Part shown: one piece after another, positions 1 to 64,000 of the stretch
Layout of the letters: every line of letters starts with the position of its first letter
Numbering within the stretch: the first letter of the stretch is position 1
NCBI GenBank assembly: GCA_013239625.1
Contig: MU057073.1
Coordinates: 1,535,426-1,599,425 of the forward strand
From: Lama guanicoe
Taxonomy: Eukaryota
DNA: 64,000 bases
Direction: 5' to 3'
Notes under the pieces: generated by a model
The model's database searches: none
What the model was told of the DNA's origin: nothing
The model's input: the letters and a program-made list of their open reading frames with translations, nothing else
Program-made: the position numbers and the translations under genes

Positions 1-621
1 AAAAACTGCTTGCCACTTGTTGCTGCTGCAGACAGTAATCTCTGCGTATCTTTGGTCAGTGACATGTATATAGGCACGCAGTTTCCAAACCAGAAAAACT
101 ATTCAACGTGAAGACCTACAAAACACGATGATAAAATTTGCCACCACTTGAAGAAAAGCATTAATAATTTCAACGAAGCCAAAACACACACGTGAGCTGT
201 GCACACAAGGAGCTCTTTAAAAATAAAAACTAACCATACTAGACGAGAAACAGGTACGTATAAACTTGCTAGCTGACTCTGCTATACTTCACAGAAGTTC
301 TGTCAACAGACCCGGGAGTGGCGGCGGCACCGTCAGTTCCATCCGACCAAGGAAACTTGGGGGCTCCGGGGCCAGGAGGTCTGCGCACCCCTCGAGCCGG
401 GGCCTCCCCACTCTCCATCCGCCGGGCCCCCCAGGCCGCGTACGCTGCTCCGTGCCAGGCCCCGGCCGGCTCGGGGACGCTGCTCCCGGGGAGCTCAGCC
501 AACGCCGCCAGCGGGCGACACAGGGGAGCGGGGCCCACAGGTGTCCCTGAGGGACGCGCCCGGGTCTGCCGCCCCTTGCGGCCACCCCTCCCAGCCCAAC
601 CTCTCCGGGAACCCCGCTTAC

Positions 622-744
622 CCGGCTGGGCGCCACATCCCTGCGCTCGGTGCCGCGCTCGGGGGCGAGCTGACAGCCGCGGCCTGTGAAGGTGCGGCAG
701 AGAACAGGGAGAAGGGTCTTCCTCCCGGGCCGTAAAGCCGCCAT
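622..744 (-). CDS. COA8: COA8/APOPT1 (cytochrome c oxidase assembly factor 8), first coding exon; the rest of the gene lies left of the window
   Basis: ATG at 744 in context CACCATGG. The 41 codons [41 protein letters not shown] match the recalled APOPT1 mitochondrial presequence ([15 protein letters not shown]). Donor CGG|GTAAGC at 622/621. Head-to-head with BAG5 as in human. Confidence 0.93.
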
Positions 745-1039
745 GGTGTCCCCCGCCCGCTCCCGCGGCGCACGGCAGAGTCGCGACGGCGCGAGGGGCT
801 GCCTTACGGCAAGGTCGCGAAGCCAGTGGGAGGGGACGACACGGCCGACCGTGCGCTTTCCCCGCGTGTGACAGGCTGCGGAGGCGGCCGGACGGCGTGG
901 GGGCGTCTGGCGGCGGCTCCCGGGCTCCTGCCATTCTAGGCAGCTTGCGCGAGGCAGCTCGCCGCAGGCTCGGCGAGGGTTGAGGTACGGCGCGGCTTCC
1001 GAAGGACGTTTTCCCAGGGCAGGGGCTGTTTGGCCCGGA

Positions 1040-1122
1040 GGCGGGGCTGCTGGGCCCAGGCGACGGCGGGAGCGGAGTGGCGAACGTCGGCGGCGGAGCG
1101 CGCGATGGCGCGGGCGGCACAG
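1040..1122 (+). other. BAG5: BAG5 first exon (5' UTR); 5' end approximate
   Basis: Consensus donor CAG|GTGAGC at 1122/1123 inside the CpG island; splices to the acceptor at 2842/2843. Confidence 0.7.
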
Positions 1123-2870
1123 GTGAGCGAGGCGCGGCGGCGGCGGCGCAGGCCTTCTCCCTCCGCGGGGGTGCGCGGTCTCCCCTGGATGCGGCTCGCG
1201 GGCGGACGACCCCTGTGCCGGCGCTCTCACCCGGCTGCGGCCCGGCCCGAGTGGGTGCAGCCCAGCCCTGGGTCCCACGCGGGCCAGGCCTGGTTTCGTC
1301 GCCGGGCTCCCCGCAGCCGGCCCGGCCCCGGCCCCTGCGCCGTCCCCTGCTCCGTTCCCTCCCTCCTCGCCGGCGCCCCCAGCCCGGCCGAGCGCGGCCG
1401 CCCCCTCCCCCCGCGGGCCATTGTGAGGTCAGGGCCCGCGGGCGCGTCGTGGGGTCCGGGCGAGACGCTCGGAGCGGCCGCTGCGGCCAGTAGCTGCCGC
1501 CGCCACCGTCGGCCCCTTCACCGGCTGCCCCGTTCAGACCTAGCCGGGAGGGGTGAGAGGGATGCAGCTTGGGGCCCACCTGCCGCGCCGCACCCCGTAA
1601 AGGGCTGATCTTCCACCTCGCCACTTCACCCACGGGAAGCCAAGACCAAACCAGCTTAGATCTCTTCTGGGTAAAGTGCTGGGAGGCAAGGGCGAGAAGG
1701 GGAGGAAAGAATCGAGGCAGCCTGCCCTTCCTGGGCCTCCAGCGGCATGTTCTGGGCTCGGACACCCACAAGGGATTGGTTTCAATGGATTATCCATCCC
1801 CCTCCCGTGAGCTGTTTGTGGAAACCCAAGCCCTTGGGGAAAAAAATCCTTTTATTCTGTTTAACAGACAGCTCCAGGGGGAGGGTGGAGGAGGGGAAAT
1901 GAGGCCTCAGCCCCACTACCCTTCCCAACCCACCCATCTCTACCTTACGTATTTGTAATCTATATACACACCCCAGTCGGTCGGGAGAAGGGGGGACACC
2001 CTCAGCGGGGTAAGTCATTCTGGACTTTTAATGGGAGGCTAGTGAATGAATTATTCATAATTGTCACATTCTTGCGGGATGTATTCTGGAGGGGAGGGGA
2101 TCATGGTAGGGCCCAGGAAGGTATTAGGCCTCCAAAGCCCAAGATGGTGCCTTTAGCACAATCCCATTCGCCTTTCCTGTGGAAGTGTTTATGTGTGCAG
2201 AGAAGACTTGTTAGGTACTAAAAGAGTGGAGCAAAAAACAGGGCAGCTTTATAGAAGTGCTTGAAGGGTGGACAAGCGTGTAGGAGCTGGGGCTTCGGGG
2301 GCTGTTCGTGAACCACTGGTGTGTTGGTGGCTTTGTTCCTTTTGCTTAGTTAATTTTTCTGGAAACTAGGCATAGCTCTTTGGCCTGGTGGGGGAGCTTA
2401 GATGTACTGATAACGTCTGGAGGGTTAGAAGAGCTACTGTTGACATTGCACAGAGGTGCCCTGCTCCTGCCAATGTCAAGACCTAAGATACTTGTGCTTT
2501 TTCCAAGCTGATAGTTCAATGTAATGCCATGCTTTGAAGGCATATGCTGCTTTCTGTTACAACTGAAGAAACTTGAGATTCACAGGCCCAGAGCCCCACC
2601 TCATATTCCACTCCACAGTAACCCCAGTCTTAATCACGGCGGTGTTTAGGTTATTTTCAGAAGGAGTTGATTAGTCACTCTAATTTTCTACTTGAGTATG
2701 ACTGTCCTTCGGAATGCAATAATGACAAGCCCTTTTTCTTAAGCATATCTCTTTAAAATGAGAATTTTAGAAAGAATTAATATATGATTACCATTCTGCA
2801 GGCTTTGTGGTGTAATAAGTTACGATTTTTGTCATCTTCTAGTGCTTGTGAAACTGAACACAACAAAAGC

Positions 2871-4214
2871 ATGGAGATGGGAAACCAACACCCTTCTATT
2901 AGTAGGCTTCAGGAAATCCAAAAGGAAGTAAAAAGTATAGAACAGCAAGTAATTGGTTTCAGTGGTCTGTCAGACGACAAGAATTACAAGAAACTGGAGA
3001 GGATTCTAACAAAACAACTTTTTGAAATAGACTCTGTAGACACTGAAGGAAAAGGAGACATTCAGCAAGCTAGGAAGAGGGCAGCACGAGAGACGGAGCG
3101 ACTGCTTAAAGAGCTGGAGCAGAACGCGAACCACCCGCACCGGCTCGAGATACAGAGCATATTTAAAGAAGCCCAGTCCCTGGTGAAGGAGAAGATCGTG
3201 CCATTTTATAGTGGAGGCAACTGCGTAACTGATGAATTTGAAGAAGGCATCCAGGATATCATTTTGAGGTTGACACATGTTAAAACTGGAGGCAAGATCT
3301 CCCTGCGGAAAGCTCGGTATCACACTTTAACCAAAATCTGTGCGGTGCAAGAGATTATCGAGGACTGCATGAAGAAGCAGCCTTCCCTGCCACTGTCCGA
3401 GGACGCACACCCTTCCGTTGCCAAGATTAACTCTGTGATGTGTGAGGTGAACAAGGCCAGAGGCACTCTGATCGCTCTCCTCATGGGAGTGAACAGTAAC
3501 GAAACCTGCAGGCACTTGTCCTGTGTGCTCTCGGGGCTGATCGCGGCCCTGGATGCCCTGGATGTGTGCGGGCGCACTGAGATCAGAAACTACCGGAAGG
3601 AGGTCGTGGAAGATATCAACAAGTTACTGAAATATTTGGATTTAGAAGAGGAAGCAGATACCACTTACGCGTTTGACCTGGGACAGAATCATTCCATTTT
3701 AAAAATAGAGAAAGTCCTCAAGAGAATGCGAGAGATAAAAAACGAGCTGCTTCAAGCCCAGAATCCTCCTGAGTTGTACCTAAGTTCCAAAACAGAATTG
3801 CAGGGCTTAATTGGACAGCTGGATGAGGTTAGTCTCGAAAAGAACCCCTGCATCCGGGAGGCCAGGAGGAGAGCAGTGATCGAAGTGCAGACCCTCATCA
3901 CGTACATCGACTTGAAGGAAGCCCTGGAGAAGAGAAAGGCGTTTGTGTGTGAGGAGCACCCCTCACACAAGGCCGTCTGGGACGTCCTTGGAAACCTGTC
4001 GGAGATCCAGGGAGAAGTCCTCTCATTTGACGGCAACCGGACTGATAAGAACTACATGCGGCTGGAAGAGCTGCTCACCAAGCAGCTGCTGGCCCTGGAC
4101 GCGGTCGACCCGCAGGGAGAAGAGAAGTGTAAGGCTTCCCGGAAGCAGGCGGTGAAGCTCGCCCAGAACATCCTCAGCTATCTCGACCTGAAATCTGATG
4201 AATGGGAGTACTGA
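2871..4214 (+). CDS. BAG5: BAG family molecular chaperone regulator 5 (447 aa, single coding exon, tandem BAG domains)
   Basis: [20 protein letters not shown]...DLKSDEWEY; 1344 nt = 447 aa + TGA. Acceptor TTTTTGTCATCTTCTAG| at 2842 lies 28 nt upstream of the ATG. Repeated BAG motifs such as [24 protein letters not shown]. Confidence 0.98.
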
Positions 4215-6163
4215 AGCACCCAGCCCGGGCTGAGCCTTCTTGTTTTGCACTTTATACATACGTCTTTGTATTTATAGAGAGCTTGCAGTTTCTTGAGCCT
4301 AAATGTGATTTTTACATGCATATTTCAATCTCCATATTTATGATTTTAGCAAATTATATTCAGTATCTCTGCTGCTTTTGATGTTGCAAAACAAATATTA
4401 CAGCTTATTAACTTTTCCATTTGGATCGTTATCTGTATGTTGTGTGATTTTTTGGGTTTTTTTTTAAATCAGAAAATGGAATAGGGGCAGCTTTTTAATT
4501 TTTTTTAATAGGTTGTCCAAGCATTCAAATGCAGGTATTTCAGAATCTAGAAATAGTCGTAACCTTACATAGTAATTTCTAGGACAATTATGAGAAAGGG
4601 GGAAGTTTTTGGTTAAACAGAAGTAAGGTCCAATACTAAAGCAGTACAATTACATATTTCATTATACTAAGTAAAGCAGAAGGATTTTTTTCATTTCTAA
4701 AACCCGATTAGTCCCACCCAGTTTAACAGGGTGGGAGTTTTTTGTTTTTCCAGACAGTCTGTTCTTTCATAAACATTTTTTGTTTGAAGAACGGTGTCTG
4801 TGTTTCCCCCCATACTCTGCATTTAGAGGGGGATTCTTATTTTTGTGTGTGACATAGGAAAATTATGAAAATTAATAGCAAAAAAGTATTTGAGACTACT
4901 TTGAAGAAAGAACACCAGCTAACATTTTCAAGTTGCTTTTGTTTGTAAAATCTGAACTTCCAGTTTCCCTTAGAAATTAGTAATGGACCTTAAAAAAAAA
5001 AAAAGGAAACACCTGTATCCAGAGTAGGATAATGAAAACGAGATTAGTTACCTATTATCAGGTTGTGTCAGAGTAAGCAAAAATGAATCTAGCATGTCCT
5101 GGGCTTCTCCTGTTGTTCAAGGCTGCATGATGAACACACCTGTTAAGCATTCCCCGTGCTGCTGTGTGGTGTGTGAGAGCAGAAACTGTCTGCAGCCCTG
5201 CGGGACCAGATCCTTGTCGCTTATTCAGAGGAAGTTAGCCGTCAACGCCTGGCACCCGGAAACATCGCTCTCTGGGCCCCTGCTGCGCCTCTGAGTTCCT
5301 GTCACTGGCATGTGGATGTTTGTCTAGTGCCTAAGAGGACCAGTAAATATCAGTGCATGAAATGTTTTTTTCTTCTGCTAAAGGTTATACGTATTTCTGT
5401 ACCTACGAATTCATGATCCAGTTTTACGGTTGCCTGTTAACGTGAACAAGAGACTTCCCCAGAGTTCTGAAGCGCCTAGGCAAGACGCTGCCCCAGCATC
5501 GCAGCTAACAGACCGCTCCCTGTAGTCACTCAGAGTAACCCTATTAGAGTGCACCCTTTGAGCTCTGTAGTAATTTGTGATTTTCTTTCAGAGATATTTG
5601 ATAACTTTGTAAACAGCTAAAAATAAGATAAAGGAGTAGCCCTGAATACCTGAAAGATTATAAAAAGTGCAGCCCTAGGAGATTTTCACGCTATGTCAGT
5701 ACTGCCCGCTAATTAAAAGCCCTTGATATGGCCTGCCTACTAGGAATGTTCTAGATTCATTGGATAGTGGGGTCAAAGGGCAGTCAGAGGTCTTGGGGCA
5801 AGAGCGCCTCCCGTCTGCACATCCAGCAGGCTCTCGAGTGCAGCTTAATTGGTAGCTCATTTTGACCAAAGCTGTTTTAGGATTGCTACTCGGTGTAATT
5901 TTAGGGTGCTCTTAAAATCCTGAAGAGCACTGTTTGAGTTAGCCCACTGGGATAATCGAGGCCGTCCTGACTCACTTCAGCCATAACCCACATACTGCGC
6001 CAGCGCCTACTACTTCGTGTTAATTTTGGATTTGAAAGTTCAGTGTCCGCCTTTCCTTTCAGAGCAGCCACTGTCACATGAGAGCAGGTCCTCCCCCATC
6101 ATTCATTTGCAGCGATGTTTCCTGCAACTTCCATAGAGCCAGCTCAGACTGCTCTCCTCAGCC

Positions 6164-6219
6164 TGTGTGTGTGTGTGTGTGTGCGCGCGCGCGCGCGCGT
6201 GCGTGCGTGTTGTGTGTGT
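6164..6219. repeat. Compound (TG)n(CG)n microsatellite in the BAG5 3' UTR
   Basis: About (TG)10 followed by (CG)8 and TGCGTGCGTGT; alternating purine-pyrimidine from 6164 to 6210. Confidence 0.95.
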
Positions 6220-6952
6220 CGGCCTGCTCTACTTCCTTGGACCTGATTATTCTGTCCCCGTAGGGAGCCCTGGTGACACCGGATGTAGCTGCCCTCATCC
6301 CCCGCTGGGAGCCTCTGCTCAGGGGCGCTGCTGCGTGTATTTTTTCGCTTCACTGTGCTTTTATACTTCTCCGCGGAGAGAATCTGCACTGGAATTAGAA
6401 CCTGCCCCGACATGTCTGGCCTTGGGTCTGCATTGAACTGTGTGATCCATATGCGTGCAAAAAATGGCTGCGAACGTTTGCTCTCCTCACGTCGGTCAGC
6501 ACTGCGGTCAGATCGTTCTTTACGCAGGTAGATTAAAGTCAATCCTCCTACAGTGAAGCGGTCGTGAAAGTAAGTGCAGCGAGCATCTGCTAGGTACAGG
6601 TCACTGCTGTATTTTGCTAAAATGCCTCGATATATTTGACATAATTTTCAGTACGTTTGAAAAGTTTAACCAGTTTTTCTTACTTGTTTTACTTTGCTAG
6701 TTTTTAATCTGGTTTTTGAGGGTCTAAGCTTATCCTGTACACACAAATTTTTTTAAGCAAAGCTTTTTAGCCCTTAACTCACCCAGTGTTTTTCTCAAAA
6801 CATTGATTTGATGTGACGTAAGGCGTGTTAGTCCAGCGTGAGTTCTTGTCCTCTCCCCGTTAACTAACGGTATGACTGTTGTAATACTGTGTCTTAAGTA
6901 GTTCAGTGTGATTTTGAGATACACAAACTAGTATACCCTTAATTATTGATGA

Positions 6953-6958
6953 AATAAA
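6953..6958 (+). terminator. BAG5: Probable BAG5 polyadenylation signal
   Basis: AATAAA at the end of an AT-rich 3' UTR of about 2.7 kb, followed by GU-rich sequence and a switch to GC-rich intergenic DNA. Confidence 0.7.
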
Positions 6959-9900
6959 AAAAATCTCTTAGCTTGTCTCTGCAGTGGAGAAGAGCTGTGA
7001 GTCTGAGGTATGAGTTCTGTTATGTTTTCACCCTCGTGTGCTGTCTGCCGTGGGTGTTCCCAGAGCGGGCCAGGCGCTGGGCAGGTGGGCTCCTTGGGTC
7101 CTGCTGGCGGCAGAGACGCAAGGAGGCTGTAGCGCTGAACACAGACCAGGATCCAGTCTAGGGTGAGGGGGTAACTTCCCATAGAAACCACCCAGGAAGT
7201 GTGGGACTGGATGGCGGGGCCTCCCACTCTGCTGGTAGGGGGCAGGGTGCTGACCTTACGGGGAGGAGAAGGGGAAACTCTGGCAACACCCTCTCCCCGA
7301 GGAAAGGTCTGAGTTAAGGTGTGCTGCTGAAACTCCTCTTCTCATTAACAGAGGTGTATTGCTCACCAGTCAGTCCTTCCAGTGCTTCCGAAATGCTCCG
7401 ACTGCAGGCTCCCTCCCCAGCCAATCCTGCCTCCTGGGGAGGTCACCCTCACTCCGGGGCTGCCTGCCGACACTTACCCCAGCCTCTTCCTGCGGGCGCC
7501 TTTCTGCTGTCCCCCCCTCTGCCTGTGCGTACCTCCCGGGTGATCCGGATGGAGACCCCGCGACCCCTCAGCAGACACGTGTGATGTGTGATAGGCCAGG
7601 AGCGAAAAGAAACAGGTCGTACAGCTTAAAAGACTGACTTGGGGGAAGTTGGACATTTTTAATAAACCCTCTGCCATGCGCCAAGATGCGACCTACTGCA
7701 TTAGGCCTCGGCTGCTCACACCCGCCCGACAGGAACTCCTCAAGCCTCAGCACTGCCTCGGCCGGACGCACTGCCTCGGCGGGACAGGGACTGATGCTGA
7801 GGCGGCAGAGGGGAGGGCGAGGCGAATCATGCTCAGAATGGCCATCTGAGGGGCAGGGCGGGCGCTCAGGCCTGGGAGGCTGAGGGAGGAGGCTCAGGGG
7901 CCCCCAAGGCTGATGGGAACCAGACGGGAGAAACCCTGGAGCTGGCTGGGCAGCTCAGCTCTGGCTCCTGGGGCGCTAAAGCACAACCTGGAGGGCCAGC
8001 TAGGCCCAAACCGGAGGCAGGGGGCAGACCTGAGGGTGCCTGGCTGACAGGGGGTCTGATGGGGCGTCTCACTTACACTTATTTTTCAAGCTATCATCAT
8101 TGATTGAACCTTTTCTGTGTGCCAGGCCTCAGGCAAAACATCTTAGGTGCATCCATTTCGAGCAGGTTTTGGTGTTACATCTGTTTCACAGATTCGGACA
8201 CTGCAGCGATCACGTGCCCAAGGAACTGCCCGAGGCCACGCGGTAACGAGGAGGGCAGGACAGTCCCGCCTGGGGCAGTGCCAGCTCAGCGCAAGCTCAC
8301 CTGTGGCAGGTTTACCTGGAGGGTCCCCCCCCCGCAGGAGCTCTGATTTCTTCGCTGTGGGTGCAGTCAGGATTTATAAAAGCTCCCGTGTTGGCGACGC
8401 TGGCCAAGAGCATGGAGAGCTCAGGTGGCCTCTGACACTGGTCCAGAGCACTGGGGTGAAGGGCTCAGCAAGGTTGCTATTTCCCTTCTTAGGATTCATC
8501 GACCTTCCGAGCAGCCAGGAGCCCGTGACACCCAGCTTACAAGACGCTGACTGCCCCCTGCTGCTTCCACCTCGCCCTGCCCTCACTCCATGAGGACTGC
8601 AAACAGCTGATTTCATTTGTATGATCATCCTTTCAACTCTTGAACCATTTCTCTGTAGCCTCCTGTCCCCCAGACCAACACTGCCAGTCCTCCCACTCAC
8701 TGTCCCAGCTCGTCCTCCAGGGAACTCTGGGCGAGCGTGTCTTGGTGCCCTCACCCCTGTCCCTCTGAGACTGCGGACATGGCCTGCGTACCTGCTCCTC
8801 TGCCCCTGGCCGCTGGGGGCCTGCTGGTCACCCCCCGCCAGGCTGCGGGCTGCAGGCTGACGTGCCTCCCGTGGTGGGCATCTCATCCCTGCGGCCACAC
8901 CCCGGCAGTGGCAGGCCCTCGGAGTGCCCTCGGACGAGCTCTTTGGGAGTGGTGTCCTTGGGTCCTGGCACACAATCCTATTCCAAAAACAACTTGCTGA
9001 ATAAATAAATGGAAAACCTTAGCTCTTTAGATAGCATCACAGAATTTAAAATCAGCTGCCTTTGTGCTCACTGGGATTCAAAAAACCTTGGTCTACTGTC
9101 CCTGCAGCCAGGATCCTGGTGTCACCACCAGGACCTCCCCCTGTGCCCAGCTTGTCTGTTTGGTGGGGTCAGCAGTGCTGGGTCCCAGGTCCGTGTGGTG
9201 GGAAGGCTGGCCGGGCTGGCGGGTTGCCACCCTCACCTCTGACCAACTGCCCTTGGCTAAGCACCCAGCTGGGTGAGAAGCCAAAGGGACAGAGCAGCCT
9301 CCATGCAAGGGGTGCCCCAGGGGTGCACACCTCGGTCACCTCACCTTCCTGGCCAGGCCCAGGGCTGGCAGATGACAGTCATGAACCACACCATCCAGGC
9401 GGGAGTGCTGTGCCAGGGGACAGGGCATGCACAGACCCAGATGTGCGCCCCTGGGAGGGGGCACCTGTGCTGGGGAGTCCAAACGCTCTGGGGGCATGCC
9501 CTTTACACTGAGACCCCCAGGTGGGAGGGTCTCCCAGTGTGAGGGAGAACCTTGGCAGGAAGCAGGGGATGGAGCAGGGGTGCCAGGGGCTGGATGGTGG
9601 GGCCCTGGTGAGCCATGAGAGGATTTGGGTCTTTGAGGATGGGGCACTTTGTTGAATGCTCACCCAGCAGAGATGAGGTGGCAGAGATGGGGGCTGAACT
9701 GGGAGCAATGGGGTCAGGGAAGGGGGCCAGGAGGGAGGCTGGGGCAAGAGAAGTAGGCAGAGTGAGTGACCCTGGGAGATGATTTTTGGGGGTGCTGAGG
9801 GTGGCACCAGGGGATGGGGGTTCCCAGCAGGAAGGGCTAGTCATGGGGTCAGGGTCACAGAAGCAGTGCAAGGATGTAACAGCACAGAAGCCAGGTGTAC

Positions 9901-10649
9901 CCCATGGGCCTGGGGCAGCCAGGTGCCCGGCTTCTAGTTCTTGAACCTAAGGTCGTGTCTCAGCACCTTTTCTCCCCTCAGGTGGGTTAGGGAAGCCCAG
10001 GGCACTCTCAGGGGCACTCAGCTCCTGGGTCCATATGCCTTCCTTTCCCTAGGAGGCCCAGGTTCCATCTTCCCAGAAAAAGACGTCTTCTGGCCTTCAC
10101 TCTAGACCCAGTCACTCAAAAGAAAGGCACATGTCCTAGGATCAATGCGGCTGCTGGCATGGCCTGGTGGTAGGAACTATGCAAGGGTCTGGGGAAGAGT
10201 GTGAGGGCTGACCAACAGCTAGTCCAAAGGCCCTGTGGTACAGCAGCTCCTGTGGTTGGAGCCAGGTGAGAGCTCAGGTAAGAGTCTGCAAGGCTGGATC
10301 CCCTGGGGCCTTGCTGGCTGTGGGGGAACCATGGTCACATAGCAGGGCAGGATTGCATCCTGGACCAGAGGCTCCCCAGAACAGCCAGGTACAGATGGCC
10401 CTCTTGGACTGGGCACTTCATGGGGAGGGCCTCCCAGGCCCAGCCCACAGCAGTGCCACCAAGCTTGGCCCGGTGACATTTGCCATGGATGACTGTCCAG
10501 GTGCTGGGCCTGTGCCTGGGCCAGTCTGGGAGTGCGCCCTCAGGGGTCGCCAGATGCGACCCCTAGAGGCTTGTATGAGCCCCCCTGCGTGCGGGACCTG
10601 CCACTCCGGGTGGGCAGGGATGACCCAGACAGACCCGCCCCACTGCCCA

Positions 10650-11140
10650 GCCCTCCGCACAGCTGGGCCGGCACCGTCGCGCACCTGCTCACCGGCTCGC
10701 AGGCGGGGCCCTTGACCTTAGAGGTCGGTCTCCTGAGCCCGCGCACCTCCTCTCCGAGCCTCGCCCGCACGGTTTGTTTTCAATGCGGCCGCCAGGGGGC
10801 GCTCGCGGCCGGGTCTCGCGGAGCCCAGGACCCTCCCGCGAGGAGGGAGCAGCCGGAAGCGGGCAGGGGCAGACGGCCGCGCAGCTGTCGCGCCTGGGCC
10901 ACCACCACCACCAGGCCCACCTGCCCTCGTGATCCTGGACAGGTGGCCGCGGCGCCGCTTGGCTGCGGCTTCTACCCGCGAGCTGTGCGGGTTGCGTGAC
11001 CCGTCTCCGCGACCACACACCCAGATCGAGGGTCTGCCTGGAGGCCTGTGGATCTCATAGCTTCTGAGTCGCCCCTCAGAGTTGGGGAACCAGGAGGACC
11101 GTCTGAGGCCCGGATCGGCGCGCGCGCAGCAGCTCACGTG
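10650..11140. promoter_or_regulatory. Orphan CpG island containing a CTCF motif
   Basis: CpG-dense segment with no associated coding exon. CGGCCGCCAGGGGGCGCTC at 10786-10804; ETS-like CCGGAAG near 10853. Confidence 0.7.
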
Positions 11141-14100
11141 GCATTACACCAGCAGGGTGGAGCCTCGGTGGCCAGGCAGGCAAGGCAGCCTGCTGTGGGC
11201 CCACATCTCTGAGCAGTCTGGTCCCTCCCTCCTGGGTTAACTCAGCTTAGCCTTCACGCCCAAGCAAAGTGCTACTTCCTGCAAATGCCACCTTCCTGCC
11301 CCCAACCCACGTGCTGGTCCCATCAGGGCTCTAAGACTCTCTGGCCTTGGACTGACAGCTCCCGGAGCTGGGGGATCCCAGACCCATTCTCTGTTCTCTA
11401 GCCCCACTGGGGCTCCTGTGTTTCAGGGTCAAGGGCAGGAAGGCCAAGGAAATTGGTGGAAGCCAAGGAGAAGGAACTGGAAGGTCAGCAGCACATGAGT
11501 GAGCCTGTGCCGGGGTCTGCGCCCTGCTGTGGGCTGTGGGGAGGAAGGGCTGGTCCTACAAAGCCTAGGCCTCCCGTGGTGTTCCCGGGGCTCCAGGGGC
11601 CGAATCAGGCCCTGTCCTTCTCCAAGCCGCAGTTCCCCCCAGCAGGCCTCCCAGGGCCTGTGTCGGCAGCAACCGGGACAGCTCAGGTGACGGTGCCCTG
11701 GGCAAAGGTCTCCTGTCACCGTGTAAGGCAGGCCTCTGTCTCCAGGCTACCCACAGCAGCCTGGTGGGGCAGGGATGGGGACCATGGCACTAGCCCCAGC
11801 AACCTAGCCCACCCACCCCAGGGCCTGGCGGGTGGCCCAGGGTGTGGCGGGTGTCCTTACCTCCTTGCCCTCCCAGCCTGGCCCCATAGTGGCACTGTGC
11901 CTGTGCCCAAGGCAAGCCTCAGGGCCACTGTCACTTCACTGCCAGGAGCAAGGCCCTCTCCCCTGCCCACACCCCTGATGTTGGGTTGCCTCCTGCCTCG
12001 CCCTTCCTCCCCAATGACCCCAGACAGGCCCCCAGCTCCAGCCCACACCACCCCTCCTTGAAGGCCCTCTCCCTCTGCTGCCCCCTACCGTGCCCCTGCC
12101 CAGAAAGCTTTCTGAGGCCTCCCAGGACCCACCTCCCCTAATCTGAGCCCAGCCCAGCCCAGCCTTCTCAGAGCCCCCTGAGCACACCTCACACAGCTCT
12201 GTGGCTCTGAGAGAGGCTGCGCACCGCCCCGGCGCTAGGCTGGGGGGCTGTGGGGGCCTCAGCGGTAAGTTGCACACAATAGGACCCCCACCAGTAAGCC
12301 CTGGCCTCTCTGGCCCTCAGGCCTTTATATTGAAGGGCCAGCATTGCTGAGCCTCAGGGCCTTTCTCAGGGGCCTTGGGAGCTGACAGCCAGTAGCACTT
12401 TCCCCAAAGGACAGAAGTGCTCCCTGGGGTCACTGCCCCTGCGGCTGGCAGGTCAGAATGACACAGGCCCAGCTGTTGGTAAGGAGGCATCTCTCCCACT
12501 CCCCTCCTGCCCCTCAGGAGCCAGCATCCGCACAGGCAGGTGGGCATGGGGACCCCTGTGTTGTCAGACCTGGAGGCTAAGGCAGGGGACCACGGGGCCC
12601 AGCTGTGACCCTCAAAGTGGGGCTGAGAGCTCTCCCCCAGGAAGTGGCCCAGACCCACCTTGTCCCTCCCCAGGGCATCTCCCCCGGAGACTCATCTCCT
12701 GTGCCCTACTCCGCACCGCCCCAGGCTGGGGTCCTTGCCAACGGGGCCACAGGGACCCTGGGGTCAGCTCCACACTGATGCCCAGACTCCACCCTTTGAC
12801 GTCAGCTGGCAACCCAAGGGAGTTGTGCTGGACCCCTGGGTGCCCAAGGCCCCTCTGCGCCAGAGGCCCAGAGACTGCAGGCGGCCTTGGCCAAGGCAGC
12901 TGCCCACCAGGGCCTCCTTGGGCCTCTGTGTGTGAAATGGGCAGTAAAGCCCACTTTGTTGTGGGATCGAGAGAACAGCGAGGCCCAACGGGGCCCGGGG
13001 AGGCCAGCCCGTGTGGACTGCTGCTCTGGTCTTGTCTTCTCTTTAGGCAGCAGAGCCCCCTCCCCTCCCAGTCTCCTTCAGCAAGTCTGCAGGACCATGA
13101 GGTGAGGCAGCCCCTGGCCGAGGCCTCTGAGGCCCGGCTCTGGGCTTAGCAGCCCTTCGGAGCCCAGGATGGGTCTTGGAGCTGAAGCTCTGCACTGCAG
13201 CCCACCTCCTGCTCCTCCTGGGGGTGAGGCAGAGGCTCCTGCAGCTTCAGGGAGGGCCTGGTATGGCTGTGCACGTGTGCTGTGTGCACGCACATGTGTG
13301 CTGTGTGATGAGGTGGCACACTCTGCCACGGCCTCCCAGCAGCCTGTAGGTGGGCAAGGGGCCTGGGGGTAGGGGAGGGCCGGGAGACTGCGAGCAGCCC
13401 CTGACTATGGATGGGGCCTGGGCAGGGCTGGGGAGGGATGCCTGGCAGCCAGCTCGAGGCGTCCTGGGAACAGGGCCCAGAAGGAAGCCTGCGCAGCGGC
13501 AACGGCGGCGCCATGGCAACACGGCACAAAGCACTGGCCTACTTACACCCCGCCTCCGCCCTGCCAGCTCTCCGCTCCAAGGAGGGGGTGCAGGGCTCCT
13601 GCGGTCTGCATGTGCCCCAGCCTTTGCGCTCAGTGCCCTGGAAGCCTCGGGCCTCCTCCTGGTCTCCTCCCTAGCCATGATGCTGGGCCAGGGCGGAGGA
13701 GACTCAGGTTCCCCATCCATAAATGGGAGTGAAAGAAGGCGGCACAGAAATGCCCCACAGCTAGCGGGTGCTCAGTTGTGTAAGGTCTCTCCCTGTCTCC
13801 TGCTGGTAAAAAGGCTTCAGAATTTCCCAGCACAGAAATCTCAGAGCTCTCTGTGCTTCTGTGGTGACTGCAAGCCCGAAAGTCTCCGACCCCAATCAAA
13901 GGCCTCAGGCCCAGGCCCCCAAGTCAGGACAGTGTCTGGGTGGGAAGGGCAGCACTGGGGACAGGGCCCTGAGCTGGTGCCCTCCACATGTTCAGACATC
14001 CTCTCTGCCTCTGTCCTCAGCATGGAGAGGACATGGGTCTCCCATGCCTGCCTCCAGGGCCCAGCATGACATTCAGGGCCAGCTCCGCACCTACTGCCTC

Positions 14101-17100
14101 TGCCTACAGGAAGTTGGCCTGGCCTGGGGCCTTGGTGCACTCAGAGCCTCGGGGATGGGGGCAAGGGTCTCCAGTGTCGCAGAGGAGACCCGGGGCCTTC
14201 AAGGGGCAGCCCGAGGGGCTCTCTGGGTGCCCCGTGCCAGCTGCGCTCTGTCTGTGATGTCCACGTGGCCCTGCCGCCACCGGCCACCCTGGGCTCCCTG
14301 GCCCAGCAAGGTCTCACACAGTCGTCTCTGGTGCAGGAGCAGGGCCCTGAAGAGGGAGGGCCATTGGCCAGTAAGGCAGTGAGGACGCTTTGTGCAGCAC
14401 CCAGGCCCTGGGGACGGGAAGCCCTTGGTCCTACAGCGAGTAGATCACCCAACACCACTTATCTCATTGAAAATCAAGTTTCCCTGGCCTCACCTGGGAG
14501 CTGGCCGGGCCGGGCGCCTGCTGCGTGGCCTCAGTCCCCCACAGGGACAGATGTGCAGCCGTAGGTGTCCAGGTGTCTGCTTGGATGGCGTAGCTCCCTG
14601 CCCAGCACTGCAGCTCGGGGGCCACTGTGACTGTCTGTCTTGATTCCCTCTCCAGACTGGGAGCCCTGCCCATCACCCGTCCATTCACTCCTTCATCCAC
14701 CAGATGCTCTTCTGCGTCCCAAGGGCCAGTGCCCAGTGACCATCTGTGGAATGAATGAAGGAGCAGGGGTGAATGAATGAATGAGGCTTGGAGGGGAGCA
14801 GCCCCATCCCCCGTGTGTGAATGGGGGTCGGATGTGTCTGCCTGCCTCCAGGCACCAGCTGCAGCTGCCCTCCCCTCCCCTACCCAGCCCCCACTAATTT
14901 ATGCCGCAAAGGGGGCCGGCCACTCACTGGTCCCCCACCTGGCAGCAGCTTTGTCCCCAGGCAGATTCCCAACGGCCGCCTTGGGGAAGAAAGGGCCCTT
15001 CTCTGGCCGGCGGTGAGGTCACCAGGAGGGCCCCATGCTCACAAAGGCCGTGGCCCCCCAGCTCGCTCTGCCGGCAGCTGCCTCTTTGTCTCCAGCTCAA
15101 GGCCTAGGAGAGACCCTGAGGGGCCCCTGCGTGGCTGTGGTGAGGCCCAGGCTGCCTCCCTGGGAAGTGGACAGAAGAGGGGAAGGGACATGAGCAGCCT
15201 CCTCCCCTGGCTTTGCTCCTGATACGTGACAGCACCTGTTGAGACGCAGACCCTTCCCCAGATGCCTTGCCGGGCCCGGGCAGCTGTGGGGCCTCAGCCT
15301 GGAAGGGGTCTGTATCCAGCTGTCTGTCTGGGTCCCCATGGCGCACAGGCAAGCTTCAGGGATGAGGGCTGCTTGCTATGTGTCAGGTCAGGGCCAGGGA
15401 GCTTGGACATGTTCGTGGCCTGCAAGGACTATGCGTTTAGCTGGGACCCCAGCACCACCGTTAGACAGAAGACAGGCCTGGGTGGGGACCTGGGACATCG
15501 TCTCTCAGGGCTGTGGGGGGACATTGGGGTTTGGCCACCCTGGCGGAGGTGGCCCTGGGCCTCTGTACGTGGGGACTGGGAGGGCAAAGGCCTGCTGGCC
15601 GGACCAGGAGCTCAGTAACCAGCTACTGTGCCCCCTCCCCTGCCCTCCAGCTGACGGCACTGGGCCCAGAGCTCTTTAGCAGTCTCTCCACGGAGGCAGG
15701 AAGTGGAGCCTGAAGGGAGCAAAACAAAACCCCTTGTCTGGTTCCAGACAAACAGAGGCCGTGCTGGACACCAAGGCCAGCTGCTAGGGGCCCAGGGCCC
15801 GGCCAGGCGTGGCTGCAAACAGAGCCAGCCCCGGGCCAGGCTGGGCCCCAAGGGGGGCCGCCAAGCCTAAGGGCTGGGGATGGTGTGGAACAGAGGACTG
15901 GGGTCCCAGGACACTGAGAGAACCCTGCACTTGAGCCCTGGGGGCCTGGCCAGGGAGCATGATCAGAGGAGGCAATGGGCAGGGAAGGCCGGGTCAGCCT
16001 GGGTGCCCAGCTAGCGGGCCTGGGCGTCAGAGGCCCTGAGGGGCTGGGCAGCCATGTGCCTTCACGTCCTGGGGGCACAGCAGAGCAGGGGGTGGGGGGG
16101 TGCCTGGTCCTACTGAGAGAAAGTTCTCCTTCCCCGTTGCCTGGTGCCTGGAATGTCCATTGTGTGGGTGGCTTAGCAACAGGCCTCTGTCGCCCCTGCC
16201 CCCAAGCCAGCCACCCGCACTCCTCCGCAGGGCCCTCGCCGCCACGGCCTGGCCTTGCTCACCCGAGTGTGTTCAGAGGCTCAGAGGCTCAGATCCTTCG
16301 CGTCCGGCCTGTCCAGCGGCCTGGGTGACTGAGCCATGGGCCCGCTGCCAGCCCTGCTGGAAAGAAGCCCGTGTTCAGACCTCACCTCATCCCCAGGTTC
16401 ACGCCGCAGTTTAGACTCACTTTCTCGGCAAACGTGTTGGTAGTGACAGAAGCAGCCGAGTGGCTGGCTGGGGCGGGCAGGCAGACAGACCAGGAAGGGG
16501 CTGGAGGGTCCGGGGCTCCTGGATCCGGACCCTTAAATGGGCCGATCCACTGTCTGTCCATTACACCGCCTTAGGATGGATTCCTGAGCCACTCTCTGGG
16601 GGCATGGGATGAGCTCAGGCTTGAGGAGGGTACAGGACAGTGGGGACGGTGTGGAAAGGGGAAGTAGGGTGGTCATTGGGAGCTGGAGAGGCCAGAAGGG
16701 GGCTGCCACCTAGACCTGGGGCCACAGCCCCTTGGTGGCAAGAGTGAAGGGACTGGCAGCCCTGGCCCTGACTCCTCTCCAGCCCTCCAATGCTGCGGGC
16801 TGCTCCTGAGGCCCATCCTCCGCCATAGCGAAGTGGCTCCTGGGTCTGTGGTCCCCAGGTCCACGCTGCGAGGAGTGAAGAATGGATGGCTAACTGCTGC
16901 CCCTGCCGAGGACCAACCACCTGTGTCTCTCACCTGCCCTACAGCACCCCCAATGCTGGAGACTCGGAGAGACACATGGCGGGGGTCAATGTTGCAGAGA
17001 CTGGTGGTCCTGGGAGGGGGAGCTGGAACAAGTGACCCTGGGGTATGTATCTGCTGGCTTCTCTCAACTGCTAAGGAGCCTGGGGCAATAAATGGTTAAG

Positions 17101-17684
17101 TGGTCTGGACATTTCTTGTTTAAAAAGCTTTTTTTTTTTAATGGAAAATGTCAAAGAAATGCAAAAACAGAGACAATCACAAGGGATTCCAAGTCCCAGG
17201 TTTCGCCCCTGCTCCCCCACCCCAGGTTATTTTGAGGCAGGTCACAGCCACCCTACCATTTCACAGTGTCATTAGCGTGCCTAAAAATTTCATTTTTTTT
17301 TTCTTCCCCATCATTCTTAAACCCATGAAACATCCACTCTGGCTTCAAATGTTCCAATTTTCTCGTCTTGTAAAATAAAACATTTGGTTTGTTCTAGTCA
17401 GAACCAAAAGCGGTTCCCTACTGCTCTCACTATGGGAGACCCGGCCTTTGCCAGATGAAGCCCCTGGGAGACACAGAAACCCCAGGTGGGTCTGAGGACA
17501 CGGCAGAAACACTCCAAACAAACAGAGGCAAAACTGAACTCTGACTGACAGCAGCACAGCCTCGAAAGAGCAAGGTTGATGGTGCTGGAAGCTTCCATAG
17601 CAGGACATGCCACTTAAGTTAATCAAGGTGTTCTGTCTGTTTTAAGAAATAAAGGAGAGGACAGTTTGAGAGACTCCAATTCCT

Positions 17685-17820
17685 CTGGCAGTGATCGCTG
17701 AGCCCTCCACCCCCAGAGTTCCAGATGTAGTAGGTCTGGAGTGGGGCTGGGAATTTGTACTTCCACCCAGGTCCCAGGTGATGCCGGGGAAACTGGTCCA
17801 GGGACCGCATCAGGAGAGCC
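17685..17820. mobile_element. MER5A-like hAT-Charlie DNA transposon remnant
   Basis: CCCCAGAGTTCCAGATGTAGTAGGTCTGGAGTGGGGC...GAATTTGTAC...CCCAGGTGATGC...CTGGTCCAGGGACC resembles the recalled MER5A consensus. Confidence 0.7.
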
Positions 17821-18207
17821 TCAGCTCCACAGACGTTTCATGAACATTTCCGTGGCCAAAGTTTGGGATGGTTCTGCCACCTGAAACGTGAGAGCTGTCC
17901 TGTGGGTTTGTAAAGATTAAAAAACCAAAAACAGTGTCTGGCATGCCCATAGTAGAAAGATCTATCTGTCTGGGTAAGAGGTACTTACTATATCATTATG
18001 AAGATGAGTTTGGCATCCTGGTGTACCACGTAGTGATAGAATGCCCAGATGTCAACATGAACATAGGCTCTGAGGACGTGTGACATCACCCCCCCCTCAG
18101 TTCTCTTAAGGCCACTCTAAGGGGAGGAGAGTGAGACATCAGGGAAGTAAATTTGGCTCTGAGTTTCCTGGTGGTTGAGGCAAAAAGGGAACAAAGATTA
18201 GCGAAAC

Positions 18208-18330
18208 TACTGCTTCTCAAACTTTCAGGCTGATTGACTCACCCGGGGAATTGGTCTAACACACCTGATTAGGAGTTCTGGGTGGGGCCTGAAAGTCTTA
18301 ACAAGGCCCACCTGGAGATGTAGGTGCTGC
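18208..18330. mobile_element. MER5-like DNA transposon remnant
   Basis: CTTCTCAAACTTT...TCACCCGGGGA...CTGGGTGGGGCCTGA...TTAACAAG...GGTGCTGCT. Confidence 0.6.
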
Positions 18331-19619
18331 TACCCCTGGATCACATTTTGAGTACTGTTCAGGGCCCCTGGGATGAAAAGCATGCAGGAGAGCAGCTCTG
18401 TCACTCCAGGCACTGAGGGTGGCCCAGGAGAGAAGGGCCTCAGGCCACCCAGGTGCAGCAGCCCCAGGACCTCTGCCTCATGGCCAGGGTCACATCTGGG
18501 CACTTCAGTGGTCAGCAGAGAGGGTGGCCAGCAGAGATAGGACCGAAGTCCAGGCAGTGGGAGGAGGACACTGGGCCTCCCAGGGGAGGACACGTCAGGA
18601 CAGAGCTACCGAGACAGGAAGTCGGGGGCGAGGCTGAGCCTTTGGATCAAGCCAAAGAAAAGATCACTCAAGCAACTCCTGCCCCCCAGAATGCACACTG
18701 TGTTCAGACAGTGAGGGGCCTGGCCCCATAACCTGTCCCCGGACACAATGGTTCTGTCTGTCCACCTTAGGGCTCCCGGACCCAAGGCCCACACTTGGCT
18801 GTGCAGGAAGGGGCCAGAGCCCAGGGAGGGACCCCAGGGCCGAGACTAAGAGAGTCTGCCTGTGCCAAGTGCTTGTGGCTGGCACACACAGAGGCTTTGT
18901 AGGAGTGCGGGGAGGACCGGGAGGCTTGGGGCCCAAGTGGGGAGGCGAGGGGCTGTTCAGGAGCAGGGCGTCAGGGCCTGAGGGCCTGGAGAGACCTGAG
19001 CCTCCTGAATCCTCGGAGAGGTGGGGCAGCCCACCCCAACCATCGCCTTTATCCAGGACAGGAGGAAGGGGAGCCCAGGAAGTGGGGGGGCAGGGAGAGG
19101 GCTCTACCCTTCCTGGCTGAGCCTGACCTGGGTCCCTCATGGTGCCACGAGTGCCTGGAGCTTTCTCACACCACCTGGCACAGGGATGGATGAAGGGGCC
19201 AGCCACGAACAGCCTCCTCGCCCTGTCCCCATCCTCTTCGCTTCTTCTAAAAATGTGCCCGCAGCCGGCCTGCCCCCCTCTTTGAAGGGACAGATGTCAG
19301 GGAGAAAGCTGATTATCGTCAAAGGCTGGAGGCTGTGACCGGAGCTCTTGGGGAGCGTGACCCAATTCGGAGCTATTCTGAGCCTGGTGGGAGCTGAGTT
19401 ATTCCCTCCCGCCAACGCGGCTGCTTCGGAGGCAGCCTGACTTTGAAATGCCCTCATCCTGAGGCCAGGCACAGAGCCATGCATGGGAGGGCGGGCCAGG
19501 CCAGGAGGGGCCCCGCTGTCCCAACCCTGGAGGCTGAGACCTCGCTGTGCCCCCTTGCCTGCGGTCCTGCAGCTCCTCCCCTAAAATCGCAGGGTCTCTC
19601 TCTCAATGCGGACCTGAGA

Positions 19620-19886
19620 TTAGGCCATGTGACCTAAGACTTGAAAAGCACTCGCCCCAAGTGCGCCTGAGCGCAGGACAGGATGCAAGAAGAGCACGGG
19701 TCCCAAGAGGAAGCGAGGAGCAGGGGCAGGGCTGAGCTTACATCAGCTCAGCCCCTACACAGGGACAGGCTTGGCTGAGGTCCACAGATCCCAAAGGCTG
19801 CTTTAAGCCCCAGAGTTTACTTTTTTGCTGGGGGTGTGTGTGATATTTGTTATGCAGCATAACTGTGATGACAGTTAACTAATACA
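19620..19886 (+). mobile_element. MLT1 (MaLR) LTR remnant
   Basis: 3' terminus TTTAAGCC...TTTGTTATGCAGCA...AACTAATACA is typical of MLT1 LTR ends; 5' boundary uncertain. Confidence 0.55.
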
Positions 19887-22800
19887 CTTACTTCAAAAAT
19901 TGTGGAGGCCAGTTGAGTGCCATCTGCCTGTGCACAGGCCAGTGTTGTCACAGTTCATTATACAACCAATAAGCACACTGAATGGATGACCTGGATTTTC
20001 CAGAAAAGTCTCAATGTCAAATCTTCAGATAAACTATTCAAAGTGCCACAAAGTGCAGAGGACAGTTCTCAAGACAGACCCAGAAGTGGCCCCTCAATCC
20101 TGGCCTTGAAATCTGAAACAAAGACCAGAGGTCGTCGTGGTGGCAGCTCCCATCTCCCAATAGTGACAATAATCATTGGGACATTCCGTGGATACCAACT
20201 GTCTAAACAATGACGTGATACTTAATCTCACTGCAGCTCCCCCTGCCCCCCAAGGCAGGCACTGTGCTCATCCCTGCACGAGGGATTGACTTGTCACCAT
20301 GGAGCCAGAGGGAAGATGTGACCCGGGTAGGCTCAGCACCTGGGCCCGTAAGTGAATCCTCCCTGAAGGCAGAGCGGGGTCTGGCCACCTCTCTGAGGAT
20401 AGGCTGCCCTGCAGGACCGAGTCCAAATCCCTTGTCCCTCTGTGACTGCAGGGGCCTCCCAGTCTTGATCCCCACAGCACAGGGTCCAACCCGCTTTCCC
20501 TGCTTTGCTCTGGCCACGCACGCCTCATCTTCCCTGTCCGCACCTGGCTCCCTCTGGGCCCTCAGTGCCACGAGGCTGCTGGTGGGTGCTTTTCCCACAT
20601 TTGCTGGGTGAGGGCACCCCCTGAGGCTGGTGACGAGGCCATCCTGAGACCTGGACCCCACCTGCATGCTCCCTCCTGGGGCATCAGGAGCCAAGATCTC
20701 CAGGAGGGCTACCTTCTGGGAACCCTCTCACCTGAGGCCCTGATAGGAGGCAGGGACACCCCAGGCTGACCTGTCAGCCCAACAACCCCTGGGCAGAACA
20801 GGGCGCTGGGTCCAGTGACCGGCCGGTACTTAGAGCAGCCTTGCAAACAGGCCAGGCAGTTACCAGCCCAGGAGGAGGTGGAGATGGCGCCCTCTGCATC
20901 CAATCACACTCCAGAGCAGCTGCTCCTCACCTCATTCTCCCGGGCCTGCGGGAAGCTGTCCCGCCTGGGCAGGCCTCCTGCTCATTTCCTCCCACTTCCA
21001 GCAGGCTTTCCAGGCCCTGCAGGACTATCACCTCTTCCAAGGAGTCTTCCATGACTACAGCAGAAATCTCGCCCCTGTGCAGTGGGCTGGGGTAGGGTAG
21101 GAGCTGCATTGCCTACTGGGCCAGGCTGGAGAGCAGGCATCCCCAGAGCACAGACAGAAGGGGGGGCAGGCAGCAGACAACAGGGGTGAGGGGCAGGCGT
21201 GGGGAAGCCCTGTCTTCATGGGGCAGACCACCCTCCTTGTCATACTCTGCTAGACAGGGTACAGCCTCTGGGGGCCTGGCATCCCTCACACCACCCACTA
21301 CCCATCCCCAAACTGGCTCTGGGCCCCCAGCCCACACCACCCCGGGCTGGGGACAGGGTAGAGCCCCTCTGAGGCAGGTGAGCGTGAGGCCAGGAGCAGC
21401 ACACACCAGGGCTGAGGAGGCCAGGCCCCGGGGGCTTCCAGGAGGAGGTGCTGAGAGGCAGGACTCTAATTCCAGCCCCAGGGCGGGATCCTGGCCTAGG
21501 GCCCTCAGAGCAGATGCTGAGAGGCCACCTGTCTCTAGGGCTTCGACTTGGGAGTAGGGGCCTTGGCGGAGGCAGTCAGATGTGCCAGGTACTCAGGCCA
21601 GGCCTGGTGTAGGAATTTCCAAGGAAAAACGGAAGGCCAGGGGTGCATGTCTGGGGCTGGACAGGGAGTTTCCGGGTGAGTCTCTGTCCTGTGACCAGCC
21701 CCAAGCTACTGACTTGAGGAGGTGACTGTCACTGACCAGCTGATGGGCCACTCACTCACCATGGGTCCTGCCTTTGTGGGTATCAAGCTCTCCACCTGCA
21801 GAACTGGGGGACTGCTTGGCTTCTGCTCCTCTGCCTGCAGGGGCTCACAGGTGGGGGGCAGTCCTACAGGGGTGATCACCAGCATGGGATGTGTGGGAGC
21901 AGATGGTAAAGCAAGATGCTCCTGACTAGGGGCAGGTGGTGGGAGAAACTAAAACATTTGAGTGGGGCTTTGAAGGATGCACAGGAGTTCACTGCTGGCT
22001 CAGAGCCTGGCAGGACCCCAGGCTAAGGCTGAGCTGGGCCTGGCCAGCTATCTGGGGTGGGACAGATGCCCAGAGGCCTAGTGGAACCACAGGCTCACGC
22101 GCAGGGTTGGCAGCACAGCTGAGGGTGAGGGGGATGTCCATCCTTAAGAGTAGCTGGGTCTGTGCCAAGTGCAACTACAAGCAGGGACAGGGATCCAGGT
22201 CTCCTGACTCCTCACCTGGTAGCCCCCATTCCAGTCACCCATCCTCCAGTGGGCTGGGCTTTCCCACTGCCCTTCCAGCTCACACAGACCCAGTGACTCA
22301 CCCAGGGCCATAGCCTAGGAGGCCAGCCTAAGCCCCACCTGGAAAATGGACACAGTGGGACCTGCGGGGCGGGCCTGCACCCTACGCCAGACACCCCATG
22401 GGCCCTTCCTGAAGGCCAAGGAGAGTCCAGGCCCCTCCTCTGTCCCCCAGGCTAGACATTTCGTCAGAGGTCAGAACAGGTCCCTGCAGGTGACCCCTGG
22501 GGCAGGGCTGGTGGTTCCAGGGACCCTAGGGTCTCTGAGGGGATACAGGTCTTGCCCCGAGACAGGAGGCACCTCTGGTCCTGTGATGCTGCCACCAGTC
22601 TGGTCTCGCAGGTCCACGTTACATGGTGCCCCTCCAAGAACCCCCAACCAAGAACCCCCAAAGCCTGAGTGGTGGCCTTGGGCCAGGACAGCAGGGCTGG
22701 GCGGTCCTTCTTGGGTTCTGGGCCCTTTAGGGAGCACAAGAGGCAACCCAGGTGTCCAGACGGGGCTGTGGAGGGAGGGGCCCGGGCTCGGGGCGGACAC

Positions 22801-23093
22801 AGACACACACACAGGCAGGGATTCTTTCTCCTTCCCCCGCCCCACCCTTCCCAGGGACAAGTGGCCCTTTCTGCAGCTGGGTGGGGGTGGCCACACACTC
22901 ACCCCTTTGTCCGCCATGTCCCAGGCCATTGTCCTGGAGTCCACAGCCCCTGTGGCGTCTGCCTTGGGAAAGGAAGGAGCAGGGGCCAGGAGGGTCACGT
23001 GCGGGGAGGGCCAGGCTGGGCGTTGGTGTGGGGATTGGAGATCCAGCCTCATGGGGCACCAGGGGGACCAGTCAGCACAGTGGGGCAACAATG

Positions 23094-23099
23094 TTTATT
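23094..23099 (-). terminator. TRMT61A: Probable TRMT61A polyadenylation signal
   Basis: AATAAA on the minus strand (TTTATT on plus), about 950 nt downstream of the stop codon in otherwise GC-rich sequence. Confidence 0.7.
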
Positions 23100-23217
23100 T
23101 CTCTGCCAAGCATGGTCAGGGGCCAGCCTCATGCCAGCAGAGTGCCCTGGGGCTCCCGCCTGCCATGGGAACACCCAGGCCCTTTGTACAATGCCAGCCA
23201 CACACCAGAGCTGGAGA

Positions 23218-23255
23218 CCAGGCCAAGCCAGGCCAGGCCAGGCCAGGCCAGGCCA
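23218..23255. repeat. (CCAGG)n pentanucleotide repeat, about 7.5 units, in the TRMT61A 3' UTR
   Basis: CCAGG CCAAG CCAGG CCAGG CCAGG CCAGG CCAGG CCA. Confidence 0.9.
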
Positions 23256-24052
23256 CCTGTGTCCTGGATACACCCCCTCACCCCTGTGACCCCAGGGCCC
23301 CTGAGGGAGAAGCACGGAGTAACTCCAACAGGCACTGGCTGACGGCCCGCAGCACATCCCCATCCGGCTCAGCTCTTCTGAGTGATGCTGTGTGTTCTCA
23401 CTTCCCCACACAGCGGGGGCCCTGGCTGGGCCAGGGTCCAAGAAGACACCTCCCAGGTGCAGGAGAAGCAAGGTGGGCAGGGCTTCTCCCTGCCCCTTTG
23501 ACAGGAGGGAACTGGAGACACTCCCACATGGCCTGTGCAGTGCCTAATGGGGTGGGGTCAGGCCTGAGGCCACACAGCAGGGTCACCTCTCACTGGGTGC
23601 TGAGCCCGCCCAGGGAGGCACTGAGCCAGGCCACAGCCCTTGCCGGAGGATGTCCCTGGCCCCCCCCCCCCAGACTCCTCTTTGCTCCCCCACCCCCTTC
23701 CCCACAAAGGGCCACCAGGAAAGGGTCAGGCTGGCTGCCACCTGCAGCCTCGGGCCTCAACGTCCGGAGGAGCCTAAGGCAGTGGAAACTGCCTGTGGCT
23801 ACAAATAGCAGCAGGACACTGAGGCCAGTGGGAGGCTGCCCTCCCCAGGGACCAGGGACTGGATGCACCTCCACCAGGCAGTCCCCCTTCAGCCACCCAG
23901 GGGGCCCCCAAGCCCTGCCCCACCATCCATCTGTTTCTAAACACAGGCCCTGGCAGGCGCCCGCTGCCCATATAAGGCAGCCTCTGGCCGAGCCTTGCTT
24001 CCCGTCTGGCCTGCGGTGCTCCCAGCTCCCCGGAGCTCCTGGTGGCGGCTCA

Positions 24053-24436
<384 letters not shown>

Positions 24437-25505
24437 TCAGGAATAGGTGCGGGTAGAGAAACCCCACGTGAGAGCCCTGGGGTCTGAGGCTGTCCAAGCC
24501 CTCGGGCCGTGAAGAGCTGAGGCCTCAGAGAAGGGCCAGGCAGGGCCCTGGGGCAGGAGCTCTCCCGGAGCCCCGTGGAAGGGGCCGCCTGAGCCAGGCC
24601 CTCTCACGTCCCAGCACTGGGCAAGCCCGACTAACCTGATCCCACTAGGCCCCTGGTGGGCGCCGCCACCCCATTTCCCCAAGGCAGCCAAGGGTTGGGG
24701 CCAGGGCGGAGCCTGGGCTTGGCAGCTGCCACAGCACTGGACCCAGAACAGCCCCAGTCAGACAGAGCAGCACCGGGCGGGGGCTGCTGCTGTCACAGGA
24801 AATTAGAGGCTGTCGCCCGCTCCTGGGAACAGGAGGCGCCTACTCCAAGCTGAGCCCCACAGCCCAAGGATGACGGGGTGGAGGCGGCAGCCGGCAGCCT
24901 CTTCCTGCGGCCGCTCACCAGGGCCCGCCCACAGCATCCCTCAGCCTGGCTCAGGTCCCCCTCCTGGCAGGGAGGGTGTGGGGAAGCCAGGGTGGGGGAA
25001 GGGATGTGGCCCAGGCAAGGACTGGAAGGCCCCTGAGGCCTGGTCAGCTCAGCCACGCCGGGACAGACCCCCAGCTGCTCTGCTGGGAGGCCTGGGCCTG
25101 GAGGTGGATCCTACAGCTGATGTCAACCCAGAGGACACAGTATCACCCCTAAGAAAGGACCCAACCCCCATGCACACTGCTGAGGACACAGGCCCCGCTG
25201 GGCAGGATCCGAGCCTACTGGCTGGCTAGAGGTCCAGAGAGCCCGGGGACTGCACTTGCTGGGGTCAGGCTCACACAGCAGGCAGGGGAGCCCTGTAGCC
25301 CACAAGCAGGTTCAGGGAAAAGACCCAGAGAACGAGGCTTAGTGGGATGGAGGAGTCAGGACACCAGAAGGCATGACTGCCCCAGGCCAGCCTCCAGGAA
25401 GGAGTCTCAGCAGGAGGGAGGCCCAGGGCAGTGACTGACTGGGCTCAGCCAAGGCTGGGCCACCAGCTCTGGCCTCCTGGGCCTGGGCCTAGGCCTGCTG
25501 GTGTT

Positions 25506-25544
25506 CCTGCAGTGGGGAGGACCTGCAGTGGGGAGGACCTGCAG
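25506..25544. repeat. 16-bp tandem duplication (about 2.4 copies) in a TRMT61A intron
   Basis: CCTGCAGTGGGGAGGA twice, then CCTGCAG. Confidence 0.85.
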
Positions 25545-26170
25545 GTATCCAGGGGCAAAGCTGGAGGGCTGCCCCTCTCCCCAGCCCCAGGTCCCCTCAG
25601 CAGAGATCAGGGACCCAGGAGTCCAGGGCAGGGGACCCACGGGCCACTGCCTTGCTGGGCCTCAGCATCTGCCCTTCAGAGGGGCAGTCCTTCCCAGGGC
25701 AGCCCTGCGCCTGCCTCCCCAACCTCCCGTGCTGTGCCACTCCACTGGGAGGAGCGAAGGGGCCTGGTTGCCTGAACAGGCTCCTTCTCCAGAAAAGGGA
25801 AAAACCCAGCGCCTCCCTGGCTCTGAGCCGACCTTCCCGCCTCCGCACCCAGCGTCTTCCCTAAAAGGGGCACGTTAGCCTGGCCTGCAGCTGGTGGGGA
25901 AGAGAGACTCTGCAGGGATCAGCCGGAGTCAGGGGCTGACCTCTGATCTCCAGCATGCCCTGTGGTGCAGGCCCCGCCTCTTACTCAGGCTGGGCTGCCA
26001 CATTCCCCAGGGACCTCAGACATCTCCCACCTCAGGGTGAGAGCAGGGCCAGGCCAGGACCAGGGGCCCAGTTGGAGCCCCATTCTCCCCAGTTCTGATT
26101 TCTTCTCTAACCTTCACCCTTCACTGGGCGACCTCCCCACGACTCCCCCGGCTGCCCTGACCCACCCCTA

Positions 26171-26698
<528 letters not shown>

Positions 26699-28094
26699 TC
26701 AAAGGGCCCTCGAGGTTAGCCGGCCCCAGGTTACCAGTGGGACAAAGAAGCTTGGAACTGTCCCTATCACCCTCCAAGTGGTGGCCAGGCCCCAGCTCCC
26801 TGATGGACTCAGGTCAGTCCATCTCCCAGTCCTGCAGTCTGCTCTCACCACACGAGTGCAGCTCTGCCCTCATCTTGCACTGTGACAGATGACATGGTGA
26901 CCGAGGTGCCCCCCACATCGTCTCCCAGTTTGCCCCCAGCTTCACGGGCCACCCCTCTGCCTGCCTCCTTCTCCTGCCATGCCAGGCAGGCCTGTGTCCC
27001 CCCGTTCAGCCCCCGTGACCCCTCTTTGCTTCATGGCTCCAGGTGCCAGGCTCGATGAAGACTCCCCAGCGACCACTGCATGCCTGCCACCCCCCCCCAA
27101 ACACCCAAACAGCGCCCAGCATCTACAAGTGCAGAGCTGGAGCCGATCCGACCCTAACCCCCTCCTGCCAAGCCTCCCTGACCCAGTCAGTGACACCACT
27201 GCTCAGCCAGACACTCTGGGGGCCCCTTGCCTCCCCGTGCCCACCTCCCACACATCTGACCCACCAGCAAGTGCTGCACCTCTTCCCACGTCTCTCCAGG
27301 AGCCACTCCTTCTCCTCACCCGCCCCCACACCCACATGGGCGCCCCCTCCCGGCCCTCTGCCACAGCCCCTGACTGGCTGCCTACAGTCCTGTCTCGGCA
27401 CAGCTGTGGAATTCTCTCCACCCGTAGCCAGACCACGCCTCTTTCCTTTCCACGCAGGGCAGAGTCAGACTCCTCGTGACCTTCCAGCTGCGCCCATTTC
27501 CCCCTGACCTCATTCCTGCTCCAGCCACCCTGGCCTCCTCGCTGGTCCCTCAAGCAGGGTTTCTGCAAGGCTCTCCTTTGGGGGGACCCTCCCCCTTGGC
27601 TCTTGGTAGGGACCTCCTTCCCATCATTTTCAACTCCATGCCCTCTCTTCAAAGAGGCCTTCCCTGGCCCCCTTGCTGGAGGGGCCCCTCTCTGAGTCAC
27701 CCTCAAAGACAGAGCCCTGTCTTTCAAGCCCCCAGCAATCAACAACACTGGAACGGTCCCACTGGGCTTCCTGTCTGTCCCCTTTTAGGAGAAGAAGCCT
27801 GGCCTGTCTTGTCCTGGTTCTGCCCAAGGTGCCTAGCAGGGGAGCCCAGAAGCATGCTCACTGCCAAAGCTTTTTGGCCAAATGGAACGAGGCCCTGGCT
27901 ACAGATGCACAGTGGCCACAGGAGATGAGCTGGCCCTGAATCCTGCTGTCCACCCCCAGGTCCCCTGGTGCTGAGCAGTCAGCCTCTGACGAGCCCCCAC
28001 CCACTCTCTCCAGGAGCCACTCTCTCCACAGCCCAGGTTCTGCATCTGACTCTTCCCATCCTGAAGTGCTTGGCGGGATAACGTGAACCACTCA

Positions 28095-28200
28095 ATTGTC
28101 CACCTGGAGAAACTGAGGCCCAGAGAGGGATGAGATGCCCTGAAGCCCTCTGAAAGTTGGCAGCAGTGCAGTTGGGAACTCTTGGAGCCCAGAAGCCCAG
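28095..28200 (+). mobile_element. MIR SINE remnant
   Basis: Core GAGAAACTGAGGCCCAGAGAGGG. Confidence 0.7.
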
Positions 28201-28867
28201 CTCAGGAGGAACACGCTGGAAATCTGTGCACATCTGGGCTTAAACTGTTGTTAGCTAGGCTGCATGCTTCAACCCCCAACACCTGTGTGTATGTGTGTGT
28301 GCATGTGAGTGTGCGTGTGTGTGAAAGGGCTGGGAATGGCTGACCTTCAGGCACTTCCATCTGCACCACAGGCCTTGGGCTCAGTGACAATGGTGCTGGC
28401 CTGGGTTGAGCACGGGGCAGGCTCCTCACCATCAATGAAGCACCTGGGAGCGGCCCTGGCCTCCATCCAGGAAGGGGCAACTCTTAGCCCTGGGCCTGGG
28501 GCTCCCATTCTCAGCAGTCAGGGACCGCTGGGCGACTCACCCTCCACCAGAAGTCAGTACCGGGTTCGGGACTGGCAGTCAGCACCTTGGTCAGCGCTGA
28601 GCAGCACTTGCCCCCACCCCACCAAGACAGGTAGGACCTCCGTGGGCACCAGCTCCTCCAGAGGGCTATCCTTGGTCCAGTCCCAACTCTCACTCAGAGT
28701 ACAGTACCAGCCTCCTTGCTTCTGCCCTCCTTCCCCACAATCAGTCCCCCAGAAAGATCCTGTTAAAATAGAAGCTGAATAGTCATGCCTGTGCTCAGGA
28801 AGGGCAGGCTGGGGGCTGTCTGGACACTGGGTCTGACTTCCACCTTCATGTCAATTTCTCAGAGTTA

Positions 28868-29521
<654 letters not shown>

Positions 29522-29789
29522 TCACCCTTCTCCAGGAACCTGGCTCCCATTCTCCAGCTGTGAGAAGGGAGAGCGACCACCTAGTGGGAAGCAGCAAACG
29601 GTTCGTGAAGTCACCCCCAAGCCAGGCTCAATTCCACAGAATCCTGTCTCCCCCATCTCTCCCACCGCGGGCTCCTGGGCAGACAAGTGGAAGGGGGATT
29701 CAAGAGATGTAACCGCTCCCAAGCAGAGGTTGGGGACGTGCTGCGAGCAGTAAACAGAAACACTGGCCTGGCCTGTGCAGAGTCAGGGG

Positions 29790-30350
29790 GCAGGTCAGGC
29801 CAGGCTGGCACCGGGCTGAGGGCGACCACGGGAGGCTGCAGGAAGTGCAGGGCCCGCTAGAGGAGGCCTGAGCGCAGCGCCCGCGGGGGCGACCTCCCCC
29901 CTCGCACTGCCACCGTGACCCCGCGGAACCTCACCGGGTCTCACCGGTGACGCTCGCCGGGCTCCCACTCCGGGTGGCTCCGCACGTGGCTCCGGGCACC
30001 AGCTACAGCGCTTCCGGCTCCGGAGCGGCTCGCGGCGCCCGCCGATGACGTCACGACGCGCCGTTCCCACCCCGCGCGCGGACTCCTGGGACTCGCCCGC
30101 TACCCATCCCGCCCTCGGAGCAGGCCTCCGGGTCGCGCCTCCAGCTCGGCTTTCCCCGGAAGCGAGTTCTCCAGTTTAAACAGTTCGTGCAAAAGACAAA
30201 CTGAGAGTCCCGCTGTCCCGCCGCCCAGCTGCTGCGGTCCTTTCAGACATTACCTACGGGCACGATTAATGAGTGCTGGGACCAGGGCAGGCCGCGTCCC
30301 TCAGCCTTTTGACCGTCCTGGGGTCCCCGGAACGGCCGCCCGCGGCTAGC
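29790..30350 (-). promoter_or_regulatory. TRMT61A: TRMT61A CpG-island promoter and non-coding exon 1
   Basis: CpG-rich. Palindromic CRE TGACGTCA at 30046-30053, ETS CCGGAAG at 30011-30017 (minus), E-box CACGTG at 29983-29988. Donors on the minus strand after 29945 and 29935. Confidence 0.85.
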
Positions 30351-31744
30351 TGCCCACTCTCCTACGAGGACACTGCCGTGGACATTCTGTCACTGCATAC
30401 CGCTCAAGGAGCACCTCCGACTGGGCCCTCGGATGAATTCCAGGAAATGGAATCAGAGCGGAGGACCGTCCCAAAAGGCTTTGTCTGGGGTCAGCCAGAG
30501 GAGCAGGAGGTGGTGGTCTGCAAGGGTCTGTAGAAGTGGCCTTACGCCCAGGCCGTGCTTCTTCTTGGCCTACCTCCCCTTCAGGGGCACATTCCCCGTT
30601 GAGACAGCTGCTTCAAGGAAGGAGGTGTCCTGTGTCCCCTCCTGGAACCCAGGGTGCAGGGAGAGCTGGATGAATGAGGCTTACAGGGCCAGCGGCCTGA
30701 GCAGGGGACGGGGGTGGGGGCATCTGGAGGACTGGGGCAGAAAAGGGAAGCAGCAGCCCTGCATCGTCCCAGCAGGGCTGATTCAGAGTTGGTTCCTCTG
30801 TGGAGGTGGGGGATGGTAAAGGGTGAGTGGGGAGAGGGGACCATAGGGACTGTCCTCCTCCAGCACTCAGGCCCCTGCGGACCAGGGCTTATCCCGTTAG
30901 CCCTGGGGACTGGAGAGCTGGATCAAGACTCCAGCCCACCCAGCTACCCTGGGGCCTGAGCTCTAACCCAGGCTCAGTGGGCAATGACCCTTGTCCACAC
31001 TGCCTAGGCCCAGGCAGCCCGTCCCAGACAAATGGGAGTGGCCAGAACCAGCCCCTTCTCAGAGCCCTGCCAGCCTGGGGGGCTTTCTGAACTCTCCCTC
31101 TTCTGGGGCCAGAACTGGTGACGGTGACTGTGGACCTCAGAGTCAATGTTGGAAACCCAGGTGCCCAACCTCAGTCCCTTCATACCCCTGCCCCTACTGG
31201 GCCTGGGTTTTGGAGCCATAGGGGAAGAAGGAGGGGGGCCTTTGGTGACGTCCCATTCTCTGTGGGTTCATATCCCTTTGGGGCCAGTGCTCTGGCCACC
31301 AGCTGCCTGAGTGGCTGCATCATGGCCCCCTTGCCTCCTGCTCTCAACACTGCTCGCCACCTCTGTTCCAGGTGACTTTACACCCGTCTGAATCACCCCC
31401 TAATTGCTCCCTGGGGAGATCTCAACTTTCCACTTCTCATAGGGGTTCCTCTTCCACAGCTTGTGATGTGGAGCCAGGGCTGACAGCCTACTCAGAGCCT
31501 AAATTAGGACTCGGTGACTTGGTGGTGGTTTCCTGTGGTCCCAACTTCCCACTTGCCTCTGTCTATGACTGGCCGTCCAGCTCCTCCAGTGCGTCTCTCC
31601 TCTAGGCAGCCTATCCAGAGCTGTCCATCCGCCCCATCTGAGCCTGCCCCAGCCCTCAGCCTGAGTCCTCAAGCACCAACTGATTACCCAGGTCAGGTGG
31701 GCACCTTGCCCAGGGCAGAGCTTGTGTATTGGAGCCTCCCTGAC

Positions 31745-31910
31745 AAGAACTGATGCTGTATAAGCCCAGTTAAGTGTCATCACATTGAATCCTCCCCACA
31801 GTCCTATGAAAGAGGGACCACGTTATAGATGGGGAAACTGAGACCCAGGGAGGCCAAGTGACTTGTGTAAAATCACACAGCCAATGTGGCCAAAGTGGGA
31901 TGGGGATTTA
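31745..31910 (+). mobile_element. MIR SINE
   Basis: AATCCTCCCCACAGTCCTATGA...ATAGATGGGGAAACTGAGACCCAGGGAGGCCAAGTGACTTG...TCACACAGC. Confidence 0.85.
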
Positions 31911-33699
31911 ATGCAGTAAACTTGGCTTCAGAGAACCAATGGCAGATTTGAAGAAAGGTGGGAACAGGCAGGCAGAAGGCCCTGGAGGAAAGGAAGAGAT
32001 GGGATGCCCACTGGGGGAGGCTGCTCTGCCCTCCTTCCAGGCAGGATCAGGTGACCCAAGGTTCCCTCCTCTCTGACCAGCTCAGCCTCCTGCCCTACAT
32101 GCTCTGTGACCACAAGGCAGCCCCTGCCCCATTTCTGACCCCAACCAACTTCCCCATTGAGTTCTGCAGAGCTCAGGGACAGAGCAGCAGGAGGTGGCAA
32201 TGCCCACCCTGGCATAGACTCTGAGGATGGCCTTGGGTCCCCTGCTTGGACCCTGGCCCTGCCCTCCCACCTGACACACCTCCAGCTGCCCAGCTCTATG
32301 CCTGCCCTGCTGAGCCGGGCCACATTCTGTGGATGAAAGGCCAGGGACTCCTTTGAGGCTCCCCACCCCCTCCAGGGCCAGGCGGTTAATGTGTAACCAG
32401 GTGTGATTTCTGAGGAATCTGGACCATAAACTGGCCGGGTGATGTCACCCAGCTTCTTGCCCAGACGCTGCCAAACCGGCTTGTGTGGGCCCTGGGGAGA
32501 GTGAAGGGTCCACAGATGCGGGCTTGGTTAGCTGGGGGCAGTGTTATGGCTGAGGTGGAGGCTGGTACCCTCCATGCCCCACTCCTTGCTCCCCTGCTCT
32601 GGGACCACCCTAGCTCCCAAGCAGCCCCTGCCTGGTGGCAGGTAGCTCACTCTGCATTTGGGGTGAAAGGGCCCCCCATCCCAGCTGCTGACCATCCACA
32701 CTCTCAGTCTGAGTTTGGCCCAGGCTTGGCTTGTGGGGTCCCCACGGTGGGCCCCAGGTTAGGTTAGCCCAAGGCCAGGCACTCCAGGGTTGCTGACGGA
32801 TGCCAGAACTCCAACCTGGCCCCTCTGTCACGCACATTCTGATCTTCCTTTGAGCATCTGCAAAACTAGAATAAAACACCCATCTCAGAAGGCTGAGGAT
32901 TGCTGGAACTGAAGGTAGGAGAATCCTCAGGGCCTGACCCTAGGCAAGACCCCAAGCATCTGGACCTCACATCTCCAGTGTGGACTTTGCTTATGCAGGG
33001 AGAGGGGAACGGGGGTCCTTCCCTGCCTCTATCCCACAACGTTGGTCAGGCTCTTGGTGGCCTGAGGGTTGGGGGAAGAGGGAGGGTGGCTTTCCCAGAA
33101 GCTGCAGAGGCTACAGACAAAGAAGCCCTGAGCTGCCCCTCTCCAGCTCCCTCCCGCCTGGGGTCTGAAAGCCAAGTAGGCCTCCAAGGCCAGCAGTTCT
33201 GTTTCTAGAAACAGAAACTTGAGCCCATCAGGCCTTTGGGGGTGGGAAGTTGGGGAGGGCAGCTGCAGATATTTCTAAAATTAGGGGAAGGGGCTGCAAA
33301 GGGCACAGAATGCAGGCATTCCAGGCTTAAGGGACAGCTGCTGTCTTCTGGGGCCATTTGCCTTTTTACCTCGGTTTATTTTATGGGTCTAAAATAATGC
33401 TGACTGGGAGCAGGTCAAAGCACGCCAAGGTGAGTGAGGGAAGGGCAGAAGTCCCTCCGTGGTAACCACAGGGACAGCGCACGGAGGCAAACAGACTTGC
33501 TCATCCTTTGGGGCTTTGCTCCCATTCCTCAGAGGCACCAAATACACTGGAATTCCTGCTTTCCCCCTGACCCCATGGCATCTCTCTCCTCCCATCTCCT
33601 GATAACATTTGTTCTCTTGGCTGCTGGCTCTCAGCCAGTCTTCCTCCAGCAGCAGCAATGTTCACCTTGATGCCTGCGGAGCTCACTGTGCAGTCCTGG

Positions 33700-34850
33700 A
33701 GGGACTTTGTTAAATGTACACATACATAAGGGCCTCCTCCCTTTCTTGATTCATTCACAAAGCAACATAAGATGGACATTAACCACACACGCGCCAATTC
33801 ATGCTTTTTAATAGCTACATAACATTCCACACTGGGGAGATGCCTTCCCTACCTCCCGACCAGTCTCCAAGCTATAGCATTAAGTTATATCCAGGTTTTG
33901 TTTGTGTTTGTTTCTCCCAGTACACATCTCTTGGTCTGTCTGCAAAGAGAAATGAGTCTGTTCTTTCTATAGGCTGGATTCCTAGAACTGGGATGGCTGG
34001 GTCATGGAGGATGAATGTTACTGAACAGAAGTTCGTATGCCCAACGCACAGTGAGGCCAAATAAACTGAAATGTTGGAGTTTGGAGCAGAGAAAGGTTTA
34101 CTGCAGGGCCAGGCAAGGAGAATGGATGGCAATGGTTTTCTGCGAGAAGTTTTTAAACGCAAAATTCAGGTGAGGGCTGCTGGGTGTGTGACTTTCTTCT
34201 GTTTGTCTGGTGGGGAGGTAACAGGGCTGTGCGCCAGGAATCTTGGGTTTGGTCTGAAGTTACCATCCTCCACCTGGGTGAGGGCCTTAGTTTCCAAAGA
34301 ACTCAAAGATATTGTATACGCCTGGAGGAGGAACCAAGACCCTGCCCCAAGACTGCACTATTGCTTCTTGACTGCCCTCCTTTGTTTCGGTATCCCCTCC
34401 CTTCCCTGAAAAGCAACTCTTTAAATCTGCCCTTTGGAACTCAGAGAAGGTCAGGGAGGCTGAATGAAGCCTACAAACAAGAAACAGGGACATGGAAAAG
34501 ATTTTGCACCAGGGAGGACCCCACAAGGTCCTGCTCTGTTTCATGAACATTTGCAATTTTTACATGCTGCCAAATTACTTTTCAAAAAGGATGTAGCAAT
34601 TCACAGTTGCCGGCAGCGAGTGAATGCCTGTCTCTCCACATTCCAACCCATGGCCAACACTTGCTGGTATCAGTCTTACATTGTTGCCAGTCTGGGTGTG
34701 TTGGGGGTAGTGGAAGGTATAGCCATTGTTGTTTTAACTAGTGTGATTCTGATTTTTAGTGTTTTTGTTTGTTTCGTTGGTTGGCTTTTTAAAATCTCAC
34801 ATGTACTTATTGTTAGCATTTCCTCTGTCTCTGCCGAGTGTCTCTGAGGT
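33700..34850 (-). mobile_element. Old L1 (L1M-type) fragment interrupted by a solo LTR
   Basis: GGATTCCTAGAACTGGGATGGCTGGGTCAT...CTGCCAAATTACTTTTCAAAAAGGATGTAGCAATTCACA is typical of the reverse complement of the L1 ORF2 3' end; the two halves join across the LTR. Confidence 0.65.
34016..34543 (-). mobile_element. Solo ERV1-class LTR (528 bp) with 4-bp target-site duplication
   Basis: TG...CA termini (TGTTACTGAA...CTGTTTCA) flanked by the direct repeat TGAA (34012-34015 and 34544-34547). Orientation inferred from an AGTAAA-like signal and a TATA-like segment on the minus strand. Confidence 0.85.
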
Positions 34851-35539
34851 GCCTTTGCGGGAGGGGTGGAGAGGTGAACCTGCCCCCTGCAGAGAGGGCC
34901 CAGATCTAGGGTCTGGTCACTGAGTCTGTGCACTGTCCAGAGGCCTCTCAGGGCCTCTCATAGTAGTCCCGCATCAACTAGGAGGGCTCTCTGGCTCGGG
35001 TCCCCCAAAGGCCCGGGACTTGCCCAAGGTCAAGGCGCCGCGGGCGCCGCCATGGGGGCAGCAGCCAGACTGCGCCTCTCGCGTGCCTCCTTTTCTCTGC
35101 ACCAAGATCGTCTGGGAGATGCCTGAGGGCACCTTGAGGAAGGTCGACGGCTCTGGGCCAGCTCGGGCTGGGCAGGAGAAGTGGGGGTGGAGGGGTGGCG
35201 GTTGGCACTACCGGCTGTGGAAGCCCGGGACGCTCTCGCCTGGCCCCTCGCCGCGACTACCGCGGGGAACTGGCCGGACGACGGAAGGCAGGAACTGGGG
35301 TGCAGACAAACCCGAGCGTCCTGAAGTGCCCAGTGGCTCTCGCGCCTCAGTTTCCCGCTCGGAGGCAGGCCGCGGGAGACGAATCCAGAATGTCCAAGGG
35401 CCTGAGGTTTCAGCTCCGGGGCCCTGCGTGGGCACCGATGGAGTAGGCGGGTTGCGCGGGGTCCCGGCGAGGAGACAATCGGGGTGGGCAGCCTATGGGG
35501 GTTGCGGGGGGCGGCGGGCGGCGGACAAAGCGGCTGCAC

Positions 35540-35640
35540 CACCCCGCAGCGCGGCCCAATGGAATGAATGGGCTATAAATAGCGGCCAATGGGCGGGCCG
35601 CGTCGCGCCCCTTAAGAGCCGCGGGAGCGCGGAGCCGCCG
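35540..35640 (+). promoter_or_regulatory. CKB: CKB core promoter
   Basis: CCAAT at 35556-35560 and 35586-35590 flank CTATAAATAG (MEF2/TATA-like) at 35573-35582; non-consensus TTAA box at 35612-35615. This matches the known mammalian CKB promoter architecture. Confidence 0.9.
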
Positions 35641-35707
35641 CTGTTCGCTTGCGCCGCGCCCGGAGCTGCGGAAGGACCCAGGGCCCCCGCCCCTGCCCGG
35701 CCAGTCG
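35640..35707 (+). other. CKB: CKB non-coding exon 1 (5' end approximate)
   Basis: Begins about 25-30 nt after the TTAA box; donor TCG|GTGAGT at 35707/35708. Confidence 0.8.
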
Positions 35708-35983
35708 GTGAGTGGGCCCGAGGGCTGGGGGTGGCCGCGCGAGGCGCCAGGGCTGGGGCGCGGCGTCGCGCGCTCTGGGCACGCGAGGGCCCGCCGCCTG
35801 GGGAAGGCGTGCCAGCTGGGCCTGGGGTCCTGGGCGGTGCAGGAGCTCCCAGCGCGGTGTCGGCCCCGCCGACCTTGACCGCGTCCTAGGTGACCCGGGC
35901 CCGGGGTAGGCTGGTGGTTTCCAGGAGGCCTGGTGCCTCGGGACCCCGCTGACTCCCGCGTCTCCCCGCAGCCCGCCGCCGCC

Positions 35984-36176
35984 ATGCCCTTCTCCAATAG
36001 CCACAACACGCTGAAGCTGCGCTTTCCCGGCCGAGACGAGTTCCCCGACCTCAGCAGCCACAACAGCCACATGGCCAGGGTGCTGACCCCCGAGCTGTAC
36101 GCCGAGCTGCGCGCCAAGAGCACGCCAAGCGGCTTCACGCTGGACGATGTCATCCAAACCGGTGTGGACAACCCAG
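35984..36176 (+). CDS. CKB: Creatine kinase B-type, coding part of exon 2; full CDS 35984-38651, 381 aa predicted
   Basis: GCCGCCATGCCC start; [14 protein letters not shown]...[10 protein letters not shown]; acceptor at 35971/35972 and donor CAG|GTAC. Confidence 0.97.
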
Positions 36177-36368
36177 GTACGCGCATCCCAGTCCCGGGGG
36201 TCAGGGTGCCGGCGCCTTATGCGCGAGCCACGGGCCCAGCGCCACCCTCAGATCCCCCTCGGGTCAAGGTCCGGGCGCCCCCTTTCTGTGCGCAGCCGCA
36301 GGGTCTTCAGCGGCTCCCTCAGGTCTGGCAGTGACGTCACTGTCCCCATTCCGCGCCTCCCCCACTAG

Positions 36369-36523
36369 GCCACCCCTATATCATGACTGTGGGCTGCGTG
36401 GCTGGCGACGAAGAGTCGTACGACGTGTTCAAGGAGCTCTTTGACCCCATCATTGAAGACCGGCACGGCGGCTACAAACCCAGCGACGAGCACAAGACCG
36501 ACCTCAACCCCGACAATCTGCAG
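36369..36523 (+). CDS. CKB: CKB exon 3 (155 nt)
   Basis: [18 protein letters not shown]...DLNPDNLQ with AG/GT boundaries. Confidence 0.97.
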
Positions 36524-36602
36524 GTGCCCGGCGGCCCGGGGCGTTGGGGCGGGCTGGGGAGGGGTCTCCGGGCACTCACNNNNNNNNNNNNNNNNNNNNN
36601 NN

Positions 36603-36735
36603 NNNNNNNNNNNNNNNNNNNNNNNNNNNNNNNNNNNNNNNNNNNNNNNNNNNNNNNNNNNNNNNNNNNNNNNNNNNNNNNNNNNNNNNNNNNNNNNNNN
36701 NNNNNNNNNNNNNNNNNNNNNNNNNNNNNNNNNNN
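36603..36735 (+). CDS. CKB: CKB exon 4 (133 nt), inferred inside the N gap 36580-36735
   Basis: Not visible. The gap is preceded by a branch-point-like CTCAC and followed directly by donor GTGAGG. A 133-nt exon restores phase and gives a 1146-nt CDS. Confidence 0.7.
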
Positions 36736-37048
36736 GTGAGGCTCGACGGGCGCCCCCTCATCACGGTCCCAGCCTGGGTCCCCGCTGGCTTGTTTACCAG
36801 TCACCCGAGCTGCCGCCGCCGTGCCGGCTCCGGTTTCCCGGAGGGACGGAGGCCCGGCCCTGCGCCTACAGCGCCCTGGGGCCCGGCGAGGGTCCGCCCG
36901 AGTCCGGGTAACCCGCTCGGACTGCCAGGACTGCACTCCTACCAAGCTCGGCGGGCATGGGGAGGTGGGGCGGATCCGTGTCGCCTGGGGTGGTGGGGGT
37001 GGAGGTAGGAGCCCACCAGCTTGTCGTCCTGAGCGCGCCCCTCCGCAG

Positions 37049-37220
37049 CCCTGTCGAGCCTGGACGGTGACCTGGCGGGGAGATACTATGCGCTCAAAAG
37101 CATGACCGAGGCGGAACAGCAGCAGCTCATCGACGACCACTTCCTTTTTGACAAGCCCGTATCGCCCCTGCTGCTGGCCTCGGGCATGGCCCGCGACTGG
37201 CCGGATGCCCGTGGCATCTG
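37049..37220 (+). CDS. CKB: CKB exon 5 (172 nt)
   Basis: [57 protein letters not shown]. Confidence 0.97.
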
Positions 37221-37926
37221 GTGCGTACTCCCCAAACCCCCTCCCGCGGGTCCCTCTTCCCTCCCTGCCGAAGCCGAGGAGGAAGAGGGAGGGGCCGCGC
37301 TGCCGGGATAGGTTCGGTGCCGTCCAAGCCTCTTCGCAGGTGACCTCGACCGCGCAGGTAGGTGAAGGGGCCCGGGCTGGTAGAAGCCTCGGCCTCAGGA
37401 TCTTAGAGGTGGGTCGGGAACGAGTCGTGTTGGCTTTTTACCCTCCACCCCCCGACTCTTGGGATCTTGTTTTCTCTCCTCACTTGCTTCCCCACGGGGA
37501 CTCTGCCAGGTGCTAGGTGACGCAGACGCTTTAAGTGGGGGGGAGGAGGGCCCACACACTCTTGTCTGTGCAGGGCAGGCTCCCGGCCAGATACAGCAGG
37601 CACATCCCTCTGGGGTGCTGTCCTGACTGCCTCTGCCCCTTAACTCCTGCTCCTACTCTCCACCTACCTGGGCCACACAGTACCTGCCGGCCAAGCTGGA
37701 AAGCAGCTCAGGCCTCTTTTGGTCCCCTCCCTGAGGTGTCCTGGCCTCCTTGCCTGCCCCCAGGGTGTTGATGGGGCTGGGGTCCTGGCAGCAGCCCCTG
37801 TTCCTGGGTACAGCTGGATTGAGCACCTAGGGGTCTAGAGGAGTGCGTCAGGACCTGCTAAGAGTTTCCCGGATGTAGCCCGAGACCGTGGTCCAGGGAG
37901 GAGGCTTGACTGCGCCCCTCCCCCAG

Positions 37927-38050
37927 GCACAATGACAACAAGACCTTCCTGGTGTGGATCAACGAGGAGGACCACCTACGGGTCATTTCCATGCAGAAGG
38001 GGGGCAACATGAAGGAGGTGTTCACCCGCTTCTGCAGTGGCCTCGCCCAG
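37927..38050 (+). CDS. CKB: CKB exon 6 (124 nt)
   Basis: [26 protein letters not shown], including the catalytic NEED box. Confidence 0.97.
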
Positions 38051-38201
38051 GTCAGGCCCCAGGGTTCAGGCAGCCTCCTTGGGGAGCCCAGGTCTCAATC
38101 ACATCAGGAGTCCTGCAAGGGGGCTCTGGGGTCCAGACCGACGACCCCTGGGGAGGGGGGAATCTCAGCCAGGCCTCCCCTCACACCTTCTCCACTTCCA
38201 G

Positions 38202-38391
38202 ATTGAAACGCTCTTCAAGTCTAAGAACTACGAGTTCATGTGGAACCCTCACCTGGGCTACATCCTTACCTGCCCGTCCAACCTGGGCACAGGGCTGCGG
38301 GCAGGTGTGCACATCAAGTTGCCCCACCTGGACAAGCACGAGAAGTTCGCGGAGGTGCTCAAGCGGCTGCGGCTTCAGAAGCGAGGCACCG
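38202..38391 (+). CDS. CKB: CKB exon 7 (190 nt)
   Basis: IETLFK...[16 protein letters not shown] (phosphagen kinase active-site Cys motif)...LQKRGT. Confidence 0.97.
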
Positions 38392-38472
38392 GTGAGTGGC
38401 GTGGGGCCTGCAGGGAGCGCTCTCCCGCAGGCAGCCCCCAACCCAGCCCTGCTGACCTAGCTGTCTCCCTAG

Positions 38473-38651
38473 GCGGCGTGGACACGGCCGCCGTGGGTGG
38501 TGTCTTTGACGTCTCCAACGCAGACCGCCTGGGCTTCTCAGAGGTAGAGCTGGTGCAGATGGTGGTGGACGGTGTGAAGTTGCTCATTGAGATGGAGCGG
38601 CGGCTGGAGCAGGGCCAGGCCATCGATGACCTTGTGCCTGCCCAGAAGTGA
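38473..38651 (+). CDS. CKB: CKB exon 8, coding part (179 nt)
   Basis: [20 protein letters not shown]...DDLVPAQK followed by TGA. Confidence 0.97.
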
Positions 38652-38830
38652 AGCCTGCCTGCACCTGCGCCACTGCCAGCCCCACTGCTTCCTAACTTAT
38701 TGCCCAGGCAGTGCCCACCATGCACCCCTGAGGCTCGCTGATTGGCAGCTGAGCCCTTAGCCTCGCTGTAGAGACCTCCTGCCCTTGGTAGAGTTTATTT
38801 TTGTGATGGCTAAGATATTGCTGATGCTGA

Positions 38831-38836
38831 AATAAA
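38831..38836 (+). terminator. CKB: CKB polyadenylation signal
   Basis: AATAAA about 180 nt after the stop codon, followed by GT-rich sequence. Confidence 0.9.
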
Positions 38837-40544
38837 CTAGGGTTTTTGGCCTGCCCCAGGTCTGTGAGTGGTGCCTCCTCTTTTTGGGGGCAGCCTGGGG
38901 CCCAGGAACTGGGCTTTGGGACCTGATCCTTGGGTCTGCCCTTTCTGCTTCACTGTAAGATGGGAAAGTAGTTGGGAGGCAGTCACCTTGCTGTACCCCC
39001 CAATCCTATTCCATGAACCTCTCTGCCATCCTGTCTACTTGGCTTCTCTACAGGCCTGGAGCGGGCTGGTTGGGGAGGGGCAAAGAGAGGGAGGAGCCCC
39101 AGGCTGGTGGAGCCCCAGCCTGAGCATCTAAGGGACATTTGGAGTGGGGCTGGGGCCAAGGCCTTGGTTCAGCCCCACCCTGTGGCATGGGGGAGATGTT
39201 GCTGGGGGGTGGGGGGCTGGAGCCCAGAAACTTGGTACCTTTCCAGTCTTCCACCCCCAGAACCCTGTTCCTCCTCTTCCTGGCAGCTTCTCCCTGCCGC
39301 CTCCCCAACACCAACACCCACTCTGTCTCCTAAATAATCTCTCTCCTCCACTTCCCTTCCAGCCTCCACTCAGGCTGAACTGACCCCTTGCTGGCCCCAG
39401 GCCTTGCCCTCCAGCCCCTTCCATGGAGCCCCGGTGCCCCTTTACTGCCCCCTTCTCACAGCCTCCTCTCCAGGACCCTCAGGTGCCCTAGTCCCTGGGC
39501 CTTCCATGGCGGGTCCCCACCACAGGGTCCCCGAGCAGGAAGGAGGTTGGGGCTGTTCAGGGCATCATGGTCTCTAGGTCTGCTTCCTAGCCACTTCCCA
39601 GGTGCTGTGGTCCCCAACTAGTCTCTCATTCAAGGGTCCCACTTCCAGCCAGGGCCTGGGGAGCCGAGGTGGGACACAGCCAGGGGCCCTGGGCGTGTCC
39701 TCCAGCTCCTCAGCTCTGCGGATGGCCCGTGCTGCCACCTGCTGGCCAGGGCTGCCTCTGTCCTGTGCTGGCACTGCCCGAGAGAGCAGGAGCAATGGGA
39801 AGGCTCCTGGCTAGTCCTGGAGCTGCCCACGAACAGGTGACTGTGCCCACACCACCTTAAGGTGGGCACAGGTGCCTGAGGGGCCTGGTCAGACAAGCAA
39901 ATCATGTCCTGAGGAAGTGTTTCAATACCCTCCTTTCACCATCTGGACTGTCAGAATGGGGCGCTCCCTGAACCACCTATGAGCTGAAACCCCAACTGCC
40001 CCTTGCAGGCCTCTCTCATCCAGGAAGGCCAAGTGGGCAGGGTTTGACAAGGCAGTGAAGTCAACTCCCTTGGAGCCTGAGCCTCACCCTCTTGCCCTCT
40101 GCCTGCAGCTGGGGCGGAGCACACACAGCACCTGGGTCCTTGGGAAGCTGGTCAAGAGGGCAGGGCGGGCACTGCTCCCTGGGCCCTGGGGGAGAGGACT
40201 CTCCTCGGCCACCGCTGCTCTCCTTCGCCACCTGTTTCCCACCATCGTTTCCCCCTTGCCTCGGTTTTTACTTCTCTTTCTTGCTTATTTACTGGCTCTA
40301 CTTCCTGCACAATGTAAGTCACATTCATTCCTTTTGGACAAGACCGCTTACTCCACACGCCGGGGGCACCCCTTCGATGTAACTCCCTCCAAGCTCCCTC
40401 CCCTTCGATTCCAGAGACCTTTCAACAGTGATTTCCATCCTCCTTAAAATCATGGTCAAACGTGGGAGGCCTAAGAAACACCCTCCTCCACGACAACGTG
40501 CCTTTGTTCCTCACCCGCGGTCTTGGGCAGAGGGCACCAGCCAG

Positions 40545-40755
40545 CAGTGGTGACAGCATCGGACGCAGCACCCGGCACCCGCACGTGATGGGGGGTCCCC
40601 AGGCACTGTGCGGCACTCAGCAGGATTCCTAGCCTCCAACCTCTAGATGCCAGAGGTATCACCCGTCCTGCCTGGGACAGTGGGGAAACAATGTCTCCGG
40701 ACAGTACTAACTGTCCCCTGGGGGCCCAAATCGTCCCCAGCCTGAGAATGGCTGC
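40545..40755 (-). mobile_element. MER20 DNA transposon
   Basis: CTCTAGATGCCAG...AATGTCTCCGGACA...TGTCCCCTGGGGGCCCAAATCGTCCCCAGCCTGAGAA is the reverse complement of the recalled MER20 consensus. Confidence 0.8.
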
Positions 40756-43700
40756 CCCACAGAAATAATGAAGAGTTGCTTCATTATTTACTCAGAACTG
40801 GGGAGGACTGGTCAGGGCGGCCAACAATAAAGGGCTGGTCAAAACCAGGACCGCTCCCTGAAGGGGCGCCCTGCAGGCATCCACAGCAGCAGGAACTCCG
40901 TGAGATGGCAACCTGCTGAGAAAAAACCCAAGCGCGAGAGCAGCTGGTGAAACCGCCTGTACCCTGCAGGCCCCGCACCGCACGCGTGTGGGGAAGGCCC
41001 GCAGAACAGGAGCTGGTGGTGGGCGGTGGGGTACCAAGTGATTTCCTTCTTTATCCTTTATTTCCCACGTTTTCTACAGTGAACATTTATTACTTACATA
41101 AGCCAAAACAAATTCCTTTTTTTTTTCTTTGACTGTTTAAAAAAATGCCTGTGTGTGTCCCGGTTGGTGGGAGACTGCCGGGGCTGCGGGACAGGACTGC
41201 CCCAGCCCCTCCTTCGCTGCGGTGAACCTCTCCCCGTTCTGGGGGTGGAAACCGAGGGGAGAGGGGACTGGCTGAGGATCACCAGTGAGACCAACCAGTT
41301 CCAAGTCCTGAGGTCTCTTCACTGCTCTTTGACTTTTCAGAACATTCCAGACGTCGTCCAGCATGCAGGACCTGGTGCTCTTGGCAGTGGCTGAACAGGC
41401 AGCAGTGCCTGAACGGTCCTTACTCTGCACTTCTCTTGGGAGCTGCTTGCTGCCCACACCAAGGCCTCCTGAAGCTCCCCCCGGGGGGGGGTGTCACATA
41501 CGTGCTCACGAATTCTAGGATAATTTCCTTTTCCCCAGGTAAACCACCTTTTCATTAACAAGGAGTCGTCTTGTTGGCTGTGAGGTTTCCAGTGCACAGG
41601 GGACAGCACGGCAGCATGGAGAAGCGGGGCCTTTCTGGTCCTGCAGGGGGTGGAGGCTTTTCACATGTGAGCTGGGTGACAAATCGTGCTTCCTGAGTCT
41701 GGCTAGAGGCTTTCTGCCGGGACCCATGCACAGCACCCGGACTCCCTCCACCTTGCTCCCCACACCTGTCTTTGCATACTGGCTCTGCTTTGCCAAGGAC
41801 ACAGTGAAGCGAGGATGTTCTGTTTGGTTTCAGAAGTCCTAACCTTTACACCTTTCTCAGAGTTGGGGCCTTGTCAAAATTTAAGGCTCGACTTAAATAG
41901 TCAAGCTTGAGACTCAAAACCAAACAGCACTCCTCCCGGCTCCTCACGTTTCTGATCGGTCTCTGTGCAGAGGCGGCTGCAAGTCTTCTGGCAGCCTTCT
42001 CCCCTTCTGCGTTCCTAACAAGAGCCTAGCATGCAGCTGCCCAGCTCGAGGGCCAATTCCAAGACGCCGCTGCAGCAGCCGTGGGGTAAGATGCTCAGGA
42101 GCCACCTGAGACAAGGGCACTAAGCACGGCGAGTGGAGCACCTGCATGTTTAACCTGGCGCACTCGTGGGTCATGGCCAGTACCCCTCCTGACTTGGCGA
42201 TGGGACGGGCTGGGACTGTGCCTGGCCACAAGCTAATCCCGCTGCAAGGTCAGGCCTGGGTCGGTACCTGCTGGTTCACGTAGGGTCCTGAAGGGCTTGG
42301 AGGTGAAATCTATCCAGGAATTTAGTTCGAAGAGAGACCAGTAGCTCCAGAAACAGCCTGGCTTTGGGCATCTCCCCCAGTGTGCACTCCAAAGGGCACA
42401 TGTGAGACCAGAGACTGATGGCAGTGGCACCAGCACCTCCAGACTTCTCATTTGCCATTCTGGTCCAGCCCCGCCGGGCTCCCTTCTGCATGCCTGCGTT
42501 CTTCTTGCCACACTCTGCCCTGCCTACCCAAAGCTCAGGGCCCACCCATGCCCATCTCCAGGGAAGGCTTCCCCACCTGCTCAGCCCTCCTCTGGGAAGG
42601 ACCACCCATCCTCCTCTTGTGGCTTTATCCTCTGTCACCCTCCCCGTGACACAGTTTCACCGTACATCTTCTGAGAATGGTGGCTATGGGGTCAGGCTTT
42701 GGGTCTTCCTTGCTTCAGCCCACCTGAACTGGGCTGTTCTTATTACGCGTACAGGTGGTCTGTGTTAACACATGCCCAGGTTACTAGAGATACACAACTG
42801 GCAAATAAAAAGAATAAACAAACAAAATAGAACGAAAGTTACATTAAATTTTCACTGAAGTAAAAAGTCTAGTTTTGTCAATACTTTCGACTCATCAACT
42901 GTCCAACTTTAGTAGTACTTAAAATTCATTACAATTTCAAAAAAAGAAGTTAATAAAGGTGGGTGGCCCATACTGATCCGTACTTGAAACTTGACTCTGT
43001 GCTTGACAGGGGCCTCCTGCTGCACCAGCAGCCATGGCACGTGTGCCTCTCTAGGGAGGAAACGCTCTCAGCAGAGGGAGGCCAGTGGTCCTGGCTCCTT
43101 GTTCTTCCTCAAGACCAGAAAGGACCCAGGAGCTGACTGCTCTCCTCTCTTCTCCAGCCTCCAGGACACAGGACAACATGACTTTCGCTTTTCCAGCGCA
43201 GTGCCAGTGTCGTGGTTCAATTAATTACTGCCATGATACTAGGAAACGCAGTCCAGCAAAACGTGCCCTACACAGTTAGCAACATCAGGACGAGAGGAGG
43301 GAAGGCATGGTCTTCAGGGTAACAGGAACTCCCACCCACCACCCACTGAGTCGGTATTTGACGAGCCATGAGATGAGTCCATCACCAGTCTCTAGAGCTC
43401 GGAGAGGAGGGGACCCGGGGACACAGGGCATTGGGGCCACAGAGGAGAGAAGCCAGAGGGGCTGAGGCCGGGAGGGTGAGAACTCCAACCACTGGAGGCA
43501 GTTAAGTGACGGCTGAGCTGGTACAGAAGGAGCAGAAGCGGGCCTGGGGACACGGCTCTCAGGGGCACCCTCAACCAGGATTCCGGTGCCAACTAATGAA
43601 CACGTCTGCACGTGCTCCTACTTCCTGGCTCATTTCCATGCAGAATACGCCTGCTTTGAGGTATTCACACCAACCCACGCCTGCTGGCAGCTCCCAGCCC

Positions 43701-46700
43701 AGAGAGAGAGGCCAGTCAGTGCAGACCTCACTCTGGAAGGAGCGGGGGTGCCAGGTGTTCACACTGTGATGCTTCCTCCCTGGTCCCCGGGACCTGGCTC
43801 CCCAGGGCAGCAGGTCTGTTTTGGTCTGATGGCAGCAGAGCTCTACCCTGAAGCCAAGTCACTCCCTAAGGAAGTGTTGGGCCAAATCCCCCTGCGCAGA
43901 ACAGAGGCGCCCTGAATGAGACATGCTTTCCTGGGATGGTGACGAGACAGAGACTGCCCAGCAGCATACCCGCACACCCCCCGGGGCGGGCTGGACCTGT
44001 AATCTCCACCTGCCTCCCCCACCCAGACTGGGCTTCCTGCTCGGTCCTGAGCCCCCGCGTCCCCCCTTGCAGCACTGGCCACACCAGGTTTCAAGACCAT
44101 ATGTTCCTCTTCCTATGAGAATGAGCTTTTAAAGGACATGGGTTTTACCTTATTTTTGGATCCCCAGAGCTCAGCACAGGGCCCTCCAGAGTGGCCACCA
44201 TCTCATACCATCTCCCCCGAAAATATGAATGTAGATCAATGAACACATGAACAAACCAACAATGATAAAAAGTCCTTACACCTTGTCCTGAAACACCTGA
44301 GAAGAACTGGAGCAGCTTAAGTTGAAGAAGCAAAATTCAGGGAGGGACACAACTTTTATCTTCAGATATTTGAGCCATGACTTGTTAAAGCTCCCCAGAG
44401 CAGGAGATACTACGGGGAGGTATCAGGAAAATGCAGCCCCAGCCAGCACGGCCCCAGGCCCTGGGGGGTGCCTGTGAGTGCCCTGCACCCAGGTGGCCCA
44501 GCAGAAGCTGGAGAAGTTCCTCATGAGCCACTGCAGACTTCCCTCCTGCTTGAGGGATGAGTTCTGGCTTAAAATAACCCTGCGAGGTGGGTTCAGTGGG
44601 TGGGATGTAGAGAGCAGGAAATTACAAGAGGCACAGGCTGGGGGAAGAGCCATGCACGGTGTGATCGGTTGTCTCTTTTCTCAGCGACACCCCCACGAAG
44701 GCCCCATAGTTAGAAAGCACGGAAATCTGCTTCCAGGGAGCTGGGAGAGGGTGTGAGAACATTGGGGTAACCTGCCAGCCCTAGCACCCAGACAACAACA
44801 CAAATACATCAAGAAGGCAGCAGAAATGCCTGACGTGGCCCCTGGCCTCCCCCTCAAGGTGACCCCTCTCTCCCGCTCAGCGGGTCTCAGCTGCAGCCTG
44901 GCACCGAGACAAAGCAGGCAGAGTGACGGCCACCGTTAGTGAATCTCGGAATCCGGAAGAACACGGCTCCCATGCGCTGCCAAGCCTCAGGTGGCCATCC
45001 TCTTTTAACAGACTGAATCCAAACACTGCTGACCGTGTGACTCCTCGTGCTCTGGGGCAGATTAAGGCACTAAGCCAAGCATTTCACATCTGACAGCAAA
45101 TGTCATGTGACGCAGGATCTACATCCACAGCAACCAGCAGGGTCTGAGCCCGTCCTCAGCTGGATACACAATGTGGGCGTCAGCCAGACAGGTGGCGTAG
45201 AGAGAAGCGCACTGGCCCAACCTGCCCGTGGACTCCATTCTCATCACCCGAGCCTCGTCTGTAAAACAGGAAAGGCTGGGAGAGCTGCTGGAGACCAAGC
45301 AGGATGGGTGCCAAACCAAAACACGGCTCCCCACTGCTGCCGCCTGCCTGCCTGGGCCGTCTGGGGAGGGGCAGCCATGGGGGAACCCGGATGGGGGACA
45401 GCGGCCACGTTTTCCAGACCCCTCTGGCCTGTGCTTCGTCATCATCACCACCAGTACTAAATGAATACTGAGTGTAAACTCTGGACTAGGCACTATTCTA
45501 GGTATGTGGGTGACAGGGAAAAAAAAAAAGATGAGGATTCCCGCCCCCTCCCCGGCTTCTCTTCTAGTAAGGGCAGGGAAGGGACACACAACGGACGAAA
45601 CCAAGCTGTCAGGGACGTCTGCTAGGGTGACAGGAGCAGCAGATGGTGAGAGGGCAGAGCTGGGCAAGCAGGCCTGGGAGAGCTGGGTGCAATTTTAAAC
45701 GTAACAACCAGGGCAGGCCTGAGGACACGGGAGCAAAGTGTGCAGGGTGGGGGGCCATCAGTCTCCTCCTGTTCACCCTCTTATCTGGGCTCCCGGCTTT
45801 TCCTTGTCTTCTGGGGACACCGGCAAAGGCCTGGGGCCAAAAGGTGCGGCACAGGCCTGTCAACTCTCCCAATAGCCAGCTCAGAGCCCAGAACTTTAGA
45901 AACCGGGGAAATTTCCTTATCAAATCTCTGCTGGCAGGGCAGCGTCTTCTTCTCAAAGGCGGTGCCCGCTGTTTAAGGACCTCTGTGCCTTGGGTGAGCC
46001 GGGAGGGAGGGAGGATTAGCTTGTACTCTTGTTTAAAGATCTGAACCTCGTGAGCCGCCCTGCTCGCTAACATCTGCCCCGCACCCTGCTCTGCACTTGC
46101 CATCCATCTGGTGGGCTCTGCCAACAACCCACGGTGAGAGATTACTACTAACCGTGCTGACTTTATACAGGAGGAAAGTGAAGTTAACCTGGAACCTGGA
46201 AACCAGGCTGCCTCGGTCAAGGGCCCCCACCCACAAAGCCTCACCGCCCAATTCCCTTAACAGGCACTGATGTCTGCGTGGAGTGAACCCTAAGAGCCCC
46301 CACTTTGGGCCCTGCCTGGCACCGGCCTCCCTGGCCACCCGAGTCCTGCTGCAGTGACCAGCTCAGTGCCTCTGCTGTGCCAGGGGCTCGCCTCCTGGCA
46401 GAGCTCTTTCTGACTTCTGAGGATCACAACGCTGCTTGACACTTATCACCCCAAATTTCACTGGTGGCTGCTCAGCTGCCACCTCACCACACACCACGGC
46501 GAGCACTGTCTCTGAGGAAGCATTACCTCTGGCTGGGTTCTGTCTCTCCAAGTGGTAAACCAAAGACCAACTTACAAAGCTGCTGGACTTTGCCCTCCTT
46601 GCTGACTGGCAAGGACACCAAGTTCTACTCAGGGACAGTCACACCATGACTCACCTGTGCGCTGTCAACACCTGCAGGGCGTGTCATTCTCTTCATGTCG

Positions 46701-46781
46701 CTCCCTCTAAGAGCAACCACTTCCCCCCATTTAAAAGTAGCTGCTGAGCCGTCTAGAGGACCTCATGGTAAATTAGCAATT

Positions 46782-46816
46782 CAACACAACACAACACAAC
46801 ACAACACAACACAACA
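46782..46816. repeat. (CAACA)7 microsatellite
   Basis: Seven perfect pentamer units. Confidence 0.95.
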
Positions 46817-48299
46817 AATCTAATAAAAGTAAACCGAGTCCAAGCCCTTCCTCATTCTCGACCACATTTCTGAGGCCCCTCCTGCCCGAGATGGACAGAA
46901 GGGGCAGCGACTCACAGACACGCGCCTCCACATCCCTGCGTCTCCCCTGCGCCTGCACTCACGGGAGACACAAGCCCTCCGTGGACCCCAAGGCCACCAA
47001 GCGCCACTCACTGAAGAACCGAGGGGACGGGGCGCTCCAGGGCTGGTTTCCACAACAACAGCAACCTGTTCATACCGCAGAGGGAGAGTCCTCTTTTAAA
47101 CAGCACTGTTCTCTAGACCTCTGGAGAAGCACGTGCTGTGAGAGCAGCCGCGGCTGCGCTCCTGCACGTTCCCAAGCCCTCCGCACGGCCTTCACTTCAG
47201 AAACGGAGGGACAGCCCGGGACCCAGGCGCGTCTTGGTTCCTCTGATGTGCCTGGTCTGGGTGCGAGGAAAGCTGGCATAACGGGAATAGTAACCTTATC
47301 TTCAGGAGTAGGACAACACTCTGGTTGTCGGGTAAGTAAATCCAGCGCTGTGGCCCCACCAGCTACCTCACCTGACCTGAGAGATTCCAAGCGAGTAAAT
47401 GAGGGAAAAACAGGGCTTTATCTCAATGATGAAAATACTCTAGTCTAGAATATTCCTTTTCAAAATTCACTGTATGAAAAATAAAAATTATACATCCCAA
47501 GAATGTAGTATGTAAAGGAAGGGCATGGGCCCCTTAGCAACGGAGGAAACAAAGTTAACACTTCCCGTGCTGCCGCTGGACCCAAATCTATGTTGGTCAG
47601 TCATGGAGCCTTTTAAATACAACCAGTTCAGATGACTTCTGGGGGTGCACACTAGTATCACAGACACATGCCACTTCTAACTGGATCAGTAATGTACTGA
47701 AATGCAGAGAAGGCTTATGACAAGCAATCAAAATTAAGAACATTTCTGTCTGCAAAAAGAGCGACCATTTTATCAGGGCAGGTGGGAAGCTAATCTCTCT
47801 TAAAGGAGTTTGTTTAACTTCTAGTGTTCAATTTGTCCTTGAGAACATAAATAGAGAAAACAATTTAAAAGGCGTACTGGGCTAAAGGGTAAGAAACTCG
47901 GCTGCAGCCACACCCCTGCTTGGCAGGGCACTGCCTCACCTCTGCAACTCCTGCAGGGCGGGCCTGCACCGGAAGCCGCCCACACTGAGCTCAGAAACGC
48001 GCCGAAATGGGAAGGGTCTGGACAGAGAGGAAAAAGGCTAGAGTGAAAAAAGGAGGGGACTTCTTTTCTAATCATGAAGGCTTGAACGTTCCAGGTGAAG
48101 TTAAGGTGAAAACGACCTGCTCCGTTGTTAGGTCAAAGGGCATTCACCCCGTCCCCTCCCCCGCTGGGGCCCACAGGCCGACGTGCCCCCTACTGCACGA
48201 CGTCTCCTCCCTGGCCTCAGCAGGCACTATCTCTGGGGCTCAGCACTGGCCTTCTCCTCTCAGCTTTAAATAGGAACAGTCCACCTGCCCAGCGCTCCT

Positions 48300-49020
48300 G
48301 AGGTCTCTCCCGGGTCCCCACCTCGTTCTAAAGGCATCTCAAAAGCTAGGTATCCGAACCTGCTCTTCCACCCCTAGACTTCTCCAGGCAACCTGCCCCA
48401 GTTTAACAGATGGGAACCGCATCCTTTCTGCTGCTCAGGGCAAAAACCGAACAGTCACCCTTGGCTTGTTCTCACTCACCCATTTCCAATCCATGAGTAA
48501 ATGCAGTTGACTATTTCAAAACACCCAGAATCCAAGCACCGTCTCGCCAAGTCAGCATCACTTCTTGCCTAATTACTTTCATCAGCCCTCAAATGCCTTT
48601 CCTGATCTCTGCTTGCTCCCTGTGATAAAGTCACAACATAGCAGCTGGAGCAGCCTTTGAAGGCCCAAGGCCACTCTTCTGCCGAACACTCCCTCTGCTC
48701 CCACCTCTGAGGAATGGGCACATTCACAAGGGCCTGCACAGCCCGCCTGGTGTTCTGACCGGCTCTCCCACCACTGTGTGCTCCGGCCTCAGCCTGGCGC
48801 TCCACGGAGATGAGCCCAGGTGCCTCCCTCTGCTCAAGCACCACGTCCCCGCCTGTCGCCCTATTTAACATGGCACGTTCCCGAGCCCCGAGCCCTCTGG
48901 AATGCCAGACCCAGCGCTGTGACTTCCTCCTGCCACTCACCACTTCGCCTCACACTAGGTACTGTATTGTTGTTTATTGGTTGCTGCCCCTTTAGGACAC
49001 AAGCTGTAAGAGTCTAGGGA
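48300..49020 (+). mobile_element. L2 LINE remnant
   Basis: AGGCATCTCAAA...CTGCTCAGGGCAAAAACC...CAATCCATGAGTAAATGC is typical of degraded L2. Confidence 0.6.
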
Positions 49021-49584
49021 TACACCCCGAACACCCACAGGGAGTGTTTACAACAGTGATTGTCTGCCCAGACTTCCACACGCGGACAAACCCAGAATCC
49101 ACACAGCACACCCACAGTGCGACAATTTCAACACGAGATTAAAGCATCAGAGCTCATGACCCTCACTACGTAACCATGTAGGTGTTGGAAAAAGTTGTGG
49201 GTCTGATTCGTGTACTGAATCACAAAAAACGAGGGGAAAGTTACATACTTCTTGGAGAACCAGCCCAGAACTGACAAGAGCGGATGTTCCTCCATACGCA
49301 GTCTCGAGGCTTAGGCTCCAGCCACTCCCGGCCCCCATTCTTCTCAGATCACCAGGAGGCCCGTCTTCTCCTGGCGCTGCCTTTGGAGAAAAAGATGCTC
49401 ATGATCACAAAATGTTGGGATCCGTACTAAGGACAAAGTGGCCCCGGTCTTCATACACTTTCCGTTGGCTTCTGTTCAACTTGGTGGTGGAGGTAAAAAT
49501 AAATACTTTTAGCCACTGCCTTCAGCTGAGTCTTAAATACAGTATTAGGAGACAATGCAAGATTTTACTGAGAAAAAGTGAATT

Positions 49585-49590
49585 TTTAAT
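49585..49590 (-). terminator. MARK3: Probable MARK3 polyadenylation signal (ATTAAA)
   Basis: ATTAAA on the minus strand at the end of an AT-rich 3' UTR, about 560 nt downstream of the stop codon. Confidence 0.7.
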
Positions 49591-50151
49591 TATCTTGTGA
49601 AACTACTTAGAAAAACACACAATGTTCACAACTATAAATTTAAACCTTTTGCACTAAAAACCATGAGACAACAAACACAAAACCACAGGCATGAACTGTA
49701 AACCTGTATTAACTGTCAACTAGTCTTGAAGTTAATTCTTAGTAGTATTTCAGTATTTTCCTTCTTGGCAATTCTAATGTTTTAGCACCAAAGGATCTCC
49801 CACAGAGGTACTCGTGACAACTCTGGTTGCCAGTGTAAGGAGATGCTTCCGTCTGCACTACTTCACACACGCGCCGTCCACTCTCACACCCGCACAGGAG
49901 GCATGTGGAGATGCTGTCACACGCTGACAATGGAAATAAGACAGAGGGCACACGTGTCNNNNNNNNNNNNNNNNNNNNNNNNNNNNNNNNNNNNNNNNNN
50001 NNNNNNNNNNNNNNNNNNNNNNNNNNNNNNNNNNNNNNNNNNNNNNNNNNNNNNNNNNNNNNNNNNNNNNNNNNNNNNNNNNNNNNNNNNTTCCATCAGT
50101 GTTCATGAAAACACTTTAAACTGCTACTTAATTTACACCGTAATTACCGGG

Positions 50152-50497
50152 TTACAGCTTTAGCTCATTGGCAATTTTGGAAGCAATATTTTTGAAAGCT
50201 ATGGACGTCCCTGATATCCGCTTGAACCGGACCCCATTCAGAGACAGTCTGGGCAGCTTGCACACCTCCATCTCCCACTGCACGAGGCTCTCTGCGTGCC
50301 CATCGCCGTGGACACAAAAGAGCAGGAAGCGCTCTCTCTGCTCATAGTCGCAGTTATTGGCGTCCAGCACTTTGCGGATCTCCCGCATCATGTCATTGGG
50401 ATCCATGGAACTAGTGGTTTTCATGCTCCAGGTAAAGCGCAGGGAACGAGGCTTTGCTTCTTTGTTTTCCTCCTTTTGTTCAGCAGATACGTTGCGA
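50152..50497 (-). CDS. MARK3: MARK3 (C-TAK1) last coding exon, KA1 domain
   Basis: Acceptor TGCATTTCAG|; [33 protein letters not shown]...[14 protein letters not shown] followed by TAA. Confidence 0.97.
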
Positions 50498-52506
50498 CTG
50501 AAATGCACAGTGGCAGGTTTATTCTTAACTGCACAGGAAAACCAACCTTTTCTATTTCAGCTAGTTCATGACCACATCTCCAATACAGCATAGTAAACGA
50601 CTTCCACATTTTTCCTGCATAGACTCACATTTGGTAATTTGCTCCTTTACCACAAAGTATTCATCTGTTTTCCTTCTCCCCTAAATCATAAGTCACACAC
50701 ACACAAAATCTACCTGGGTGAAAAATCTTCACCAGTCATCTGTACTTACTAAAATTAAGAAAATAATTTGTTAAACAGAATCCTTGGGAATCAGGCAAAG
50801 CAGAGAGAGGGCGAGCGCATCCCCTAGAGCCCAGCCCTGCCCATCCAGGCTGGCTGCAGGGGGCAAGATGCCGGCAGGGCCCCTCAGAGGCCCAGCTCAG
50901 GAAGGAGGGGTCAGCAGCCCAGCCTCCAGCTCTGCTGGGCCTGGCCTTCTCCTCCACCGCAATTTCTAAAAATTTACCACAACCTCTACTGTCACTGTTC
51001 CTCAGGATAACCAGTGGCTCGGCAAGTTTGAAATCGCTTTCCCTGCAGACAGCTCCAGATGTTAAGCACAGCTGGATGGAGGGTAGGCCATTCTCTCAGT
51101 CCCTTCCACCCACCTCAGCACTTTTCCTTCACTTTTATTAATTTCAACTTTCAATTTCACAGTTAAAAAGAATTCTTAGATGGCACAACCTTCTTACTAA
51201 AATAGGAAAATGAAATGAGGCCTTTTGCTGGCAAGCAGTGAATGACCAGTTTGGATGAAAACTGTACGAATTCACAGTGCAGGCTGTGGTCCCAGTCTCC
51301 GCGAGGTGGTGTCACAGCAGGGCCCCACGCGTGGCTCTCAGTGGCTCTCCAACAAAAGGCACCCGCTGTCTCACTGCTCTGAGGCATTCAATCATCGCTG
51401 CCACAAAAAACTGTTCACACTCTCCTGTGTGTCTGGGCGCCTCAATTAGGAAAATCAGTACCTGACACTCTTGCGCATTAAAAACTTTCTGGATATGTAG
51501 TTAAATACACTAATCCTCTGGCAAATTCATCAGAGCTGAGGCTGGGCCAGAGGTTTTACTATGCATACGGCTCTCCCTGTTGCCAAACTGCTAGCAGAAT
51601 ACTGAGTTTGATTCACACCTACCAAAACTGTTCGAAAGCTTCCTACATAGAAAATGCTGCTAGATACGAAACAGGCTACAAACATGAGCAAAAGCTCTCT
51701 AAGCTGGGGTGGGGGAGGAAAGATGTAACACAAGAAGACTGCAGTAGCAGGTAACATGAGCAGTCGGCTGGAGTCACAGGAGAAGTGGAGCCTGCCCAGC
51801 GGGGGCTTGCATGCAGAAAGGCAGGGTGGGATAAGGAGGCAAGGGCTCCAGTGGGGTTGGGTGGCACAAGAGAAGAGCCGTGAAGAGGTCGTGGGATGGT
51901 GGTGGACGAGAGTTTGTGTGTCGAGCAGAAGAAATAACTAAGTGAAGGCCAGGAGGTATGGAAGGCACAGAACGTGTCGCAGGCACAATCAACTGTACAG
52001 ACGGACAGGAGCTGAGGGCACAGCGTCAGGCCCCCCGCCCCCAATCCATGCAATGACAGCTACACAACACGTAAAAGAAAACATAATTCTTTAAAAAAAA
52101 TCTAATTTGAAATATGAAAACTCTACTCAATACCCTGCTTTCACCCTTAGAGACCAGATCTACACCAGGAGTTGTCACCCTGCTCCCATCGGCTCCCATC
52201 GGCTCCGGGACCTCACTTCAGATACCGGACATGCTCAGGCAGGAGGAGGGCTGTGCATTTTAACACGCAAACACCCTGTCAGCTGGGGCTGGGATCTGGA
52301 GGTTTCGCCGCTGGGCGGCGAAAGCACTTGAGCGCCCTCACGTGGCCACTGGGACCAAGCCACTCAGGGGCCCAGGTCCACGTGATGCTGGCCTCACTAT
52401 GCAGTCCTGCCCAGAAGGAGGACTATGACGCAGAACAGTGTTGCCTCTGCCACGGAAAAGAGGTAAATACCTATAAAATATTTTAAGTAAAAATCATTTC
52501 CCTCAC

Positions 52507-52551
52507 CTTGAGCCCTCATATCTCCCGTTCCTCTCATATTCAGTTGGAAGC
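52507..52551 (-). CDS. MARK3: MARK3 45-nt cassette exon (RLPTEYERNGRYEGSS)
   Basis: GCTTCCAACTGAATATGAGAGGAACGGGAGATATGAGGGCTCAAG, with a GAG acceptor and AAG|GTGAGG donor; phase 2-2. Confidence 0.92.
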
Positions 52552-53734
52552 CTCAACGAATAGAATTCAGAAGCACAGAGAAGTGGGAAAGAGAAAAGAG
52601 ATCTTACACAGCAGTACACAACCACCTGTATATAAACACAAACACTGTAAAGTGGGCTTTTAAAAACTCCTCCTTTCATGGGTGCGACTCAGCCAGAGAC
52701 CGCCGTCCATGCGTCTACAGGCCGTGCGGGGGGCGCGCTGCACACCCACTTCACATCCACTGCGGGCAACCCCGGCCAGCTCTGGGCCTGAGCACACTCA
52801 TGGTCTTGGGCTGCAGTCACTCTGACTCTTCCCTCACCCCTCGAAGCGCAAGGGGTTTCCAGGGAAACAGTCACGGAGTGGAGTCTCCCACAGAAGAAGG
52901 CACTCTTCCCACAGCTTCTGGCAACGCCGTCTTCCAGTGGCCACAGGCAGGCCAGCACCAGGAAGGCGAGTGGCGCAGCACACACAGCCGCACAGGTGTG
53001 CGTTCTGAGACAGCGAGCAGCGCTTCTGGTCTCTCGACTGTCATAAAAAGACACCCACCTAGTAGGAGTGACATTTAGTACAGCGCAGTCAGTACAAAGG
53101 AGGCACATTTCTTCAGTGGCTGGTTGGAAGTGGCTTTTAGAGACAACACTACTTACTCTTCAATTCTTGGAAAATATTAAAACGTTTCTGCTATACGTCT
53201 GTCCATGTCTTAATTTCTGAAAAACCCAAGCCAAATGAGGCTGTAGATTTGAATTTTATGCTTGTTTCCAGTATCAGGACATTAGCTAATTTCTCTAGCA
53301 TTTTAAAGCATTTTGCTAATGCGATCATCCACGAAATAAAAAATGACAAGTTACCACTTACCTTGTGCATGCTTGAGGCTAACCATTAATTGCACACAGT
53401 TACTGAGCATCTCACTCTTCAAACAGAAGCATGCTAAGTGTTATTAGTATAAAGACAGAATTATTTGGATGCTAAATAATTCTACCAGAGACAGAAGACG
53501 CACAGAGCATGCGCAGGCCTCTTGTTACATGGGTGCACAGTCCCTTTAAAATGCCTAACAGAGTTAATCTTTTTCTTTCCAGTTTCCTTTCAAAGACATA
53601 GGTATTTAGTTCTTGGCAGAAAGTTTAGTTTTTAAGGAAAAAAAACAGGGCTAGAAAGCCAAACTTGATGTTAACTGCAGGAGCCATTTTGAGGTGAGGA
53701 TTGAAAAAAAAAAAAGTGTATATATAAGTCCTAC

Positions 53735-53761
53735 CTTTTGATAAACCTGAATGACATGTTT
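53735..53761 (-). CDS. MARK3: MARK3 27-nt microexon (RNMSFRFIK)
   Basis: TTTCTTTTAG|AAACATGTCATTCAGGTTTATCAAAAG|GTAGG; phase 2-2. Confidence 0.92.
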
Positions 53762-55754
53762 CTAAAAGAAATTAAGCCAAAGAAAAAAAATTAACAAAAA
53801 TGACTTTCACAAGTTAAATAGTCAATTACAGAGAACAAAAAACAGCAAGTAAAACGGGGCTCCCCTCCTGTCCGACAGTGAAACTGTGACATTTGATGAA
53901 AAAGAAGTCATCACAGGTAAGTGGCATGTGATCTTTTAATAGAAAAATAAAAACATCTGTGCTTGCAAGAAAAAATTTAGCAGTAAATAGACATCAGCTG
54001 TAATTAAATTAAAGGTTCTTCAGATGGATATACCTCGAGCCAACAAAATTCAACATCTTGTGTTAAAGAAAAGTCATTTGCAATGTATTAGTAATAACAT
54101 TTCTCAATTTTCTTCAGAATACCTTATGAACAAAATCTCACCTTATATAGAAAAGTTGAAAATTTCATTATAAAATATCTATGAAGGGAATTATTACTTA
54201 TTTCAGGAAGATGATTTAAACATTAACAGAACCTCTGCCACGGTGGTATGATATAAATCACTTTTTAAGAAAAAAAAGTTTCTGGAGGTTTTTTTTTCCC
54301 TTGCAGTTTTAATACACTTGACATACAGCACTCTAGTAAGTTATGGGGAGTTTAAAACGAAGTAGACTTTTCAGAGTTTTAGCTACCAAAATGAATGAAA
54401 ATTAAATGACAAGAGTAGGGGTTTTATTTTTATGGAATAAACTGGAAAGCTGCATTTAAAAGAAGTGACTCTGCTCGTTAAAAACAATTTAAGAAGAGGC
54501 TTAAAGGAGGCTGCACTGAACAGAATACGACACAAAGAACTTTAAACTGTGGACCAGGCTTGTATGGTCATGTGACCAGCACTCCTGGGCAAGTACAGGT
54601 TGGCCTATCAGACTATTTCTAGAACTCAGTCTATGAGCACAGGAGGCACACGTAAGTATTTGCTGAGTGACTGAATTAATACATTCCTTCCCCTAATTCG
54701 GGATGACTTCAGCATTGCTTCAGATCCCAACCAATTCTAAAAGTATCTAACTGCTGTAGATAACCGTCCACCACTTCATAATCAGCTCAAAAGTAGTACA
54801 CGGCAGGGCTACACGCAGAAAAGATCATGCATGTGAAAATATTTTGTAAATAATTAAACACTACATAAATACAGGGCAGTATACTTCAAAAGATTATTTT
54901 AGTTGAAAATTGATTAAAAGGTCTTTAAAATGTATTTTCATTTCCAAATTTTCTACCTGAGAAAGTCAGGTATCATAGGGCTGCCTTTCTTAACTTTTCC
55001 TCCTACAAATCCCTTCAGGTACAAAGAGGAGGCCGCAGGGCTGGAGCTCTACACCCTCCTCCACGGGGATGGATCCTTAGGAGCCAGCAAGGGCGGGCTG
55101 TTCTGCTCGCAAGGTATGGGTGACTGAGTATGTGCCGAGCTGGTGGCCAGGTCCCCGGGGGTGGGGAGGAGCTCCAGGCCCTGGGGGGTAGGCCTCGCCC
55201 CCTCTGCCCACAGAGGGCCTCAGAGGTTGCAGAGCCACAGCTCTCTGAAGCCACACAACACGCAGGGCCCTGCTAGGAGCAGAGTGTAGCCTTCTGATAC
55301 CAGCCTTCTTCCCACCAAGTCCCGGCAGGTCTCCCTGGCGGCATCTCAGTGCCAACACTGGACCTTTCAGGCGCTAGCCCCTTAATCCTGGCAACTATCG
55401 TTAGGGGAGGGCAAGAAGCAGATGCGTCAGCAGCAAGGACCCCGAGTGCTTTTAGGAATGAACCGACTACAACTGAAGCACAGGACCAAGGGGACTACAG
55501 CCCTCGGACTGCAAACTAACAGACAGAAGATGATCTTTCTGCAAAATGTGGGGGTGGAAGCTGAATGATAAGATGATCACCCCCCAGAATATTTTTAACA
55601 AGAAACCTCAGTCTCTAATTTCAGCTCAAACACTTGAAATAAATTTAATTAGAAAATGAAGGAGAAGGACTCGTGCCTGTAACAGTCCCTGGCGGTCGTC
55701 CACCAGGGAGCACTACGTACCGGGCTCCTGTGGGGACACGGACTCTTTCGCTGC

Positions 55755-55855
55755 AGGATCTTGACCGTGTGCTTTAATCTCTCTGAACCTCATCTCCAGT
55801 CTCTTCTACACAATGGGATGTCCTCCTCACAGGGCAGATTGTGGGGATTAGACAG
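55755..55855 (-). mobile_element. MIR SINE remnant
   Basis: CTTTAATCTCTCTGAACCTCA...AATGGGAT...CTCACAGGG...TTGTGGGGATTA. Confidence 0.65.
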
Positions 55856-57507
55856 AATGTGTGTGTACACACACACACTCATATTTACACATGTAAAACG
55901 AGGATTTCTGTATCTATCAGTCTACAGACATCTGTTTATCTCAGTGCACAGTAAGCACGCAGTATATGGTGGTTGATACTACTTTTATCAATGATAGTAT
56001 TAAGATGACCAGAAAAAACAGCACAAAGGAGACAAATAAATTCAAGGGCTTTAATGACGTGCAAGGTTTTACTTGGAGAGCCCATCACAAACCAAAGTGT
56101 AAGGACACAGAGCTGACCGTCCTGCCTGTGACTAGAGCTGGGACAGACCTGACTCTGCACATCCCCTCTGCGCACAGGGCCCGGGGGCGAAGCAGCAGTT
56201 GACACTAAGCAGCCCGGTCTCCAGGGAAGGAGCTAAGGCATGGGGAGGCCTGGGACAGCCTTGTGATGACCCTGAAAAGAAGCAATGAATTATCTGGGGG
56301 TCACCAGACTCTTCTTGGACTGAACTCACTGTCTCCCTTGCTGGTCACAGGTACCCCAAATCTGCCAAGGCTCTCTGGACCGTTCTGCTCCTCTGCCCAG
56401 TCTGGAACGGGGCGTCTCAGCAAAGGGGCTGAGAAGAGAGTACGAGGGTAGACTGGAGCCTTCTGACTCCTCTGACCTCTCATTAGTGCTGATGGGTAGC
56501 ACAGGTCCTCCCTAATCTGGCATTCAACGTCAGGAGGGCAAACAGATCATCTGGGGAATGACAGATTAATGTGACTTGTCTATGTTTTTGATGACTCATT
56601 TAAAACAAAATTACTGGAGGAATTCGGGAGAGTGAAAAGTGGTATTTAGCTTAGCGGGTGAATGATAACAGTGTGGAACAGATCAGCAGGCTGAGGGGCC
56701 ACAAGGAATGCAGAGAAACAGAGGAGGGTGTGGGCCCTCATAGACTGCTGTTCTGTAAGACACGGATGATGAGCAAGAGGGTCTGTAACAGGCAAGCCTG
56801 CAGGACACCTAAGCTTAAGTTCAAAGAATTTCCTCTGGGCATCCTGGAACTGCAGGGTCTCTCAGGTTTCCTGGGTGTGGTCAAGGCTAAAGGTGCATTT
56901 GCCTATTTGCTTATGTTGCAAACTGGTATTTCTTCTTTCTCCTCTTGTAGCAGCCAATGCTTCTAGGCTTTGCAACCTCCATACTAGATTCTGGAAATAA
57001 AGTTAAAGTACCTCAAAGGACCTTCAGAGATTTCCCAAGGCCCCAGATGACAGACTACTGGACATAAGAAAGGTTTCATACATGACCAGACACTAGCTTC
57101 TTTCTGAGAATAAAGCAAGAACTTTATCTTCAAGGCTATACAAGATGAGAAAGATCACTTGTTCTTACTGACTTACGGAGTGCCAGCCCCCAGACTACAC
57201 GGGATCTGGGATTTTGCTAAACTGCAGTGAACATGCCACATGGAGAGACGTGATTAAAAGGAACAGTAATTAGAGAACCACCACCACCTCCCAAGTGCTA
57301 GAGAACTTTGTTTGAGTGTTGTGAAAAAATTCCGAGCTCTGTAATTTCTCTTCTAAGAGGCTTTAAAAGTATACACTTAGATATACAAGCCAGAAAAACC
57401 TGAGCTACAAGGAAAAGCCTCTGTGCAGTGGCTTCACACAATGGAGAAGACATTTCTCCTTTTGTTCTCGTGTTTGCTTGAACCAACCAGCACCACCTGG
57501 CACTTAC

Positions 57508-57765
57508 CTCCTTGTGAGTTTGGAAGTTAATTTACTAAAAAGATTAGTGGAGCCTCGGCTTCGAGTCTGCGACAACGGTGTGGCTTCATGGGACAGACTG
57601 GGCGAGGCAGGTGGGCCGTTATACGTGGCAGTGCGCCGCTCCCGGGGCTGGCCATGAAAAGTGCTACGACTGGCGGTGCCTCTTGGGAAGCGGGTCCGAT
57701 CTGGCGTGGCTGCACTGCTAATACTGTGTGTGGACGCAACTGGAGCTCTCTGGTCAGGAACAGTG
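57508..57765 (-). CDS. MARK3: MARK3 258-nt spacer-region exon
   Basis: [17 protein letters not shown]...[12 protein letters not shown] (aPKC-site motif)...[11 protein letters not shown]; acceptor CGTTAG| and donor GAG|GTAAGT. Confidence 0.96.
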
Positions 57766-58462
57766 CTAACGAGATCAGAAAATGACAGACTCTTACATTT
57801 TTGTTCACAAAAACCCTGGCTTTCTGGCAAACATGGCACACGAACATTTACAATCACAATATACCTTTCATATAGAGTGGAGAAAACCAGCCATATAAAC
57901 CCAGATCCAAGGAGTATTTTACAGGACTTTGGAGCAAAACATAAGTTAAATGCGAAAGGGCACCAAAGGAACAGTATATAATGAAACAAAAACCTCACAG
58001 CATTTAAGGGAATCATACATACGTATTTTCAAGGACAAGATAATGCAGGGAAATTCTAGAACAAAGAATGCCTAACTCAAGTTTTTCCCCTTTGTTTCCC
58101 TCTCAAATTGCTTACATGCAGGAACCTTGCCAATATAAAAGAAAGAAAGGCTATGCAGGTGGAGCCGAAGAACAGGCAACTAAAGAGTTTGGAAGCACAC
58201 AAATGACGAAGTACTGCAAACTTCCACATGCTGGAAGCAACCTGGAAAGAGGGGGATTTCTTACACCTTTCACAGTACGGAAGAGCATGAAGACACACAG
58301 ATGACCAAGGACCATGAGACAGGATGGGCTTAACTAAAGCCACACACAGGAGGAACACTCTGTGGACAACTGGAACAAAATCTTGGACTGTAAAATCCAC
58401 AGCACAAAATTCAGAAGCAGTGGGTACACATTAGTTTTACAAGGAATGTGCATTTTTCTTAC

Positions 58463-58624
58463 ATAGCCTTGGAGTTATCTCCTTCACTGTCTATTGGAGG
58501 TAACATCATCTTGGGGTGCCCAGAGGCTGACATGGACATCGACTTCTGATGTCTCAGCCGACAGGTGGAGGATGTGGTACAAACAGAGGCAGGGCTAGCT
58601 GCGTAAGCGAACATTTCTGTCAGG
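58463..58624 (-). CDS. MARK3: MARK3 162-nt alternative exon
   Basis: SLTEMFAYAASPASVCTTSSTCRLRHQKSMSMSASGHPKMMLPPIDSEGDNSKA; the RHQKSMS motif is shared with MARK1/2 spacer exons. Acceptor CCTCCCAG| and donor TAT|GTAAGA; phase 2-2. Confidence 0.88.
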
Positions 58625-59619
58625 CTGGGAGGGGGTTTGGGTTCAGGCAGAGGCAGAAACAACAGTATGACGGACCAGTGACAAAAAGAGCAACCTGTTG
58701 TTTAAAGCATATAACCTTCCTCCCCAAACCACCTCATTGTTGTCAAAGAACAAAAATCTCTTAAACTTGTTTTGGGGATTCTGGAACAGCTGCTAACTTG
58801 TATCTGCTTTTTTTTTTAAACAGCTAATTTTTAAAGTTGACTAGCTTTCAAAACAATGAAATAACATCATATATGTTTGAATATTTCTGTGAGAGGGACA
58901 ATGTCTTCCAAGCTACATGTAAAATAAGGCCTATTCTAAAAGAGAAGTCTCTATTCAGATGGAAGTGGTAAATGAATCTATAATACTATGAGCAAACGGT
59001 GCTCTCGAACTGTTCCCAAAGCACACTGACGTGCTGTAAATGAACTAGTAAAATTATGGGCAGAGCAGTAACTAGCTGTACTTGTCAAAGTATCCTGTGT
59101 TGCTTAACTATAATTGAGAACCTTCTTACTCAAAGGCCATTCACTTTTTTATAAACAATTCACAGTACCCAGGGAGTCAAAAGAGACCCATTTTTCAAAG
59201 TGGGAAAACTAATAAGAGCAAATTAAATATCTACAGACAGAGAAAGAGTGACAGAGTGGTGAAAAAGCTTAAGGCCGCAGCTTCACCGGGCAGACAGCTA
59301 CCGAACGAATCTGTCCCCTGTCCACGCTTCCGGCTCGGACATCATGTCCTTGGAATTCCCAAGGGGCAGTTTCTTTCCTTTAAGGAGAATCAGGGATTTA
59401 GAATTCTGACCACACCCTTTCAGTGTCTTTCTGCAGAAATCCTTTCAAAGCCTGAAACTTGGAAACCATCAGGTTCTTTCCCTCATGCGCCAAATGCAGA
59501 GCAACCGGGACATCATGTTGGTGTCAACCCCCTAACAAAGCTCTGGTGAGCCGGGTCCTCCCCACTTCTACTCTGAAGGTCTCAGTGCAAAGCTTCATCT
59601 CTCTCACAGGGCTGGCTCC

Positions 59620-60200
59620 CCAGTCACCTGTATTCACTGGTCTCCTGGCCTCCAATCTCACATCTTCCAATCTATCCACCATACAGCTGTGAACTGTCTA
59701 AAACGCAAACCTGACCTAGGCACTCATCTGCTTATAAACTTGCAAACACACACTGTGTCTTCAGGATAAGGTTCAAACTCCTCACTCTGGCAACCAAGTC
59801 ACATCCTCAGGCATCCACAGCTTGCCTTGCCACCTCTCTTTACTGTCTACTGTTACCTCCTGGAACTCGGCTTTCTGGCCCTCCTGAGAGGGTGCATCAG
59901 GTCAAAGAGCTTTTGCAGGTGCTATTCTCAGCGTCTGGAGAGCTGGCATCTTTCTGCTTTCATCCAAATGCAACCCCCTCCACAAATGCTTCACTGGTTC
60001 CCTCTCCCATCAGGAGTCACCCTTCCCTTCTGTGTGCTCAGTGCAGGCACTTGCCACTGCACACCACACTGGACTGCGGTGACTCCTGTCTGCTTGTGCG
60101 CCCTGAAGACACCACCTGCAATCTCATCAACACATCCCCGGTGTCAGCGGTGCGCCTCAGGGAGAGCAGGTCCTCAATAAATGTTCTCCTAACTGATAAG
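59620..60200 (+). mobile_element. L2 LINE 3' remnant
   Basis: CTGGTCTCCTGGCCTCCAATCTC...TTCAGGATAAGGTTCAAACTCCTCACTCTGGC...GGTCCTCAATAAATGTT, an L2 3' end. Confidence 0.7.
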
Positions 60201-63200
60201 GTAAGTTAATGAAATGAGCCACTGGAATCCTAACAGTCCCAAAATGATGGAGACAGGTCTTCACACTAAATTGCTCAAGAAGATCTGCTTGGTCCTGCAT
60301 TTCTGTTTGACAGTTCTGCCCTCTGACTTGGGAGAATGTCTCTAATACAGTCACAGAACTGGAAACAAGTGCCTCATAGAGATTACACACAGATTCACGT
60401 TTGTGCTTCGGACACTCTTCCTGTGGTAAACAACACTCGAATCCTGCTCTGGCAGAAACAGGTTGCTGGTCTCTAGGTGTTGTGGAGTCCACGCCAGGCT
60501 TCTCCAGCCAGCCTGGCCAGTGACGGATTTAGAGGCGGGCACATGGTCAGGGCCAGACCCGCACAGACCGAGGAGACGACCCCAGGGCTTCTGTCTGAGG
60601 AGAGCTGAGTGTGGGAAGACGTTAGGGCCGACGTTGCGGAGCCCAACATGCAAGTCCTGCAGAAGCAGGACTGTGAGACCGACCTTCACTCTACCCCTGG
60701 ACTTTTAGTGACAGGAGTTCACAGACGCCCTTTTGAATTTACGTTTATTTGGGTTCCTCACTGATGGAACAATCTGAAGAAATGCTTTGTTGTTTCCATT
60801 ATGCACATGCAGACACACTTGCACACAGACACAATTTTACTGATCTTTAACAAGTTCCGAGTAAGCACAACTATCTTGTGCTCTGCTGTGTGCTCAGAGC
60901 AGGTCAAGGGTCAACACACTTTATTGCTCCCAACCAGCTGCTAACGTTTTCTTGCCCAAATTAGCAGCTAGGATCAATGGAAGCATTAAGAAAGCAGGGG
61001 AAGAAGAAGAGGCAGGGGGTATGTGGCATCTTCCCTGGAGACTATCAACGTCCCAATCCGTGGAGGAGGGGGCTCGTAGCCAGCGCACCAAGCAAGCAGA
61101 CGCTCCACCTGCCCCAGTGAGGCCCGCCGGCCCTTGGGCAGTGCCGCTCAGACCCACAGGGCACAGAAGCCCCGGGCGACTGTGTGGACAGACACCCTGC
61201 CACGAAAAACTAACTCCCCGAAAGTCAGAGCCAATCCTAAAAAGGAAGTGTAAACTCACATTTTCAGCATAAATTATTTCATTTGGGACATAATCTTAAA
61301 GGCAATTAAATGAACAATTTCTTTAGAAATTTAATCATGTCACATTAAGAGTTCCACAAAGCCAACAACAAAACAGATGTGTTTTTTTGACTTCTAAAAG
61401 CAGGCCTACTACCTTGATTTAGGAAACAATAAATTCAGTAAATCTTTGCTGAATTTCAAGTTTGTACAAACTCACAAAAGTTCTACTTACAACAGACAAC
61501 ACAACATTACAATGGGCTGCATCAAGTTGGTTGTTGTAAAGCCAGACAGAACTTCCCCCAGAAAAGTGGTAAAGATGACGGTTATATATCTCACAGACTA
61601 CCTCACAACAATCTCCATAAACAAAAACAGTAGCTGCATTACATTTCTAGTAGTTCTGGGTCCGAGGAAGAATCATTTTTTATACCTTAACTTACAGAAA
61701 CAGCAACCATGTTTCTTAGAATTCAAGTTGTATGAAGTTCCTACTAATCTTCCTGCTTTGTATTTATGTCTGATTATCTTTTTTTTTCACTCTGATACCC
61801 TTATGGTTATTAAAGGAAAGGTGTTTTCAATTTGTTTGATATGACATGTATCCCATATCAGAACATGGTTACTGAATCAAAGCATACTCAGTGACTGGGC
61901 AAAAGCAGAATTAAAAGTAGAATCCAAAAGATTCATGTGTTAACTGTGATAAAACCCACACACCTTTTATTAGGCATGATCATTCTCATGTTGGAATTTT
62001 CCATTTTAGCATTCAGAATGCTGGACTTTTTTTCTTATACACATGTATATAAGAATGTATGTAAGAACGTACATATGTATAGGAAAAAAAAAGTCCAACA
62101 TACTGAAGGCTAAAATGGAAATTAATGTCCTTCTTTCAGAAGTTAACACAAATCCAGGCATCCTGTAGCTCACCAGTATTTTAGCCAAGGAATAACATAT
62201 ATATATGGGAGAGGAAAAAGTAACAATCTGCTGCCAAAAAAGTCATCTGTGTACAGAGAAGGTTCAGTGCGTCTAATTTATGACTCAGATATCTATTTTC
62301 AGGGTGAGAAAGTTGTCATATTTAGTGCCTGCCTTAACTGAAAGTAAAAAATATGACCATTACTCTGGCACTCAAATCTCCATGTTTTCCCACAATTTTT
62401 CAACTCATTCCTAAGACAGAGTAAGAAAATCCAGGTGTTACTAAAATTATGGGCCCCATCTTGTATGGCTGGAGGCCCTGTTTGATTAAAGATAAAGATC
62501 ACACTATCACAAGCAAAGCATTTGAGTAACTGATGCCAACAAAAGCAGTGAGGCCCAGGCCGGGGTGAGGAGGCAGCAGCCTCACTGAGGATGTCTGCAG
62601 ATAGAACACAGGCAGGTAAGACTCCAAAGATATTAGACAATTCTTAAAATTGTTTCTGAAGAGTGAACTGAACAATGTAGGAGAGGGGAATTAGAGGAGC
62701 ATGTGCACACACACAAACCAAAAACCAGGGGGCAGACAGACCTTGGTCTGACCAGCCTTTTAAGAAGTCTGACTCTGTACCTCAGAGAATTGCACATTCT
62801 AAAGTTTAAAAGGAATATGTTCAACAATTTTGAAGAATTTGTAAACAGGAGGGTCATGAAACAACATCACCCCAGTTCTACAGACTAAAATCCGTAACAG
62901 AAACTTCTGTCTAATTAAGTCTTCTGCTGGTATCTTCTATTCAATCACTTTGAACTAGAAGAAATTTTATTTGAGAATATAACTGAAATAAAAGAAAATT
63001 TACCAAAAAATAGACTACTTAAAAAAAAAACACCAATCATTAATTTCTAAGCTATCTAGCCCAACTGCTATACTCAAGTTATTGGCAGTTTTTGATCATA
63101 ATGAAAAAGACAATGTTAAAACAAGCACACACACAGTATTCAGAAGACAGAATACTGGAATGTAAATATTTCTAAAAAGTCACTGAAAAATAAACATAAT

Positions 63201-64000
63201 CTCACATAACAAGCCTTTCACCTTCATATCAACTCAAATGTAAGTGGTCTGTGGAAGAAGGAAGAATGATAAAATAGTCTGGTTTTAAGGATGAAGGAGG
63301 GAAGAAGAATCTTTGCTTGGGCTGTTACAGAAGTTAATGATCAAACGTTTCATCTGACTAACGAGAGCTAAAGGAAGCAAACCTTACAATGCCGTTTCAA
63401 AAAGTAAACTTCAGAAAAAAAGGAAAGAAAGTTTTGATGCCAGACATGGGAGTGTGACATGACCAGACAATGTGCAAGTTCAGAGGCCAGGGGACAATGA
63501 AAGATGAATTTATTTTACGGATTTCTACTCTAGAACCTCATCTACTCACTTTATCTCACTTTATCTCACCACTCTGAATTTAGTTTTATACTACTCTTCC
63601 AAAAAGAACAAAGGAAAATCCATCCTAGTTTGGGAAGTTTGTCTATATAGAATATATTTAACTACTTTACCAATCCAACTTTTTTTTCTCTCTCTCCAAA
63701 CTTAGTTCTACTCCATGCTTTCTGGACCTACTTAATCCTACTTTTCTGACTATTTCTTACTTTGTAACCCCAGGAAAGTTGTTTGCATAATCTGACTCGT
63801 TACTGACATATTACTTTGTTAGTATTTTAAATCACGCTTATCCAATATGATTGCTTCTCTACCAGATTAAAATCACTTGGAAGACTGCATTCTCCACTTC
63901 TCTGGGATTCTCAAGTGCATCTGGTAAAGTGAAGACTATGTTACCACTTGTCCCCCGGCCCCTTCAGCACACTGCTGGCCTGCAACTGAAAGCTCACCCA

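Follow-up and report, generated by a model that had tools for sequence, protein, structure and literature searches.

A candidate 17-nt microexon before the dual-frame exon of MARK3 suggests a MARK4S-like isoform that lacks KA1

MARK3 is a polarity and microtubule kinase. In MARK kinases, the KA1 domain mediates autoinhibition and binding to membranes through acidic lipids. Conserved poison exons and neural microexons of the SRRM4 type are classes of exon with which a short candidate exon in such a gene can be compared. The closest described switch is that of MARK4, in which exon 16 separates MARK4S from MARK4L (PMC9355243); MARK4S is expressed in brain (PMC10390814). MARK1, MARK3 and MARK4 were reported to have a common, chordate-wide dual-coding region (Tress et al. 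2026 preprint, bioRxiv 10.64898/2026.05.28.727796), although the available text of the preprint reports two-frame selection for MARK4 only and does not name the splice event of MARK3. MARK3 itself has an in-frame 27-nt exon with an RBFOX/QKI module. Deletion of GCATG elements in a human minigene lowered its inclusion from 16% to 8-9% (PMC11874969), and QKI binds downstream of regulated MARK3 exons (PMC9122611). These RBFOX and QKI elements act on the 27-nt exon, and a further exon is unmentioned in the available portions of both papers. Similarly, only known in-frame MARK exons appear in what is available of PMC8235023 and PMC6140460.

Here we analysed a 64,000-nt stretch of the Lama guanicoe genome (the window) and describe a candidate 17-nt cassette that lies in the same intron as this RBFOX/QKI module. 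What is new is the candidate entry exon for mammalian MARK3; the type of switch is known from MARK4, and the dual-frame tail from Tress 2026.

The MARK3 locus

The gene was identified as MARK3, with a last exon that is 100% identical to that of annotated MARK3 from whale, camel and meerkat. The following features carry the analysis.

57508-57765, minus strand: upstream 258-nt exon with a phase-2 donor
53735-53761, minus strand: known alternative 27-nt microexon (human exon 16 of PMC11874969), present in annotated proteins
53399-53856, minus strand: conserved block that surrounds the 27-nt exon and extends 3′ of it, containing RBFOX motifs (GCATG) and ACTAAT, which is either a QKI-type motif or a branch point
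53379-53402, minus strand: predicted acceptor region of the 17-mer, with a TAAC branch-point candidate, TGTGTGC and a weak pyrimidine tract
53362-53378, minus strand: candidate 17-nt (3n+2) cassette microexon, predicted from sequence (ttag / 17 nt ending in AAG / gtaagt)
53362-53416, minus strand: rival 55-nt exon that shares the donor of the 17-mer and has an in-frame stop and a GAAG acceptor at 53417
53355-53364, minus strand: strong, conserved 5′ splice site AAG/GTAAGTG, with its GT at 53361-53360
52507-52551, minus strand: known alternative 45-nt exon, dual-frame; main frame LPTEYERNGRYEGS, +1 frame FQLNMRGTGDMRAQ
50421-50497, minus strand: beginning of the last exon as translated in the +1 frame, up to TGA
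50151-50497, minus strand: last coding exon in the main frame, encoding KA1

Between the 27-nt and 45-nt exons, the minus strand does read AG, 17 nt and GTAAGT at 53362-53378, as the initial annotation of this stretch had claimed. The motifs that it placed around the candidate were likewise all located: TGTGTGC at 53398-53392, before the 17-nt acceptor; ACTAAT at 53448-53443; and GCATG at 53512, 53434 and 53372, the last copy being inside the candidate. Their presence stands, but two of them have a published function elsewhere. The GCATGs at 53512 and 53434, mapped by the deletion primers of PMC11874969, correspond to the elements tested in that study, which enhance the 27-nt exon in a human minigene. 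The conserved block can thus largely be accounted for with no new exon; the donor is located past its end.

Upstream, the window also contains a 162-nt in-frame alternative exon (58463-58624, minus strand) with conserved flanks, which is 165 nt long in the orthologous contig introduced below.

A conserved splice donor

A pattern for the 27-nt exon had a single ortholog match among metagenome contigs, L002, and no match in viral or prokaryote contigs. The introns of L002 align with the window only near exons, so that it comes from a distant vertebrate; our guess is a bird or reptile. L002 has an identical 27-nt exon, as does the mouse table of PMC7821500, and the window from 53856 to 53399 is 71% identical to L002 over 474 columns. 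L002 covers the locus only up to a point before its 45-nt exon, and the +1 frame therefore lies outside this comparison.

Just past the end of the aligned block, at the matching place, L002 retains 10/10 bases of AAG/GTAAGTG, 357 nt after the 27-nt exon (373 nt in the window). This donor is the sole match to [ACG]AG/GT[AG]AG[TG] in the three window introns scanned (1,183, 3,746 and 2,009 nt), and the same strong-donor pattern has a single match in the two stretches of L002 scanned (3,782 and 2,357 nt). Shuffling of the local 100 nt produced a 9/9 donor in around 0.2% of 20,000 replicates (p ~0.002). The GTAAGT donor is thus more than chance, and the site at 53361 is deeply conserved.

An opposite-strand open reading frame (ORF) spans the site; used as a query, it gave three matches, two of which (P0190 and P0191) reach the site; the third ends earlier. 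The two ORFs are 55-59% identical to the query and are probably from other mammals. Both show the 17-nt spacing between acceptor and donor without an indel when placed gaplessly at stop codons, with the register set by hand. The flank bases that are fixed by their amino acids equal those of the window in 18/18 cases, compared with 18/23 in the exon body, and the two ORFs jointly determine both acceptor bases (AG) as well as GTAAGT. The body itself has drifted: at least 3 of its 17 bases differ in each of the two sequences, and the internal GCATG is lost in one. The HAQ-containing peptide named in the initial annotation is predicted to vary among species. With at least 0.14-0.19 changes per base in the downstream intron, the flank match has a chance probability of roughly 0.006-0.07. 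As the register was set by hand and the matches were selected by similarity, this conservation is moderate evidence.

For conservation of the AG and GT sites, on which the initial annotation had let its proposal depend, the three sequences give a mixed picture. In the hand-set register, P0190 and P0191 are compatible with a change of frame; in L002 the sites are present, but the 17-mer encodes an in-frame stop.

Acceptors that could use the donor

In the window, exons of 17, 41 and 53 nt on this donor are open and of length 3n+2, and those of 55 and 72 nt contain a stop. A relaxed cassette scan, which recovers the MARK4 cassette as a control (a stricter scan missed it), was applied to the two MARK3 introns that precede the 45-nt exon. 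It returned 18 candidates that are open and of length 3n+2, and only the three on this donor border the L002-shared block. The 17-nt acceptor has a pyrimidine fraction of 0.45, compared with 0.59-0.82 for four known acceptors, which agrees with the weak tract already remarked on in the initial annotation. Its TAAC branch-point candidate has the A at 53400, at -22 from the acceptor with no intervening AG, and is the last aligned motif of the L002-shared block. In L002, too, an AG lies exactly 17 nt 5′ of the donor (local AG frequency, 0.06), and no acceptor that would open the +1 frame was found in L002 within 130 nt of the donor. Neither L002 nor a human primer has the GT at 53415, and an 18-nt in-frame exon with its end at this GT was rejected on that ground.

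The best combination of branch point and tract belongs to the 55-nt acceptor, and the donor might instead close a stop-containing exon that starts there. Such an exon would probably act as a poison exon together with the 45-nt exon and would otherwise yield a truncated kinase without KA1, leaving the 17-nt AG incidental or minor. ACTAAT lies 28 nt before the conserved GAAG, with a short pyrimidine run; in L002, where the same acceptor gives a 63-nt exon, the distance is 27 nt, and the GAAG also occurs in the human primer. An in-frame stop occurs in both species; with the 45-nt exon present, it precedes the last junction by 69 and 74 nt. The 69 nt of the 55-nt form exceed the 50-55 nt required of a poison exon, a distance at which the 17-nt form has no stop. 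In the alignment with L002 the shared codons differ partly synonymously, and a stop exon would account for the retention of the donor by L002. However, the available text of PMC11874969 and, for QKI, PMC9122611 already accounts for ACTAAT and the adjacent GCATG as elements that enhance the 27-nt exon; the likeness of the +1 frame to MARK4 (below) and the fixed 17-nt spacing are left unexplained; and the isoform is absent from 170 stored proteins. We consider this reading unlikely.

The donor might also pair with a longer acceptor (41 or 53 nt) to enter the +1 frame, or the frame might be entered at another site. The 41-nt and 53-nt versions are both 3n+2 and open, the sum of 27 and 53 nt equals the 80 nt of the MARK4 cassette, and, according to the available text of PMC9580925, exons 15-18 of MARK3 include an alternative 3′ splice site, the position of which is not given. 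Yet the AG of the 53-nt version is missing from both L002 and the human primer, and that of the 41-nt version from L002. An AG 26 nt before the last-exon acceptor (window 50498-50525, minus strand) would enter the +1 frame as well, but is incompatible with the ORFs of two relatives (P0003 and P0004), which have Lys for Arg there. Entry by any of these routes seems highly improbable.

A reading frame shared with MARK4S

When exons are spliced by coordinates, inclusion of the 17-mer puts both the 45-nt exon and the last exon in the +1 frame, and the stop starts 74 nt after the last junction, whether or not the 27-nt and 45-nt exons are present. The splicing reproduced the tail that had been predicted, open through the 45-nt exon and into the last exon as far as the TGA at 50421-50423. 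KA1 (PF02149) corresponds to residues 72-114 of the main frame of the last exon; it lies downstream of the +1 stop and is therefore lost when the 17-mer is included. A stop in the last exon with loss of KA1 is the arrangement of MARK4S.

Two properties of the tail carry no weight of their own. As 64% of synonymous resamples retain an open +1 frame, openness was rejected as evidence for an exon. A run with at least 6 Lys or Arg among 7 residues is kept in 100% of resamples; KRRKTKK is dictated by the main-frame codons and is therefore no sign of an evolved nuclear localization signal (NLS), so the NLS-like tail of the initial annotation has to be dropped. The main frame of the 45-nt exon is identical in 112/112 stored proteins matched by pattern. 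In 5/168 proteins (3 from the bat Saccopteryx and 2 from tortoise), Val-Ala stands where the +1 frame needs a Tyr codon, which is possibly a +1 stop if the Val codon is unchanged.

In this genome, the 45-nt exon of MARK4 is immediately preceded by an 80-nt (3n+2) cassette that has a GTAAGT donor, and inclusion of this cassette leads to a short +1 tail that stops at the same codon as in MARK3; the resulting isoform is MARK4S. The MARK3 17-mer likewise has a 3n+2 length, canonical splice sites and a position directly upstream of the 45-nt exon, and the +1 frame that follows it is open and homologous to the tail of MARK4S. An alignment of MARK3 with MARK4 across 24 codons scores 62 (BLOSUM) in the +1 frame compared with 26 in the main frame, and 62 is reached by 0/20,000 synonymous resamples (null mean 5, s.d. 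11); the 45-nt exon alone scores 39 in the +1 frame and 15 in the main frame. The tails are visibly alike, with NMRGTGDMRAQ in the +1 frame of MARK3 and NLRESGDLRSQ in MARK4. These alignments indicate that the MARK3 +1 frame is ancient, conserved between paralogues and of MARK4S type. The same likeness would, however, also arise if the MARK3 exon were frozen for other reasons and only MARK4 were selected in the +1 frame. No homologue of the 80-nt exon was found in MARK3, MARK1, MARK2 or L002, in which the best local scores (25-26) lie elsewhere in the intron. The MARK3 candidate might thus work like MARK4 exon 16 by analogy; for common descent of the two exons the sequences offer no support.

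Other family members were also seen in this genome. A likely MARK2 (L014) has a counterpart of the 45-nt exon without +1-frame likeness to MARK3, consistent with the omission of MARK2 from the dual-coding list of Tress 2026. A likely MARK1 (L012) has a candidate 12-nt in-frame microexon (4879-4890, minus strand) followed after 125 nt by a GTAAGT donor (4753), with GCATG upstream, the layout also seen in MARK3; the acceptor nearest to this donor gives a 13-nt exon that leads to a stop. Elsewhere, the 3′ half of the MARK1-like last exon occurs a second time, at G000:C8876:15953858-15954022 (L006), approximately 2.4 kb downstream of the first copy; this is either a tandem duplication or an assembly artefact.

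Searches for an existing isoform

Protein queries with the +1 frame led only to unnamed genomic ORFs (in one query both of its two candidates, in another the two examined out of 11). Neither the peptide nor the tail occurs in any of 170 stored MARK3 proteins, a set biased by having been gathered with a KA1 query. Among the 2,984 microexons of a mouse table (PMC7821500, MicroExonator), only the 27-nt exon falls in the coordinate range searched; the sequence of this row confirms the range. The mouse junction library contains only exons of at least 30 nt and filters weak sites, and therefore would miss co-inclusion with the 27-nt exon. The available literature yielded no description of a 17-nt exon or a stop exon at this MARK3 site, although supplements may name one. 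MARK terms had no match in the text and 9 supplements of PMC13247117 or in 5 files of PMC4317164, and PMC13160074 has a single MARK4 passage with no other MARK match.

These searches bear on the possibility that mammals have no exon here at all. The donor would then be a decoy or U1-binding element within the 27-nt/45-nt module, or the remnant of an ancestral cassette, and the +1 likeness would persist because the 45-nt exon of MARK3 is frozen while selection in the +1 frame acts on MARK4 only. Several observations fit: the isoform was found neither in annotation nor in the mouse catalogue, L002 has its stop, the acceptor is weak, the 45-nt exon is invariant in the 112 matched proteins and the +1 frame is likely to be broken in a bat and a tortoise. 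The human minigene of PMC11874969, the stated span of which includes the candidate site, reports only 27-nt exon inclusion in its available text. Nevertheless, retention of the donor over a long distance, together with the AG and 17-nt spacing in two probable mammals, exceeds what a relic needs, and MARK3 is listed as a dual-coding gene in the available text of Tress 2026. On balance we regard a decoy or relic as somewhat unlikely.

A possible MARK3 switch

We see an even chance that the donor at 53361 closes a rarely included 17-nt cassette that would give a MARK4S-like MARK3 without KA1. The conserved donor and the 17-nt acceptor, with its branch point near 53400 and UGC-rich linker, would be used at a low level, and inclusion would shift the 45-nt and last exons to the +1 frame. 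Inclusion might depend on RBFOX-, QKI- or SRRM-type factors of brain or muscle and would probably be accompanied by inclusion of the 27-nt exon. The mRNA would be expected to escape nonsense-mediated decay (NMD) under the last-junction rule, and the protein to lose KA1-dependent autoinhibition and acidic-lipid binding. Of the switch first proposed, the KA1-less, NMD-escaping kinase is favoured by the MARK4S-type frame, the conserved donor and the 17-nt geometry in two probable mammals, whereas its NLS is not; the selected part of the tail is likely to be the MARK4S-like core rather than a dedicated NLS. More tentatively, mammalian MARK3 may keep this unannotated 17-nt switch to a KA1-less ‘MARK3S’ that went unnoticed because it is coupled to the 27-nt microexon, whose junctions are absent from discovery libraries made with exons of ≥30 nt; through this donor, the L002 lineage may arrive at the same loss of KA1 by an immediate stop.

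If the exon is used, mammals have a further form of MARK3 with different targeting, which would escape both annotation and C-terminal antibodies, and the family-level claim of dual-frame coding gains a concrete, testable entry exon in MARK3. As the type of switch is known from MARK4, the surprise would be moderate.

Among known systems, conserved poison exons and neural SRRM4-type microexons resemble the 17-mer in conserved flanks, in shortness (3-27 nt for the neural class) and in the UGC before the acceptor. Neural microexons preserve the frame and have a highly conserved body and a strong tract, whereas the 17-mer is 3n+2, with a drifting body and a tract fraction of 0.45. From poison exons the 17-mer differs in that its stop lies in the last exon. 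The MARK4S switch is the closest match. Its cassette is 80 nt long with a strong tract (0.82) and MARK4S is an established brain isoform, whereas the MARK3 exon is a candidate predicted from sequence, 17 nt long with a weak tract; yet both are 3n+2 exons with a GTAAGT donor, both stand before a 45-nt exon that would be read in the +1 frame on inclusion, and inclusion of either would remove KA1.
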